From Eubacteriales bacterium (GTDB taxonomy: Bacteria > Bacillota > Clostridia > Oscillospirales > JAAYXM01): DNA of 64,000 nucleotides. Below the pieces are notes generated by a model that saw only the letters and a list, made by a program, of their open reading frames with translations, made no database searches and was not told the DNA's origin. This document shows, in pieces, positions 1 to 64,000 of this stretch (position 1 is its first letter; every line of letters begins with the position of its first letter). The translations under genes were made by a program, and so were the position numbers. The DNA is taken from NCBI GenBank assembly GCA_045595365.1, contig JAZOAI010000005.1:1198-65197 (forward strand). Direction: 5' to 3'.

Positions 1-999
1 GGAGCAGCGGAGGCTGCGCAGGATGCCTATTTCGGAGGTTTTATCTCTCAGACCGGTGAGCCGGTTTTCTGGTTCTTCATCTTTTTAGGCGTTACTGCTC
101 TGATTGTTCTCGGCGGCGTAGAGAAGGGCATCGAGAGAGTAAGCAAAATTATGATGCCTGTTCTTGTAGTGCTTTCGCTCGGTATAGCCGTCTACTCGGT
201 ATGTATGCCGGGCGCAATAGAAGGTGTGAAATATTATATTCTGCCTGACTTCAGCAAGTTCTCTGCAACTACCGTTCTCGCAGCTATGGGGCAGCTCTTC
301 TACTCTATGTCGCTTGCTATGGGCATAATGATTACTTACGGCTCATATATGAAGAAGGACGTTAAGCTTGAGTCGTCTGTCACACAAATAGAGATATTTG
401 ACACTGGTATCGCATTTCTTGCAGGGCTTATGATTATTCCGGCAGTATTCGTATTCTCGGGCGGGACCCCTGAAGCTCTTGGTAAGGGCCCGAGCCTTAT
501 GTTCGTCACGCTCCCGAAGGTATTCGAATCTATGACAGGCGGAACGTTTGTAGGCATTGCATTTTTCTTGCTTGTGCTTTTTGCAGCACTTACATCATCT
601 ATTTCGCTGATGGAAACCGTCGTCTCCATAGTCTGCGATAAGTTCAAAGTAAAGAGGTCTGTTTCCTGCCTCATCGTTTTTGTATTTTCAGTGGCTTTGG
701 GCTTGCTCTCTACATTGGGCTATGGAATCTGGGCGGAGGTTAAAATCATAGGGCTTCAGTTCCTTGACTTCTTCGATTTTATCAGCAACAGCGTTATTAT
801 GCCGATAGTTGCTTTCTTTACCTGCCTCTTTGTAGGTTATGCAATAAAGCCGAAGTCAGTTATTGAAGAAGTTGAGCTTACGGGTGAGTTCAAGAGAAAA
901 GGACTGTTCACGATTGTTATTAAATATCTAGCTCCCATATGCATAGTCCTTATTCTCATTTCGTCGGTGCTTGACGCTTTCGGAATATTCAAAATTTAA
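1..999 (+). CDS. Sodium-dependent transporter, SNF/NSS family (5'-truncated by window)
   Basis: Frame open from base 1 (GGVEKGIERVSKIMMP, AMGQLFYSMSL, GPSLMFVTLP, FAALTSSISLME motifs), multiple TM segments. Confidence 0.9.
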   Translation, partial: GAAEAAQDAYFGGFISQTGEPVFWFFIFLGVTALIVLGGVEKGIERVSKIMMPVLVVLSLGIAVYSVCMPGAIEGVKYYILPDFSKFSATTVLAAMGQLFYSMSLAMGIMITYGSYMKKDVKLESSVTQIEIFDTGIAFLAGLMIIPAVFVFSGGTPEALGKGPSLMFVTLPKVFESMTGGTFVGIAFFLLVLFAALTSSISLMETVVSIVCDKFKVKRSVSCLIVFVFSVALGLLSTLGYGIWAEVKIIGLQFLDFFDFISNSVIMPIVAFFTCLFVGYAIKPKSVIEEVELTGEFKRKGLFTIVIKYLAPICIVLILISSVLDAFGIFKI

Positions 1000-1005
1000 C
1001 AAAAC

Positions 1006-1037
1006 AAAGCCAACGTTCCTTAAGGATGTTGGCTTTT
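1006..1037 (+). terminator. Rho-independent terminator
   Basis: aaagccaac..gttggcttt hairpin with T tail after transporter stop. Confidence 0.7.
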
Positions 1038-1059
1038 GAATTAAAATCAAAGAAAGTGC

Positions 1060-1088
1060 TTGACATCGGGGATTTTGGATGCTATAAT
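1060..1088 (+). promoter_or_regulatory. sigma-A promoter of rplU operon
   Basis: TTGACA-17 bp-TATAAT, perfect consensus with extended TG. Confidence 0.9.
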
Positions 1089-1090
1089 AT

Positions 1091-1150
1091 TAAGGCCGCA
1101 TTGAGTGGGTTTATAAGTTTGCGATGCAACACCTACAAGAGCGAGACTCT
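1091..1150 (+). ncRNA. L21 leader-like cis-regulatory RNA
   Basis: Leader between promoter and rplU; resembles the Firmicute L21 leader (ccgca...cacct...gcgag); position matches. Confidence 0.55.
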
Positions 1151-1176
1151 AAAAAATGAGAGAGAGGTGCAACAAC

Positions 1177-1485
1177 ATGCAGGCAATTTTCGTTACAGGC
1201 GGAAAGCAGTATAAGGTTTCCGAGGGCGATGTCATCTTCGTAGAGAAGCTTGATTTTGAAGGCGATACAGTTGAGTTTGACAACGTTCTCATGACAATCG
1301 ATGGCGAAAACGTCACAGTCGGAACTCCGAGCGTTGAAGGCGCAAAGGTTACTGCAAAGCTTATCAAGAACGGCAAGTCCAAGAAGATTATGGTCTTCAA
1401 GTTCAAGGCGAAGAAGAACTACCGTCGTCGCCAGGGACACCGCCAGCCGTACACAAAGCTTTCTATTGAAAAGATCAGCGTCTAA
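1177..1485 (+). CDS. rplU: 50S ribosomal protein L21
   Basis: [19 protein letters not shown] motifs; GAGG RBS. Confidence 0.98.
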
Positions 1486-1488
1486 GCT

Positions 1489-1815
1489 ATGATCACAGTT
1501 AAGCTTATTAAAAGTGATGATTACATCATCGGGTTTGATGTATCGGGGCATTCCGGCTATGCCGAGAGCGGGAGCGATATAGTTTGCGCCGCAGTCTCAA
1601 GTGCGGTCGGACTTGCAGAAACGATAATAAACGATTCATTGAAGCTTTCAGCAGATGTTTCGGTGAAACCCGACGAGGCAACAGTGCATCTTGAGCTTTC
1701 CTCGGGGTGTGCCGATGCCGATGCGATACTCTCAGGTTTTGAGCGCCATATCCGTGCGCTTTCTGAGGAGTATCCGGAGTACATTAAAGTTTTGGAGGTG
1801 CAGTTAAATGCTTAA
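1489..1815 (+). CDS. prp: Ribosomal-processing cysteine protease Prp
   Basis: [15 protein letters not shown] motif, between rplU and rpmA. Confidence 0.95.
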
Positions 1816-2092
1816 GATCAGTATTCAGTTTTTTGCACATAAAAAGGGTGTTGGTTCTACAAAGAATGGTCGTGACTCTGAGTCAAAGCGTCTCGGCGTT
1901 AAGCGTGCAGACGGTCAGTTCGTTCTTGCAGGCAACATTCTCGTTCGTCAGCGTGGAACAAAGATTCACCCGGGCACAAACGTAAAGCGCGGCTCTGATG
2001 ACACTTTGTTTGCAACTGCAGACGGTGTTGTTCGTTTCGAGCGTCTCGGAAAAGATAACAAGAAAGTTTCTATCTATCCGGTTGCTCAGTAA
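1808..2092 (+). CDS. rpmA: 50S ribosomal protein L27 with Prp-cleaved N-terminal extension
   Basis: [18 protein letters not shown]. Confidence 0.98.
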
Positions 2093-2104
2093 GAAACAAA
2101 TTTG

Positions 2105-2140
2105 TGCGGGCAGGTTGTTTTGCGACCTGCCCGTATTATT
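2105..2140 (+). terminator. Hairpin after rpmA (terminator or attenuator)
   Basis: tgcgggcaggt..acctgcccgta stem. Confidence 0.5.
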
Positions 2141-2229
2141 TAAGCCGAGGAGGCCAAATCTTCCTCGACTTAAATAATACATCGTAAGTTACATATTATA
2201 TATTATGAAAAGTATGGGGGTGGCGTAAG

Positions 2230-3501
2230 ATGTTTGTAGACGTGGCAAATGCCAGATTTATTGCCGGCCGCGGGGGTGACGGCGCGGTTGCTTTTCACAG
2301 AGAAAAATATATTGCTGCAGGCGGCCCTGATGGCGGTGACGGCGGTGACGGCGGAAACGTTGTTTTAAAGGTTGATGACAATATGTCAACGCTTGTCGAA
2401 TTCCGCTATAAAACAAAATACAAAGCTGAGAACGGTTTTAACGGAAGCGGAAAACGCTGCTCAGGAAAAAGAGGAAAAGATATTGTTGTCCGCGTTCCGA
2501 GAGGGACTCTTGTTTATGATTCCGAAAGCGGCGCACTCGTCAAAGATATGTCAGACGACGAACCGTTTATAATTTGCAAAGGCGGCCGCGGCGGATGGGG
2601 GAATCAGCACTTTGCGACTCCGACACGCCAGGCTCCGCGTTTTGCGCGCCCAGGGCTTGAGGGGGAAGAACTTGAGGTAAGGCTTGAGCTCAAGCTTCTT
2701 GCTGATGTCGGGCTTGCGGGCTTTCCGAATGTGGGAAAGTCAACACTTCTGTCGGTAGTCTCTGCGGCGCGCCCTAAAATCGCAAATTATCATTTTACTA
2801 CAATCACGCCAAACCTCGGCGTTGTCCGTGTCGATGAAAGCTTCTCATATGTAATGGCAGATATCCCGGGAATAATAGAGGGTGCGAGCGAAGGCGCGGG
2901 GCTTGGGCATCGCTTTTTGCGCCATATTGACAGATGTCGCCTCATAGTTCATATGGTCGATGTTTCGGGCAGTGAGGGTAGAGACCCGATAGCCGACTTT
3001 GAAGCAATCAACGAAGAGCTTGAAAGATATAATCCGCTCCTCGCAAAACGCCCGCAGATTGTCGCGGCGAATAAGAGCGACCTCGTATATGACAGGGAAG
3101 CGGCAGATAAGTTTAAAAGCTATATAAGAAATCTCGGGCTTGAGTATTTTGAAATTTCGGCGGCGACTAACACAGGAGTTTCTGAGCTTATGAAGAAGGT
3201 TGCTGAAATTCTCTCAAAGCTCCCTCCGATAGAAGTGTACACGCCAAACTTTGTCCGCAAGGAAGAGGATATGACGAGCCACGACTTTACGATAACCCGT
3301 CTTGACGGCGATGTTTATATGGTAGAAGGAAGCTGGATAAAACGCGCTATGGGCTCCGTCAACTTCGACGATTACGAGTCGCGCATTTATTTTGAGCGTT
3401 TGCTTCGGAAGTATGGGGTGTATGATGCGCTTGAAGAGCGCGGTGCCAAAGAGGGCGACACCATAATAATCTATACAATGGAATTTGACTACGTTAAGTA
3501 G
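2230..3501 (+). CDS. obgE: GTPase ObgE/CgtA
   Basis: Gly-rich Obg domain, GFPNVGKS, DIPG, NKSD, C-terminal OCT domain. Confidence 0.98.
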   Translation: MFVDVANARFIAGRGGDGAVAFHREKYIAAGGPDGGDGGDGGNVVLKVDDNMSTLVEFRYKTKYKAENGFNGSGKRCSGKRGKDIVVRVPRGTLVYDSESGALVKDMSDDEPFIICKGGRGGWGNQHFATPTRQAPRFARPGLEGEELEVRLELKLLADVGLAGFPNVGKSTLLSVVSAARPKIANYHFTTITPNLGVVRVDESFSYVMADIPGIIEGASEGAGLGHRFLRHIDRCRLIVHMVDVSGSEGRDPIADFEAINEELERYNPLLAKRPQIVAANKSDLVYDREAADKFKSYIRNLGLEYFEISAATNTGVSELMKKVAEILSKLPPIEVYTPNFVRKEEDMTSHDFTITRLDGDVYMVEGSWIKRAMGSVNFDDYESRIYFERLLRKYGVYDALEERGAKEGDTIIIYTMEFDYVK

Positions 3502-3545
3502 AAAAAAGCCCGCCAAAAGCAAGTTTTGGCGGGCAAAAATTTTTT
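3502..3545 (+). terminator. Terminator after obgE
   Basis: gcccgccaaaa/ttttggcgggc stem. Confidence 0.75.
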
Positions 3546-3566
3546 CAAAAAAATGTAAAAAAATAC

Positions 3567-3595
3567 TTGACATTACACGTTTCTTACTGTAAAAT
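3567..3595 (+). promoter_or_regulatory. sigma-A promoter of S10 operon
   Basis: TTGACA-17 bp-TAAAAT with upstream A tract. Confidence 0.85.
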
Positions 3596-3600
3596 ATAAG

Positions 3601-3867
3601 AGCGTCTGTATGGGCGCACTATGCGATGAAACAGGAGATTGCTGCTGTAAGGCAGGTAACTTCTGTGGAGTATGTCCGACAATCGGGCGGCAGGAAAGAA
3701 TGTGCAAAAGGCTTTTGCCCTTGCGCAAAAGCGACTGCCGGAATTGGTGAAAACCCCTAAATACCAATCCGGTTTTTATAATGTCCGCAGATGAAACACG
3801 CGGATGAGTTGTGCAGGATTTCCGCCGCACGCAGAAAAAACTACGTGCGTTTAAGGAGGAAAAAACA
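3601..3867 (+). ncRNA. S10 (rpsJ) leader RNA
   Basis: ~265 nt structured 5' leader; gcgatgaa..gag.ttgc..ttc..tggag..tgtc pattern resembles Firmicute rpsJ leaders; several hairpins. Confidence 0.6.
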
Positions 3868-4185
3868 ATGGCAGCTATTTCTAAGGAAATGATTCGTGTC
3901 CGTCTCAAGGCGTATGACCATCAGCTCATCGACCAGGCGGCAGAGCGTATCGTCGAGACCGCAAAGCGCAACGGCGCAAAGGTTTCAGGCCCGATTCCGC
4001 TCCCGACTTCTAAGGAAGTCATCACTATTCTTCGCGCGGTGCACAAGTATAAGGACAGCCGTGAGCAGTTCGAGCGCCGCACACACAAGCGTTTGATTGA
4101 CATTTTAAAGCCGTCTGCAGAGGCTGTTAAGGCTCTTATGTCTCTCGACCTTCCGGCCGGCGTTGAAATCGAAATCAAACTGTAA
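3868..4185 (+). CDS. rpsJ: 30S ribosomal protein S10
   Basis: [24 protein letters not shown]; AAGGAGG RBS. Confidence 0.99.
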
Positions 4186-4295
4186 ATCAGAAATGTACCA
4201 TAGCTCTTTCAGATGCGGCGAAAGGGGCGCATGCAGAGTGAAGAGCGGGTCAAGTTGGCGATGAGCCAACCAATAACCTTAAAGGAGGAAAATAT

Positions 4296-4928
4296 ATGCA
4301 AAAGGCAATCATCGGAAGAAAAGTCGGTATGACTCAGATTTTCGACGATGCAGGCAGGGTTGTTCCTGTCACAGTCATCGAAGCAGGTCCGTGTGCCGTT
4401 GTTCAGAAGAAGACTGTTGAAAAAGACGGTTATGACGCTGTTCAGCTCGGTTACGACGACATTGCTGAGAAGAAACTCACAAAGCCGGAAGCAGGCCACC
4501 TCAACAAGGCTGGCGTTTCCGCAAAGCGCGTACTCAAAGAGTTCAAGCTTGAAGGCACAGAGCTCAACGTAGGCGACGTTATCCGTGCTGATGTTTTCGC
4601 TGAGGGCGACGTTGTTGACGTCACAGGCGTAAGCAAGGGTAAGGGCACTGCAGGTACGGTCAAGCGTTTTGGCCAGCACATGCAGAACCACACACACGGT
4701 GTCGGCCCTGTTCACCGCAGCGCAGGTTCCATGGGTGCAAACACTGACCCGTCAAGGGTTATGCCGGGCACAAAGCTCCCGGGCCGCATGGGTGCTGAGC
4801 AGGTAACGGTTCAGAACCTCGACATTGTCAAGGTTGATGCCGAAACAAATATGATCGCAGTCCGCGGCGCAATCCCCGGCCCCAAGGGTGGGTTTGTGTT
4901 TATTCGCGACGCTGTCAAGAACGTCTAA
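4296..4928 (+). CDS. rplC: 50S ribosomal protein L3
   Basis: GRKVGMTQIF, SKGKG, operon order. Confidence 0.99.
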   Translation: MQKAIIGRKVGMTQIFDDAGRVVPVTVIEAGPCAVVQKKTVEKDGYDAVQLGYDDIAEKKLTKPEAGHLNKAGVSAKRVLKEFKLEGTELNVGDVIRADVFAEGDVVDVTGVSKGKGTAGTVKRFGQHMQNHTHGVGPVHRSAGSMGANTDPSRVMPGTKLPGRMGAEQVTVQNLDIVKVDAETNMIAVRGAIPGPKGGFVFIRDAVKNV

Positions 4929-4948
4929 GCGAAAGGAGTTAGAAAGCT

Positions 4949-5569
4949 ATGCCTAAGGCAACAGTTTATGATATGACCGGTAAGGCTGTAGGAGAGTTCG
5001 AGCTTTCCGAGGCAGTGTTCGGCATAGAGCCTAATGAGGTTGCTATGTTCGAGGCGGTCAAGAACCACCTCGCCAACTGCAGACAGGGCACGCAGAGTAC
5101 TCTTACTCGTGCTGAGGTTCGCGGTGGCGGCAGAAAGCCGTGGCGCCAGAAGGGAACAGGCCGTGCCCGTCAGGGTTCCATCCGTTCTCCGCAGTGGACA
5201 CACGGCGGAATTGCACTCGGCCCGAAGCCGCGTGACTATTCCTACCGTCTCAACAAGAAATATCGCCGTCTTGCTCTTAAGAGCGCGCTTTCCGCTAAAG
5301 CGGCAGCAGGCGAAGTTTTAGTTGTTGAAAACCTTAACCTTTCCGAGGTTAAGACAAAGTCGATGGCTGCATTCCTTAATGCGCTTGAGGCTAAGAAGGC
5401 TCTCGTTGTTACACCTGAGGTTTGTGAGAACGTTGTTAAGAGCGCTCGCAACATCCCGGGAGTTAAGACAACAACAGCTACAATAATCAATGTATATGAC
5501 ATCCTCAACCATGACAAGTTCATCGTTGACAAGTCAGCAGTAGAAAAGATTCAGGAGGTGTTCGCATAA
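4949..5569 (+). CDS. rplD: 50S ribosomal protein L4
   Basis: [15 protein letters not shown]. Confidence 0.99.
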
Positions 5570-5862
5570 TGAAATCACCTTATGATATCATAAAGCGCCC
5601 GATAATCACAGAGCAGTCAATGGAGCGCGTCGCCGATAAGGTTTACGTCTTTGAGGTTGATAAGACTGCGAACAAGATTGAGATTCGCCAGGCAATCGAG
5701 GAAATCTTCGGAGTTTCGGTTGCAAAGGTCAACACAATCAATGTTCTCGGCAAGGAAAAGAGAATGGGAGCACATGTCGGCTTCCGCCCCGATTATAAGA
5801 AAGCAATCGTTACTCTCAAGGCTGACAGCAAGACGATTGAGTTCTTTGAGGGAATGGTGTAA
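5569..5862 (+). CDS. rplW: 50S ribosomal protein L23
   Basis: [15 protein letters not shown]. Confidence 0.99.
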
Positions 5863-5913
5863 AAGCTGCGTAAAGCAGATTGACACCCAACACCATAAAG
5901 GAGGAAAAGAACA

Positions 5914-6747
5914 ATGGCTGTAAAAACGTTTAAACCGACGACTCCGTCAAGACGTAATATGACCGTTACAGACTATCAGGTCTTAAGTAACGTTAAGCCG
6001 GAAAAGAGCTTGCTTGAAAATCTCAGCAAGAACTCCGGCCGCAATAGCTACGGCAGAATCACCGTTCGTCATCGTGGCGGCGGCAACAAGCGCAAGTACA
6101 GAATTATAGACTTCAAGCGTGATAAGATGGATATTCCGGCAGAGGTTCTTACTCTCGAGTATGACCCGAACCGCGGAGCATTCATTTCTCTCGTTCGTTA
6201 CGAAGACGGTGAGAAGCGCTACATCATCGCACCGCATGACCTCAAGGTCGGCGACACGATTATCTCAAGTGCATCGGCTGACATCAAGCCGGGGAACGCA
6301 CTCCCGATAATCAATATCCCGGTTGGTACAATCATCCACAACATCGAGCTTAACCCGGGGCGCGGCGCTCAGTTTGTTCGCGGCGCAGGCAACGCGGCAC
6401 AGCTCATGGCTAAGGAAGACGGTATGGCTCTCGTAAGACTTCCGTCAGGCGAGCTTCGCAAGTTCCGCCTCAACTGCATGGCTACCATCGGTCAGGTTTC
6501 AAACCTCGACCATGAAAACATCCAGATTGGTAAGGCAGGGCGCAAGCGCCATATGGGCATCCGCCCGACAGTTCGTGGTTCTGTTATGAACCCGTGTGAC
6601 CACCCGCACGGCGGCGGTGAGGGCAAGAGCCCGATCGGACGTCCGGGTCCTGTTACCCCCTGGGGTAAGCCGACTCTCGGTTACAAGACCCGCAAGAAGA
6701 AGAACTTGTCCGATAAGTTCATCGTAAAGCGTCGCGGCGCGAAATAA
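5914..6747 (+). CDS. rplB: 50S ribosomal protein L2
   Basis: [19 protein letters not shown]. Confidence 0.99.
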
Positions 6748-6759
6748 GGAGGCTAAAAA

Positions 6760-7038
6760 ATGAGCAGAAGTACAAAAAAAGGCCCCTTCGTTGCCCCGGA
6801 ATTGATGAAGAGGGTTTTAGAGATGAACGAAAAGGGAGAAAAGAACGTTCTCAAGACATGGTCAAGAGCGTCTACAATCTTCCCGCAGTTTGTCGGTCAT
6901 ACATTTGCCGTACACGACGGCAGAAAGCATGTTCCGGTCTATGTCACGGAGGATATGGTCGGTCATAAGCTCGGAGAATTTGCTCCGACTAGAACGTTCA
7001 AGGGTCACTCCGGCAGCAAGACCTCGAACACGAAGTAA
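6760..7038 (+). CDS. rpsS: 30S ribosomal protein S19
   Basis: [20 protein letters not shown]. Confidence 0.99.
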
Positions 7039-7055
7039 GACAGGAGGAATCAGTG

Positions 7056-7391
7056 ATGGAAGCAACAGCAATTTTACGCTATGTACGCATTTCCCCGAGA
7101 AAGGTTAAGATAGTTGCTGACCTTATCCGTGGAAAGAGCATAGCGGAAGCCAACGCGATTTTGGCGCATACGCCCAAAGCCGCTTCCGAGCCGATCTTGA
7201 AGCTCCTTAAGAGCGCAGTTTCCAATGCGGAAGCCAATCACAGCATGAACGTTGAGAACCTCTACGTTTCTCAAATCTTTGCATGCCCCGGCCCGATTCT
7301 CAAGAGAATTATGCCGCGCGCGCAGGGCAGAGCTTTCAGAATCAACAAGAGAACCTCTCACATTACATTAGCTGTGGCTGAGAAGGATTAG
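7056..7391 (+). CDS. rplV: 50S ribosomal protein L22
   Basis: RISPRKV, PRAQGRA, KRTSHIT. Confidence 0.99.
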
Positions 7392-7408
7392 GTCAAGGAG
7401 GTAAGTTT

Positions 7409-8206
7409 ATGGGACAGAAAGTAAATCCCCACGGTCTTCGTGTGGGCGTTATAAAGAACTGGGATTCCCGTTGGTATGCTCGCGACGAAAAAGTCGGCGA
7501 TCTCATCGTGGAAGACTACAAGATTCGTGAATATCTCAAAAATTTACTCTACAAAGCAGGCGTTCCCTGCATAGAGATTGAGCGTGACAGCAAGAAGGTC
7601 AGAATCATGATTCACTGCAAGAGCCCCGGAATCGTAATCGGTCGCGGCGGTTCTGAAATCGAGAAGCTCCGCCTCTCGGTTGAGAAGATGATCGGAAAGC
7701 CGGTAGCACTCAACATTATTGAGATAAAGAACCCTGATGTCAACGCACAGCTCGTAGCTGAGAACATTGCAGAGCAGCTTGAGAAGAGAATCTCTTTCCG
7801 CCGCGCAATGAAGCAGTCAATGGGCCGCGCAATGCGCATGGGTGCAAAGGGCATCAAGATTTCAGTTTCCGGCCGTCTCGGCGGTGCTGAAATCGCAAGA
7901 TCAGAACATTATCATGAGGGTATGATTCCGCTTCAGACACTTCGCGCTGACATCGACTACGGCTTTGCAGAAGCAAAGACAACATACGGTCGTATCGGCG
8001 TAAAGGTATGGGTATATAAGGGCGAAATTCTCCGCACAGGCGAGCGCGGACCGAGAACAATCGAGATTCCGAAGCCGCATGAAGAGCGTCGTGAGCGCCG
8101 CGACCGTCGCAATGGCGACCGCCGTCCGGCAAACGGCCAGCGCAGAGAAGGCCGCGCCCCGTCTGACAGAGGAAATGCTCCTCGTAGGGAAGGAGGCGGC
8201 AAGTAA
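7409..8206 (+). CDS. rpsC: 30S ribosomal protein S3 (Arg-rich C-terminal tail)
   Basis: [21 protein letters not shown]. Confidence 0.99.
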
Positions 8207-8640
8207 TGCTTCTGCCTAAGAGAGTAAAATACCGCAGAGTACACCGTGGCCGTTTAAAGGGAAAGGCTACTCGCGGAAACACAGTAACATACGGTGAGTT
8301 TGGCTTGATGGCTACTGAGCCGGCATGGATCAAGAGCAATCAGATAGAAGCCGCCCGTATCGCTATGACACGTTACATTAAGCGTGGCGGACAGGTTTGG
8401 ATCAAGATTTTCCCTGATAAGCCTGTCACAGAGAAGCCTGCTGAAACACGAATGGGTTCCGGTAAAGGTTCACCTGAATATTGGGTAGCCGTTGTTAAGC
8501 CGGGCCGCGTAATGTTCGAAATCGGCGGCGTTTCAGAGGAGCTTGCACGTGAGGCGCTTCGTCTTGCATCACATAAGCTTCCGGTTAAGTGTAAGTTTGT
8601 AAAGAAAGACGATAATCTCGAGACTGGTGGTGACAATTAA
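8206..8640 (+). CDS. rplP: 50S ribosomal protein L16
   Basis: [10 protein letters not shown]. Confidence 0.99.
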
Positions 8641-8834
8641 TGAAGGCAAAAGAGATACGTGATATGTCCCGCGACGAGATGGTCACAAAGCTTGAAGAGC
8701 TCAAGAAGGATCTCTTCAACCTCAGATTCCAGCACGCTACAAATCAGCTGGATAACCCCATCAAAATTGTCGCCGTGAAGAGAGATATTGCCCGAATCAA
8801 TACCATTATCCGTGAGAAGGAAATCTCTCAGTAA
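8640..8834 (+). CDS. rpmC: 50S ribosomal protein L29
   Basis: LFNLRFQHATNQL, KRDIARINT. Confidence 0.98.
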   Translation: MKAKEIRDMSRDEMVTKLEELKKDLFNLRFQHATNQLDNPIKIVAVKRDIARINTIIREKEISQ

Positions 8835-8881
8835 TTTGAAAAGCCGCAAAAGCGGTATAGATGAGGAGGTTTGCAAAAGCA

Positions 8882-9139
8882 ATGAGTGAAAGAGCTTTCC
8901 GCAAAACACGAGTAGGAAAAGTTGTTTCTGACAAGATGGACAAGACTTGCGTCGTTGCTATCGAGGACAGAGTTCAGCATCCGCTCTATAAGAAAATCAT
9001 AAAAAGAACATTGAAGCTTAAGGTACACGACGAGAACAACGAGTGTGCAATAGGCGATAGAATCAAGATTATGGAGACACGTCCGCTTTCAAAGGATAAG
9101 AGATGGCGTTTAGTTGAGATAATCGAGAAAGCACAGTAA
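8882..9139 (+). CDS. rpsQ: 30S ribosomal protein S17
   Basis: [22 protein letters not shown]. Confidence 0.99.
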
Positions 9140-9153
9140 GGAGGTAGGGAACT

Positions 9154-9522
9154 GTGGTACAACAGGAAACCATACTCAAAGTTGCGGATAACACAGGCGC
9201 TAAAGAGATTAAATGCATTCGCGTTCTCGGCGGCTCCATGCGTAGATACGGTAACATCGGTGATGTTATAGTAGCTTCCGTACGTAAAGCAAATCCGGGC
9301 GGTGTTGTCAAAAAGGGTGAGGTTGTCCGCGCAGTAATCGTGCGTTCTGCTAAGGGCGTGCGTCGTGCAGACGGCACATACATCCGCTTTGACGAGAACG
9401 CTGCGGTTATTATCAAAGAGGATAAAAACCCGAGAGGAACTCGTATTTTTGGCCCGGTCGCAAGAGAGCTTCGTGACAAAGACTACATGAAGATCTTGTC
9501 GCTCGCGCCGGAAGTCCTTTAA
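9154..9522 (+). CDS. rplN: 50S ribosomal protein L14 (GTG start)
   Basis: [19 protein letters not shown]. Confidence 0.99.
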
Positions 9523-9538
9523 TGGAGGAATCCAGAAG

Positions 9539-9859
9539 ATGAATAGTTTAAATGTTAAGAAGGGCGACACAGTAGTCGTCTTAGCCGGTAAAGATAAGGG
9601 CAAGCGCGGCAAGGTTATGTCAGCTAACCCCACAAAGGGTCGTGTTATTGTTGAAGGAGTCAATATGGCTACCGTTCACGTAAGCGCTCAGAAGAGTGGC
9701 GGTAAGGATTCAGGCATAATCCGCCGTGAAGCATCAATTGACGTTTCAAACGTTATGCGTGTTTGCCCGAAATGCAATGAGCCGACCCGTCTCGGACACA
9801 AGTTCCTTGACGACGGTTCCAAGGTCTCCGTCTGCAAGAAGTGCGGCGAGACAATATAA
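9539..9859 (+). CDS. rplX: 50S ribosomal protein L24
   Basis: KKGDTVVVLAGKDKGK KOW motif. Confidence 0.99.
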   Translation: MNSLNVKKGDTVVVLAGKDKGKRGKVMSANPTKGRVIVEGVNMATVHVSAQKSGGKDSGIIRREASIDVSNVMRVCPKCNEPTRLGHKFLDDGSKVSVCKKCGETI

Positions 9860-9874
9860 GAGAGGAGACGTAAG

Positions 9875-10417
9875 ATGTCAAGATTACACGATTTATACAA
9901 GGCTTCTGTTGCTCCGGCTCTTATGAAGAAGTTCTCCTACAAGAGCCCGATGCAGATTCCGAAGATTGACAAAATCATCGTCAACGTAGGCTGCGGTGAA
10001 GCTCGTGACAATTCAAAAGTTCTTGATGCTGTTATTTCTGATATTTCAGCAATCACAGGTCAGAAGGCAACTGTTACAAAGGCGAAAAAGTCAGTTGCTA
10101 ACTTCAAAGTCCGTGAAGGTATGCCGATAGGCGCAAAGGTTACTCTCCGTGCAGAGCGCATGTGGGAATTCCTTGACAGGCTTATCAACGTAGCTCTCCC
10201 GCGTGTTCGTGACTTCCGTGGAATCAACCCGAATGCTTTCGACGGTCGCGGAAACTACGCTCTCGGTCTTCGTGAGCAGCTCATTTTCCCGGAAATTGAG
10301 TATGACAAAATAGACAAAATCCGCGGAATGGACATAGTAATATGCACAACCGCAAAGACAGACGAAGAAGCACGTGAGCTCCTTTCGCTCATCGGCGCTC
10401 CGTTCGCCAAGAATTAG
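9875..10417 (+). CDS. rplE: 50S ribosomal protein L5
   Basis: [17 protein letters not shown]. Confidence 0.99.
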
Positions 10418-10431
10418 GAGGGTAAGGACTT

Positions 10432-10617
10432 ATGGCAAAGAAAGCAATGATTCTTAAGCAGCAGAATGAGCCCAAATTCTCTACCCGTTATTACAACAGG
10501 TGCAAGATCTGCGGCAGACCGCATGCATATCTCCGCGATTTCGGCATTTGCCGTATCTGCTTTAGAGAGCTTGCATACAAGGGTCAGATTCCGGGCGTTA
10601 AGAAAGCCAGCTGGTAA
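10432..10617 (+). CDS. rpsN: 30S ribosomal protein S14 type Z (Zn-binding)
   Basis: 61 aa, RCKICGR..CRIC. Confidence 0.99.
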
Positions 10618-10698
10618 AAATCAGATACAGCACAAGAAAGTAATGGGCTAACACATAGCTCGGATTAAATTTTGACTTCTCTAAAGGAGGTAAGACAA

Positions 10699-11094
10699 AT
10701 GCAAATAACAGATCCTATCGCGGATATGTTAACCCGCATCAGAAATGCTAACGCGGCTCGTCATGCAACAGTTGATGTTCCCGCGTCTAACATGAAGAAG
10801 GCTATCGCCGAGATTCTTCTCGACGAAGGCTACATCAAGAATTATCAAGTTATTCCGGATGGCGGACAGGGTACAATTAAGATCACTCTTAAGTACAACG
10901 ATAAAGAGCAGGTTATCAAAGGTCTTCGTCGTGTCTCCAAGCCCGGACTTCGCGTCTACGTCGGAGCTGAAGATTTGCCCCGTGTTCTCAAAGGGCTCGG
11001 CATCGCAATCATTTCAACTTCCAAGGGCGTTATGACGGATAAGAAGGCAAGAGCCGCAAACATCGGCGGTGAAGTCCTTGCATTTATCTGGTAA
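10699..11094 (+). CDS. rpsH: 30S ribosomal protein S8
   Basis: [21 protein letters not shown]. Confidence 0.99.
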
Positions 11095-11108
11095 GGAGGA
11101 ACCGAATA

Positions 11109-11657
11109 ATGTCACGTATAGGAAGATCACCCATAGCAATTCCTGCAGGAGTTACAGTTACTGTAGGTAACGGTAATGAAGTTACCGTCAAGGGACCTAA
11201 GGGAACTCTTACTCAGACTCTCCACGCAGATATGATTATCACCGTCGAGGGCAGTGAAGTAAAGGTTGCGCGTCCCAGCGAGACAAAGGAGCATAAGAGC
11301 CTCCACGGTCTCACAAGAACCCTTATTAACAATATGGTTATCGGTGTAACCGAGGGTTACAGCAAGGAGCTTGATGTTAACGGCGTAGGTTACCGTGTTG
11401 CAAAGCAGGGTAAGCAGCTTGTTATGAATCTCGGTTATTCACATCAGGTTTTCGTTGATGAAATCCCGGGAATCACTCTTGATGCTCCGAACCCGAACAA
11501 GATTATTGTCAGCGGTGCTGACAAGCAGGTCGTCGGTCAGATTGCGGCTGAAATCCGCGAGAAGAGACCGCCGGAACCTTACAAGGGCAAGGGAATCAAG
11601 TATGTTGATGAGGTTATCCGCCGCAAGGAAGGTAAAGCCGGCGGCAAGAAGAAGTAA
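11109..11657 (+). CDS. rplF: 50S ribosomal protein L6
   Basis: [14 protein letters not shown]. Confidence 0.99.
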
Positions 11658-11673
11658 AGAGAGGTGCGCTTAA

Positions 11674-12033
11674 ATGGTATCCAAAGTTGATTCAAACAAA
11701 AAGCGCTTGATTCGCCACAAGAGAGTTCGCGCGAAGATAAGCGGAACAGCCGAGCGTCCTCGCCTTAACGTTTTCCGTAGCTTGTCGAACATCTATGCTC
11801 AGATTATCGACGATACAACAGGTAACACCCTTGTATCAGCAAGCTCTGTTGAAAGCGGTTTTGAGGGCAACGGCGGCAACAAAGAAGCTGCCAAGAAGGT
11901 CGGCGCAATGATTGCCGAGAGAGCAAAGGCAAAAGGCATAACTGAGGTTGTTTTTGACCGCGGCGGTTATGTTTACCACGGACGTGTAAAAGAACTTGCA
12001 GAAGGCGCTCGCGAGGGCGGACTTCAGTTTTAA
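11674..12033 (+). CDS. rplR: 50S ribosomal protein L18
   Basis: [14 protein letters not shown]. Confidence 0.99.
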
Positions 12034-12054
12034 TCGGGAGGAGGTAAGATTTTT

Positions 12055-12552
12055 ATGGCAGGAAGATTTGAAGAAAGAAACGATGAGTTTCAGGAAAGAG
12101 TCGTATCTCTTAACCGAGTATCTAAAACCGTTAAGGGTGGTCGTATCTTTAAGTTCGCAGCGCTCGTAGTTGTCGGTGACGGCAAGGGCACTGTCGGCTT
12201 CGGACTCGGCAAAGCAGCTGAAGTTCCGGATGCAATCCGCAAGGGTATTGAGGACGCGAAAAAGAACCTGGTAAAAATCGCGCTTTTGGGCACAACAATT
12301 CCGCACGAGGTCGTTGGTATCTTTGGTGCAGGAAAGGTGCTTCTTAAGCCGGCAGCTCCCGGTACCGGTGTTATCGCCGGAGGTCCTGTTCGTGCGGTTT
12401 TAGAGGTTGCAGGTATTCGTGATATTCGTACGAAGTGCCTCCGCTCCAACAATCCGCAGAATGTTGTTACTGCTACAATGGAGGGTCTTAAGTCTCTTCG
12501 TGTTGCTGAGGATGTTGCAGTCCTTCGCGGAAAAGCAGTTGACGAAATTTAA
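12055..12552 (+). CDS. rpsE: 30S ribosomal protein S5
   Basis: [22 protein letters not shown]. Confidence 0.99.
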
Positions 12553-12573
12553 GATTAGTAGGAGGGCAAAGTA

Positions 12574-12753
12574 GTGTCTCAACTTAAAATAACGCTCACC
12601 AAAAGCTTGGTTGGCAGAATTGATAAGCACATTGCCACCGCCAAATCGCTTGGCCTTAAAAAGGTCAATAACGTTACAGTGCAGCCTGACAATGCGCAGA
12701 CTCGTGGCAAGATAGCTCAGATTTCTTATCTTGTCAAGGTCGAAGAAGTTTAA
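12574..12753 (+). CDS. rpmD: 50S ribosomal protein L30 (59 aa, not in ORF track; GTG start)
   Basis: Manual translation MSQLKITLTKSLVGRIDKHIATAKSLGLKK...YLVKVEEV; GGAGG RBS; position between rpsE and rplO. Confidence 0.97.
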   Translation: MSQLKITLTKSLVGRIDKHIATAKSLGLKKVNNVTVQPDNAQTRGKIAQISYLVKVEEV

Positions 12754-12768
12754 TAGGGAGGTGTAGCT

Positions 12769-13209
12769 ATGAAACTGCACGAATTATCTCCCGCAGCAGG
12801 CTCTGTCAGCGACGTTAAGCGTAAGGGCAGGGGTCCCGGCTCGGGCAATGGCAAAACAGCGGGAAAAGGTCATAAGGGTCAGAACGCGAGATCCGGCGGC
12901 GGTGTCCGTATCGGATTCGAAGGCGGTCAGATGCCTATTACCAGACGTCTCCCGAAGCGTGGTTTTAACAATATCTTTGCAAAGAAGTACGCAATAGTTA
13001 ATGTCGATGCTCTCAACGCATTCGACAACGGCGCCTTTGTAGGTGTCGAAGAGCTCCTTGCTAAGAAGATTATCCGTAAGGCTGAAGACGGCCTCCGTGT
13101 TCTCGGAAACGGTGATCTCAAAAAGAAGCTTACAGTAAAAGCTAATGCTTTCTCCGAATCGGCAAAGGCAAAGATTGAAGCCGCCGGAGGGAAGGTCGAG
13201 GTGGTCTAA
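12769..13209 (+). CDS. rplO: 50S ribosomal protein L15
   Basis: [19 protein letters not shown]. Confidence 0.99.
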
Positions 13210-14508
13210 TTGTTTACTACAATTAAGAACGCATGGAAAGTTCCTGAGCTTCGCAGCAAGATGATATTCACGCTTATATGCCTTTTCATCTTCAGGCTTG
13301 GCTCTGCAATCCCGGTTCCGTTTATAAATTCTGAACTCTTAAGCGGTCTTTTTGACACTTACGGCAATACTATTTTCGGATTTATGAACGTTATGTCCGG
13401 TGGTGCTTTCGAACAGGCTAAGATATTCGCGCTGTCCATTCAGCCGTATATCAACGCATCAATCATTATGCAGCTTTTAGCAGTTGCAATTCCTGCTCTT
13501 GAGCGTCTTTCAAAGGAAGGCGGCGAAGAGGGCAAGAAGAAAATCGCATCAATCACTCGCTATGTCACAATTGCAATAGCTCTTCTCCAGGGGTTTGCTT
13601 ACTATTCATTGCTCAAGAACGGCGCAGGTACAGGCACAAGCTTTATCGACGTTCAGGGCTTGAACGGAACCTTGGTTGCTATCTCAATTATCGCATCCTT
13701 CACAGCAGGTTCAGCGTTTATTATGTGGCTTGGTGAGCAGATCACGGAGCATGGTATTGGAAACGGAATCTCAATGATTCTTTTCGTAAGTATCATTTCC
13801 CGTGTATACCCTGCGATTCAGTCTCTTATCGGTAACTATGCAAACCTTCAGTGGTATGGAATCGGTGCAATTATCGTTGTATTCCTTGCAGTAATCGCGT
13901 TCATCATCTTCTTTGATGGTGCAGAGCGCAGACTTTCCATCCAGTATGCAAAGCGCGTAGTTGGCCGTAAGATGTACGGCGGCCGCAGCACACATCTGCC
14001 GATTAAAGTAAATATGTCAGGCGTTATGCCTATCATCTTTGCATCAAGTATTGCGACTTTCCCGGCTACAATTGCTGCGTTCTTCCCGAATAAGAGCGGC
14101 TTCTGGCAGTTTATGCTGGATAAGGTCTTTGCTCCGAACAGCTGGCCGTATGCAGTTATCTACCTCATTCTCATCGTAGCATTCAGCTATTTCTACGCAG
14201 CTATTCAGTACAACCCGACTGAAATTGCAAATAACCTTAAAAACAACGGCGGATTTCTTCCGGGCTTCCGTCCGGGCAAGCCGACTGCTGATTTTATAAC
14301 AAAGGTTATGAACAAGATTACGCTCTTTGGCGCATTGTTCCTCGGTGTTGTAGCAGTTCTTCCGATTGTCGTCGGAAACTTCACACCGGGCATCAACCTC
14401 TCAATCGGCGGTACTTCGGTACTCATCGTTGTAGGTGTTGCGCTTGAAACAGTAAAGCAGCTCGAATCTCAGCTTATGATGAGAAACTATAAGGGCTTCC
14501 TTGAATAG
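13210..14508 (+). CDS. secY: Preprotein translocase SecY (TTG start)
   Basis: PYINASII, GIGNGIS, GVMPIIFA, GGTSVLIVVGV. Confidence 0.99.
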   Translation: MFTTIKNAWKVPELRSKMIFTLICLFIFRLGSAIPVPFINSELLSGLFDTYGNTIFGFMNVMSGGAFEQAKIFALSIQPYINASIIMQLLAVAIPALERLSKEGGEEGKKKIASITRYVTIAIALLQGFAYYSLLKNGAGTGTSFIDVQGLNGTLVAISIIASFTAGSAFIMWLGEQITEHGIGNGISMILFVSIISRVYPAIQSLIGNYANLQWYGIGAIIVVFLAVIAFIIFFDGAERRLSIQYAKRVVGRKMYGGRSTHLPIKVNMSGVMPIIFASSIATFPATIAAFFPNKSGFWQFMLDKVFAPNSWPYAVIYLILIVAFSYFYAAIQYNPTEIANNLKNNGGFLPGFRPGKPTADFITKVMNKITLFGALFLGVVAVLPIVVGNFTPGINLSIGGTSVLIVVGVALETVKQLESQLMMRNYKGFLE

Positions 14509-14523
14509 GAGGGCAAACGCAAA

Positions 14524-15156
14524 ATGAAGCTTATTCTCCTCGGCGCCCCGGGTGCCGGAAAAGGAACTCAGGCAGAGCTCATTTGCAAAAAGCTCAGCAT
14601 CCCGACTATTTCTACCGGGAATATTCTGAGGGAAGCAATCAAGAACAAGACAGAACGCGGGATAATGGCAAAGTCATTTATGGATGCGGGAAAGCTTGTT
14701 CCGGATGAAGTCGTTGTCGGTATTGTATCAGAGCGCCTTTTGTCGGATGACTGCAAGAATGGATTCATTCTTGACGGTATGCCGAGAACAGTTGCGCAGG
14801 CCGAGGCTCTTGACGAGATGGGCGTCGAAATAGATGTGGTTATCTCGATAGAAGTCGATGATTCGGTAATAGAAACCCGTATGAGCGGTCGCCGGGTATG
14901 CGAAAGCTGCGGGGCTTCCTATCATACAGAGCATAAAAAACCGAAGAGTGACGGCGTGTGTGATTCCTGCGGCGGGAAGCTTGTTCTCCGCGCGGATGAT
15001 GCACCCGAGACAGTTCGCGACAGACTTTCGGTATATCATAAGCAGACAGAACCGCTTATTGCGTTTTATGAATCAAAGGGAATCCTTAAAAGCGTTAAGG
15101 GAAGCGACGGAATATCCGACACAACCCGACGTGTTTTTGAGGCCCTGGGGGTATAA
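14524..15156 (+). CDS. adk: Adenylate kinase (Zn lid)
   Basis: GAPGAGKGTQ, ILDGMPR, CxxC lid. Confidence 0.99.
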   Translation: MKLILLGAPGAGKGTQAELICKKLSIPTISTGNILREAIKNKTERGIMAKSFMDAGKLVPDEVVVGIVSERLLSDDCKNGFILDGMPRTVAQAEALDEMGVEIDVVISIEVDDSVIETRMSGRRVCESCGASYHTEHKKPKSDGVCDSCGGKLVLRADDAPETVRDRLSVYHKQTEPLIAFYESKGILKSVKGSDGISDTTRRVFEALGV

Positions 15157-15215
15157 AATGTATAAGGTTTGTGCTTCAAACGCACTGCTTGTGCAGTGAT
15201 GGGAGGTAAGAGCTT

Positions 15216-15971
15216 ATGATACAAATAAAATCAAAACGTGAAATAGAGCTTATGCGCTGTGCAGGTCGCATAGCGGCAAACGCTCTTGCTGCTGCAGGAC
15301 GTGCAGTGGCACCGGGAATTACAACCAGAGAGTTAAACGAACTAATTAAGCGGTCAATTGAGAAAGACGGAGCATATCCGAGCTTCCTTGGATATGCCGG
15401 CTTTCCCGGTGCAGCTTGTATTTCGGTAAACGACGAGGTAATTCACGGCATACCGGGTGCGAGAACTCTCAAAGAGGGCGACTTGGTAAAAATTGATGTA
15501 GGGGCGACATATCAGGGCTATATCGGCGACTGTGCCAACACCTTCCCCGTAGGGAAGATTGATGATGAGGCACAGAGACTTATAGATGTAACCCGGCAGA
15601 GCTTCTATGAGGGTATGAAATACGCTCACACGGGCAACAGAATCTCTGATATTTCTCATGCAATTCAGAGCTATGTCGAAGAAAACGGTTTTTCGGTAGT
15701 CCGGAAATATGTTGGACACGGTGTAGGTTCAAAGCTTCATGAGGAGCCTGAGGTGCCGAACTTCGGCAAACCGGGCGTCGGGGCGCGGCTTGTCAGCGGA
15801 ATGACGATAGCCGTTGAGCCTATGGTAAATCAGGGCGTTTATACCGTCAAAGAGCTAAGCGACGGCTGGACCGTGAAAACGCGGGACGGAAAGCTGTCTG
15901 CCCATTATGAAAACTCGGTGTTAATAACAGAGAACGGCCCTGAAATATTAACCTTGGCAAGTGAATCTTAG
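15216..15971 (+). CDS. map: Methionine aminopeptidase type I
   Basis: CISVNDEVIHGIP, GHGVG, AVEPM, SAHYE. Confidence 0.98.
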   Translation: MIQIKSKREIELMRCAGRIAANALAAAGRAVAPGITTRELNELIKRSIEKDGAYPSFLGYAGFPGAACISVNDEVIHGIPGARTLKEGDLVKIDVGATYQGYIGDCANTFPVGKIDDEAQRLIDVTRQSFYEGMKYAHTGNRISDISHAIQSYVEENGFSVVRKYVGHGVGSKLHEEPEVPNFGKPGVGARLVSGMTIAVEPMVNQGVYTVKELSDGWTVKTRDGKLSAHYENSVLITENGPEILTLASES

Positions 15972-15986
15972 TAGAGGAAATAAAAA

Positions 15987-16278
15987 ATGGAAGCAGATGT
16001 TGGACATATAGTTATTTCTCTCGCAGGTCGCGACAAGGAGCGACTGTTCTACGTATTAAAAACCGAAGAGAACTTCGTGTACCTTGCTGACGGAAGTCTT
16101 CGAAGGATAGAGTCCGCAAAGAAGAAAAAGCGAAAGCACGTGAAGGTAGTCATATCAGATTGCGAGTCGCGTGTTTCGCAAAAACTCCGTTCAGGTGAAA
16201 AGGTATTAAACAGCGAGATGCGCAAAGCATTATCGGGATTTTCCGAAATGCACTTACAAGCAGAGGGAGGTAATTTGC

Positions 16279-16286
<8 letters not shown>
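15987..16286 (+). CDS. KOW-domain RNA-binding protein (L14e-like)
   Basis: [13 protein letters not shown]...KKKK.KH; conserved position between map and infA. Confidence 0.85.
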
Positions 16287-16699
<413 letters not shown>

Positions 16700-16734
16700 T
16701 CAAAAACCCACATACAAAATTGGAGGTATGTTAA

Positions 16735-17103
16735 ATGGCACGTATAGCCGGAGTTGACCTTCCGAGAGAGAAGAGAGTCGAAATTGGACTCACATATATT
16801 TTCGGTATCGGAAGAAAGCGTTCAAACCAGATACTGGCTGCAACGGGAGTAAATCCTGACACACGCGTCAAGGATCTTACCGAGGAAGACGAAGTCAAGC
16901 TTCGTGATTACATCGGCAAGAATTTTGCAGTAGAAGGCGACCTTCGCCGTGAACTTGCTCTTGACATCAAGCGTCTTATCGAGATTGGTTCCTATCGCGG
17001 CCTCAGACACAGAAAGGGCCTTCCGGTTCGCGGACAGCGCTCAAAGACAAACGCAAGAACACGCAAGGGTCCGAAGAGGACGATTGCAAACAAGAAGAAG
17101 TAA
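16735..17103 (+). CDS. rpsM: 30S ribosomal protein S13
   Basis: [25 protein letters not shown]. Confidence 0.99.
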
Positions 17104-17117
17104 GGAGGTTATGTTAA

Positions 17118-17522
17118 ATGGCTAGTCCTAAAACAGCAAAGAAGGGCGTATCAAGAAAGCGTCGCGAGCGTAAGAATATAGAAAATGGCGCGGCACATAT
17201 CCGTTCCTCCTTCAACAATACAATGGTAACCATCACAGACCTTAACGGAAACGCACTTTCATGGGCATCAAGCGGCGGCATGGGCTTCCGCGGATCCCGT
17301 AAGTCCACTCCGTTTGCAGCTCAGGTTGCAGCTGAAACAGCTGCAAAGGCAGCTATGGAGCACGGTCTTAAGACAGTTGAAGTTTATGTTAAGGGTCCGG
17401 GTGCAGGCCGTGAGGCTGCAATCCGTGCGCTTCAGGCAGCAGGCCTTGAAGTTAACATGATCAAAGACGTTACTCCGATTCCGCACAATGGTTGCCGCCC
17501 GCCGAAGAGAAGGCGCGTATAG
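17118..17522 (+). CDS. rpsK: 30S ribosomal protein S11
   Basis: [23 protein letters not shown]. Confidence 0.99.
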
Positions 17523-17543
17523 TTTTTTGGAGGTGTAAAACAA

Positions 17544-18173
17544 ATGGCAAGATATACAGGAGCTGTCTGCAGGCTCTGCCGCAGAGAAAATCAGAAGCTT
17601 CATTTAAAGGGAGACCGCTGCTATACAGGCAAGTGCGCTCTTGACCGCCGTCCGGCACAGGCTCCGGGTCAGCACGGTAAGGGCCGCAAAAAGCTCTCAG
17701 AGTACGGTCTGCAGCTTCGTGAGAAGCAGAAGGCAAGACGCTATTATTGCGTAAACGAGGTTCAGTTTCACAAGTATTTTGAAATGGCTGTTGCGAAGCA
17801 GGGTATCACCGGTGAAAACCTTCTCCGCATTCTCGAGTCACGTCTTGATAACGTTGTTTACAGACTTGGTCTTGCAATGAGCCGTCCTGAGGCGCGCCAG
17901 CTTGTAAACCACGGTCACTTTACAGTAAACGGCAAGAGAGTTAATATCCCGTCTTACCTCTTAAAGGCAGGCGATGTCGTCGCAGTATGCGAAAAGAGCC
18001 GCTCACTTACAAAGTTCAAGGACGTTGTTGAAGCCAACTCTTCACGTGTTGCACCGAAGTGGCTTGACTTCAATAAAACAACATTCGAGGCTAAAGTTAT
18101 GAATCTTCCGGATAGAGCAGATATTGATCTTCCGATTGAGGAGCATCTCATCGTCGAGTTGTACTCTAAGTAA
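17544..18173 (+). CDS. rpsD: 30S ribosomal protein S4
   Basis: [29 protein letters not shown]. Confidence 0.99.
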
Positions 18174-18245
18174 GGTTTCATAAGGCCCTCGGAGCTACGA
18201 GTGTAATTAAGCGCGGCACTGCCGCAAAAAGGAGGGTAAACATTT

Positions 18246-19196
18246 ATGATGATAGAAATTGAGAAGCCCCGTATAGAGTGTTTGGATTTAGTTGAGGACG
18301 GTTCTTACGGAAAGTTTATAATCGAGCCGCTGGAGAGAGGCTATGGCACAACCCTTGGCAACTCACTCCGCCGCGTGCTTCTTTCATCGCTTCCCGGTGT
18401 CGCTGTTACAGCTATCAAGATTGCAGGAATCGCACATGAGTTTTCAACGATTCCCGGAGTTAAGGAAGACGTAACAGAGATAGTTCTCAACATAAAGAAG
18501 ATTGTTGCGAAGCTTCATACAGATGAGCCGCAGACGGTTTCCATTGACGTTTCTGAAGAAGGAGAGGTCACTGCAGGAGACATCCAGTCTACCGGCGAGG
18601 TTGAGATATTAAACCCCGAGCTTCACATCGCAACACTCGGCGCAAATGCATCTCTTTCCATGGAGCTTACATTTGCACACGGCCGTGGATACGTTTCAGC
18701 AGAGCGCAACAAAGAGCCTCAGGCTGCAATCGGCGTCCTTCCGATAGATTCTATCTACACGCCTGTTCACAAGGTGAACTACTATGTCGAGAACACACGC
18801 GTCGGCAATATGACCGACTATGACAAGCTCACCATTGAGATATGGACGAACAAAACGATTTCTGCACGTGATGCAGTTTCGTACAGCGCAAAGATATTAA
18901 ACGACCATCTCTCGCTCTTTATTGATTTGTCTGAGGACATCGGCAACACTTCTACAGTAATTGAGAAGGCTGAAAATCAGCGCAATAAGGTTCTTGAGAT
19001 GACAATTGAGGAGCTTGACCTTTCAGTTCGTTCCTTTAACTGCTTAAAGCGTGCGGGAATAAACACGGTTGAGGATCTCATAAATAAGACTCAGGAGGAT
19101 ATGATGAAGGTTCGTAACCTCGGTCATAAATCTCTTGAGGAAGTTATCAACAAACTTGATACTATGGGGCTCTCACTTGCAAGCGAGGACAATTAA
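18246..19196 (+). CDS. rpoA: RNA polymerase alpha subunit
   Basis: [31 protein letters not shown]. Confidence 0.99.
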
Positions 19197-19239
19197 TGTC
19201 CCGCTTGCGGCATGAGCCATTATAAAAGGAGGTATAACA

Positions 19240-19581
19240 ATGCCCGGAACACGTAAGCTCGGACGTACCACAGACGCACGTATGGCAATGCTTCGCGCAA
19301 TGGTTACGTATTTGCTTGAAAACGGAAAAATTGAAACAACGCTTATGCGTGCAAAGGAAGTTCGTCCTCTTACCGAGAAGATGATTACTCTCGGAAAGAC
19401 AAATACTCTTCACAATAAGCGTCAGGCTCTTGCTTTTATAACTAAGGAAGACGTCGTCAAGAAGCTTTTTGACGAGATTGCTCCGAAGTATGCAGAGCGC
19501 AACGGCGGATATTGCCGCATCACAAAGCTCGGCCCGCGCCGCGGTGACTGTGCTGAGATGGCAATAATCGAGCTCATCTAA
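19240..19581 (+). CDS. rplQ: 50S ribosomal protein L17
   Basis: [18 protein letters not shown]. Confidence 0.99.
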
Positions 19582-19591
19582 CACATAGCGT

Positions 19592-19642
19592 AAAAGGATT
19601 ACCTCAGAGTTTCAAGCCTCTGAAGTAATCCTTTTTTCTTTT
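19592..19642 (+). terminator. Terminator ending ribosomal superoperon (likely bidirectional)
   Basis: aaaaggattac.tcagag/ctctga.gtaatccttttt. Confidence 0.85.
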
Positions 19643-19653
19643 CCTTTAAATAA

Positions 19654-20724
19654 TTATTCACCGAGAGACAAGAGCTTGCTTGCAAACTCATCTGCAAAAG
19701 CATATAATCGCTCAAAATCTATATGCGGGTTATATATTTCTTCAAGCTCGTCGTGAACAAGCTTTGCGGAGGAGAGAAGCTCACAGGCATTGCCCAAAAA
19801 GGCACGCCTTATGCGTCGCAGATTTCTTGCGTTTGCTCGGGCAGAGCCTTCAAGCGCGGCTTCAACCTTCGAATCCAGACGGATTTTCCTGTAATACTCG
19901 AGATTAATGGGAATATCTCTTGAGGAGGAGATAAACGCAATTGAGAGCTCCGGGATAAGCAGGTGTGAAATTTGCGAGGGCTTAAGCGGGCTATGGCAGG
20001 TGATGCACGGATATCCGGCTGATAAGCAGGCGGACTTGATTTCTGAAAGAATAAAGTGAGAAAGCCCATATGAATCTTCAATTATATATATTCGCTTTGC
20101 TTCTTCTTCGCAGCCTGAGAGCAACGATAAGTATCCCTTTGGAGAAATAGCCTCGCAAAAGCGTCGTTTTGCCTCCGCTCCGCTTCCTTTTCCAACTATC
20201 TCGCGGGAAGCAATTGCGCGCGCTTTCTTTTTCAAGGCTTCAACACTAATCGCGCCAAGCGCAATATCAAAAAGCTCATCGTCAATTTTTTCAGCGCATG
20301 CGCACATGCGGTAAACGTGGTCAAAATAAGCGGAGTATTTATTTTTAACTTCAATAATCTCTTTTTTGTGTTCCTGAATTTTCGGAATATCGGCAAACTG
20401 CCCGAGATTTACATATTGTTCAACTGCGAGGGGAAAGGAAGGCTCTGTAACGTGCGGGGCTGTGCCGTCGACTATTGCCGTGCCAAGCGTCGGGAAGACA
20501 ACTCCGTCTAACGAGTCAGGGTCAGAGGAGCAGTATATTTTTTCAACCGGAATAGAGTTCTCCTCGGCTTTTTTCATAACGCGGCGCATAAGCGAGGATT
20601 TGCCGCTTCCGGGGCCACCTTTTAAAATGTAAACCGCGTGAGCTTTACTGAGGTCGATAAGCTCTTTGTAAAAGGAGTGGAAACCGCCACCTGAATTTGC
20701 GCCTAAAAAGAAAGATGAAAACAT
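19654..20724 (-). CDS. P-loop ATPase, PRK06851-like conserved clostridial protein
   Basis: FFLGANSGGGF, LKGGPGSGKS, CSSDPDSLDG, DGTAPH motifs. Confidence 0.8.
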   Translation of the reverse strand: MFSSFFLGANSGGGFHSFYKELIDLSKAHAVYILKGGPGSGKSSLMRRVMKKAEENSIPVEKIYCSSDPDSLDGVVFPTLGTAIVDGTAPHVTEPSFPLAVEQYVNLGQFADIPKIQEHKKEIIEVKNKYSAYFDHVYRMCACAEKIDDELFDIALGAISVEALKKKARAIASREIVGKGSGAEAKRRFCEAISPKGYLSLLSGCEEEAKRIYIIEDSYGLSHFILSEIKSACLSAGYPCITCHSPLKPSQISHLLIPELSIAFISSSRDIPINLEYYRKIRLDSKVEAALEGSARANARNLRRIRRAFLGNACELLSSAKLVHDELEEIYNPHIDFERLYAFADEFASKLLSLGE

Positions 20725-20809
20725 AAAATCCCTCCGAATGTACTTTGCTATACATTATGCGAAAAACACATTGTTTGACACGTATATCAAGTACAATTCG
20801 GAGGAACTC

Positions 20810-22210
20810 TCATTTTTGGGATATCCTCATTCGCAAAACCTTAGCTTTAAAATCTTTGAAGTTAAAGGGAATAAGCGGATACAGGTAACAATGGCCGGAA
20901 ACAGTTTTATTGGCGAGAAGAATGATGAAAATGGCAAGAACTCCGGTGATATAGCCTGTAAAGCTAAACGCCCCTACAAGCACAAGAAGCAGCATCCTCA
21001 TAAATTTCAAAGCATAGCCGAGTTCAAATCCCGGCTGTGTATAATTTGCAACTGCTACAAGCGCCATATACAGAAGAGTTTGCGGAACGAACCACCCCGA
21101 TTCTACGGCAAAGTCACCGACGATAATTGCACCCACCATAGAAAGAGAGGTTGTCAGCATATTCGGGGTGTTGAGTGAGGCAAGCTTAAGCCCATCTATC
21201 ATAATTTCAAGGATAAGAAGCTGCAGAAAAATCGGAACATTTATTGGGGCGTCAACTCTTATAAACGACAGCCACTTGGGAATCCATTCGGGATTCTTGA
21301 GGAGAAGAACCCAGGTAGGTGTAAGAAATGTTGTCAGGAAGGTGACGAGAAACCGGCAAAGGCGGAGATATGTTCCGGTGATGGGCGGCAGGTAATAATC
21401 GTTCGCCTCTTCCATTATATCAAAGACAGTTGCGGGAATTATCATAGCGCTCGGTGCATTATCCACGAGAATTATAATATCCCCCTCGAAAAGCTGGGCG
21501 GCGGTTGTGTCAGGGCGTTCTGAGTATTTAAACTTGGGAAACGGATTAAACCAACGTCGAGGAGAGAGAATCTCGGCAAGGCTCTCCTGATTCATAGTGA
21601 GAGCCTCCACATCAGCTCTCTTAAGCTTTTCGCGTATCTTAGAAAGGAGCTTCTCATCTGCTTTCCCTTCAATATAACACAGAGCAATATCGGTTTTAGA
21701 ACGCGTTCCGAGAGTATGATACTCAACTGAAAAATTCGTATCGCGAATTCTCCGCCGCAGGAGGGCAGTGTTAAAAATAAGAATTTCAACAAAACCGTCG
21801 TGAGACCCGCGGAAGACCTTGTCGCGATCAGGCTCCGCTATTTCGCGCTGCGGATATGTTCGAAGGTCGATAGAGATGCATTTTGAAAACCCTTCTATAT
21901 AAAGAATCATCGCACCGGACAAGACCTGTTCGATTGCTTTTTCGGCATTCTCTTCAGTCGTAACCTCAACATAAGGAACGCAGTTTTCAGAAAAGGTTTC
22001 AGCATCCCGGACCATAGCCTCATCTGTTACGTTAAAGAAAAAATCCATAAGCCTTTCTGAAATCTCATCCTTCATAAAGCCGTCAACAAAAAGGAGAAAG
22101 GCACGCTTTTTGCAGATTGTGATATCGCGTTTGACGAGGTCAAAACTTGCATTTAGTCGCATTTTCTTTGAGAACAGGGAAGCTACATCGTCAAAATTAC
22201 TAGAAAGCAT
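20810..22210 (-). CDS. spoVAF: Spore germination protein GerA/SpoVAF family
   Basis: RGSHDGFVE..NTALLRRRIRD, SERPD, C-terminal TM region, YLYPLIPFN. Confidence 0.85.
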   Translation of the reverse strand: MLSSNFDDVASLFSKKMRLNASFDLVKRDITICKKRAFLLFVDGFMKDEISERLMDFFFNVTDEAMVRDAETFSENCVPYVEVTTEENAEKAIEQVLSGAMILYIEGFSKCISIDLRTYPQREIAEPDRDKVFRGSHDGFVEILIFNTALLRRRIRDTNFSVEYHTLGTRSKTDIALCYIEGKADEKLLSKIREKLKRADVEALTMNQESLAEILSPRRWFNPFPKFKYSERPDTTAAQLFEGDIIILVDNAPSAMIIPATVFDIMEEANDYYLPPITGTYLRLCRFLVTFLTTFLTPTWVLLLKNPEWIPKWLSFIRVDAPINVPIFLQLLILEIMIDGLKLASLNTPNMLTTSLSMVGAIIVGDFAVESGWFVPQTLLYMALVAVANYTQPGFELGYALKFMRMLLLVLVGAFSFTGYITGVLAIFIILLANKTVSGHCYLYPLIPFNFKDFKAKVLRMRISQK

Positions 22211-22225
22211 AATTTAATTCTCCCA

Positions 22226-22588
22226 TCAGCTTGAAAAATCTTCGAGCAGGCTCTGAAGCTCAAGCTCGCCGTTCACAACAATTCCTTCGGCAAGCTGTTC
22301 GCGGTCAAAATGGCGAAGCGTGCCGGCGTAAATGTCGGTAACAATTATCGGCCGGGTGTCGTCAGCTTCATTGAAGACAACTAAAATGCCGTCTTGTATT
22401 TTCACGGTATACTTTTCGTTTTCTAAAAGCTTTTCATCTTCTGCGGGAGAAAAGGCATCTACATTTTCTGTTGGCGCATCAGAATTCTCCTTTTTTGATT
22501 CCCAAAGCTTCGAGATTCCTCCGCTTAAAAAACCGAGCATTATGAAAAGTGCGCATGCGGCAATTGTCAGGCGTTTCTGTGAACTCAT
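22226..22588 (-). CDS. Membrane-anchored BofC C-terminal domain-like protein
   Basis: N-terminal TM helix; C-terminus LAEGIVV..ELELQSLLEDFSS resembles BofC_C. Confidence 0.6.
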   Translation of the reverse strand: MSSQKRLTIAACALFIMLGFLSGGISKLWESKKENSDAPTENVDAFSPAEDEKLLENEKYTVKIQDGILVVFNEADDTRPIIVTDIYAGTLRHFDREQLAEGIVVNGELELQSLLEDFSS

Positions 22589-22620
22589 TACAATCACTTC
22601 CATTCAAAATGTGGTATCCT

Positions 22621-22650
22621 TATTATTGCCGTAAAGCTCGGTTTTGATAC
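22621..22650 (-). promoter_or_regulatory. Putative sigma-F promoter for bofC-like gene
   Basis: Minus strand GTATC-15 bp-GGCAATAATA matches GYATA-N15-GGnnAnAnTA. Confidence 0.55.
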
Positions 22651-22766
22651 AAAGAAGGAGCGCCTGAAGCTCAAAGGAGGAGAGCATCAGGCGCCAATGA
22701 AGTGGGTTGTGGGGATAAAGATATGAATGGACATCCGCTCTTTGAAAGAGCGTTTGTCTCTCATCA
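22650..22766 (-). ncRNA. Candidate small RNA (C-rich, anti-SD loop)
   Basis: Own sigma-A promoter, 5' hairpin, ATCCCCACAACCCAC linker, 3' hairpin with CTCCTCCTTT loop and pyrimidine tail. Confidence 0.55.
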
Positions 22767-22771
22767 CATAT

Positions 22772-22800
22772 ATAATAACAGAATTTCCAAAAAATGTCAA
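22772..22800 (-). promoter_or_regulatory. sigma-A promoter of candidate sRNA
   Basis: Minus strand TTGACA-17 bp-TATTAT with extended TG. Confidence 0.75.
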
Positions 22801-22886
22801 CAACTTTTTTGGAAAAATTTTCCAGTAACCAATTTTGGCTGAGAACATAGAATGAAGTGAAAAAACTTTTAGGAGGTATCAGCCAC

Positions 22887-22988
22887 ATGTTATGTAACGA
22901 CAATTTCTCTGACAACTGCTGCAACTGGATCATCATCATCGCAGCTATCGTAGTAGTTTGGCTTCTTTGCGGCAATAACTGCAACTAA
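22887..22988 (+). CDS. 33-aa Cys-rich hydrophobic peptide, probably sporulation-related (not in ORF track)
   Basis: AGGAGGT RBS; MLCNDNFSDNCCNWIIIIAAIVVVWLLCGNNCN; sigma-K-like AC-N16-CATAGAAT upstream; terminator downstream. Confidence 0.75.
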   Translation: MLCNDNFSDNCCNWIIIIAAIVVVWLLCGNNCN

Positions 22989-23003
22989 AATTTTCTGAAA
23001 GTT

Positions 23004-23037
23004 AAAAGAAGCAGGGGGTAGAAGCCCCCTGCTTCTT
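23004..23037. terminator. Bidirectional terminator
   Basis: agaagcaggggg/ccccctgcttct between convergent genes. Confidence 0.8.
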
Positions 23038-23276
23038 CACTTTAGGATTTGAGAAATTGCTATATACGACACGGCTCCCGGAATCCCGAGAAAGCAGGAA
23101 AGGGAAAACCCGACCAGGTTCAGAGCAACCCCGAGATTTAAGAGCTTTGCGGCGGTAAGAGTACATAAACCGAGAACTGCGCGCATTGACGCGCGCCGTA
23201 TATTTTTAGAAAGAAAAAGAAGGATAACGAAGCAAAAAAGAAAAAGGAAAATTAAATTTTTGTGCATAAGTGGCAC
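23037..23276 (-). CDS. bofA: Pro-sigmaK processing inhibitor BofA family
   Basis: Small hydrophobic protein with N....LGIPG motif, downstream of yaaL. Confidence 0.75.
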   Translation of the reverse strand: MPLMHKNLIFLFLFCFVILLFLSKNIRRASMRAVLGLCTLTAAKLLNLGVALNLVGFSLSCFLGIPGAVSYIAISQILK

Positions 23277-23284
23277 ACCCCGGA

Positions 23285-23599
23285 TCAGATTTTGAGCTTT
23301 CCTTGTGCGAAGGTTTCCTCAGCTAATGATGAAAGCTTTGCCTTGCGAAGGAGAAAGCTGTATCGCGCTTCTGCTGATTTTATTTCGTATATGCACGCTT
23401 CAATCATCTCGGGACTTGAGGCTTCCTCGAAGCACGAGCGGGCATGTCGTATATCGGAAATTGCTTTTTCAATGTCAGCAAGGAGAAGCTTTCGATCTTT
23501 GTCAAGCTCATCGACAACAGGTTTTGTGAAAAACCTCTTAAAAAACGGAGAAACTTTTTTGCGAAAAACCGTGTATCTCTTCTGTAATGCCTTGTCCAT
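23285..23599 (-). CDS. yaaL: YaaL/DUF2508 family protein
   Basis: F..A..PEMIEACIYEIKSAEARYSFLLRKAK; synteny with bofA. Confidence 0.8.
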   Translation of the reverse strand: MDKALQKRYTVFRKKVSPFFKRFFTKPVVDELDKDRKLLLADIEKAISDIRHARSCFEEASSPEMIEACIYEIKSAEARYSFLLRKAKLSSLAEETFAQGKLKI

Positions 23600-23772
23600 A
23601 TAAAAACCTCCTAAGCAGCCTCAATGGGCCAATTAAACTTCCCGGTACTCTATATATATTTTCTATTTTGGACAATTATTCCCTAAAGAATACACATTTT
23701 GAAAATATTAACCGCCGTTACCGTAAATTATTGTGCTTGTGTATTTGTTAAAAAAATGTTATAATATAACAT

Positions 23773-24273
23773 ATGTTTTCAAAGAAGGTGTGTGCTGTGG
23801 CAATTGCTCCCGAATTGATAGTTTTTCTCATATCCATGGTTCCCGTTGCCGAGCTTCGCGGCGCGATTCCGTATGGCGCCGCGCTCGAAATTCCGTTCTG
23901 GTCAAACTTCATCATTTCAATTGTCGGGAATATGCTTCCGATTCCGTTTATTGTTCTTTTTGTCCGAAAGATTTTTGACTGGCTTAAAACAAAGCGTCTG
24001 TTCAAAGGCTTTGCCGACTGGAGCGAAAAGCACGTTATGGGGAAACAAAGCATCATCTCAAAGTACGAAATCATCGGGCTTGTGATACTCGTTGCAATTC
24101 CGCTTCCGGGAACGGGCGCGTGGACAGGCGCCATGCTTGCCGGGCTTTTGGGTATGCGTCTTAAGAACGCTTTGCCCGCGATTTTTGCTGGGGTTATAAT
24201 TGCCGCCATCATTGTTGCCGGCGTTTCATACGGCTTCATAGGAGCCATTGATTTTCTCTCTCTTCACGCATAG
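23773..24273 (+). CDS. Small multidrug export protein (COG2426); start may be GTG 23797
   Basis: SMVPVAELRGAIP, AIPLPGTGAWTG. Confidence 0.85.
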   Translation: MFSKKVCAVAIAPELIVFLISMVPVAELRGAIPYGAALEIPFWSNFIISIVGNMLPIPFIVLFVRKIFDWLKTKRLFKGFADWSEKHVMGKQSIISKYEIIGLVILVAIPLPGTGAWTGAMLAGLLGMRLKNALPAIFAGVIIAAIIVAGVSYGFIGAIDFLSLHA

Positions 24274-24312
24274 CACAGCCTTTGCATAAGATATTGCGGA
24301 GGTGTGGCTGAT

Positions 24313-24483
24313 ATGCTGCTTGCTGTAATATCTGATGCTGTTGTCGCAATTTTTTCTGCATTTGTTATAATATACGCTTTGACGTTTTCGTTTCATTGTA
24401 TTTTCTTATCTGATGGCTCCGAGCCATTTTCGTTCGAGCGGTTTTCCGGAAGAATAAAGAAGTTAGACCGAAAGGAAAAATAA
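24313..24483 (+). CDS. 56-aa single-TM hypothetical protein (not in ORF track)
   Basis: GGAGGTG RBS; MLLAVISDAVVAIFSAFVIIYALTFSFHCIFL...KKLDRKEK; TAATG overlap with recD2. Confidence 0.55.
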   Translation: MLLAVISDAVVAIFSAFVIIYALTFSFHCIFLSDGSEPFSFERFSGRIKKLDRKEK

Positions 24484-26690
24484 TGGCTGAAGAATTGATG
24501 ATTTGCGGCGTTATTGAGTCCGTAATTTTTAAGAACGACGATAACGGATATGCCGTTTTGAAGTTAATAGATGAAGACGGCAGTGAGATTATTGCTGTCG
24601 GGTGTGTGCCGTTTGCCGGGATAGGGGAATACATAGAGGCGAGCGGAACGTGGGCAAACCACGCATCCTATGGCGAGCAGTTCAAAATTTCATCGTTTCA
24701 CAGAACGCTGCCCACTTCGTCGGCACTCATCCTTGAATACTTGTCATCAGGTACTATTCGCGGAATCGGCAGAAAAACTGCTGAAAAAATTGTAGAGCTT
24801 TTTGGAGACGACAGTCTCTATATAATTGAACGCTATCCGAAGCGCCTTTGCGAGGTTGCGGGGATTACCGCAAAAAAGGCAGAGCAGATAGGCCGCCAGT
24901 TTGAGTTGCAAAATGCATTGATGCTGCTTATGGAGTTTCTCAATGAAAACGGGCTTGAGCCGGAGATTGCCGTCTCGCTTTTTCACAGCTACGGCAAAAA
25001 TGCTTCTGAGGCGGTAAGGAACAATCCGTATATCCTTTCCGGCGCGGACATCGGTGTTCCGTTTTACAAGGCGGACAGGCTTGCCTTAAATATGGGGTTT
25101 GAAGGTGATTCGCGAGAAAGGCTTTCTGCGGCTGTTCTTTATGAGCTGCGCTTTAATTCCGATTCGGGGCATACGTTTCTGCCCAAAAATAAGCTTGCTT
25201 ACGCAACAGCAAAGCTTTTAAATCTTGAGGAAACGGACATAGAAGCAACAATATCAAAGCTGATAGATGAGGGCGAGATTATTTCTGAGGAAATCTGCGG
25301 AGTATGCGCGTGCTATCTCTCACGGCTGTATGATAATGAAACATACGTCGCAAAAAAGCTTTCGGCGATGTCAATGAGAAACGATCGCGCGGGTATATCG
25401 TGCGAAGAACTCATAACGCGGGCTGAAGCGGAGTGTGGAATAGAGTTTGAGCCTATGCAGAAAAGTGCCATTGATATGGCTGTGAATAACTCGGTTATGC
25501 TTCTCACGGGAGGCCCCGGAACGGGAAAAACAACTGTAATTCAGGGGATGCTCTCTGCATTTGATAAAATGAAGCTTCGCGTGATGCTCGCAGCGCCGAC
25601 AGGGCGCGCGGCAAAGCGAATGAGTGAGTTTTGTAAGGTTGAAGCAAAAACAATCCACCGTCTCCTTGAAATATGCTATGAAGACGGCGCGATTGAGCCG
25701 GTCTTTGCGAAAAATGAACATAGCCCGCTTGAAGCAGATGTCCTTATAATTGATGAGATGTCTATGGTTGATATTTCTCTTATTGCAGCAACGCTTCGCG
25801 CACTTCCTGCAAGGTGCAAACTCATTCTTGTCGGAGATGCGGACCAGCTTCCGTCTGTCGGCCCGGGTAACGTGTTTAACGACCTTCTCAATTCAGAAAG
25901 CTTTCCGACAGTTCGCCTTTCTCATATTTTCAGACAAGCGGCGGAGAGCGATATAATAGTAGGGGCGCACGCGGTAAATAGCGGAGACCTTCCCGACCTT
26001 AAGAAAAATGACAACGACCTCTTCTTTCTAAGAAGAAATAAGGATGAAGATATTGTCGAGACGGTGCTTGAACTCTGCAAGAGGCGGCTTCCTGAAAATA
26101 TGAAGATTCCATCATCCCAGATTCAGGTGCTTTCAGTCAGCCGAAAGGCAGAGATAGGAACAGTTGAGCTTAACCGAAGGCTTCAGGCAGAGCTTAACCC
26201 GCCGGAGGAAGGAAAAGATGAAAAGAGAATCGGCGACAGGCTTTTTCGCCTCGGCGATCGCGTTATGCAGATTAAGAACAACTACACCACCGCCTGGTAC
26301 AGTATGTATGGCGGCGAAGTGGGATACGGTGTTTTTAATGGCGATATAGGCGAAATAATAAGCATAGACACACGCGATGAAATGCTTACCGTCAATTTTG
26401 ATTCGAAGCTTGTCCACTATCCTTTTTCGGGGCTACACGAGCTTGAGCTTGCATATGCTATGACTGTGCATAAATCTCAGGGTAGCGAGTTTCGCGCGGT
26501 AGTTCTTGCCGCGGGGAAGAGCGCACCGGCGCTTTTGCATCGAAGCGTTTTGTATACGGCAATGACAAGGGCGAGAGAGCTTCTGATAATTGTCGGCGAC
26601 GTAGGAGTAATAGAATATATGGTAAACAACAAAAAACAGCGAAACAGATACAGCGCGCTGCGCGCAAGGATTTTATCACTGTTGAATTAG
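24483..26690 (+). CDS. recD2: ATP-dependent RecD2-like DNA helicase
   Basis: HhH N-terminus, TGGPGTGKT, APTGRAAKR, DEMSM, AYAMTVHKSQGSE. Confidence 0.95.
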   Translation: MAEELMICGVIESVIFKNDDNGYAVLKLIDEDGSEIIAVGCVPFAGIGEYIEASGTWANHASYGEQFKISSFHRTLPTSSALILEYLSSGTIRGIGRKTAEKIVELFGDDSLYIIERYPKRLCEVAGITAKKAEQIGRQFELQNALMLLMEFLNENGLEPEIAVSLFHSYGKNASEAVRNNPYILSGADIGVPFYKADRLALNMGFEGDSRERLSAAVLYELRFNSDSGHTFLPKNKLAYATAKLLNLEETDIEATISKLIDEGEIISEEICGVCACYLSRLYDNETYVAKKLSAMSMRNDRAGISCEELITRAEAECGIEFEPMQKSAIDMAVNNSVMLLTGGPGTGKTTVIQGMLSAFDKMKLRVMLAAPTGRAAKRMSEFCKVEAKTIHRLLEICYEDGAIEPVFAKNEHSPLEADVLIIDEMSMVDISLIAATLRALPARCKLILVGDADQLPSVGPGNVFNDLLNSESFPTVRLSHIFRQAAESDIIVGAHAVNSGDLPDLKKNDNDLFFLRRNKDEDIVETVLELCKRRLPENMKIPSSQIQVLSVSRKAEIGTVELNRRLQAELNPPEEGKDEKRIGDRLFRLGDRVMQIKNNYTTAWYSMYGGEVGYGVFNGDIGEIISIDTRDEMLTVNFDSKLVHYPFSGLHELELAYAMTVHKSQGSEFRAVVLAAGKSAPALLHRSVLYTAMTRARELLIIVGDVGVIEYMVNNKKQRNRYSALRARILSLLN

Positions 26691-26701
26691 GTGGTGTTTT
26701 T

Positions 26702-27361
26702 GTGAGGTTTCGTGACTTTATAAGTAAATACATCTTCCCCCCGAAATGCGTGTTTTGCCGCAGGGTGATGGAGGAAGACGGGGTTTGCGACAAATGCAAA
26801 GCAACCTTGCCGAGGCGAAGCTCGAAGGAATCAGGCGAATCCGTGATGTTTGTTGATGGCGTCTATTCATACTTTCATTATGAGGGAGATGTCCGAAACG
26901 CGCTCATAAGATATAAATTCGGTGGTCTTTCAAAATATTCGGTAGATTTTGCGGTATATCTTGAGGAGTGCATAAAAGAATGTCTTTTGGGACAATATGA
27001 TATAATTTCATGGGTTCCGCTGAGCAAGCGGCGCCTTCGAAGCCGAGGATATGACCAGGCAAGGCTTCTTGCTGAGGAGGTTTCAAAAAGGCTTGGGGTG
27101 CAACCGGTAAGAACTCTTATCAAAAGCCGCGATACCGCTCCGCAATCGCGTCAACCGGATATCTCGAAGCGTATGGCGAATATCCTCGGCGCTTATGACA
27201 CGGCATCGTTTGACCCTACAGGGAAACGAATCGTTCTGATTGACGATATTTTCACAACAGGAAGCACTGTGAGCGAATGTGCGCGTGTCCTGAAGACTGC
27301 AGGGGCAGATAAGGTGTATATAGTTACGGTCGCAAAAACACGTCAGAGAAAAAAGAATTGA
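26702..27361 (+). CDS. comF: ComF family amidophosphoribosyltransferase-like protein
   Basis: N-terminal CxxC..CxxC, RGYDQA, LIDDIFTTGST. Confidence 0.9.
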   Translation: MRFRDFISKYIFPPKCVFCRRVMEEDGVCDKCKATLPRRSSKESGESVMFVDGVYSYFHYEGDVRNALIRYKFGGLSKYSVDFAVYLEECIKECLLGQYDIISWVPLSKRRLRSRGYDQARLLAEEVSKRLGVQPVRTLIKSRDTAPQSRQPDISKRMANILGAYDTASFDPTGKRIVLIDDIFTTGSTVSECARVLKTAGADKVYIVTVAKTRQRKKN

Positions 27362-27419
27362 AAAATTTTCAAAATAGGGTATAATATACTTATGAATAAA
27401 ATTTGAGGTGGTAATGCAA

Positions 27420-28451
27420 ATGGTATTTAGCAGAGATATTGGAATTGATTTGGGAACTGCTTCTATCCTCGTCTATGTTAAGGGAAAGGGTATAGTCCTT
27501 CGCGAGCCGTCGGTTGTTGCAGTCGATAAGACTACCGACAAGGTTTTGAAGGTAGGCCTTGAAGCACAGAAAATGCTCGGGAGAACCCCGGGTAACATCA
27601 TCGCAATTCGCCCGCTTCGCGGCGGCGTTATTTCGGACTACGAAATGACAGAGCATATGATTAAGAACTTCATCCGCCGTGTTATGGGAGGATTTAGCCT
27701 CATAAAGCCGCGCGTTGTTATCTGTGTTCCGAGCGGAATAACCGAAGTTGAAGAACGCGCAGTTATAGATGCGGGCCGTCAGGCAGGCGCAAGAGCTGTC
27801 TATCTTATCGAAGAGCCTATTGCCGCAGCAATCGGCGCGGGCATTAAGATTGACGAGCCGGACGGGAATATGGTTATCGACATCGGCGGAGGAACTACCG
27901 ACATAGCTGTAATCTCTCTCTCTAATATAGTTGAGTCTTCTTCTATCAAAATTGCGGGCGACCACTTCGATGAATACATCGTCAAGTACATACGCCGCAA
28001 GCACAACGTGCTTATAGGCGAGCGTACTGCCGAGGATCTTAAGATCAACATTGGTTGCGTTTTCCCGCGCCCTGAAGAAATTTCAATGGAAATCAAGGGG
28101 CGTTGCCTTATGACAGGGCTTCCGAGAATTTTCACGGTCACATCAAGCGAAATGCTTGAAGCGCTTGAAGAGCCGGCAACAAGAATCGTCGAGTCTATCC
28201 ACAACGTTCTTGAACGCACACCGCCCGAGCTCGTCGGCGATATTTCAACAAACGGAATCGTTCTTACGGGCGGCGGCGCGCTTGTATGGGGATTTGCGGA
28301 GCTTATCCAGTCAAAGACCGGCATTGACACCCGCGTTGCAGACGAGGCTGTTTCGTGTGTTGTTTACGGAACGGGAAAAACGCTTGATGACCTTTCTTCA
28401 ATGCAGGACGGCACATTGAACCTCTCAAGAAGAAGACAGATTTTATCCTAA
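27420..28451 (+). CDS. mreB: Rod shape-determining protein MreB/Mbl family
   Basis: IGIDLGTA, EPSVVA, DIGGGTTD, LTGGGAL. Confidence 0.93.
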   Translation: MVFSRDIGIDLGTASILVYVKGKGIVLREPSVVAVDKTTDKVLKVGLEAQKMLGRTPGNIIAIRPLRGGVISDYEMTEHMIKNFIRRVMGGFSLIKPRVVICVPSGITEVEERAVIDAGRQAGARAVYLIEEPIAAAIGAGIKIDEPDGNMVIDIGGGTTDIAVISLSNIVESSSIKIAGDHFDEYIVKYIRRKHNVLIGERTAEDLKINIGCVFPRPEEISMEIKGRCLMTGLPRIFTVTSSEMLEALEEPATRIVESIHNVLERTPPELVGDISTNGIVLTGGGALVWGFAELIQSKTGIDTRVADEAVSCVVYGTGKTLDDLSSMQDGTLNLSRRRQILS

Positions 28452-28531
28452 GAATCATAAAAAAAATTCAGCAATCAAAATTGCAGAATTCTTTTTAGGG
28501 AGTAATTTATTTTCGCAAAAGTGATATAATT

Positions 28532-28622
28532 AAAAGAGAACAAGGCCCGCGGCAAAATTCCGCAAACCTCGTTCAAGGGGGATGAGTATGGGGATTGTTT
28601 AATGTACACATGTTCTGTGCAT
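28532..28622 (-). ncRNA. Candidate small RNA (C-rich)
   Basis: Minus-strand TGATATACT extended -10, 5' hairpin, ATCCCCATACTCATCCCCC linker, 3' hairpin plus TCTTTT. Confidence 0.45.
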
Positions 28623-28740
28623 ATTTGTAGTATATCATTAAAAAACGAAAAAATAGTTGATGAACTGTAAACAAAAGAAAAACAGTCGGTAAATAAACTG
28701 TTAACAAGCTGAGCAATTCTGATTTGAATGGAGAAAAAGT

Positions 28741-30069
28741 ATGATTAAGATAAATGTAGAAAGAATTGCAAATGATGTTTCAAAAGAGGAGCTTAATTCA
28801 ATTTTGCCCCGTCTTTCAAAAGCGCATGACACGCTTGTGGGCAAAACGGGAAAAGGCTCGGATTTTCTCGGCTGGCTCAATTTGCCGGGAGAAATTGATG
28901 GGGAAGAGCTTTTGCGTGTGAAGGCCTGTGCAGAAAAAATAAAGGCAGATTCCGACGTTCTTCTTGTTATAGGCATAGGCGGGTCATATCTCGGCGCGCG
29001 CGCTGCGATAGAGTTTATAAAGGGCAACTCCTATAATCAGCATACTGAAGGGATGCCTGAAGTTTATTTCGTGGGAAACAACTTAAGCTCTGATTATATA
29101 AATGAAATAATCGGGATTATCGGCGAGCGCGACTTTTCAATAAATGTGATTTCAAAATCAGGCTCTACCACAGAGCCCGCCGTAGCTTTCCGCATATTCA
29201 AGGATATGATAGAGAAAAAGTACGGCAAGGAAAATGCAAGGAAGAGAATATACGCGACGACCGACAAGGCGCGCGGTGCGCTTAAAACCCTTGCAGATAA
29301 CGAAGGCTATGAGACCTTTGTTATTCCGGACAATGTCGGCGGGAGATACTCTGTTCTTACCCCCGTCGGGCTTTTGCCCATGGCAGTTGCCGGGATTGAT
29401 ATTGACGCGGCGCTTTCCGGCGCTCGGAAAGCTATGGAAAAGCTTATCAACACAAAGGACTTCACAAATCCCGCATGGGTTTATGCGGGAGCGCGGAACC
29501 TCATGTATGAAAAAGGAAAAAAGGTTGAAATCCTTGCGTGCTTTGAACCGAAATTCAAGTATATGGCAGAATGGTGGAAGCAGCTATTCGGAGAAAGTGA
29601 AGGAAAGGATAATGTCGGTATCTTTCCGGCATCAGTCGAGCTCACGGCAGACCTTCACTCTATGGGCCAGTATATTCAGCAGGGAGAGCGTATGCTCCAG
29701 GAGACGTTTGTTTCAATAGGCAAGCCGAAAAAAGACATAGAGGTTCCGCATAACGATGGGGATTTTGACGGCCTCAATTATCTTGCGGGGAAAACTCTTG
29801 ATTTTGTAAATGACAATGCTTATATGGGCACCGCTATCGCTCATGAGGCAGGCGGAGTTCCGAATATGTGCATTGAGCTTTCGGATTCTTCTGCAGCAAG
29901 CTTTGGTTATATGGTTTATTTCTTCGAGTTTGCGTGCGGGCTTTCAGGATATACGCTCGGAGTCAACCCGTTTGACCAGCCGGGAGTTGAGGCATATAAG
30001 AAAAATATGTTTGCGCTTCTCGGTAAACCGGGCTTTGAGGAGCTTCGAGAAGAAATTTTAAAAAAGTAA
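28741..30069 (+). CDS. pgi: Glucose-6-phosphate isomerase
   Basis: GIGGSYLG, SKSGSTTE, GGRYSV, WWKQLFGESEGK, FDQPGVEAYK. Confidence 0.98.
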   Translation: MIKINVERIANDVSKEELNSILPRLSKAHDTLVGKTGKGSDFLGWLNLPGEIDGEELLRVKACAEKIKADSDVLLVIGIGGSYLGARAAIEFIKGNSYNQHTEGMPEVYFVGNNLSSDYINEIIGIIGERDFSINVISKSGSTTEPAVAFRIFKDMIEKKYGKENARKRIYATTDKARGALKTLADNEGYETFVIPDNVGGRYSVLTPVGLLPMAVAGIDIDAALSGARKAMEKLINTKDFTNPAWVYAGARNLMYEKGKKVEILACFEPKFKYMAEWWKQLFGESEGKDNVGIFPASVELTADLHSMGQYIQQGERMLQETFVSIGKPKKDIEVPHNDGDFDGLNYLAGKTLDFVNDNAYMGTAIAHEAGGVPNMCIELSDSSAASFGYMVYFFEFACGLSGYTLGVNPFDQPGVEAYKKNMFALLGKPGFEELREEILKK

Positions 30070-30090
30070 CAAATTTTATTTAAATACCCA

Positions 30091-30119
30091 TTGAGCTTTT
30101 GGCTAAAATGTGTTATCAT
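30091..30119 (+). promoter_or_regulatory. sigma-A promoter
   Basis: TTGAGC-17 bp-TATCAT with extended TG. Confidence 0.6.
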
Positions 30120-30213
30120 ATATATAAGCAAAAGCTCAACCTGCAAAGGTTGAAATTCGGCAATCGCTTGCCGTGAAAGCGAGGACCGCGTTTTGCGGAG
30201 TAAGGAGTGTATT

Positions 30214-30621
30214 ATGGTTCGTGTAATTATGGGACTTCAGGGCCATGGAAAAACAAAGCAGATTATTGAGCTCACCAACAAGGCTGCGGCTGAGGATTTG
30301 ACAGTTGCTTGCGTTGAGCGTGGCACGAAGCTTACATATGATATAAGTCACAAGGCTCGCTTGGTTGACGTTTCAGGATACTTTATCGAAAGCTATGAAC
30401 ACCTCAAGGCCTTCATTTGCGGAATGCATTCTGCAAACTTTGACCTCTCAAAGATTTTTATTGACAGCCTTTATAAGGTTTCAAAGTGCGATTGCACTAA
30501 AGAAACAGAGGAATTCCTCCTCTGGGCAGAGTCCTTCGGCGCAGAACACGGAATTGATTTTGTAATCACAATCAGCGCTGACCAGGCAGGTGCTTCTGAA
30601 ACAATTCGCAAGTTTTTCTAA
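30214..30621 (+). CDS. Small conserved clostridial P-loop protein
   Basis: GLQGHGKT Walker A, IFIDS; AAGGAG RBS. Confidence 0.75.
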   Translation: MVRVIMGLQGHGKTKQIIELTNKAAAEDLTVACVERGTKLTYDISHKARLVDVSGYFIESYEHLKAFICGMHSANFDLSKIFIDSLYKVSKCDCTKETEEFLLWAESFGAEHGIDFVITISADQAGASETIRKFF

Positions 30622-30630
30622 TTAAAGCAT

Positions 30631-30670
30631 AAAACACCGCTTCGGGCAAAACCGAAGCGGTGTTCTTTTT
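30631..30670. terminator. Bidirectional terminator
   Basis: aacaccgcttcgg/ccgaagcggtgtt plus T tail. Confidence 0.85.
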
Positions 30671-31503
30671 CAGCTCTTTTTCATAATGTGTCGGAGTGCG
30701 TGTGTGATTCCGTTTTGGTCATTCGGGAGCGTAACAAAGTCTGCAATTTGCTTTATCGAATCATCTGCATTTCCCATCGCTACAGAGAAGCCTGCGCTGA
30801 GGAGCATATCTGCATCGTTTGGGCTGTCTCCGAAGGCAACGATTTCAGAAATTGGGATGTCGAGATATTCTGCCAGAATCCTTATCGCGTTTCCCTTTGA
30901 GGTCGCATCGGGCATAATGTCAATAAGGTCGCGGCCTGCAGGGTCACGCCCTGAAGAAACGAAGGTGAGAGAATTGTTCCGGTTAAAGCGTTCTTCAAGT
31001 TCAGAGATTCTTTCTATATCGTCGTGAACAAGGATTTTTAATACGTCTTCAAAGCCTTTTTCCTTCGGATACTCTGATGCAACCCGGATGGGAACGTGGA
31101 ATTCTTCATTTGTGCTTTCATTATATGCCAGATAGAAATTCACGCGCTCGCTCGAATAGGTGTGGTACACAAAATCAGGAGTGTAAAAAAGATAGTCGGT
31201 TCCCTCAAGCTCAAGCGCGCGGAGCATAGCCTCGGCATCCTCACTTTTTAAAAACTTCTGATGAATTATTTCGCGGGTGATGGGGTTTATTATAACCCCG
31301 CCGTTGCAGGTGATGACGGGATCTGCAATCCCTAAAGCGCTTATATATTCTTTTATCTGAAGCTCTGACCTGCCCGTTGCGATTATGATTTTAACCCCTT
31401 TTTTGCTTAGAGCGTGAAGCGTTGAAAGGTCAGTTTCCGAAATTTTGTTTTCCGGGGTCAGAAGTGTTCCGTCAAGGTCAAACACAGCACAGGAAATTTT
31501 CAT
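30670..31503 (-). CDS. Cof-type HAD hydrolase
   Basis: DLDGTL, ATGR, SKG, FGDSPND. Confidence 0.93.
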   Translation of the reverse strand: MKISCAVFDLDGTLLTPENKISETDLSTLHALSKKGVKIIIATGRSELQIKEYISALGIADPVITCNGGVIINPITREIIHQKFLKSEDAEAMLRALELEGTDYLFYTPDFVYHTYSSERVNFYLAYNESTNEEFHVPIRVASEYPKEKGFEDVLKILVHDDIERISELEERFNRNNSLTFVSSGRDPAGRDLIDIMPDATSKGNAIRILAEYLDIPISEIVAFGDSPNDADMLLSAGFSVAMGNADDSIKQIADFVTLPNDQNGITHALRHIMKKS

Positions 31504-31567
31504 TTTTATACCATTCCTTAATCAAATTGACAGCTATCAGCCATATGGCCGATAGCTGAGTTTAATA

Positions 31568-31906
31568 TTATTCCCAGGTTTTCCAGATGTCAGGGCAGAA
31601 GCCGATTGTTATCTCTCTGCCGTTTCTGACGATTGGAGTTGTGATGAGAGATGGATTCTCCATGAGCTTTTCGCATTTTGCAACATCATCTGCAAGGTAT
31701 TCGATAAAGCTATCTGCATACCCCTTAGCTTTATTGTTAATCATTGCAACAAGCCCCACGCGGCTTTTTACAAGCTCAAATTCGCGAGGGGAGAGGCCGA
31801 AACGCGGAAGGTCAACGGATTGGAACTTGATCCTGCGTTCTTTGAAATAACGCTCTGCTTTTTTTGTGTCAAAGCAGTTTTTTGCACCATAAATCTGAAT
31901 GTTCAT
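31568..31906 (-). CDS. ArsC/Spx family protein
   Basis: CFDTKKAERYFKER, TPIVRNG. Confidence 0.85.
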   Translation of the reverse strand: MNIQIYGAKNCFDTKKAERYFKERRIKFQSVDLPRFGLSPREFELVKSRVGLVAMINNKAKGYADSFIEYLADDVAKCEKLMENPSLITTPIVRNGREITIGFCPDIWKTWE

Positions 31907-31936
31907 CGTATTACCCCAATCAGGAAAATTATTTGA

Positions 31937-34234
31937 TTAAATTGCCTTTACACTGAGATTTCCGTCGTTGACGGTAACTCCGACGGCAGTAATAGTGTTC
32001 TCGTAATTCTCAATTATCAGATTTGCGATAACGTCTTCAAGCTCTTTCTGGATAACACGGCGAAGGTTTCTCGCGCCGTATTTCTGGGAGAAGGATTTTT
32101 CCGCAAGATAATCAATAAGAGAATCGTCAAAATTGAGAGAAATCTGCTTTTCCGAAAGGGAAGCCGAGAGATCCGAAAGCATAATTTTCGCAATCGCCTT
32201 GAAATTGTCGCGTGAAAGCGGGTTGAAGGCAACAATTTCGTCAATTCGGTTTATAAACTCAGGGCGGAGGAAATCGGAAAGCGCCTTCATCGTGCGCTCG
32301 CGATTCTGCTCGGAGGCAGTATGCGAAAAGCCAACTGTCCCGCTTCCTGACTGACTTCCGGCATTTGAGGTCATAACGATAACAACATTTTCAAAGTTGA
32401 CCTCGCGCCCCTGAGCGTCGGTAATCCGCCCGTCATCAAGAACCTGAAGAAGAATGTTCAGTACATCCGGATGTGCCTTTTCAATCTCATCGAACAAAAC
32501 AACGGAATACGGCTTTCTGCGGATTTTTTCCGTAAGCTGGCCTGCTTCGTCATAGCCGACATATCCCGGAGGCGCGCCGATGAGCTTGGACACCGCGTGC
32601 TTTTCCATAAACTCTGACATATCAAGGCGAATGAGAGATTCGGGAGTGTTAAAAAGGTCAGCTGCAAGACACTTGACAAGCTCCGTTTTTCCGACGCCTG
32701 TCGAGCCTGTAAAGAGAAATGATACGGGCTTGCGCTTGGGAGAAATTCCAACTCGGTTTCTCTTAATTGCAGCCGCAACGGCAGCTACAGCCTCATCCTG
32801 GCCGATTATTCTCTCCTTCAGGCGGGCCTCAAGCTCGGATAAACGCTTGAACTCCGTCTCACGGATTGATGATGCGGGGATTTTTGTCCATAACTCAATG
32901 ACCTTTGCGAGGTGCTCTATGGACAGCTCGGGAGTGGGGGTGGAGTCGATCTCAGAGAGCCGCTCAAGAAGCCGACACTCATCGCTTTTGAGATTTGCAA
33001 ACCTCTCAAACGCAGAGTCTGCAGGCTCTGCTGAGAGAGCCTCTCGCTCGGCTTCAATCTCCGAAAGCTTCCGTCTGATTTCGTTCCGCTCGCATATAAG
33101 CGCACTTGTGAGGTTTAAGTCAGAGCAAGCTTCATCTATAAGGTCGATTGCTTTATCCGGAAGAAAACGGTCGGTTATATAACGTTCGGAAAGGATTACA
33201 GCAAGCCGCGCAATTTTGTCGGTTATTTTAACGCCGTGATATTCCTCATAATAATGAGCTATTCCGCGGATAATTTCAACCGCTTCATCAATAGACGGCT
33301 CACTGACAGTAACTGTCTGGAAACGGCGTTCAAGCGCGCTGTCCTTTTCAATATGCTTTCTGTATTCGGTAAAGGTTGTTGCACCGATAACCTGAATTTC
33401 GCCGCGGGAGAGGGCAGGCTTCAGAATGTTTGCTGCATTCATCGAGCCTTCAGCATCGCCCGCGCCTACGAGGTTGTGAACCTCGTCTATAACAAGAATA
33501 ACGTTGCCTTTTTTCTTTATGTCGTCAATAAGCCCCTTCATTCGGCTCTCAAACTGGCCGCGGAACTGCGTTCCCGCAACAAGCGAGGTCAGGTCGAGAA
33601 GATAAATTTCTTTGCCGCGAAGCTTCTCGGGGACATCACCCTCTGCAGTCTTAATAGCAAGGCCCTCTGCAATAGCAGTTTTTCCGACACCCGGCTCTCC
33701 TATAAGGCAGGGGTTGTTCTTCTGGCGTCTGTTGAGAATTTGTATAACTCGCTCAATTTCAGATTCTCTGCCGACTATGCGGTCAAGAGCGCCCGATTTT
33801 GCGCGTTCTGTCAGAGAAATGCAGAAGTTGTCAAGATGCTTGTATTTAGCAGGCTTTTTGTCTGCCTTGTTCGGCTCATGAGCGGATTTTGGCTCACCTG
33901 CGTTTCCGGAAGGCTGCGAGGGCATTGAGCCGAAAAGCTTGTTAAGGAAGGGGAAGGTAGCTGTTTTTCCGTCACTATCATCAGAGTCGTCATCAGAAAT
34001 GGCGGGAAGGTCGTCGGTTTCGCCGTTTAACATCCCCATCATTTCGGTAGTCATGGCATCGAGCTCTTCATCTGATATGCCAAGCTTTGTCATAAAATCA
34101 TCAACGGGCTTGATTCCAAGCTCTCTTGCACACTTAAGACAAATCCCTTCGCTTACGGAATTTTCACCCTCCATTTTAGTGATAAAGATTACAGCAAGGT
34201 TTTTTTTGCATCTGCTGCATAAAGTAGGTTGCAT
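31937..34234 (-). CDS. Clp protease ATP-binding subunit (ClpE/ClpC-like, N-terminal Zn finger)
   Basis: CxxC..CxxC N-terminus; two AAA modules GEPGVGKT and GSTGVGKT; GAPPGYVGY. Confidence 0.93.
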   Translation of the reverse strand: MQPTLCSRCKKNLAVIFITKMEGENSVSEGICLKCARELGIKPVDDFMTKLGISDEELDAMTTEMMGMLNGETDDLPAISDDDSDDSDGKTATFPFLNKLFGSMPSQPSGNAGEPKSAHEPNKADKKPAKYKHLDNFCISLTERAKSGALDRIVGRESEIERVIQILNRRQKNNPCLIGEPGVGKTAIAEGLAIKTAEGDVPEKLRGKEIYLLDLTSLVAGTQFRGQFESRMKGLIDDIKKKGNVILVIDEVHNLVGAGDAEGSMNAANILKPALSRGEIQVIGATTFTEYRKHIEKDSALERRFQTVTVSEPSIDEAVEIIRGIAHYYEEYHGVKITDKIARLAVILSERYITDRFLPDKAIDLIDEACSDLNLTSALICERNEIRRKLSEIEAEREALSAEPADSAFERFANLKSDECRLLERLSEIDSTPTPELSIEHLAKVIELWTKIPASSIRETEFKRLSELEARLKERIIGQDEAVAAVAAAIKRNRVGISPKRKPVSFLFTGSTGVGKTELVKCLAADLFNTPESLIRLDMSEFMEKHAVSKLIGAPPGYVGYDEAGQLTEKIRRKPYSVVLFDEIEKAHPDVLNILLQVLDDGRITDAQGREVNFENVVIVMTSNAGSQSGSGTVGFSHTASEQNRERTMKALSDFLRPEFINRIDEIVAFNPLSRDNFKAIAKIMLSDLSASLSEKQISLNFDDSLIDYLAEKSFSQKYGARNLRRVIQKELEDVIANLIIENYENTITAVGVTVNDGNLSVKAI

Positions 34235-34261
34235 AGTAAAGTACCAGTCCTTTTTTTAAGA

Positions 34262-34810
34262 TTAAAACGATGTGGTATCGTGTGTTTTTTTGAATTTACA
34301 GTATTGATAGAGATAGCTAAAAAATGCGAGGAAAGAAAGGATAACGGCGATACATGCAAAAATTGTCTTTGCAGTTTCGGGAAGTATGTTTTCAAAGAGA
34401 AGAATTGCACAACCGCCTGTGACGAGAAAGACCGTTGCAAGCTTTCCGAGAATATTTGACTTAAACACTGCGGACATTTCGCGATAAAGCGTCACACCGC
34501 CGAGAACAAGAAGGAGATCCTTTGCAAAAATCAAGGCGATTGTCCACCAGGGGATTAGCCCGACAACCGTAATACAAACAAAGACTGTTATAGTCATCAT
34601 TTTATCAGCGAGCGGGTCAAGGATTTTGCCGAGCTTTGTAATCAGATTGAATTTTCGCGCAATTACGCCATCTAAAACGTCTGTTATTCCGGCAACGGCA
34701 TATATACACGCGGCAAGAGAGTGAGCATGGGGAAGCTCTGAGAAAAAGAACGCGATGAAAACCGGAACAAGACACATTCGGATGATTGAAAGAAGATTAG
34801 GTAGATTCAT
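34262..34810 (-). CDS. pgsA: CDP-alcohol phosphatidyltransferase (PgsA-like)
   Basis: PNLLS..R, DVLDGVIARK..T.LGKILDPLADK. Confidence 0.85.
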   Translation of the reverse strand: MNLPNLLSIIRMCLVPVFIAFFFSELPHAHSLAACIYAVAGITDVLDGVIARKFNLITKLGKILDPLADKMMTITVFVCITVVGLIPWWTIALIFAKDLLLVLGGVTLYREMSAVFKSNILGKLATVFLVTGGCAILLFENILPETAKTIFACIAVILSFLAFFSYLYQYCKFKKTHDTTSF

Positions 34811-34846
34811 GAGTTTGATACTTCCTTATATAAATAATATTCTGCG

Positions 34847-35524
34847 TTATTTTATGAAAAATGCAAAGGGTGAAAAAGAAGTTAAAAAGCGGAGAACAGA
34901 GGTTTCAGAAAGGATATCGCTTGTCAGATATATTCCCGACTTAATAAGAATAAAAGAAAGCACATTAACTATAAGATAACCGAAAACAAGCCCGAGAATA
35001 AGCCCGAGGGCCTTGTTAATCAGATTGATTCCGGGGAGTTTAGCCGCGAGATTAATAAGTCTCAGCAGAAGCTTGAGAAGTATAAGCGAGACAACAAAAA
35101 ATACAACAAACAAAATCGCGTGTGTAATTTTATAGGCAACGGTTTGAGTCATCGCATTTATTGGCTCAATAATGCTTTGTGAAAGGGTTTTTGAAATGTC
35201 TTTAGCAGCATCCGAAACTATGCCTTCGGGAATCCCGATGTCGGAAAAAAGCTCCGCTAAACGGTCGGGAGTTTCAGCGCTTGAAGTTTCTTGTGAGGCT
35301 TCTGCTTCTTCCTCAACGGCACGGTTCAGATAAGGAACAACGTATTTTTCCGATACGATAGGCGTTGCGGCATTTGACAGCGCACCTGCAAGGAGAAAGG
35401 CAAGAATCAGCGCGAGAATGCCTGAAACTGTTTTTATAAGGCCACGCCGCCTGCCGATGAGCGCAGATATAAGCAAGAGCGCAACTGTAAGCGTGTCAAT
35501 CATCAAAGTATGAGGCAAATTCAT
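34847..35524 (-). CDS. CvpA family membrane protein
   Basis: GRRRGLIK, INKALGLILGL pattern. Confidence 0.75.
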   Translation of the reverse strand: MNLPHTLMIDTLTVALLLISALIGRRRGLIKTVSGILALILAFLLAGALSNAATPIVSEKYVVPYLNRAVEEEAEASQETSSAETPDRLAELFSDIGIPEGIVSDAAKDISKTLSQSIIEPINAMTQTVAYKITHAILFVVFFVVSLILLKLLLRLINLAAKLPGINLINKALGLILGLVFGYLIVNVLSFILIKSGIYLTSDILSETSVLRFLTSFSPFAFFIK

Positions 35525-35545
35525 AAGCGGAAACCTCCCGGATTT

Positions 35546-36703
35546 TTATTTGACGTATAATGTTGCGAAATTATCGGATATGGATAATACGGAGCCGTCA
35601 GAGTTTACAATGCAGCGCGAAATATCTGCAGTAATCTTAAATTCGCAGTGAAGCGATAAGTCGCTCTTATATACAACGCACTTATCGGAGAACTGGAGCG
35701 CCGTGAAATTGCCTGCGCTTGATATGGAATAGATGTCCTCGTCAAAGTCGAGCGGCTCAGAAATCTCGCCGTTATCGCTTAAAAATACTACACGCGTGTT
35801 CCCGCCGTTGCCATAGTTATCAAGAAGAATGGCGGTGTGCTTGCCATAGGACTCTGAAAATGCTTTTACTGTGAGCGTCTCGTGAGAAAACTCGGAAATA
35901 ATTCCGCCATCGCTGCCAAAAAGGAGAGTCCTGTCATCGCAGATGAGAAGAATTTTTCTGTCCGAGTGATAAGACACACGTAAGGGAACAGAACCACCGA
36001 GAGAGTGTGTCGCATAGAAACCCTCAGAGTCTGTCTTGCAAAGCGAAAGCGCGCTTTGGAACTGGCCGTTTTCAGTCCCGTAGGTAACGATTGCCGAAGC
36101 CTTTCCGTTTGGTGAAATTGCCGCATCAAAAATGTATTTTTCAGAAGAATGGAATTTGTAAATCGGCTTGAATGAAGAATTATATATCGTAACGAGAGAT
36201 TTAGCATCGTCGCTGTCAGTAACAATCGAAAAATCTCCTGATTTATTCATATTTGCATTTACTATTTTTGATTCGGCAGAAGAGGAGAATAACACCTTTT
36301 TGTTATTTGCAACATAGAAGTTTAAGCCCCCGAGGTCATATGCAAGAAACCGCGATGGAGAAGAAGAAACTGCCGGGTTGCGGAGAAGAACCGGGGAGGA
36401 GAGTGAGCTTTTTCCTGAGAGCTTATACGAGGAAAGCTCGTCGGGAGATACAATGCAGAGGTTTCCTGAAATAAGAGTGAATCTGTTATATTCGTTGGCG
36501 TCAAAGCTAACTGAAGCCTCTGTGGCGTCGCCCCTCACTCCGCTGAAAATCCAATAAGCGAAGCGGCGGATTGAGCCCGAGGTGAATTGGTTGTTTAAAA
36601 ATATAATTGTGCAGACAAAGAGGAGAACGGTTGCAAAGATTGCAAAGCGCCCTGAAAGATGCTTTTTGTTTTTTCTCTTTGGTGCCATAGGATTTTCCTC
36701 CAT
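35546..36703 (-). CDS. Membrane-anchored beta-propeller protein (DUF5711-like)
   Basis: N-terminal TM, YDLGG, AAISPNG repeats; synteny with cvpA. Confidence 0.6.
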   Translation of the reverse strand: MEENPMAPKRKNKKHLSGRFAIFATVLLFVCTIIFLNNQFTSGSIRRFAYWIFSGVRGDATEASVSFDANEYNRFTLISGNLCIVSPDELSSYKLSGKSSLSSPVLLRNPAVSSSPSRFLAYDLGGLNFYVANNKKVLFSSSAESKIVNANMNKSGDFSIVTDSDDAKSLVTIYNSSFKPIYKFHSSEKYIFDAAISPNGKASAIVTYGTENGQFQSALSLCKTDSEGFYATHSLGGSVPLRVSYHSDRKILLICDDRTLLFGSDGGIISEFSHETLTVKAFSESYGKHTAILLDNYGNGGNTRVVFLSDNGEISEPLDFDEDIYSISSAGNFTALQFSDKCVVYKSDLSLHCEFKITADISRCIVNSDGSVLSISDNFATLYVK

Positions 36704-36720
36704 AAAAATGCGGATTGTAA

Positions 36721-37482
36721 TTAAAACGACAAGCCGAAATGAGTGGGGTATTCAACACGGGTCATATAAAGCCCGTGAGCGGGAGCTGTTGCGCCCGCTC
36801 GCGCGCGGTCGCCAGATTTGAGAATGTCGGAAATCGAGTCTGCAGGAATCTTTCCTGACGAAACATCAAGAAGGGTTCCGACAATCGCGCGCGCCATATT
36901 ATACAAAAAACCATTTGCGGAGATTCGTATCGCGGTGATATTGTCGTTTTGTGAAACCTCACACGCGAAAATTGTGCGAACAGTTGATTTCACCGGTGTT
37001 CCAAGGCTCCTCACGGCGGAGAAGTCGTGGGTGCCCACAAACTGCTCTGCTGCCTTTTGCATAAGCTCAAGGTTTAAAGGCAGGCGGTTGTGGAGTGCCC
37101 GCCCCTCAAGAAATGGGTCGCGTACGGGGGAAGTGTATATGTAGTAAGTATATTCTTTTTCGATGCAGGAGTGAACGGGGTGAAAGTCGGAAGGGACCAA
37201 GAACGCGCGCCTTACCGAAATGTCCGGCGGCAGAAAGGCGTTAATGCCGAAAGGGATTTTGTCGAGCGGGATTCCGGAATCGGTCCGAAGAGATGCAAAA
37301 TAGTTTTTTGCATGAACCCCCGTATCCGTTCGGCCACAGCCGACGACCTTTATATTCTCATTAAAAAGGCTTGTTGCGGCAGCATTAAGAGTGTCCTGAA
37401 TGCTCTTTGAGTTTGCCTGGCTCTGCCAGCCGTGGTAGCCTTGTCCGTCATAGGACAGGAGAAGCGCAATGCTTTTCGTCAT
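36721..37482 (-). CDS. truA: tRNA pseudouridine(38-40) synthase
   Basis: YDG..YHGWQ, GRTDTGVHA, GFLYNMAR. Confidence 0.97.
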   Translation of the reverse strand: MTKSIALLLSYDGQGYHGWQSQANSKSIQDTLNAAATSLFNENIKVVGCGRTDTGVHAKNYFASLRTDSGIPLDKIPFGINAFLPPDISVRRAFLVPSDFHPVHSCIEKEYTYYIYTSPVRDPFLEGRALHNRLPLNLELMQKAAEQFVGTHDFSAVRSLGTPVKSTVRTIFACEVSQNDNITAIRISANGFLYNMARAIVGTLLDVSSGKIPADSISDILKSGDRARAGATAPAHGLYMTRVEYPTHFGLSF

Positions 37483-38303
37483 ATCAAAACACCTGCTTTG
37501 AGTGTATGAGAAAGAAATACCGATAATGCGAAAATGAATACAGACACGATAAGAGCGGCATAGTCGAGTGATGCAAACTTCAGCTCACGGAGACTTGTGC
37601 GCCCCTCGCCGCCGTGATAGCAACGGCATTCCATAGCAAGAGCAAGGTCCTCTGCACGGCGGAAAGCATTGATGAAAAGCGGGATAAGAACTGGGATGAG
37701 AGCCCTTGCACGGCTGATTATTCCGCCTGTTTCAAAGCTTGCGCCGCGGGATTTCTGGGCAGACATTATTTTGTCTGTTTCATCTATGAGAGTAGGAATA
37801 AAACGAAGCGCAATCGACATCATCATCGAAAGTTCGTGAACCGGAAACTTCACGCGCTTTAAAGGCGTGAGAAGTTCTTCAAGCCCATCTGTCAGCATAA
37901 TGGGAGATGTTGTATATGAGAGCATAACGAATGTCCCGACAACCAGAAGAACTATCCTGAAAACCATAAAAAGCGCAGTGAAAAGCCCGCCTGAAGTGAT
38001 TGTTATGAACTTGAAACTCAGAAGAACCTTTCCTTCGGTAGTATAAAAAACATTGAGAATTGCCGTAAAAACGAGAAGAATAAGAATCGGCCTAAGGCTT
38101 TTAAAAATCAGCCTGAAATCTATTTTTGTCATAAAAACGACAGCTAAAAGAAAAAGCGACATAATGAGATAAGGAAAAATTCCACGGCAAAGAAAGAGCG
38201 TGATTATGAAAAGAACGGTGATAATAAGCTTGGTTCTGGGGTCGAGCCTGTGGACGAGGCTGTTTCCCGGGAAATACTGACCGAGAGCAACATCCTTAAT
38301 CAT
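37479..38303 (-). CDS. ecfT: ECF transporter transmembrane component
   Basis: HRLDPRTK, ALRFIPTL, AQKSRG, AMECRCY. Confidence 0.95.
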   Translation of the reverse strand: MIKDVALGQYFPGNSLVHRLDPRTKLIITVLFIITLFLCRGIFPYLIMSLFLLAVVFMTKIDFRLIFKSLRPILILLVFTAILNVFYTTEGKVLLSFKFITITSGGLFTALFMVFRIVLLVVGTFVMLSYTTSPIMLTDGLEELLTPLKRVKFPVHELSMMMSIALRFIPTLIDETDKIMSAQKSRGASFETGGIISRARALIPVLIPLFINAFRRAEDLALAMECRCYHGGEGRTSLRELKFASLDYAALIVSVFIFALSVFLSHTLKAGVLI

Positions 38304-39159
38304 TGTGCGCACCTCCAAGCGAGAGAATTGCAGAAACCGCCTGGTCTACAGTATAAATAGCTTCGGGAAGCTGGATATTGCGGCTTCTTAAAGCGTTTGC
38401 TATATGAGTGATCTGAGGAAGGTCAAGCCCTGCCGAGATAAGCTTCTCGGAATGAGAAAAAACTTCATCGGGAGCACCTGAGAGCATAATGGAGCCGTCT
38501 TTCATAACGATGAGCCTGTCGGCGAGGGAAGCAATGTCTTCCATACTGTGAGATACTATTATAACGGCGGCTTGCATCTCGTCGCGGTATATCCGCAGAG
38601 CATTGAGAAGGTCCTCTCTTCCGAGCGGGTCAAGCCCGGCAGTCGGCTCATCGAGAATAAGAACCTTCGGACGCATGGCAATAACGCCCGCTATAGCAAC
38701 GCGCCGCTTCTGCCCGCCTGAAAGCTCAAAGGGGGAGAGGGGCAAAAGAGCTTCGTCAAGCCCGGCAAAGCGCGCCGCCTCGCGCACACGCTCATCAATC
38801 TCGGATTCAGAAAGCCCCATATTTTTCGGGCCAAAGGAAATATCCTTATAAACCGTTTCTTCAAAGAGCTGATATTCGGGATACTGAAGGACAAGCCCAA
38901 CCTTAAAACGGATGCTGTGAGTAAACTCACGGGATTTGAAGATGTCCTCGCCTTCGTAGAGAATAGAGCCGGATGACGGCTTTATAAGGCCGTTCAAGTG
39001 AGAAATCAGCGTCGATTTCCCCGAGCCCGTATGGCCGATAACGCCGAGCGTTTCGCCGGCGTAAATGTCAAGGTCTATATTATTTATCGCAGCACATTCA
39101 AACGGAGTTTTAGGGCTGTATATATGAGAAAGGCCGCGTATGCTCATAATCGGGTTCAC
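38296..39159 (-). CDS. ecfA2: ECF transporter ATPase A2 (start approximate)
   Basis: GHTGSGKS, QYPEYQLFEE, SPFELSGGQKRR. Confidence 0.95.
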   Translation of the reverse strand: MNPIMSIRGLSHIYSPKTPFECAAINNIDLDIYAGETLGVIGHTGSGKSTLISHLNGLIKPSSGSILYEGEDIFKSREFTHSIRFKVGLVLQYPEYQLFEETVYKDISFGPKNMGLSESEIDERVREAARFAGLDEALLPLSPFELSGGQKRRVAIAGVIAMRPKVLILDEPTAGLDPLGREDLLNALRIYRDEMQAAVIIVSHSMEDIASLADRLIVMKDGSIMLSGAPDEVFSHSEKLISAGLDLPQITHIANALRSRNIQLPEAIYTVDQAVSAILSLGGAHND

Positions 39160-39180
39160 AGTCTGAGACACCTCCGAAAG

Positions 39181-40023
39181 CTAACTAAGACTTTTGAAAA
39201 TTGCGTCGACACATTCATCAACCGTGATGTTGTCGAGCGGGATAGAAAAACCGTTTTTGTTAAGCTCGCTCAGAAGCTCAACGGTCTGAGGAACGTCAAG
39301 GCTAAGCGAATGTAGCTTTTCAATGTTTGGGAAAATTTCGCGGGGAGTTCCCTCCATAACAATCTTCCCGTTATCCATAACTATGATTCTGTCGGCGGAA
39401 ACCGCTTCGTTCATATGGTGAGTTATAAGAACTACGGTAATTCCGTGATTCTTGTTAAGGTCGTCGATAATTGATAAAACATCGCGGCGACCAATGGGGT
39501 CAAGCATCGCAGTCGGCTCGTCCAAAACTATGCAGCGCGGGCGCATGGCAATTACGCCTGCAATCGCGATGCGCTGCTTTTGGCCTCCCGAGAGAAGATG
39601 CGGCGCATGCTCGCGGTATTCATACATTCCAACGGTTTTTAAGGCATCGTCGACACGCCGGCGGATTTCCTCTCGCGAAAATCCTAAGTTTTCGGGCCCG
39701 AAGGCAACGTCTTCTTCTGTTATTGTTGCAACGATCTGATTGTCGGGATTCTGAAACACCATTCCGCAGGTGCGGCGGATTTCAAGGAGAAGCGCCTCAT
39801 CAAGCGTGTCCATCCCGTCAACGTAGACCTTGCCGCCGCAGGGGAGAAGAACTGCGTTAAAATGCTTTGCAAGTGACGACTTCCCCGAGCCGTTTCGCCC
39901 GAGGATAACGAGATACTCGCCCTCTTTGACGGAGATGCTCACTTCGGAAAGAGCAGTGTTTGGGATGTCGCCGTCGAGGTTATATTTGAATGTAAGGTTT
40001 TGAGATTTTATAATTTCATTCAT
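39181..40023 (-). CDS. ecfA1: ECF transporter ATPase A1
   Basis: [23 protein letters not shown]. Confidence 0.95.
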
Positions 40024-40046
40024 TTTCAAGACTCCCGAGATTTATG

Positions 40047-40910
40047 CTAAACTGCAGACCACCGCATGGCGCTTCCGGCGGGAAGGAAAAGGCCTGTTTC
40101 CTCAACCTCAAGCCCAAGCTCGTCACACTCGCTCCTGCCGCCATAGGTGCTTGTGAAAATCATATCCGAGATATATCTTAAAACTGACGGGGCAAGCCCT
40201 GTCGTGTAAGAACTTATGAGAACAAAGAGTGGCGAATCGGAGAGAACGCCCGAGCAGAGCTTGACAAAATCAAAGAGATTGTTTTCAAGCTTCCATATTT
40301 CGCCGGTAGGCCCGCGGCCATATGAGGGAGGGTCCATTATAATGGCGTCGTATTTTCTGCCGCGTCTGATTTCGCGCTCAACAAATTTTGCACAGTCATC
40401 AACTATCCAACGAATCGGGGCATCGGAAAGCCCGGATGAAGCTGCGTTTTCTCTTGCCCAGGCAACCATCCCGCGAGCCGCGTCAACATGGCAGACTGAG
40501 GCGCCCGCAGAGGAGGCGGCAATAGTAGCAGCCCCTGTGTAGGCAAAGAGATTTAAAACATTTATCGGGCGGCCTGCCGCTCTGATTTTTTCTCTTATAA
40601 AGTCCCAGTTTGAAGCCTGTTCGGGAAAGATTCCGGTATGCTTGAAGTTCATCGGCTTAAGGTTAAATGTGAGGTCTTTATACGAAATCTGCCACGAAGC
40701 GGGAAGGTTTCTGTTGGTCCAGCTTCCTCCTCCGGTTGAGGATCGGGAATAAAGTGCGTCATATTTCTGCCAACGCGGGTTTTTGCGCGGAGAAGTCCAG
40801 ATAGCCTGGGGCTCGGGGCGAACAAGAAAATAGTCTCCCCAGCGCTCGAGCTTTTCGCCGCTTCCGCAATCTATTACACTGTAATCGTCAAAGTTTTTTG
40901 CAATCCACAT
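40047..40910 (-). CDS. Class I SAM-dependent methyltransferase (RlmI/RlmK-like)
   Basis: KHTGIFPEQ, LNLFAYTG, DPPSYGRG. Confidence 0.9.
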   Translation of the reverse strand: MWIAKNFDDYSVIDCGSGEKLERWGDYFLVRPEPQAIWTSPRKNPRWQKYDALYSRSSTGGGSWTNRNLPASWQISYKDLTFNLKPMNFKHTGIFPEQASNWDFIREKIRAAGRPINVLNLFAYTGAATIAASSAGASVCHVDAARGMVAWARENAASSGLSDAPIRWIVDDCAKFVEREIRRGRKYDAIIMDPPSYGRGPTGEIWKLENNLFDFVKLCSGVLSDSPLFVLISSYTTGLAPSVLRYISDMIFTSTYGGRSECDELGLEVEETGLFLPAGSAMRWSAV

Positions 40911-40945
40911 AGCGTTTCGTTCCTTAAATTTACATTTGATATTTT

Positions 40946-40974
40946 ATCATACCACAAAAAAGCCAAAAGGTCAA
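40946..40974 (-). promoter_or_regulatory. sigma-A promoter of methyltransferase-ecf-truA operon
   Basis: Minus strand TTGACC-17 bp-TATGAT with extended TG. Confidence 0.75.
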
Positions 40975-41058
40975 TGAAACAAAGGCTTTTTTAAGCTGTC
41001 ATATTTGACTTTTTTATGAAATAAATATTAATAAAAAGATTTGAAAGGAAAGATTGAT

Positions 41059-41565
41059 ATGGTTGTATTTACGGCAAAGCTTACAAGAAGAAAATTTGTA
41101 TCGGGAATTCTCGCAATCTGCATAATCGTATGCTCTGTGATTGCGGTTATAGGTAATTCCCGCGAGGACGGGGCAATTTCCGTTTCTGACGAAAACCCGT
41201 CAATTCATGACGGCAGAGAAGTGAAGGGGAACGAAGATAGGATTGCGCTGCTCCGGGAGTGTGGCTGGGAGGTTGACAACGAGCCGATAGAATTTATTGA
41301 GGTCAGAATTCCCGAGGAATTCGACGGGGTTTATACGGAGTATAACGAGATACAAAAGCGTCAGGATATGGATTTGTCAAAATACGCAGGGAAAAGAGCG
41401 ATGCGGTATACATATAAGGTCAACAATCATCCGAGCGGAGAGCAGGGAATCGTTGCGAATCTGATTCTCTATAAAGACAAGCTTATCGGTGCAGATGTTT
41501 CATCTCCGAAGCTCGGAGGATTTATGCACGGGCTTTTGGAAGCCTCGGAGAGTGAAAAAGAATAA
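41059..41565 (+). CDS. DUF4830 domain protein
   Basis: N-terminal TM, GWEV, IPEEFD.VY..YN.IQK.Q..DL..Y.GK, IGADV. Confidence 0.8.
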   Translation: MVVFTAKLTRRKFVSGILAICIIVCSVIAVIGNSREDGAISVSDENPSIHDGREVKGNEDRIALLRECGWEVDNEPIEFIEVRIPEEFDGVYTEYNEIQKRQDMDLSKYAGKRAMRYTYKVNNHPSGEQGIVANLILYKDKLIGADVSSPKLGGFMHGLLEASESEKE

Positions 41566-41627
41566 TATTGCAATAAATGACTGTCTTGGTGTATAATACA
41601 GATAGAAAGATATAGCGATAGGAGAAA

Positions 41628-41900
41628 ATGCAAATGAAGATAAAAGATGGGTTTGTTCTCAGGAAGGTTCTTGGAGACGCGATTGTTGTCGCGGAAGGGG
41701 AGATGAGCAAAAGCTTTCACGGTATGATTAAGCTCAACGAGTCTGCAGCGGATATATGGGAGTGGATTTCCAAGGGCAAGAGCGAAGCTGAGATTTCAGA
41801 GCTTCTTTCCGGAAAATATGAGCTCACCGAAGAAAAAGCAAAAGCTGACACCTCTGCTATGATTGAAAAAATGCTCAGTGAGGGGCTTTTGGAGAAATGA
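41628..41900 (+). CDS. PqqD family (RRE-like) protein
   Basis: FVLRKV, LNESAADIWE, ~90 aa winged-helix pattern. Confidence 0.85.
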   Translation: MQMKIKDGFVLRKVLGDAIVVAEGEMSKSFHGMIKLNESAADIWEWISKGKSEAEISELLSGKYELTEEKAKADTSAMIEKMLSEGLLEK

Positions 41901-42328
41901 ATGAGAGAAGCTTAGAACAGGTTCTTGCAGCAGAGGGGAAGCTTGTCTGCACAACCTCAGGCATAAGCATGAAGCCTCTTTTTGCGGACAGGCGCGACAC
42001 CGTTGTGATTCTTCCTAAAAACGGCCGTCTCAAAAAATACGATGTTCCCTTGTATCGCCGTGGTGATGAATATGTTCTTCACCGCGTTATAGAGGTTCTC
42101 CCTGATTCGTATATAATCCGTGGTGACAACTGCGAGGCAAAGGAATATGACATCCGCGATGAAGACGTTCTCGGCGTTTTAAGTGCTTTTTACCGCAAGA
42201 ATAAATATTTTGAAGTGGAAAATCTTTTATACCGCATATATTCTGTGATGATTGTTGCGGTATTTCCCTTTCTCAGCCTCTTTCGCCGCACGAAATGGAA
42301 ATTTGCCCGAATTTTAAAAAAGAGATAG
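41897..42328 (+). CDS. S24/S26 family peptidase
   Basis: G.SMKP, YVLHRV, RGDN motifs; ATGA overlap with PqqD gene. Confidence 0.85.
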   Translation: MNERSLEQVLAAEGKLVCTTSGISMKPLFADRRDTVVILPKNGRLKKYDVPLYRRGDEYVLHRVIEVLPDSYIIRGDNCEAKEYDIRDEDVLGVLSAFYRKNKYFEVENLLYRIYSVMIVAVFPFLSLFRRTKWKFARILKKR

Positions 42329-42347
42329 GATTTCAAGGGGATTTACT

Positions 42348-42860
42348 ATGGAAATACTCGCGCAGATAATCGGCATAGCAGCTCTTGCGTGTGCCGTAAT
42401 CTCATTTCAGCAAAAAACGCATAAGTACATACTTCTTTTTCAGCTTACCGCAAACACGCTTTTTACAATCCACTTTTCCATGCTTGGGGCGTACACAGGT
42501 GCAATCCTCAATGGGATAGGGATTTTCAGGTCGCTCGTGTTTGTCAATAAAGGGAAGAAATGGGCGGATAACATAGCCTGGTTCTGGCTCTTCTGCGCCT
42601 TGTCCGCCGTTGTCGGAATTTTCACCTGGTCGGGGATAGTCTCGCTTCTTCCTGTGGCCGGAATGATTCTGACAACCGCTGCGTTCTGGATTAAAGCTCC
42701 GAAGCTTGTTCGTCGTGTGGCTTTCCCGAGTTCACCGCTCTGGCTTGTCTATAACCTGTATAACCGTTCATATGGCGGTGCAATAACTGAAATTATTAAT
42801 ATGATTTCAATAATTATTGCGATGATCCGCCTCGATTTTAAGAAGGAAAAAACAAATTAA
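42348..42860 (+). CDS. YgjV-family inner membrane protein
   Basis: AQIIG, HF.MLGAYTGA, WLVYN...SYGG pattern. Confidence 0.75.
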   Translation: MEILAQIIGIAALACAVISFQQKTHKYILLFQLTANTLFTIHFSMLGAYTGAILNGIGIFRSLVFVNKGKKWADNIAWFWLFCALSAVVGIFTWSGIVSLLPVAGMILTTAAFWIKAPKLVRRVAFPSSPLWLVYNLYNRSYGGAITEIINMISIIIAMIRLDFKKEKTN

Positions 42861-42872
42861 ATATGCTTTTGC

Positions 42873-42910
42873 ATACGGCACTGTCGGCATATTTTGCGGC
42901 AGTGCCGTAT
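42873..42910 (+). terminator. Hairpin terminator
   Basis: atacggcactg/cagtgccgtat. Confidence 0.65.
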
Positions 42911-42911
42911 A

Positions 42912-42960
42912 TTATGCATAAAAAATGAATATTATGCAAATAAAATAAATAATTATGAAA
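42912..42960. promoter_or_regulatory. ARG boxes (ArgR/AhrC operator)
   Basis: tatgcataaaaaatgaatattatgcaaa; TGCAT/ATGCA half-sites directly upstream of arg promoter. Confidence 0.65.
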
Positions 42961-42966
42961 TTGTGC

Positions 42967-42996
42967 TTGACATATCAGGTGTTTGTGTTGTATAAT
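42967..42996 (+). promoter_or_regulatory. sigma-A promoter of arg operon
   Basis: TTGACA-18 bp-TATAAT. Confidence 0.8.
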
Positions 42997-43050
42997 AATT
43001 CATAATTGGAAAATGGGAAATATTTGTTTCAAAACAAAGGCAAATGAGGG

Positions 43051-43980
43051 ATGAAGATGACAAAAGTATTTATTGACGGAAGCGCTGGAACAACCGGCCT
43101 CCGGATTTACGAACGCCTCGCGGAAAGAAGAGATATAGAGCTTCTTTCTCTTTCAGAGGAGAGAAGAAAAGACACCGAAGCAAGGCGCGAAATGGTAAAC
43201 TGCGCCGAGATTGTTTTTCTGTGCCTTCCGGATGCGGCGGCGAAAGAGTCAGTCTCTCTCATAGAAAACGATACCACGGCAGTTATCGACACATCAACGG
43301 CTCACAGAACAGCAAGCGGCTGGGCATATGGTTTCCCTGAGCTTTCGGGCAGGCGAGAGGCGATAACCTCTTCCAAGCGCATCGCAAACCCCGGATGCCA
43401 CGCAAGCGGTGCCATCGCTCTTATTGCCCCCCTTGTTGAAGCAAATATCATTTCAAAAAGCGCCTCTCTTTCGTGCGCCTCTCTCACCGGATACTCCGGC
43501 GGAGGGAAGAAGATGATAGCGGAATATGAGTCGGAAGACCGCCCGCAGCTTCTTAATGCACCGAGGATGTATGGGCTTTCCCAGTCCCACAAGCACCTCC
43601 CCGAGATTGCGGCGCAGTGCGGTCTGGAGAACGCTCCCGTATTTCTTCCGATTGTCGCGCCGTATTACAGCGGAATGGAAGTCACGGTTTCTCTCTTTTC
43701 GAAGGACATCTCAGGGAGCGTTGATGATATAAAGAATACATACAAAAGCTATTATAAAAATGGGCTTGTTCATTTTTGCGAAAATGCCGACGAAGCAGGT
43801 TTTCTTTCAGCTTCTGCGTTTTCGGGGCGTGACGATATGGAAATCTCGGTTTTTGGAAACGATGACAGAATTATTCTGGTTTCGCGATTTGATAACCTCG
43901 GCAAGGGCGCATCGGGTGCGGCAATCCAGAATATGAACATACTACTCGGAACAGACGAAAAAACAGGTTTAAATGTATAA
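43051..43980 (+). CDS. argC: N-acetyl-gamma-glutamyl-phosphate reductase (type 2)
   Basis: IDGSAGTTG, IANPGC, FDNLGKGASGAA. Confidence 0.96.
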   Translation: MKMTKVFIDGSAGTTGLRIYERLAERRDIELLSLSEERRKDTEARREMVNCAEIVFLCLPDAAAKESVSLIENDTTAVIDTSTAHRTASGWAYGFPELSGRREAITSSKRIANPGCHASGAIALIAPLVEANIISKSASLSCASLTGYSGGGKKMIAEYESEDRPQLLNAPRMYGLSQSHKHLPEIAAQCGLENAPVFLPIVAPYYSGMEVTVSLFSKDISGSVDDIKNTYKSYYKNGLVHFCENADEAGFLSASAFSGRDDMEISVFGNDDRIILVSRFDNLGKGASGAAIQNMNILLGTDEKTGLNV

Positions 43981-43995
43981 CGGAGGATTGTTACA

Positions 43996-45210
43996 ATGAA
44001 GATAATAGAAGGCGGCGTTTGTGCGGCTAAAGGCTTTTCGGCAAACGGGATTCACTGTGGAATCCGCAAAAATAAAACAAAAAGAGACCTCTCGCTTATA
44101 TTCAGCGAGAATCCGGCTTCAGCCGCGGCGGTTTACACAACAAACCTCGTAAAAGGCGCGCCACTCACGGTAACAAAGCGCCATCTTGCAAACGGCCGCG
44201 CGCAGGCGGTAATCTGCAACAGCGGCAACGCAAACACCTGCAATGCTGACGGAATCGAAATTGCGGAGAAAATGAGCGCGCTCTGTGCCGAAAAACTAAA
44301 TATTGCGCCGGAGGATGTCATCGTTGCCTCCACCGGCGTCATAGGTCAGCCGCTTGATATCGAGCCTATTGCAAACGGAATGGCTGAGCTTGCAAGTGGG
44401 CTTTCCGTAAACGGCGGAGAAGCGGCGGCAGAAGGCATTATGACAACTGACGTTGTAAAAAAAGAGATTGCCATAGAGTTTATGCTCGGCGGCAAGGTCT
44501 GCCGTATGGGCGGAATAGCAAAGGGCAGCGGAATGATACACCCGAATATGGCGACAATGCTTGTCTTCATAACAACCGATGCTGCAATAAGCCCTGAAAT
44601 GTTAAAGCTTGCGCTTTCATCGGACATTAAAAACACGTTCAATATGATAAGCATTGACGGGGACACTTCTACAAACGATATGGTTTCAATCCTCGCAAAC
44701 GGAATGGCAGGCAACCCTGAAATTGCAAGCGAGGGCGCAGATTTTGTCGAGTTTATGAAAGCGCTCAACACAATAACGGTTTACCTCTGCCGTATGATTG
44801 CGGCAGACGGCGAGGGGGCGACAAAGCTTCTTGAATGTGTTGTATCGGGTGCTGATAGCGAGGCCACGGCAAAGACAGTCGCAAAAAGCGTTATATGCTC
44901 AAGCCTCTTAAAGGCGGCGATGTTCGGTGCGGATGCAAACTGGGGCCGTGTTCTCTGTGCGATAGGCTACAGTGGCGCCGATGTCGACGTAACAAAGGTT
45001 TGCGTTTCATTCAAAAGTGCAAAAGGAGAGATCCTTGTTTGCAAGGATGGAGCGGGAGTTGAATTCTCAGAGGAAAAAGCAAAAGAGATTCTTCTTGAGG
45101 ATGAGATCGGCATTATCGTTTCGGTAGGTGACGGTAACGCCTCTGCAACTGCATGGGGCTGTGACCTCACTTATGACTATGTTAAAATCAATGGCGATTA
45201 CAGAACTTGA
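43996..45210 (+). CDS. argJ: Bifunctional ornithine acetyltransferase
   Basis: NSGNAN, KGSGMIHPNMATML, DGDTSTND. Confidence 0.98.
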   Translation: MKIIEGGVCAAKGFSANGIHCGIRKNKTKRDLSLIFSENPASAAAVYTTNLVKGAPLTVTKRHLANGRAQAVICNSGNANTCNADGIEIAEKMSALCAEKLNIAPEDVIVASTGVIGQPLDIEPIANGMAELASGLSVNGGEAAAEGIMTTDVVKKEIAIEFMLGGKVCRMGGIAKGSGMIHPNMATMLVFITTDAAISPEMLKLALSSDIKNTFNMISIDGDTSTNDMVSILANGMAGNPEIASEGADFVEFMKALNTITVYLCRMIAADGEGATKLLECVVSGADSEATAKTVAKSVICSSLLKAAMFGADANWGRVLCAIGYSGADVDVTKVCVSFKSAKGEILVCKDGAGVEFSEEKAKEILLEDEIGIIVSVGDGNASATAWGCDLTYDYVKINGDYRT

Positions 45211-45228
45211 TTCGGAGGACTGATAAAA

Positions 45229-46092
45229 ATGGCAAATGTGTTTTCAAACGCAGAGCGTGCAGAGGTGCTGACCCAGGCGCTTCCGTATATAAAACGCTAT
45301 AACGGAAAAATCGTTGTCGTGAAATACGGCGGTAATGCTATGATTGACGAACAACTGAAACAGCAGGTTATGGAGGATATCGTTCTTCTGTGGCTCATCG
45401 GCGTTAAAATCGTTCTTGTCCACGGCGGAGGCCCTGAGATTTCCGACATTATGCAGAAGCTCGGCAAGAAGGCAGAGTTCGTAAACGGGCTGCGTGTTAC
45501 GGATAAAGAAACCGTCGATATTGTCCAGATGGTGCTTGCGGGGAAGGTAAACAAAACGCTTGTAACGCTTCTTGAAACAATGGGCGGAAGGGCTATGGGA
45601 ATCTCCGGTATGGACGGGCGCCTTATCGAGGCGAAGATGAAGGACGAAAAGCTCGGATATGTCGGCGCGATTACGAAAATCAACATCAGACCCGTTGTTG
45701 ACCTTCTTGAAAAGAACTACATCCCCGTTATTTCAACCGTAGGATGCGACAGGGAAGGGAATACTTATAATATTAACGGCGATACGGCTGCGGCACATAT
45801 AGCAGGTGCGTTGGGGGCTGAGCGTCTGATTATGATGACGGATATTGCGGGAATCCTCCGCGATAAGGATGACCCCTCAACTCTCATCCACGAAATAACA
45901 CTTAAGGATGCGGGCAAGCTATATGACGACGGCATAATCTCGGGCGGAATGATTCCAAAGGTGGATTGCTGCATTGAAGCAATCCGCGAGGGAGTCAAAA
46001 AGGTAATTATAATGGATGGCCGCGTTCCTCACTCAATCCTTATGGAGCTTCTTACAAACGAGGGCGCGGGAACAATGGTAACCGGAGGATAA
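45229..46092 (+). CDS. argB: Acetylglutamate kinase
   Basis: VVKYGGNAM, VHGGGPEI, GLRVTD, GGMIPK. Confidence 0.98.
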   Translation: MANVFSNAERAEVLTQALPYIKRYNGKIVVVKYGGNAMIDEQLKQQVMEDIVLLWLIGVKIVLVHGGGPEISDIMQKLGKKAEFVNGLRVTDKETVDIVQMVLAGKVNKTLVTLLETMGGRAMGISGMDGRLIEAKMKDEKLGYVGAITKINIRPVVDLLEKNYIPVISTVGCDREGNTYNINGDTAAAHIAGALGAERLIMMTDIAGILRDKDDPSTLIHEITLKDAGKLYDDGIISGGMIPKVDCCIEAIREGVKKVIIMDGRVPHSILMELLTNEGAGTMVTGG

Positions 46093-46093
46093 A

Positions 46094-47257
46094 ATGAGCA
46101 TTATAGAAACAGATAAAAGCTTTGTCGCAAATACATATAACCGCTTTCCCATAGAGCTTGTTCAGGGAAAGGGAGCAGAGGTTTTTGATGCGTGCGGCAA
46201 ACGCTACATAGATATGGGGACAGGAATCGGAGTCAATGCTTTTGGCTTTTCCGATGACGTATGGGTTTCGGCTGTAAAAGAGCAGCTTTCAAAGCTCGCG
46301 CATACTTCAAACCTCTACTACACAGAGCCGTGTGCCCGTCTTGCAAAGATGCTTTGCGAGAAGACCGGGATGAAAAAAGTGTTCTTCGGGAATTCCGGCG
46401 CAGAAGCAAACGAGTGTGCGATAAAAATTGCGAGAAAATACGCCGCAGAGAAAAAAGGCGAGGATTATTTCACAATAATCACCCTTGAAAACAGCTTCCA
46501 TGGCAGAACTCTCACAACCCTTGCCGCAACCGGCCAGGAGCATTACCACGAGCTTTTTAACCCCCTCACTCCCGGGTTCGTTCACACCCCCGCAAACGAC
46601 TTTGAAAAGCTTAAGAAGACGGCATCTGAAACAAAATGCGCAGCAATTATGATGGAATGTGTTCAGGGTGAGGGCGGCGTAATCGCGCTTGATGCAGACT
46701 TTGTCAAAAAGACAGCAGCCTTTGCAAAAGAAAACGACATCATCCTCATTATCGATGAGGTTCAGACGGGCAACGGCAGAAGCGGTAATCTCTATTCATA
46801 TATGAACTTCGGAATAGAGCCCGATGTCGTCACCACCGCAAAAGGGCTTGGAGGAGGTCTCCCGATAGGTGCAGCGCTTCTCTCCGGAAAAGTTGAAAAC
46901 GTTCTCGGCTTCGGAGACCACGGCTCAACTTTTGGCGGTAATCCCGTTGCGGCGGCAGGTGCGCTCTGCATCGTCACGAGAATAGATGATGCCCTTCTTG
47001 CTGAGGTCAGAAAAAAGAGTGAATACATCTTTAAAACCCTTTCTGAGTGTAAAGGCGTTGAGGCTGTCACTGGAATGGGGCTTATGATTGGCATAAAAAC
47101 AAAGAAGCCGGCAAGCGACATTGTAAAAGCGTGTATGGAACGCGGTGTTCTCTGCCTGACGGCAAAGGATAAGGTTCGCCTGCTTCCACCGCTCAATATA
47201 GAATGGAACATCCTGCGCGAGGCGATTGATACTATCACAAAAGCATGCGAAGAATAA
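46094..47257 (+). CDS. argD: Acetylornithine aminotransferase
   Basis: NSGAEANE, SFHGRT, DEVQTG, TAKGLGGG. Confidence 0.96.
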   Translation: MSIIETDKSFVANTYNRFPIELVQGKGAEVFDACGKRYIDMGTGIGVNAFGFSDDVWVSAVKEQLSKLAHTSNLYYTEPCARLAKMLCEKTGMKKVFFGNSGAEANECAIKIARKYAAEKKGEDYFTIITLENSFHGRTLTTLAATGQEHYHELFNPLTPGFVHTPANDFEKLKKTASETKCAAIMMECVQGEGGVIALDADFVKKTAAFAKENDIILIIDEVQTGNGRSGNLYSYMNFGIEPDVVTTAKGLGGGLPIGAALLSGKVENVLGFGDHGSTFGGNPVAAAGALCIVTRIDDALLAEVRKKSEYIFKTLSECKGVEAVTGMGLMIGIKTKKPASDIVKACMERGVLCLTAKDKVRLLPPLNIEWNILREAIDTITKACEE

Positions 47258-47278
47258 CTGCGAAAGGACAGAGTTATT

Positions 47279-48262
47279 ATGAATTTAAAAGGTAAAAGCT
47301 TTTTAAAGCTTCTTGACTTTACACCCGGTGAAATCAATTATCTCATAGAGCTTGCAGAAAAACTCAAGAAAAAGAAGCAGCGCGGCATTTCCCACCGCTC
47401 CTGCAGGGGGAAGAACATAGCTCTCATTTTCGAAAAAACAAGCACACGCACACGTTGTGCATTTGAAGTTGCCGCGGCGGACCTTGGGATGCATCCTGTC
47501 TATCTTGACCCTCAGGGTTCCCAGATAGGAAAGAAAGAAAGCATTGCAGATACTGCAAGAGTTCTTGGGAGAATGTTTGACGGCATAGAGTATCGCGGAT
47601 TTGGTCAGGAGATTGTTGAAGAGCTTGCCAGGTGCGCGGGCGTTCCCGTATGGAATGGGCTTACAAACGAATTCCACCCGACGCAGATTCTCGCGGATTT
47701 TCTTACGATTAAAGAACGCTTTGGCAAGCTTTCCGGTATAAAGCTCGTTTATATGGGTGATGCCCGTTATAATATGGGAAACTCTCTTATGGTCGGTTGC
47801 GCAAAAATGGGTATGCACTTTGTTGCATGCGCCCCGAAAAAGTATTTTCCGTCAGACGAGCTTGTTGAAAAGTGCTGTGAAATTGCAAAGGAAACAGGAG
47901 CTGTCATTGAGTTTATAGAAGACCCGAAGGAAGCCACAAAGAACGCAAACGTTATTTATACCGACGTCTGGGTTTCAATGGGCGAGCCGGAGGAGGTATG
48001 GAAGGAAAGGATTTCTGACCTTCTCCCATATCAGGTCAATATGGAGCTTATGAAAAACGCAGGTGATGATTGCGTGTTTATGCACTGTCTGCCAGCTTTC
48101 CACGACCTCAAAACAACAGTCGGCCGCGATATTTATGAAAAGTTCGGCATTTCAGAAATGGAAGTTACAGACGAAGTAATCGAAAGTTCATGCTCAATCG
48201 TCTTTGATGAGGCTGAAAACAGAATGCACACAATCAAGGCGGTAATGGCGGCAACTTTATAA
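47279..48262 (+). CDS. argF: Ornithine carbamoyltransferase
   Basis: STRTR, HPTQ, SMG, HCLP. Confidence 0.98.
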
Positions 48263-48309
48263 ATATAAGATTAGAAGAATTATTCCGATTTTCCGGGGAG
48301 GCGAAGATA

Positions 48310-51300
48310 ATGCCCAAGGATAATACAATTTCAAAAGTTCTTGTTATCGGGTCAGGGCCGATAGTTATAGGTCAGGCGGCGGAATTTGACTATGCGGGCG
48401 CTCAGGCGTGCCGGGTTCTCCGCGAAGAGGGGATAAACGTTGTCCTCGTAAACTCAAACCCCGCCACAATTATGACGGACAAGAGCCTTGCTGATGAGAT
48501 TTATCTCGAACCGCTCAACTGCGACACCGTCAGGAGAATTATCGCAAAAGAGCGGCCTGATGGGCTTCTTGCAGGGCTTGGCGGCCAGACAGGGCTTACA
48601 ATAGCTATGCAGCTTTTCCGTGACGGAACTCTTGATAAATACAATGTCCGTCTTCTTGGGACAGATGTGGACGCAATCGAAACGGCTGAAGACCGCGAGC
48701 TTTTCAGAAACGCTATGCGAGATATCGGAAAGCCCTGTGTTCCGTCAGAGGTTACGGACAATGTTGACGGCGCTCTTTCGATAGCGGAAGAAATCGGATA
48801 CCCCGTAATTGTGCGCCCGGCTTTCACTCTTGGCGGCTCAGGCGGGGGAATCGCCGATACGAAAGAAGAGCTTTCTGTTATAGCCAAAAGCGGGCTTGAT
48901 ATGTCACCGATAACCCAGATTCTTGTTGAAAAGTGCATCTCAGGCTGGAAGGAAATTGAGTTTGAAACAATGCGCGATGCAAGCGGCAACGCCATAGCTG
49001 TCTGCTCAATGGAGAATATAGACCCCGTCGGCGTGCATACCGGCGACTCTATCGTTGCAGCTCCGGCGCTCACCCTCACTGAGGCAGAATACGATATGCT
49101 ATATAAGGCGTCTCTTGACATCGTTTCATCAATCGGGATTATAGGCGGATGTAATTGTCAGTTTGCCTTAAAACCCGACAGTATGGAATATGCAGTCATA
49201 GAAGTCAACCCCCGCGTTTCGCGATCTTCCGCGCTTGCCTCAAAGGCTACGGGATACCCGATTGCGAAGATAACAACGAAAATCGCCCTCGGGTACAGCC
49301 TTGACGAAATCAAAAACGATATGACGGACAAAGGCTCTGTTTTCTTTGAGCCGAAGGTTGATTACGTTGTAGTCAAATTTCCGAAATGGCCGTTTGACAA
49401 ATTTGCAGAATCCGACAGAAAGCTCGGAACGCAGATGAAGGCAACCGGTGAGGTTATGGCAATAGGCGGCTCTTTTGAAGAAGCTCTCATGAAAGCTGTT
49501 CGCGGTGCTGAAATCTCCCTTGACACCTTAAACGCCGCGCCACTCAGTGAAAAAACTGTAACCGAGCGTCTTTCTGAGCAGAACGACAGAAGAATCTTTA
49601 CTGTGTTTGAAGCTCTCAAAACAGGCGTTTCCATTGATGAAATATATGAAATAACTAAAATTGACAAATGGTTTTTAAATAAGCTTTTAAAGCTTTCTGA
49701 TTTTGAGAAAAAGCTTGAAGCAGAAGGTGTTTCGGAAGAAAATTATTTAAGAGCAAAAGAATTAGGTTATACCGACAAAGCTATTTCGGAAATAACGGGA
49801 GAGACAAAACTCCCCGAATTTTCGTCAAGTTATAAAAAAGTCAACACCTGCCGAGATGGCGCTCCTGCCGTAAAGTCATATTTCTACTCTTCTGCAAACG
49901 GCGCTTGCGAAGCGCGCGCAGAGAAGAGAAGCGGAAAGCCCGTTGTTATGGTGCTCGGGTCCGGCCCCATCCGAATCGGGCAGGGAATAGAGTTTGACTA
50001 CAGCTCAGTTCACTGCGTATGGACACTCCGCAATATGGGCTATGACGTTGTCATAGTCAACAACAACCCCGAAACGGTATCTACTGACTATGACACGGCA
50101 GACAGGCTTTATTTTGAGCCGCTCACCCCCGAGGATGTAATGAACATCATTCGGGTTGAAAATCCGATTGGAGTCGTTGTTGCCTTCGGCGGGCAGACTG
50201 CCATAAAGCTCACGAAGTTCCTTGATGATGCAGGTGTAAAAATTCTCGGAACGTCTGCCGAAAGCATTGATATGGCGGAGGATCGCGCCCGCTTTGATGC
50301 GCTTTTAGAGCAATTTTCGATTAAAAGACCCAAGGGAATGGGCGTTCTTACCATAGACGCGGCTCTTTCTGCAGCGGAAAGCTTCGGTTATCCCGTTCTC
50401 CTGCGCCCGTCTTACGTAATCGGCGGCCAGAATATGACGATTTCGCGAAGCGACGAGCAGACAAAGCGGTATATGCAAACAATCCTTTCAGGGAAAATAG
50501 AAAACCCTGTTCTTGTCGACAAATATATGCCGGGAACAGAGCTTGAGGTTGACGTCATCTCCGACGGGGAAGACGTTCTCATCCCCGGAATTATGGAGCA
50601 TATAGAGCGGGCAGGAGTTCACAGCGGCGACTCTATCGCAGTATACCCGCCGTATAACTTGAGCGATAAGTTCCTCAAGAAGATATGCGATTGCTCAGAA
50701 AAACTCGCGCTTGCGATGAAAACAAAAGGGCTTGTTAATATTCAATATCTCATTTACGATAACGAGCTTTATGTTATCGAGGTAAACCCCCGCGCATCGC
50801 GAACCGTTCCGTATATCAGCAAGGTCACAAACGTTCCCATGGTAGATATCGCCTCTCGCGTTATGCTCGGCGAAAAGCTCGCTGATATGGGATATGGTAC
50901 GGGGCTTTACAGAACCCCGCCGTATTTTGCGGTAAAAGTTCCCGTGTTCTCATTTGAGAAGTTAAACGACGTAAACTCAATCCTCGGCCCCGAGATGAAG
51001 TCAACGGGCGAGGTTTTGGGAATAGGCAAAACCACTGCAGAAGCACTTTTTAAAGGGCTTACTGCTGCAGGGTTCACTGTCCCCTCAGCTCGCGGAGACA
51101 AGACTCCCGGAGTTCTCATAAGCGTTGAGGAAAACGACTATCAAGAGGTTATCTCTGTTGCAAAACGCTTTTATGATTCGGGAATCAGGCTTTTCGCAAC
51201 CCGCGGAACAGCTTCGGCAATAGCAGATGCGGGAATTCAGGTCACCTCCGTCGAAAACGCTGAAGAGGGCGACGGCGCAACCCGCCTTATGGAAAGCGGG

Positions 51301-52344
51301 AGCGTAAATTATATAATCTACACCGGTGCCGTGAAAGATGCAACCGTCGGGGATTATATAAAGCTTCATCGCCGTGCTATGCAGCTTGGGATTCCGTGCC
51401 TTACCTCGCTTGACACCGCAAATGCGCTTGCGGATATAATAGAGAGCGGGTTCACTCTTGAAAATACAGAGCTTGTAGACATAAACTCAATGCGTCTGTG
51501 GCGCGAGAAAATTCATTTTGCAAAGATGCACTCCTGCGGAAACGACTATATATTCATAGAGAATTTTGACGGCAGGCTCACCTGCGCAGAATCTCTGTGC
51601 GTAAACCTCTGTCGCGAGCATTTCGGAATCGGAGCCGACGGAATTGTTCTTATAGAACGCTCGGGAAAAGCTGATGCAAAGATGAGAACCTTCAACCGCG
51701 ACGGCAGCGAGGGCAAAATGGCGGGCAACAACATCCGCTGTGTTGCAAAATATCTCTATGATAAGGGATATGTGAGAAGTGAAAACCTCTCTGTTGAAAC
51801 GGCAAGCGGAGTATACCGCATGAAGCTGTATTTAAGAGATGGGGTTGTCAATTCCGTTTCCGTAAATATGGGAAAGGCAAACCTTGATGCAAAGGTTGTC
51901 CCGGTTTCGTGTGAGATGCAAAAAATGATAAATTCACCAATTGACATTTGCGGAGAGACTTATAACGCAACGTGTCTCTCGGTAGGAAACCCTCATTGTG
52001 TGGTGTTTGCAAACGCAATCGACGGCTTGAATCTCGGCGAGATTGGGCCCCGTTTTGAAAAGTCGGAGCTTTTCCCCGAGGGGGTAAACACCGGGTTTGT
52101 CAGAGTTATCGACAGAACAACGCTTCGCGTTCGCATCTGGGAGCGCGGAAACGGCGAAACCCTTGCCTGCGGAACGGGCGCCTGCGCTGCCGCAGTTGCC
52201 GCGGTCGAAAACGGCTTCTGTGATAAGGGAGCAGATATAACCGTCAAGCTTCCCGGTGGCGATCTTACGGTAAACTATACCGACGAGAGAATTATCCTTT
52301 CCGGCAGCGCCGTTTTGGTGTTTGAAGGCGAATTTGAATATTAA
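48310..52344 (+). CDS. carB: Carbamoyl-phosphate synthase large subunit fused to C-terminal DapF-like epimerase domain
   Basis: GSGPIVIGQAAEFDY, two ATP-grasp halves, MGS domain; from ~51511 FAKMHSCGNDY, GNPHCV, ERGNGETLACGTGACA. Confidence 0.95.
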   Translation: MPKDNTISKVLVIGSGPIVIGQAAEFDYAGAQACRVLREEGINVVLVNSNPATIMTDKSLADEIYLEPLNCDTVRRIIAKERPDGLLAGLGGQTGLTIAMQLFRDGTLDKYNVRLLGTDVDAIETAEDRELFRNAMRDIGKPCVPSEVTDNVDGALSIAEEIGYPVIVRPAFTLGGSGGGIADTKEELSVIAKSGLDMSPITQILVEKCISGWKEIEFETMRDASGNAIAVCSMENIDPVGVHTGDSIVAAPALTLTEAEYDMLYKASLDIVSSIGIIGGCNCQFALKPDSMEYAVIEVNPRVSRSSALASKATGYPIAKITTKIALGYSLDEIKNDMTDKGSVFFEPKVDYVVVKFPKWPFDKFAESDRKLGTQMKATGEVMAIGGSFEEALMKAVRGAEISLDTLNAAPLSEKTVTERLSEQNDRRIFTVFEALKTGVSIDEIYEITKIDKWFLNKLLKLSDFEKKLEAEGVSEENYLRAKELGYTDKAISEITGETKLPEFSSSYKKVNTCRDGAPAVKSYFYSSANGACEARAEKRSGKPVVMVLGSGPIRIGQGIEFDYSSVHCVWTLRNMGYDVVIVNNNPETVSTDYDTADRLYFEPLTPEDVMNIIRVENPIGVVVAFGGQTAIKLTKFLDDAGVKILGTSAESIDMAEDRARFDALLEQFSIKRPKGMGVLTIDAALSAAESFGYPVLLRPSYVIGGQNMTISRSDEQTKRYMQTILSGKIENPVLVDKYMPGTELEVDVISDGEDVLIPGIMEHIERAGVHSGDSIAVYPPYNLSDKFLKKICDCSEKLALAMKTKGLVNIQYLIYDNELYVIEVNPRASRTVPYISKVTNVPMVDIASRVMLGEKLADMGYGTGLYRTPPYFAVKVPVFSFEKLNDVNSILGPEMKSTGEVLGIGKTTAEALFKGLTAAGFTVPSARGDKTPGVLISVEENDYQEVISVAKRFYDSGIRLFATRGTASAIADAGIQVTSVENAEEGDGATRLMESGSVNYIIYTGAVKDATVGDYIKLHRRAMQLGIPCLTSLDTANALADIIESGFTLENTELVDINSMRLWREKIHFAKMHSCGNDYIFIENFDGRLTCAESLCVNLCREHFGIGADGIVLIERSGKADAKMRTFNRDGSEGKMAGNNIRCVAKYLYDKGYVRSENLSVETASGVYRMKLYLRDGVVNSVSVNMGKANLDAKVVPVSCEMQKMINSPIDICGETYNATCLSVGNPHCVVFANAIDGLNLGEIGPRFEKSELFPEGVNTGFVRVIDRTTLRVRIWERGNGETLACGTGACAAAVAAVENGFCDKGADITVKLPGGDLTVNYTDERIILSGSAVLVFEGEFEY

Positions 52345-52347
52345 AAC

Positions 52348-52383
52348 AAAAAAAGAGATGTGGCTTATGCCACATCTCTTTTG
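52348..52383. terminator. Bidirectional terminator
   Basis: aaaagagatgtggc/gccacatctctttt. Confidence 0.9.
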
Positions 52384-52392
52384 CTACATTTG

Positions 52393-53571
52393 TTATTTTG
52401 AAGCTTTGAGAATTTCAACTTTGTCGAGCCTTTCCCAGGGAAGGTCAAGGTCGTTTCTTCCAAAGTGACCGTATGCTGCCGTCTGCTTGTAAATCGGGCG
52501 GCGGAGGTCAAACTGCTCTATAATCTTGAGAGGGCGCATATCAAAGTTTTCCATAACAATCTGCGAGAGCTTTTCGTCAGACAAAACGCCGGTGCCGAAG
52601 GAATCAACGAAAACAGAAACCGGGTTTGCAACGCCTATTGCATAAGCAAGCTCAATTTCGCAACGCTCAGCAAGCCCTGCCGCAACAATGTTTTTGGCAA
52701 TATATCTTGCCATATATGCAGCACTTCTGTCAACCTTTGTCGGGTCCTTGCCGGAGAAAGCGCCACCGCCGTGGCGGGCAAAGCCGCCGTATGTGTCGAC
52801 GATAATCTTGCGCCCGGTGAGTCCCGAGTCGCCGTGAGGCCCGCCGATTACGAAACGGCCTGTCGGATTGATGAGGAATTTCGTGTCTTTGTCGATTAAT
52901 TCCTCTGGCATAACGGGGAGAATAACGTGTTTCTTAACGGCCTCGCGGAGAGCTTCAAGCGAGATTGTGTCAAGGTGCTGGGTTGAAACAACGATAGTAT
53001 CACAGCGCTTTATCTTGTTCCCGTCATACTCAAACGTAACCTGGGACTTTCCGTCAGGACAGAGAAAATCAAGCTCGCCGGATTTTCTGACATCTGCAAG
53101 GCGCTTTGAAAGCTTGTGTGCATAGGTGATGGGGGCGGGCATAAACTCGGGAGTCTCGTTGCAGGCATAGCCGAACATCATTCCCTGATCCCCTGCGCCT
53201 ATCTTGTTTGCAATATCAGCGTTTGAGTCCTTAAACTCAAAGGAATTGTCAACGCCGAGTGCGATGTCAGCTGACTGCTCATCTATTGAAGAGAGAACAG
53301 CGCAGGTTTTTGAATCAAAGCCCATAAGCGGGTTGTTATAACCGATTTCGTCAATGGTCCTTCTGACCGTAGCGGGGATATCAACGTAACAGTCGGTTGA
53401 AATTTCACCCATAACAAGGGCCATGCCGGTCGTGACGATAGTTTCACACGCAACGCGTGCAGTTTTGTCCTGTTCAAGGATAGAGTCTAAAATTGCGTCG
53501 GAAATCTGGTCGCATACCTTGTCGGGATGCCCCTCTGTAACCGATTCTGATGTAAATTTATAAAGTGCCAT
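52393..53571 (-). CDS. metK: S-adenosylmethionine synthetase
   Basis: [28 protein letters not shown]. Confidence 0.99.
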
Positions 53572-53747
53572 ATCGAAAAACTCCAGACATATTTTTTATT
53601 ATAAAAATATAATACCAAATAATATGTCAAAAATCAATGTTTTTTGACTTCGTTTTCATAGTTGCCCGAGAAACTAACATATCAGAATAATTATGCCTCT
53701 TTCTGGAAAGGATAGTAATAAATTCTTGACAAAGAGAGGTTTGTTTT

Positions 53748-54416
53748 ATGTTCAAACACGAAAAACAGTTGTTTCATCCCGTAGAAGTAGAAAGACCCAA
53801 TCCACAATATGCCGCACTTTTGCAGGAACAGCTCGGCGGCGGAAACGGCGAGCTCAAGGCCGCGATGCAATATATGTCGCAGAGCTTCAGAGTAAAAGAC
53901 CCCGAAATTAAAGATTTGTTTCTCGATATAGCGGCAGAAGAACTCGGGCACATAGAAATGATTGCCCAGACGATAAACTTCTTAAACGGCCACGATGTAG
54001 ATGCAAGCAAAGTTCCCGCAGGAGAAATCCAGTCGCACGTCATACTCGGGCTGAATCCGGGGCTTATAAATGCATCGGGTTACTCCTGGACAGGCGACTA
54101 TGTAACCGTTACAGGTGATTTGTGTGCCGACTTGCTGTCCAACATAGCATCAGAGCAGAGGGCAAAGGTTGTGTATGAGTATTTGTACAGGCAGATTGAT
54201 GACAAAAAGGTAAAAGAAACAATAGATTTTCTCCTAAACCGCGAAGAGGCGCATAATCAGATGTTCCGCGATGCCTTCAATAAGGTTCAGGATACGGGCT
54301 CTAACCGCGATTTCGGAACGACAAAAGCGGCGAGAATGTATTTCAGTATGTCAAGCCCGTCTCCTGCGGGGAACAACAAATCGGAAGTCAACACAGAAAA
54401 ACCGTCATTCAATTAA
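53748..54416 (+). CDS. Manganese catalase family protein
   Basis: EQLGG..GEL.AAMQY, DIAAEELGH.E, REEAH. Confidence 0.92.
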   Translation: MFKHEKQLFHPVEVERPNPQYAALLQEQLGGGNGELKAAMQYMSQSFRVKDPEIKDLFLDIAAEELGHIEMIAQTINFLNGHDVDASKVPAGEIQSHVILGLNPGLINASGYSWTGDYVTVTGDLCADLLSNIASEQRAKVVYEYLYRQIDDKKVKETIDFLLNREEAHNQMFRDAFNKVQDTGSNRDFGTTKAARMYFSMSSPSPAGNNKSEVNTEKPSFN

Positions 54417-54421
54417 AAAAC

Positions 54422-54459
54422 AAAGGGCAGTGCATTTGTCAAATGCATTGCCCTTTTTG
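54422..54459 (+). terminator. Terminator after catalase
   Basis: aaagggcagtgcattt/aaatgcattgcccttttt. Confidence 0.85.
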
Positions 54460-54498
54460 TATAATTATGTTATAATGATTTCATCAAAGATGAAATCA

Positions 54499-54586
54499 AT
54501 GAATTGTCTTCGGCATGAATTGCACCCGTCGGTGCATAAAGGCAATTCATGTTGCTTGCAACAATTCATGGCTTTAGCCAATTCAT
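54499..54586. repeat. Branched palindromic repeat (2x ATGAATTG, 3x CAATTCAT)
   Basis: Octamers at 54499, 54515 and 54543, 54562, 54579, separated by mini-hairpins. Confidence 0.8.
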
Positions 54587-54622
54587 TAAAAAATAGTTGC
54601 ATCTAAATCGTTCACTGATTCT

Positions 54623-54685
54623 AAAGTTTGAAATGTTAGGGACAAAATTTTTATCCTGACTTGACAAAAGTCGAATTATGTCGAA
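54623..54685. repeat. Island repeat site copy 1 (GTTAGGGACAAAA followed by TTTTATCCTGACTTGACA..TGTCGAA)
   Basis: Shares core with copies at 57911, 58599 and 60294. Confidence 0.7.
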
Positions 54686-54768
54686 TGGTGGAGAAAAGTA
54701 AAAACAATTATATAATTTTAAAAGTATTAATTCTATGATGCAACTATATAAAATTTATGGAGGTATTT

Positions 54769-55089
54769 ATGTCTATGTTAAAGTGTCCAAATTGTGGGCA
54801 AGTATATAATGATGGTAACACATATTATTGTTTGAGATGTAATGTGAAATTACAATCAATAAATAATGTGAAAGAAATAAAAAATCCTGAATTAACAGAT
54901 GCTTCAAGTAGAGTAATAGGAACTATTAATCCTTCAGTACCAACAATAACATGTCCGTATTGTCAATCAACAGATTGCAAGAAAATTTCCGGATTATCAA
55001 AAGCGGGCAGTGTAGCATTATGGGGAATATTTGCTTTGGGGAAAACAGCAAAACAGTGGCACTGTAATAATTGTAAAAGTGATTTTTAA
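54769..55089 (+). CDS. Double zinc-ribbon hypothetical protein
   Basis: CPNC..CLRC and CPYC..CNNC with central hydrophobic Gly-rich segment; GGAGG RBS. Confidence 0.75.
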   Translation: MSMLKCPNCGQVYNDGNTYYCLRCNVKLQSINNVKEIKNPELTDASSRVIGTINPSVPTITCPYCQSTDCKKISGLSKAGSVALWGIFALGKTAKQWHCNNCKSDF

Positions 55090-55120
55090 GGTTTTCTTGA
55101 ACCTAAACTTACTGGTTTAA

Positions 55121-56290
55121 GTGTCATTTAAATGTAAGGATGTGAGTGGGTTGAATAATTTTGATTATGATACTTTTAAATTAAAATATGAAGATAAAAA
55201 AAGACGTACTTTTTTTGAGTATATTGAGGAAAATTTTGGTGAAACCGATAAAAAATATATTCTTGAAAATATGACCGAGGAACAAATTATATCTTCATTA
55301 GAGTATTACATATCCACGGGAATTAAGTATCAAATAACAGCTAATAATTATTTCACTTACTTAACCATATTGTTTGATGATTTGAATAAGTCGTATGGAA
55401 TTGTCAATAGAATATTTGTTGATAAGACTCTGTATGAAAAATTATCAGTTGTTGTTAAAGAAAAAGTGAAAAAATTAAATGAGAAGGAAATTAAAGAAAT
55501 CGCACCAGATGATATTTTTTATGTGGTTCAAGGAGATATCAGAAGCGAATTGAAGAGTCTTGTTAAAAACTTGAGTGAAGAAAAGACAGAATCATCGATT
55601 TTCAAACTTAAAAATGTTAGCAATTTAATGTCTTTGATTGCAATAAATTTAATTTTTGATTACGGGTTCAAAGGAAAGATCATAACCACCATAAAACTGA
55701 GTGATTATGATGTCAATAAAAATTCTCTTATCATAAATAATATTCAAATAAAACTTAGAGATATCTATCGAGAGGCTATAAGTATATATCTAAAACAAAG
55801 GGATCATATATTAGTTTCTAATAATGAAAAAACAGAGTATTTTTTTATTAACACAATAGGAAAGAGTTATACTGTTAATAAAACTCCAGATTATTCTGGA
55901 CTGTTTTCATATTTAAAAAATAACTACGGGCATGTGTCTACTAATCAATACGCTTACAATAAAATAATAAAATTTATTCATAAAGGTATTGATGTTATCA
56001 CTTTAAGTAAAATAACAGGGCATTCGTTAGAAAAAATTATACAGTTATTGGAGTATTATAACGAGGAAATCAAGAATCTTTCGCCGGGAGATTATTTTAA
56101 AAACTCTGAAAATGAGGAAGAAAAAATATATATCGATTCTATAGATGAAAGATTTATGATATGTCCAAATTGCAAAAGGAAAGTTTTATCAAATGCCAAT
56201 GAGTGGATCGTTGTAATATATGAAGATGAAAACATACCTAAATTAGTCTGTAGACATTGTGGGGGTAAAGATGAAAAAGATTATATTTAA
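55121..56290 (+). CDS. Degenerate tyrosine-recombinase-like protein with C-terminal Zn ribbon
   Basis: LIFDYGFK..I..IKLSDYD and KGIDVITLSKITGHS echo integrase boxes; CPNC..CRHC. Confidence 0.6.
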   Translation: MSFKCKDVSGLNNFDYDTFKLKYEDKKRRTFFEYIEENFGETDKKYILENMTEEQIISSLEYYISTGIKYQITANNYFTYLTILFDDLNKSYGIVNRIFVDKTLYEKLSVVVKEKVKKLNEKEIKEIAPDDIFYVVQGDIRSELKSLVKNLSEEKTESSIFKLKNVSNLMSLIAINLIFDYGFKGKIITTIKLSDYDVNKNSLIINNIQIKLRDIYREAISIYLKQRDHILVSNNEKTEYFFINTIGKSYTVNKTPDYSGLFSYLKNNYGHVSTNQYAYNKIIKFIHKGIDVITLSKITGHSLEKIIQLLEYYNEEIKNLSPGDYFKNSENEEEKIYIDSIDERFMICPNCKRKVLSNANEWIVVIYEDENIPKLVCRHCGGKDEKDYI

Positions 56291-56708
56291 AGAAAGTGCG
56301 TATAATTATTTGCCCATATACAGAGTTTTTGGGGATGAGAGTTTAGATGAAATTACATATAAAAACTACTTGGAAGATTTTCCGGAAGTGGAAAATATAA
56401 AAAAGGAAATTGTAATCAATCAAATAAAAAGAGTAAAGCCAATAGTAGACGCTTTAAAGGAAAAATACAATTATAAATGCCAGCTTTGTGGATTTAACTT
56501 TAAAATGAAGAATGGAAATGAATATTGTGAAGCACATCATTTAGTACAACTTTCTTTAGGCGGTAGTCAAAACCCTGAGAATGTTATAATTATTTGCCCT
56601 AATCATCATAGAATGTTACATTTTGCACAAGAAATCAAGTATAATTATATTTCAAATAAATTAGAATCGATACAAATAAATGATGAAAAATATTATGTGC
56701 AGAGATGA
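56271..56708 (+). CDS. HNH endonuclease
   Basis: YKCQLCG..CEAHHL..LSLGG..N...CPNHHRMLH. Confidence 0.9.
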   Translation: MKKIIFKESAYNYLPIYRVFGDESLDEITYKNYLEDFPEVENIKKEIVINQIKRVKPIVDALKEKYNYKCQLCGFNFKMKNGNEYCEAHHLVQLSLGGSQNPENVIIICPNHHRMLHFAQEIKYNYISNKLESIQINDEKYYVQR

Positions 56709-56826
56709 TTTTTCACTTCTAACTTAAAACGAACAATTTCTAATTAGATTGTCAGCGATATTGTACAGTCTTTATAGCAGACAGTATAGCTAGAAAGTGC
56801 AAAACTCTTTTACGGAGGTTATACAT

Positions 56827-57678
56827 ATGGATAATAAAATACAGATGTTTGAAGATAAAAGAATAAGAACTGCATGGAATGAAGAAACAGAAGAATGGTA
56901 TTTTTCTGTTGTTGATGTAGTGTCGGTTTTGACAGATAGTGCAGATGGAAGAAAATACTGGAACAAATTAAAGCAGAGATTAAAAGAAGAAGGAAATGAA
57001 ACGGTGACAAATTGTCACCAGTTGAAAATGACTGCAGCTGATGGAAAGAAAAGATTGACAGATGTTGCTGACACAGAACAACTTTTGCGAATCATACAAT
57101 CTATACCATCACCAAAAGCTGAGCCTTTTAAGTTGTGGTTAGCACAAGTAGGCAGAGAGCGAATTGAAGAAACCATTGACCCGGAACTAACAATAGAAAG
57201 AGCGCTTGAAACATATCTTAAAAAAGGTTATACACGAGAGTGGATAAATCAAAGATTACAAGCTATTCAGGTAAGAAAAGAACTTACAGATGAATGGGAT
57301 GCAAGAGGCGTTCAAAAGGGTGTTGAGTATGCAATACTCACAGACGAAATTACAAAAGCATGGGCAGGAATGACAACAAGAAAATATAAAAATCTCAAAG
57401 GTCTTACAAAAGAAAACTTAAGAGATAATATGAGCACCCTTGAACTTGTTCTCAATATGCTTGCGGAAGCAACAACCACAGAATTGTCAAAAAAGGAGCA
57501 ACCACAAAGTTTTGATGATAATATAAAAATTGCTCGTGAAGGTGGTTCCATTGCCGGAGATACAAGAAAAGCTATTGAAAAAAGAACAGGCGATTCAATA
57601 ATAACATCAAAAAATGCAACAGAGTTAAGTCAGGTTGTGGTTGATTTGATTGAAAATATATCAAAAGATGATGAATAA
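56827..57678 (+). CDS. Bro-N domain protein (phage antirepressor-like)
   Basis: IRTAW..EEWYFSVVDV, ADGKKR.TDVA, IQSIPSPKAEPFK.WLA. Confidence 0.9.
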   Translation: MDNKIQMFEDKRIRTAWNEETEEWYFSVVDVVSVLTDSADGRKYWNKLKQRLKEEGNETVTNCHQLKMTAADGKKRLTDVADTEQLLRIIQSIPSPKAEPFKLWLAQVGRERIEETIDPELTIERALETYLKKGYTREWINQRLQAIQVRKELTDEWDARGVQKGVEYAILTDEITKAWAGMTTRKYKNLKGLTKENLRDNMSTLELVLNMLAEATTTELSKKEQPQSFDDNIKIAREGGSIAGDTRKAIEKRTGDSIITSKNATELSQVVVDLIENISKDDE

Positions 57679-57693
57679 TAGAGGAGTTCCTGT

Positions 57694-57903
57694 ATGAGCA
57701 AAGAGGGGGAATTTTTAATCTTTTACATTGAGATATATAGGTCTGCAAAAAATCTAAAAGGAAAAGAAGTTATGCAGCTGTTTCAAAAATATAATGTCTG
57801 TGAATATATAATGGACTGTTATGGTGCATTGCATACCACCGGAACAAATTATATTATCAACGATATAGATTTGTATATTGAAGCAAGACAAGTTGCTGTG
57901 TAA
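57694..57903 (+). CDS. DUF3791 family protein
   Basis: F.IE.Y....L.G.EV..LF.KY...EYI...Y..LHT.G..YI..DI. Confidence 0.8.
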   Translation: MSKEGEFLIFYIEIYRSAKNLKGKEVMQLFQKYNVCEYIMDCYGALHTTGTNYIINDIDLYIEARQVAV

Positions 57904-57910
57904 AGAATAA

Positions 57911-57967
57911 ATTTTTTTGTCCCTAACTTGACAAAATCATAAAGTTTGATATGCAAAGGACAAAAAA
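57911..57967. repeat. Island repeat site copy 2 (imperfect palindrome)
   Basis: TTTTTTGTCC...GGACAAAAAA; first 33 bp identical to 58599-58631. Confidence 0.85.
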
Positions 57968-58013
57968 GCCTTCCCCTTGAGGGGAAGGTGGACCGCTTGC
58001 GGTGGATGAGGTG
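57965..58013 (+). repeat. REP-like palindrome, left arm
   Basis: ccttccccttgaggggaagg..gatgaggtg; inverted partner at 58541-58588. Confidence 0.85.
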
Positions 58014-58018
58014 GAAAG

Positions 58019-58540
58019 ATGATAATATTAATTACAGGTGCATCGCATACAGGTAAAACTGTTTTGGCACAGAAATTACTTGAAAAATATAAATTTCCTT
58101 ATCTGTCAATAGACCATTTGAAAATGGGATTGATTCGTAGCAAACAAACTGACCTTACGCCTATGAGTGAGGATGCAAAACTCACAAAGTATTTATGGCC
58201 TATTGTCCGTGAAATGATTAAAACCGCTATAGAAAACAATCAAAATTTAATTGTTGAGGGATGTTATATTCCTTTTAATTGGGAAAAAGATTTTGAAAAT
58301 GACTATCTAAAAAATATCAAATATTATTGTCTTGTAATGAGCCAAAACTATATCAAGCATCATTACAAAGATATAACAAAGTATGCGAGTGTGATTGAAA
58401 ATCGTTTGAACGATGAAGATTACACAATGGAAAGTGCTATTGAGGAAAACAGTTTAATTTTGGAACTGGCAGAAAAACACAATGTTCATTATATACTTAT
58501 TGATGATAAATATAGTGTAAATGTTGATTTAGAGTATTAA
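58019..58540 (+). CDS. P-loop kinase/AAA family protein
   Basis: ITGASHTGKT, SIDHLKMGLIRS, LIVEG. Confidence 0.85.
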   Translation: MIILITGASHTGKTVLAQKLLEKYKFPYLSIDHLKMGLIRSKQTDLTPMSEDAKLTKYLWPIVREMIKTAIENNQNLIVEGCYIPFNWEKDFENDYLKNIKYYCLVMSQNYIKHHYKDITKYASVIENRLNDEDYTMESAIEENSLILELAEKHNVHYILIDDKYSVNVDLEY

Positions 58541-58588
58541 CACCTCATCAGTCACTTCGTGACAGCTTCCCCTTGAGGGGAAGCCTTT
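58541..58588 (-). repeat. REP-like palindrome, right arm
   Basis: cacctcatc..cttccccttgaggggaag; starts immediately after the TAA stop. Confidence 0.85.
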
Positions 58589-58598
58589 GAAAAAACAT

Positions 58599-58661
58599 AT
58601 TTTTTTGTCCCTAACTTGACAAAATCATAAAAAAGATGTCGAATTATGTTAGGAATAAAAA
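58599..58661. repeat. Island repeat site copy 3 (CCTAAC...GTTAGG palindrome)
   Basis: TTTTTGTCCCTAACTTGACA...TGTCGAATTATGTTAGGAATAAAAA. Confidence 0.85.
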
Positions 58662-58666
58662 GCCTC

Positions 58667-59749
58667 GTCAGATTGTCAAGCCAAGTGCAACACTTTTTTT
58701 AATAAACTCCAAAGGAGATAAAAAGCCCAAGCATTTACGAGGTCTGTTATTGATTAATGAAACAACTGCATCCAATCTTTCCTGGGGAAGATTGCGAAAA
58801 TCAGTACCTCTTGGAAAGAAAAAACGAATTAAACCATTAATGTTTTCATTACTGCCTCTTTGCCACGGTGAATGGGAATCAGCGAAATAAACTGTTAAAT
58901 CGTTTTCTTTTTCGATGTCCCTAAAACCAAGAAACTCTGTTCCATTATCCAATGTAAGCGTTAAAGGTTTGATGACATCAGGTAGTTTTGAAAAAGCTTG
59001 TTTGAACGCTTGATTAATTACAGGAATAGTTTTATCTTCACATTTAGCAGCTATGAGTAGACGCGAACGTCTATCTATACCTGTTACAAGATAACCTTTT
59101 CCTACAGAACCGTAAATTGTATCTCCTTCAAAATCGCCAAAACGAGAACGATTATCTGAATCAATAGGTCTATCATGAATGGAACTGTCGAAGAATCGAG
59201 TGTAAGACTTTTTCTGATTAGAATAAGGCTTTGCCTTTCTTCTGAAATGTGCCCACGGTTTGATTCCCGGGAAGTTTCCTGATCTGACAGCACGATAAAT
59301 TGATGAAAAGGATAGTTTGTCAGAGTGTTCGGCATTCCATCTTCCTGCGATAATCTCGGGCGACCAATATTGAAGTAATCCATCAAACGTAAATTGATAC
59401 ATCTCTGCATTCAGGAGCAACTGACTCTTTCTGTGGCAGTCTTTTCTGCGACAAATATATTTGACATTTGCACCCCAAGCATGATAATGATTTTTCTTTT
59501 TGCTCCAATTTCGCTTGAGTTCTCGGCTTATTGTAGATGGGCTTCTGCCTAAAATCTCCGCAATTTGTCTACGACTTTTACCTTTCTTTAATAAATCTTG
59601 TAGACAAATTCGTTCATCTAGTGTAAAATGTGTATAAGACTTCATTCTTAACCTCCGTGTTGTTGTATTTGTGGTTATTTACATTTTACACTAAGGTAAG
59701 TATGAAGTCTATTCTTTTTTAGGTGTTGCACTTGATATTATAATCTGCC
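58667..59749 (-). mobile_element. IS30-family insertion sequence
   Basis: Terminal IRs CAGATTGTCAAGCCAAGTGCAACAC and CAGATTATAATATCAAGTGCAACAC around transposase. Confidence 0.93.
58668..59645 (-). CDS. IS30-family transposase
   Basis: HTH STISRELKRN, WSPE, GDFEGDT, DNGTEF, SPWQRGSNEN, NNRPRKCLG. Confidence 0.97.
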   Translation of the reverse strand: MKSYTHFTLDERICLQDLLKKGKSRRQIAEILGRSPSTISRELKRNWSKKKNHYHAWGANVKYICRRKDCHRKSQLLLNAEMYQFTFDGLLQYWSPEIIAGRWNAEHSDKLSFSSIYRAVRSGNFPGIKPWAHFRRKAKPYSNQKKSYTRFFDSSIHDRPIDSDNRSRFGDFEGDTIYGSVGKGYLVTGIDRRSRLLIAAKCEDKTIPVINQAFKQAFSKLPDVIKPLTLTLDNGTEFLGFRDIEKENDLTVYFADSHSPWQRGSNENINGLIRFFFPRGTDFRNLPQERLDAVVSLINNRPRKCLGFLSPLEFIKKSVALGLTI

Positions 59750-60176
59750 CCCCCTTGCCTAAAGGGGGCTGGCACCGCAGGTGACTGGGGGATTCATGGG
59801 AGGTGTCAGTCAAAGACTGACGGAGGGATTCTTTCACTGCATTATCAATGTACATACAACCCCCCTCAAAGTTTCTATTTACCTCGTTATTAGGTATTCT
59901 AATAATCGTCAAATTTCTTTTCTCAATTCTTTCTGTCCTGATTTTATCTTTTAACAATCCTTTTTCCTCATAATGCTGTGAACCATCAAGTTCAATAATT
60001 AATCTTGCACTATGGCAATAGAAATCAACTATATAATTATCAATTATCTTTTGTCTTAAAAAACTAACGGGATAACTTTTCAAGAAATCATACCAAAGAT
60101 GTCGTTCTTCTTTTGTCATATTCTTTCTCAATGTTCGTGCATTTGTTGTTAATTCTGTGTTATGCTTTCTATCCAT
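59709..60176 (-). CDS. DUF559 (Vsr-like) endonuclease; C-terminus reads through repeats and IS end
   Basis: ARTLRKNMTKEERHLW, FLRQ..I..YIVDFYC, IELDGSQH. Confidence 0.9.
   Translation of the reverse strand: MDRKHNTELTTNARTLRKNMTKEERHLWYDFLKSYPVSFLRQKIIDNYIVDFYCHSARLIIELDGSQHYEEKGLLKDKIRTERIEKRNLTIIRIPNNEVNRNFEGGCMYIDNAVKESLRQSLTDTSHESPSHLRCQPPLGKGGQIIISSATPKKE
59747..59831 (+). repeat. REP-like palindromes at 3' side of DUF559
   Basis: ccccttgcctaaaggggg..gggggattc and gggaggtgtcag..ctgacggagggattc. Confidence 0.8.
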
Positions 60177-60179
60177 ATT

Positions 60180-60275
60180 GAATCCCCTCGCCACTTCGTG
60201 GTCCTCTCCCCTTTAGACAAGGGGCGCTTTTCTCCACCACCTTCGGTGGTTCCCCTCCCTTTAGGCAAGGGGGGC
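60180..60275 (-). repeat. Two REP-like palindromes at 5' side of DUF559
   Basis: gaatcccc..cccctttagacaagggg and ccctttaggcaaggggggc; inverted relative to 59747 copy. Confidence 0.8.
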
Positions 60276-60293
60276 ATTTTTCTTTCGCCAATT

Positions 60294-60337
60294 TTCGACA
60301 TCCTTACTATGATTGTGTCAAGTCAGGGACAAAAAAT
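60294..60337 (-). repeat. Island repeat site copy 4 (inverted)
   Basis: Reverse complement TTTTTTGTCCCTGACTTGACACAATCATAGTAAGGATGTCGAA. Confidence 0.85.
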
Positions 60338-60339
60338 GT

Positions 60340-60391
60340 TGTAGGGGACATTCACGAATGTCCCGCGGGCGATTCTTGAATCGCCCCTACA
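60340..60391. repeat. GTAG-type REP doublet
   Basis: tgtaggggacattcacgaatgtccc/gggcgattcttgaatcgcccctaca. Confidence 0.8.
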
Positions 60392-60458
60392 TTTTAACCC
60401 TTACATCTCATCCTTTATCAGGGATGTAAGGTTTGGATGCAAAGATTTCAAAGGCTTT

Positions 60459-60481
60459 GGCAGATTGTCAAGCCAAGTGCA
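60459..60481 (+). mobile_element. Orphan IS30 terminal IR
   Basis: GGCAGATTGTCAAGCCAAGTGCA; 21-bp core identical to 58669-58689. Confidence 0.85.
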
Positions 60482-60524
60482 TATACCCTCAAGAATTTCT
60501 TGGGGGTTTTATCTCTAATCACTC

Positions 60525-62255
60525 CTATTCAAAAAAATCGTTATCTCTGAACTGAAGCGAATATAACTTTTTATACATTCCGCCTTTTTCCATAAGCTGC
60601 TCGTGTGTTCCGCGTTCCAGAATTTGCCCCTCTGTCACCACAACAATTTCATCGGCGTTTCTGATTGTTGAAAGACGATGTGCCACGACTAATGTTGTTC
60701 TGCCTTTGCAAAGCTCGTCCAACGCTTGCTGAATTAAAACCTCCGTAGTATTATCAAGTGCGCTTGTAGCTTCATCAAGAATAAGAATGGCGGGATCTTT
60801 CAAAAACACCCTTGCTATACTTATTCTCTGCTTCTGACCGCCCGAAAGCTTGACTCCACGCTCACCGATTTCAGTATCATAGCCGTTTTGAAGGGTTAAA
60901 ATATATTCATGAATATTTGCCTTTTTCGCCGCTTCAAAAATTTCTTCGTCTGTTGCATCAGGTCTGCCGTACAAAATATTTTCTTTTATTGTCCCCGCAA
61001 AAAGAAAAACATCCTGCTGAACAATGCCAATACATTTTCTGACAGACTCTAACGTGAGGTCTCGAATATTTTTATTGTCAATTAAAATTTCTCCGTCGCC
61101 TTCCAGCTTATAAAAATTCGGAAGCAAATGACAGATTGTGGTTTTTCCGCCGCCTGACGGGCCCACAAGTGCAAGCTTTCTCCCCTTTTCTATTCTCATG
61201 CTCACATTATGCAGCACTTCTTTTGTTGTATCATACGTAAATGAAACATTTCTAAACTCAATATTGCCCTCAACATTTTCAAGCACAACAGCAGCATCGC
61301 TATCGGCCTCAGGCTCTTCTTCCATTATTTCAACAAAACGTTTAAATCCGCTTACACCGTTTTGGAATTGCTCCATAAATCCTATAAGAGTTGTTACCGG
61401 ATTTATAAATAAATTCACCGAAACGATAAATGTAGAATAATCACCGAACGAAATACGGCCTGAGTACAAAAACAATCCGCCCGCGATCAAAATAATTACG
61501 TTAAAAATGTCTGTAATAAATGTTGTTGACGAATGAAATTTCGCCATTGCCGAATATGCCCTTTTTGATGAATCTACAAACTCCTTATCTCCTTTTTTAA
61601 ACTTGTCTATTTCAAGTTCGCAGTTAGTGTATGCCTTTGTTACCCTTATTCCCGTTATACTGCTTTCTACCGCAGCATTTATCGTTGCATTGCTTTTTCT
61701 TCTGTCCGAAAAAGCTGTTTTCATAGCTTTTCTGTAATGTGCAGTTACAATAATCAAAATCGGAACACAAGCAAAAATAATTAAAGTAAGTATAACATCG
61801 ATACTTAAAAGGTAGCTAAATGACAAAATAATCATAACCGTGCTGATTAAAATGTTTTCGGGACCGTGGTGAGCAAGCTCACAAACCTCAAACAAGTCGC
61901 TGGTAATTCTTGTCATAATTCTGCCGGTCTCGTTGTTATCATAAAACTTATAAGGTAATTTTTGTAAATGCTTAAATAAATCCACTCTCATTTGTGATTG
62001 CATTTTCACACCTATGATATGGCCGTAATACTGCACAAAATATCTTAAAAACAATCTTATAATATACAAAACAAGCACAATAATTCCCGCAAATACTATG
62101 GTTTTGTACATTTTATTCGGTATATAATTGTTAAGCATTTTGTTTGTAACGACCGGATAAACCATCCCCGTCAACGATATCAAAAGTGCTGCAAGCATAT
62201 CAAGTGCAAGCATTTTTTTGTGTGGTCTGTAATAACTTATAAACTTCTTCAGCAT
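60525..62255 (-). CDS. ABC transporter ATP-binding/permease (multidrug exporter type)
   Basis: TM domain with ELAHHGPE; [25 protein letters not shown]. Confidence 0.95.
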   Translation of the reverse strand: MLKKFISYYRPHKKMLALDMLAALLISLTGMVYPVVTNKMLNNYIPNKMYKTIVFAGIIVLVLYIIRLFLRYFVQYYGHIIGVKMQSQMRVDLFKHLQKLPYKFYDNNETGRIMTRITSDLFEVCELAHHGPENILISTVMIILSFSYLLSIDVILTLIIFACVPILIIVTAHYRKAMKTAFSDRRKSNATINAAVESSITGIRVTKAYTNCELEIDKFKKGDKEFVDSSKRAYSAMAKFHSSTTFITDIFNVIILIAGGLFLYSGRISFGDYSTFIVSVNLFINPVTTLIGFMEQFQNGVSGFKRFVEIMEEEPEADSDAAVVLENVEGNIEFRNVSFTYDTTKEVLHNVSMRIEKGRKLALVGPSGGGKTTICHLLPNFYKLEGDGEILIDNKNIRDLTLESVRKCIGIVQQDVFLFAGTIKENILYGRPDATDEEIFEAAKKANIHEYILTLQNGYDTEIGERGVKLSGGQKQRISIARVFLKDPAILILDEATSALDNTTEVLIQQALDELCKGRTTLVVAHRLSTIRNADEIVVVTEGQILERGTHEQLMEKGGMYKKLYSLQFRDNDFFE

Positions 62256-62297
62256 TACTTTACCCCATTTCTTAAATCTGTTTACTTCTTTTTTGTA

Positions 62298-63461
62298 TTA
62301 ATTTATGCCCAGTAAAGCTTCTGCAAAGGTTTTTAGTTTTTCGATTGAATCGGAAAGAACCTTCCCTTGTGCATAATTCTGTTTTCCGCCACCCTTTCCC
62401 TCAAAGGCGTCGTTAAGCTTCTTCACTATCGGTCTTATATCATACCGATGGCTACTCACAACGTATATATAGCTCTCGCCATCACTTTTTGAGAAAAGAA
62501 GCGCGATATCCGCACCCTCACCGGAAAGCATATTTGCACAATGGCGAAGCTCGTCGTATGACAAATTTTCGGAGAAGGCATAGGCCGAGTTGTTTACTCT
62601 GACGGGAGATAACTCGCTCCAGGCAAGCCGACACAAAAGTTCTTTGTTTTCGCGGCGGAGTGAGTCTGCAAGCTCCACCTGTCGCTTCGCGGCGTCGGAA
62701 ACCGCTTCCCTTGAAACAGAGAGGGTTTTCATCATCTGCTTATTCGAATAATTGAGCATTGAATAATCGCGCAGCGCCTCATACCCTGCGAGTACGGTCA
62801 GGCGCGTTCCCCCTTTATTCGGAGTTGCATCAATAATCTTAACAAGGCCTATCTCCCCCGTTTTGGCAACGTGCGGGGCACAGCAGGCGCAACAATCAAT
62901 GCCCTCTACCATAACAAGCCGAAGATTTTCGATGTTTTCAAGTTTGCTTCTGTACGAAATTCTTTGCGCTTCTTCATCAGTTGGATAAAAAGCTGTAATT
63001 GCAAGGTTTTTCCATAGTGTAAAGTTTACTTCCTTTTCAGTTCTTTCTATATCAGACTGCGTAAGCGCACCGTCAAAATCAACAGTCATTTCAGATTCGC
63101 TCATATGAAAACCGACGTTGTTATATCCGAAAAGAGAGTGGACTATTCCCGAAAGGATATGCTCTCCCGAATGGCGCTGCATACGGCAAAAGCGCAAGGG
63201 CCAGTCAATCCATCCCGTGACCTTTTCGCCGCAAGAAAATGCAGTGGCAATCTTGTGAATAACAACGCCATCACTTATCTGAACATCAATCACTTCTTCA
63301 CCGTCAATCGTTCCTTTGTCGGGAGCTTGTCCACCACCCTCGGGGAAAAATGCAGTTCGGTCGAGCACAACATCATATGCGCCGCCGTTTTCAGCACACG
63401 AAATGACCGTTGCCTCAAACTCATAACAGTATGAATCTTTCTCGTAAAGCTTTTCTGTCAT
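62298..63461 (-). CDS. Alanyl-tRNA editing protein AlaX with DHHA1 domain (start approximate)
   Basis: TAFFPEGGGQ..D.G, MQRHSGEH, CCAPH, GKGGGK..AQG. Confidence 0.9.
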   Translation of the reverse strand: MTEKLYEKDSYCYEFEATVISCAENGGAYDVVLDRTAFFPEGGGQAPDKGTIDGEEVIDVQISDGVVIHKIATAFSCGEKVTGWIDWPLRFCRMQRHSGEHILSGIVHSLFGYNNVGFHMSESEMTVDFDGALTQSDIERTEKEVNFTLWKNLAITAFYPTDEEAQRISYRSKLENIENLRLVMVEGIDCCACCAPHVAKTGEIGLVKIIDATPNKGGTRLTVLAGYEALRDYSMLNYSNKQMMKTLSVSREAVSDAAKRQVELADSLRRENKELLCRLAWSELSPVRVNNSAYAFSENLSYDELRHCANMLSGEGADIALLFSKSDGESYIYVVSSHRYDIRPIVKKLNDAFEGKGGGKQNYAQGKVLSDSIEKLKTFAEALLGIN

Positions 63462-63496
63462 ATTTCTCATCTCTCTTTCAGAATTCATCCCATTTT

Positions 63497-63528
63497 AATG
63501 CTGACAAGGTTAAGACCTTGTCAGCATT
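63497..63528. terminator. Strong hairpin between nagA and alaX
   Basis: aatgctgacaaggt/accttgtcagcatt. Confidence 0.55.
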
Positions 63529-63588
63529 CAGAAAACCGCCTTAGGGTCATTTATAGTCTTTACCATACGAACACATTCAGGTTCGCGT

Positions 63589-64000
63589 TCAGCAATCATA
63601 ATTTTCCCCTTTGTATCTTACCTCTCCGCCCAAGATTGTCATAACAACATTGAACTTCTCGTCGGCAATTATTATATCAGCTCGTTTTCCCTCATCAAGA
63701 GAACCGATTTCCCCGTCTTCTCCCATAGCTGTTGCAGGGTTTAAGGATGCACACCTCACAGCTTCAAACAGTTCAAGGTCAGAATTTTCATAAAGATTGA
63801 AAACCGCCTCATTAAGCTTAAGAACACTGCCTGCAATAGTGCCGTCGGGCAGTAAACACTTGATTCCCTCTTTATGTAGCGGCTGCCCGCCGAGAGTATA
63901 GTCACCGTCAGGCATCCCTCCGGCTCTTATGCAGTCGGTAATCAAACAAAGCTTATCATCTTTGATTTTGGCAAGCAGCCCGAAAAGGCCTTTATCCACA
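63589..64000 (-). CDS. nagA: N-acetylglucosamine-6-phosphate deacetylase, C-terminal part (5'-truncated by window)
   Basis: LITD....G..DG.Y.LGG, GTIAGS, ASLNPA, GSL..GKRAD. Confidence 0.9.
   Translation of the reverse strand, partial: VDKGLFGLLAKIKDDKLCLITDCIRAGGMPDGDYTLGGQPLHKEGIKCLLPDGTIAGSVLKLNEAVFNLYENSDLELFEAVRCASLNPATAMGEDGEIGSLDEGKRADIIIADEKFNVVMTILGGEVRYKGENYDC

Follow-up and report, generated by a model that had tools for sequence, protein, structure and literature searches.

A recurring intergenic module with promoter-like geometry in an accessory island of an uncultured gut clostridial genome

Composition of the island

The window, a 64,000-nucleotide stretch of contig JAZOAI010000005.1 from a Eubacteriales bacterium (assembly GCA_045595365.1), contains what a preliminary description had presented as a cassette-like array punctuated by a palindromic, integron-like site. 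This 'array' is an AT-rich accessory island, a patchwork of small genes in which the seams are marked by copies of a short element, termed A here. The parts of the island, assigned from ORFs, Pfam matches, fold prediction and repeat searches, are as follows.

54597..54647, plus strand: B2 promoter head (TTGCAT 54597-54602, 17 nt, TCTAAA 54620-54625), followed within the same interval by a type ii leader (..TTTGAAATGTTAGGGACAAAA; sequence reading)
54648..54690, plus: truncated copy of the A type (CCTGAC variant without the ..ATCATA end), within the B2 promoter's leader
54669 and 54679-54685, plus: heptamers AGTCGAA and TGTCGAA after the truncated A copy
54757..56708, plus: three-gene unit (ORFs, Pfam, fold prediction)
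54757-55089, plus: zinc-ribbon protein, first gene of the unit
55121-56290, plus: protein of tyrosine-recombinase fold with a C-terminal zinc ribbon (fold)
56259-56708, plus: HNH nuclease, third gene of the unit
56709-56734, plus: decayed A copy, followed by a B-type head ahead of the Bro-N gene
within 56709..56795, plus: promoter head of type B with its core beginning near 56753 (B-core match at C5:57950, equal to window 56753)
56797-57678, plus: Bro-N protein (Pfam)
57694-57903, plus: DUF3791 protein (Pfam)
57912..57941, plus: canonical A module (T-run, TTGTCC 57917-57922, 17-nt spacer including TTGACA, TA.. from 57940)
57942..57967, plus: type ii leader with the end ..AAGGACAAAAAA (repeat comparison, folding)
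57968..58585, plus: mini-cassette flanked by hairpin arms (57968-58018 on the left, 58541-58585 on the right and inverted), with the kinase at 58019-58540
58600..58629, plus: canonical A module, second direct copy (core scan, direct repeat)
58630..58667, plus: leader with TGTCGAA (58637-58643) and GTTAGGAA, interrupted by an insertion sequence
58668..59747, minus: IS30-family insertion sequence (transposase 58668-59645 with HTH_38 and rve; 25-nt inverted ends)
59709..60274, minus: DUF559 nuclease mini-cassette (gene 59709-60194; Pfam)
59749-59796 and 60179-60274: G+C-rich hairpin arms of the DUF559 mini-cassette (inverted-repeat search)
60275..60307, minus: type i leader with a Spo0A-box-like tandem (TGTCGAA 60300-60294, 3 nt, TGGCGAA 60290-60284)
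60308..60338, minus: canonical A module, G variant, pointing toward the DUF559 gene; pairs in inverted orientation over 43 nt with the copy at 58601
60343..60395, no strand assigned: REP-like double hairpin (GTAG..CTAC) abutting the A module

Several of these combinations recur elsewhere. The composite of leader ii and short A seen at 54648 was also found in loci L059 and L067, the long form consisting of a decayed A and a B head in contig C11 of the same genome and in L031, L086 and L236, and the uninterrupted form of the 58630 leader in contig C33 of the same genome. The kinase mini-cassette is present in nine other loci, and in contigs of other organisms its arms are joined without the gene, at joints linking 58013/58014 to 58540/58541. 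Bro-N and DUF3791 genes lie beside A copies in 6 and 9, respectively, of the 143 other A-bearing loci, all of which lack the three-gene unit of 54757..56708. The DUF559 gene of the window is the sole one in the genome, and its leader at 60275..60307 is the genome's only TGNCGAA-N3/4-TGNCGAA tandem. Each REP-like hairpin of 60343..60395 has about 60 matches genome-wide, counting both strands.

Copies of the repeat and their distribution

Four sites and a degenerate echo at 56709 had been proposed. A window scan with the 20-nt core gave exact matches at 57914-57933 and 58602-58621 on the plus strand and at 60316-60335 on the minus strand, three against 0.04 expected and a number reached in 0 of 100 shuffles; the echo is a decayed copy upstream of a second promoter type. 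The copy at 54648, however, is a gapped, truncated CCTGAC variant without the ..ATCATA end, which is missed at up to three mismatches and shows 82% identity over 22 nt in repeat comparison. The exact 33-bp direct repeat described for the internal copies was recovered (57911-57943 equals 58599-58631), as the tail of a 42-nt direct repeat of 93% identity, and brackets a single gene, the P-loop kinase at 58019-58540. The long inverted pair of the sites joins 58601-58643 with 60294-60336 (43 nt, 88%). The view of the outermost copies as terminal inverted repeats is unconvincing, their inverted match being 22 nt at 82%.

A palindrome of 55-60 bp had also been considered a property of the site. When eight copies or strands were folded as single-stranded DNA, 57908-57972 alone was better than its shuffles (z -2.7 and -3.5), the remainder (z 0 to -1.1) being no better, and the right arm is present in just 15 of the 139 instances elsewhere. 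The arms in 57908-57972 are formed by the type ii leader end, which pairs with the T-run and GTCC of the A module. The apparent palindrome is a by-product of an A head adjoining a leader with a complementary end, and arises only where the core meets one of two leader types; what is conserved is sequence, not structure.

This bears directly on the interpretation of the sites as integron attC sites in a CALIN-like cassette array. CCCTAAC and GTTAGGA/G loosely resemble the RYYYAAC and GTTRRRY boxes, and four copies with short genes between them lie in 5.7 kb. However, both boxes fail to match at their R or Y terminus, most copies have no right arm and do not fold, copies occur on both strands, and every copy carries a promoter-like signal whereas integron cassettes seldom contain promoters. 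A profile search of the genome revealed no integron integrase: the best match scored 64 bits, and the cut-off is 265. A published survey found no complete integrons in Firmicutes (PMC4889954). With no IntI and no hairpin in most copies, an integron/attC mechanism was rejected, and we give this reading next to no credence.

The repeat is not a local one-off. The A module occurs eight times in this 1.44-Mb genome, in 15 of 41 relatives (a reversed-pattern control gave 0 matches), in 18 of 32 genomes of the family and, by genome contig search, in at least 120 stretches from genomes of uncultured gut Clostridia, although these last loci were retrieved via an exact match, which accounts for part of the conservation within the 25-mer. 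Between species with genes that differ by 15-30% the full 30 nt, together with the spacer, are identical, a degree of identity that exceeds the needs of promoter function. Presence among orthologues is patchy, the module being carried by 1 of 22 for trkA and 2 of 14 for the nitroreductase, and the gene content flanking A copies differs from genome to genome, in agreement with the idea of a variable content around the site. Nor is the site the end of a known insertion sequence, the ends of the local IS30-family element being different.

Promoter geometry and interchangeable parts

The geometry of the module was analysed in 139 unique A instances, and the flank test was applied to the 74 with unrelated downstream sequence. 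In the larger set the conserved block extends from -5 to +25 and ends in ..ATCATA, giving a unit of about 30 nt with sharp edges on both sides (T-run, TTGTCC, 17 nt, TA..). A hexamer starting with TA begins 17 nt past TTGTCC, and in the 74 instances its match to TATAAT averages 4.11/6 compared with 3.36 for background TA-hexamers; perfect TATAAT was found in 9 of 74 as against 15 of 800 in the background, and among the start positions 20 to 69 no other was enriched in TAnnnT. TTGTCC agrees with the -35 consensus at four of six positions, and T occupies the last -10 position in just 34-38% of instances. The window's own -10-like hexamers are TAAAGT, TAAAAA and TAGTAA, none of which was called by a simple promoter scanner, and the predicted A promoter is weak on paper. 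The spacer contains a perfect TTGACA, the least variable stretch of degenerate copies, and the earlier observation that it lacks a canonically spaced -10 holds at 16-18 nt.

In 106 of 138 instances the next 200 nt contain the start of a co-directional ORF (50 aa or longer and equipped with a ribosome-binding site), at a median of 54.5 nt, compared with 10 of 131 in the divergent control. Start codons lie 15-200 nt from the site, and in 6 of the 106 cases less than 20 nt past the block (minimum 15), as for a GNAT gene of the genome's own contig C43 and for recR of L081; if transcription began about 7 nt beyond position 29, the ribosome-binding site would be missing from these transcripts. The trkA copy overlaps the end of the upstream ORF and precedes the gene's own orthologue-conserved promoter, and therefore is not the promoter of that gene. 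The 96 downstream proteins represent 83 Pfam families, of which the commonest, DUF559, accounts for six.

The block has a 7-8-7 dyad (TTTTGTC, 8 nt, GACAAAA), a symmetry that would fit a dimeric protein. It could be envisaged that the module is an operator for such a regulator, overlapping a promoter and defining an accessory-gene regulon; the dyad and the conserved block share a centre, constraint is strongest in the right half with its TTGACA, and the spacer is conserved beyond sigma-A needs. In contrast, the central 8 nt are conserved like the arms except at position 9, a pattern uncommon among operators, the left arm is free to vary in degenerate copies, the 83 families downstream have no common theme and no candidate regulator was identified. 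An operator is thus rather improbable, and it is compatible with, and not exclusive of, the promoter-head explanation.

The heads are interchangeable. Of the 65 copies of leader ii, 18 follow A, 19 follow B, 14 follow B2, the pairing that opens the island, and 14 follow other heads, while the corresponding figures for leader i (64 copies) are 30, 16, 1 and 17. The joint between head and leader is invariably within the -10. The B head is canonical (TTGGCA, 18 nt, TATAAA/TATATA), and the kinase and DUF559 units are found behind either A or B. Two nitroreductase paralogues of genome G020 have one common leader, one lying behind A and the other behind a decayed A plus B. Among the seven long-form examples seen, in which B would supply the promoter and make A redundant, six A copies are off consensus, mostly in the TTGACA or ..CATA part, the copy in L086 being intact.

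The module may alternatively be a selfish or neutral MITE- or REP-like fragment without a role in transcription, its orientation mirroring the insertion of a parent element. It is embedded among REP-like hairpins found at tens of places, a short ORF for an IS200-like Y1 transposase is present in the genome, A and leader ii together form a 54-nt palindrome resembling a miniature element, and the patchy presence among trkA and nitroreductase orthologues is consistent with this. However, neither a target-site duplication nor an empty site was found, the inverted-repeat arms are merely about 12 nt and the -10-like bias reaches into unrelated flanks. The observed minimum and median distances to start codons, and the departure of six of the seven long-form A copies from the consensus where a B head is present, also speak against it. 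We consider this reading unlikely.

The patchy orthologues are also relevant to a reading in which the module is a crossover site for the exchange of units made up of module, leader, gene and hairpin, whether by site-specific or by module-preferring homologous recombination. Loci share an upstream flank and differ in sequence past the module, as with contig C33 of this genome and G003, which have the upstream gene in common, and the reverse is also seen. In the window, in L132 and in L072 a single unit is enclosed by direct copies, and the dyad symmetry and sharp block edges would fit a crossover site. However, units are bounded as often by a B head as by A, so the A sequence is not required, and the A/G polymorphism at position 9 follows neither flank family. 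An intact recombinase, which had been suggested as something to look for, does not accompany the site: the island ORF of recombinase fold (55121-56290) has no obvious catalytic set and 0 matches in the 143 other site-bearing loci, and the four tyrosine recombinases of the genome (matches to Pfam PF00589) all lie on other contigs. No excised or empty form of the site was found, and no module-to-module deletion or circle joint occurs among the contig joints listed. Furthermore, the -10-like bias and the orientation toward gene starts would need another explanation. A crossover site is accordingly a quite unlikely reading, and the proposal of a dedicated recombination site also sits poorly with a head that can be replaced by an ordinary promoter head.

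TGTCGAA follows three of the window's copies, as had been reported, and does so at a constant offset (54679, 58637 and 60294-60300 on the minus strand), and is not enriched in the window overall (9 against 10.4 expected). TGNCGAA occurs within 25 nt past the block in 37 of 139 instances compared with about 1 expected, and at position 33 in 33 of these. The fixed offset of the boxes is thus far commoner than chance would give, and the genome encodes Spo0A. A second box lies exactly 3 nt further on in 12 instances, with T, G and A four times each at the free position. PMC3485338 gives TGTCGAA as the core of the 0A box with contacts at G2, C4 and G5, and the C4 contact is often broken at the place of the second box (TGTTGAA six times, TGTAGAA three times).

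Related systems and a proposed model

Among the closest known systems are the putative mobile promoters (PMPs) described by Matus-Garcia, Nijveen and van Passel, which by definition share 80% identity or more over 50 nt or more in the region from -150 to -50 (commentary, PMC3575422). PMPs, like the A module, are near-identical upstream sequences before unrelated genes, within a genome and across genera and families, whereas the invariant A block is about 30 nt, covers the -35 to -10 region and enters, as one of several heads, into modular combinations with common leaders. A second comparison is with the Correia elements of Neisseria and other MITEs that bear promoters. These are short repeats between genes, inverted at their ends, from which adjacent genes receive a promoter, and A would resemble them in this. 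The terminal inverted repeats of Correia elements measure 26 bp and are accompanied by a TA duplication, unlike A, where the arms are about 12 nt and most copies are single-armed. The PMP commentary names these elements as well. The attC/CALIN arrays (PMC4889954) share with the island a recurring site between short genes and a content that varies between genomes. The A sites differ in having no IntI or conserved hairpin, in carrying predicted promoters and in lying on both strands.

In Bacillus subtilis, abrB is a Spo0A-repressed promoter with 0A boxes after the start site. Leader i would be similar, its TGNCGAA direct repeats with a 3-nt gap lying just downstream of the predicted -10, whereas the boxes here are part of a copied leader module and not of one regulatory gene. 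REP/BIME mosaics and the REPIN-RAYT systems of Proteobacteria build intergenic regions from a few hairpin and linker motifs in varying combinations, as does the island from its own small set, in another phylum, with other motifs and with one linker-like motif that has promoter geometry.

Judging from sequence, the sites are on balance probably the head of a propagated family of sigma-A-type promoters within a mosaic of intergenic modules. A would be the upstream half of the promoter, with a T-rich tract, the -35-like TTGTCC and, after a spacer of constant 17-nt length, the opening bases of the -10, and RNA polymerase would start about 7 nt after position 29. Leader i carries one or two Spo0A-box-like TGNCGAA heptamers just past the predicted -10 and a ribosome-binding site, and leader ii has the end ..AAGGGACAAAA, while G+C-rich hairpin arms flank small genes such as DUF559 and the P-loop kinase. 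The island would thus comprise five short transcription units, each headed by such a module and one split by the IS30-family element. By analogy, Spo0A~P may bind the leader boxes and shut the units off, and recombination between copies, without a dedicated enzyme, may have spread and reshuffled them. The A head would then be one element of a limited repertoire of intergenic modules (heads A, B and B2, leaders i and ii, hairpin arms and REP-like hairpins) in one family of uncultured gut Clostridia.

The repeat, its flanks and its distribution

An exact 20-nt core was found three times in the window, at 57914-57933 (+), 58602-58621 (+) and 60316-60335 (-), against an expectation of 0.04, and none of 100 shuffled sequences reached three copies. 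The two (+) copies, 688 nt apart, are part of a 42-nt direct repeat of 93% identity whose final 33 nt are identical, as the preliminary description had reported, and the inverted copy pairs best with the copy at 58601 (43 nt, 88%). Four copies and a degenerate echo had been described; the three exact copies stand, and the echo at 56709 is the same repeat in decayed form, but the copy at 54648 proved to be a gapped, truncated variant (22 nt, 82%). We refer to the repeat as the A head, and to the other promoter heads met with below as B and B2. All of these copies lie in an AT-rich island (26-38% G+C vs 44-51% to its left), in which two small genes are enclosed as units between inverted hairpin arms.

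Genes and elements of the island, from left to right
54757-55089 (+): zinc-ribbon gene
55121-56290 (+): tyrosine-recombinase-fold gene by fold comparison, 389 aa, with a C-terminal zinc ribbon
56259-56708 (+): HNH nuclease, overlapping the recombinase-fold gene
Right of the HNH nuclease: Bro-N gene
After Bro-N: DUF3791 gene
57968-58585: P-loop kinase unit between inverted G+C-rich hairpin arms
58668-59747 (-): IS30-family element with 25-nt inverted ends
59709-60274: DUF559 nuclease unit between inverted G+C-rich hairpin arms

The heads at 58601 and 60336 oppose each other across the DUF559 unit, and the IS30-family element is inserted between the former head and that unit. The left end of this element recurs alone, together with 10 bases of its flank (32 nt, 88%), at 60450-60481, a distance of 1.8 kb, and further partial copies occur at the ends of contigs C20, C22 and C37 of the same genome.

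The repeat was not confined to this locus when the genome and its relatives were searched. The organism's own genome (1.44 Mb, 43 contigs) holds eight A copies on five contigs, and a 17-mer with up to one mismatch was found in 15 of 41 genomes (own and relatives), the carriers being 10 of the 18 members of the genus and genomes from three further genera of the family and from one further family; the reversed pattern, used as a control, matched in none of the 41. With a 21-mer and up to three mismatches, 18 of the 32 genomes of the family carry A. Over both searches, copies occur in 5 of its 7 genera plus one other family. An exact 25-mer, searched in one genome per species, returned at least 120 stretches, nearly all of which, among the matches listed, are from uncultured Clostridia of animal guts, and it was absent from viral contigs. 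The sole non-Clostridia title among the matches listed is an Alphaproteobacteria MAG (2.6-kb contig), which is probably explained by mis-binning and not by transfer. No Rfam family matched 52000-64000 at E values up to 1, a literature search with the 13-nt core as text (supplements not covered) returned no paper, and one on DUF559, inverted repeats, Clostridia and mobility returned nothing relevant. Within the genus, flanks are too diverged and non-syntenic; the related genome G020 carries the trkA most similar to that of our organism, and the island and its right flank are absent there.

Alignment of 139 unique instances placed the conserved block at about -5 to +25, counted from the first T of TTGTCC, in the order A/T tract, T-run, TTGTCC, CTAACTTGACAAAATCA and then TA, with a sharp fall in conservation past ..CATA. 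Because exact matches were used to fetch most loci, conservation within the 25-mer is built in to some extent; the block's edges and its flanks carry no such bias. Both flanks sort into a few recurring families. Those upstream include a 13-nt tandem repeat, a small hairpin, hairpins that are G+C-rich or REP-like, and Bro-N and DUF3791 gene ends. One and the same upstream flank was found with differing sequences downstream of A, and the converse was also found. Downstream, leader i (..GATTGTCGAA, 3-4 nt, ..GTCGAAAGGAG, then the start codon) follows in 50 of the 139 instances, leader ii (ending ..TTTGATATACAAGGGACAAAA) in 15, and unrelated sequence in 74. The variable, modular architecture noticed around the site was upheld.

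The 13-nt unit reaches 5.2 tandem repeats directly upstream of an A head in G020 (locus L228, 2093-2160), and its two-copy versions are among the commonest upstream flanks of A. At 54468-54612 (+), an array of small hairpins spaced by a repeated 8-mer and its complement stands directly after a TATAAT and folds strongly as RNA (-41.3 kcal/mol, z -4.1; no Rfam match). Look-alike arrays with different 8-mers occur after A heads in four other loci (L084, L112, L118, L124) and between the trkA promoter and start codon in two (L206, L208).

Comparison with integron recombination sites

The copies had been proposed to be integron/attC-like recombination sites of a cassette array, which calls for an integrase and for attC structure. 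The IntI model TIGR02249 scored at best 64.2 bits in our genome against a cut-off of 265; an integron integrase is thus absent from this genome, and all 14 control genomes also fell below the cut-off. The four tyrosine recombinases (Pfam PF00589 matches) all lie on other contigs. The attC boxes are RYYYAAC and GTTRRRY; CCCTAAC has C at the R position, and GTTAGGA and GTTAGGG have a purine at the Y position. An attC site acts as a single-strand hairpin, R''-L'' being paired with L'-R', with structure conserved above sequence. Here 25-30 nt of the block are near-invariant in sequence, and most copies lack the right arm and are unfolded.

The preliminary description had also reported a palindrome of 55-60 bp. 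The T-run/GTCCCTAAC of the block has its complement in leader ii, and likewise in a variant of leader i ending in GTTAGGAAC-A-run; the palindrome arises from this complementarity. The copy at 57908-57972 was the only one that beat its shuffles, on both strands (six other sequences gave z 0 to -1.1), and the palindrome is not a general property of the site: the right arm is present in just 15/139 A instances, and 47 of the 65 copies of leader ii follow other promoter heads without such a complement.

PMC4889954 describes an array as two or more same-strand sites within 4 kb, and reports that integron cassettes rarely hold promoters and that Firmicutes in its survey were without complete integrons. 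Our exact copies on the (+) strand number two, 688 nt apart, and the third is inverted; whereas integron cassettes rarely have promoters, each of the three has promoter geometry. Excised or empty forms were found neither among the joints listed, which came from contigs of sequencing runs, nor in 143 other A-bearing loci and our genome. Joints at 90% likeness with short sides represent module copies of other organisms, and an exact 34-mer of the leader of the third copy had no match in metagenome_contigs. With no IntI, boxes off consensus, no general hairpin and promoter geometry at the copies, the integron reading was rejected on the features tested, and the proposal that the repeats are recombination sites found no support.

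The 389-aa ORF of the island was considered as the enzyme of the site. Its structure model (pLDDT 64.5) is of tyrosine-recombinase fold, the top Foldseek hits being XerH, XerA, a staphylococcal integrase, Tn1549 Int and Cre (E from 2e-4), and a protein atlas gave the same lead. Its family is tiny (6 relatives among 5.8 billion), no R..HxxR..Y catalytic set was evident by eye in the family alignment, and no relative occurs in the 143 other A-bearing loci. It was rejected on these grounds. In a metagenome contig (X1, record 1) the unit of zinc ribbon, recombinase-fold gene and HNH nuclease follows another left flank; it may represent a small module for mobility or defence.

Promoter geometry, leaders and Spo0A-box-like heptamers

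On balance, the sequence evidence leans towards the A repeat being the head of a propagated promoter family, set among intergenic modules that are reused as a mosaic. In 106 of 138 A instances an ORF of 50 aa or more, co-directional and with an RBS, begins no more than 200 nt downstream, compared with 10/131 in a divergent control, and the distance from block to start has a median of 54.5 nt and a minimum of 15 nt. The 96 distinct downstream proteins fall into 83 Pfam families, the commonest of which, DUF559, accounts for just 6, and include nitroreductase, SDR, GNAT, HAD, RelB, MATE, recR and tRNA methyltransferase. The geometry is TTGTCC, 17 nt and TA(t/a)AA(a/t), the last hexamer beginning with the final TA of the block, which agrees with the spacing of 16-18 nt between -35 and -10 hexamers at sigma-A promoters, as the gene start agrees with their leader distance. 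Where the downstream sequence is unrelated (74 instances), this hexamer matches TATAAT at a mean of 4.11/6 vs 3.36 for background TA-hexamers, with perfect matches in 9/74 vs 15/800 and matches of at least 5/6 in 29/74 vs 83/800. No other -10-like signal was found at positions 20-69. The TTGACA embedded in the spacer had been noted to have no -10 at canonical spacing; this was confirmed, and TTGACA was rejected as a -35 because no -10 occurs 16-18 nt past it.

The hexamer match is weak, with 4/6 at the -35 and T at the last -10 position in 34-38%, and the window's own A copies were not called by a consensus promoter scanner. Degenerate copies vary least at the perfect TTGACA of the spacer. The A copy at trkA lies upstream of trkA's own promoter, which is conserved in orthologues, and overlaps the preceding ORF at its end. 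Six start codons are fewer than 20 nt from the block, and transcripts starting after position 29 would lack the RBS there. An extended -10 (TGnCAAAAT), with the start at the end of the block, is compatible with the minimum leader of 15 nt; it leaves unexplained both the TATAAT bias at positions 24-29 and the parallel with the B head, and we keep it only as an alternative to the sigma-A-like geometry. The consensuses of sigma-H, -D, -E, -K, -G and ECF factors, compared by eye, were rejected on spacings that do not fit. The sequencing runs examined consisted of contigs, no run covering half of the stretch, and the high summed depth at the repeat bins, in DNA and RNA alike, is uninformative on transcription because many organisms are pooled.

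The parallel with B is close. The B module has textbook geometry (TTGGCA, 18 nt, TATAAA or TATATA), and B and its variant B2 both precede either leader, with the joint at the -10.

Heads preceding the two leaders (the share of A is inflated because loci were chosen for carrying A)
Leader i, 64 copies: A 30, B 16, B2 1, other 17
Leader ii, 65 copies: A 18, B 19, B2 14, other 14

Kinase and DUF559 units were likewise found behind either an A or a B head, and in G020 two nitroreductase paralogues share one leader, one lying behind A and the other behind a decayed A followed by B. Of the 7 such long forms seen, with B after A, 6 have an A copy that departs from the consensus, which fits relaxed selection where A is not the working promoter.

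The preliminary description had pointed to a Spo0A-box consensus in the copies and a possible link to sporulation, and the heptamers themselves were upheld on the larger set. Of the 139 instances, 37 have a TGNCGAA in the 25 nt that follow the block, where about one is expected, and in 33 of these 37 it begins at position 33. A second TGNCGAA follows exactly 3 nt on in 12 instances, the free position being T, G or A four times each; the sole such tandem of our genome is the window copy at 60284-60300. Boxes just after a start site would repress, as at abrB. The genome encodes Spo0A (Spo0A_C, 157.7 bits), and fixed-place boxes together with an encoded Spo0A are consistent with a Spo0A-controlled promoter at which binding is predicted only. 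The Spo0A box has a 7-bp core contacted at G2, C4 and G5 (PMC3485338). Many second boxes break C4 (TGTTGAA six times, TGTAGAA three times), and Spo0A control of A-headed units is therefore plausible but unproven.

Turnover of heads and units

Presence of the block before a given gene is patchy: it precedes trkA in 1 of 22 loci (our genome only) and nitroreductase in 2 of 14, plus one long form. All 30 nt are identical across species whose genes differ by 15-30%, which argues for copying or exchange and not selection alone. About 11 loci have a hairpin-armed unit of the kinase or DUF559 kind directly after a head, and about 15 have one directly before an A head; a unit flanked on either side by A heads in direct orientation was seen three times, in the window, L132 and L072. 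Arm pairs without a gene occur in our contigs C33 (5830-5950) and C20 (139-255), and in contigs of other organisms the kinase arms are joined with 14-26 other letters replacing the gene.

A difference in DUF3791 content was also observed. In metagenome contig X1 the Bro-N end is joined to the A head without DUF3791 (window 57678-57907; 228 nt skipped, 5 other letters), the same kind of junction occurs in L011, L115 and L132, and GAATAA stands at both edges of the difference.

An insertion model, in which a cassette with ..GGGACAAAA and TTTTGTCCC.. ends enters a target, was rejected for want of empty sites, no empty-site pattern having been found in the 143 loci and our genome. This, and inverted arms of about 12 nt, also set A apart from MITEs and REPINs. 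An IS200-like Y1 transposase ORF (167 aa, 26.5 bits) is encoded on contig C2. A REP-like double hairpin with GTAG..CTAC bounds lies at 60343-60395, each hairpin having about 60 matches in the genome (both strands counted), and two weak Y1 matches on C1 and C17 lie beside REP-like hairpins; together the hairpins and Y1 ORFs could constitute a REPIN-RAYT-like system in a Firmicute.

We think it improbable that the A and B heads mark the seams of a cassette system that works without an integrase, its units being swapped by recombination at the heads of about 30 nt. Each unit of head, Spo0A-box leader, gene and hairpin terminator would then express itself, swaps would take place inside a genome and from one genome to another in this gut Clostridia family, and the outcome would be a shuffling pool of accessory genes, each with a ready-made promoter silenced at sporulation. 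Integron cassettes would then have a functional analogue in a Firmicute, one that carries its promoter inside the cassette.

The closest described concept to the A head is the putative mobile promoter, defined by an identity of 80% or more across 50 nt or more of the interval from -150 to -50 (PMC3575422). Highly similar upstream sequence stands before non-homologous genes, within and between taxa, in A as in that concept; A itself measures about 30 nt, and only subsets of instances pass 50 nt, when leader i or ii or a recurring upstream module is counted in.

These results remove a tempting but wrong reading, that of an integron in a Firmicute, and put in its place a concrete, countable example of putative promoter reuse in never-cultured bacteria, in which one 30-nt module precedes at least 83 gene families in many species, with a swappable head and a leader resembling a Spo0A operator. 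Its sharp mosaic seams are a place to look for how such modules spread, a question shared with mobile promoters in general (PMC3575422). If the promoter and Spo0A roles are true, the module would mark accessory, recently moved transcription units and would provide a compact natural expression signal for a group without genetic tools.
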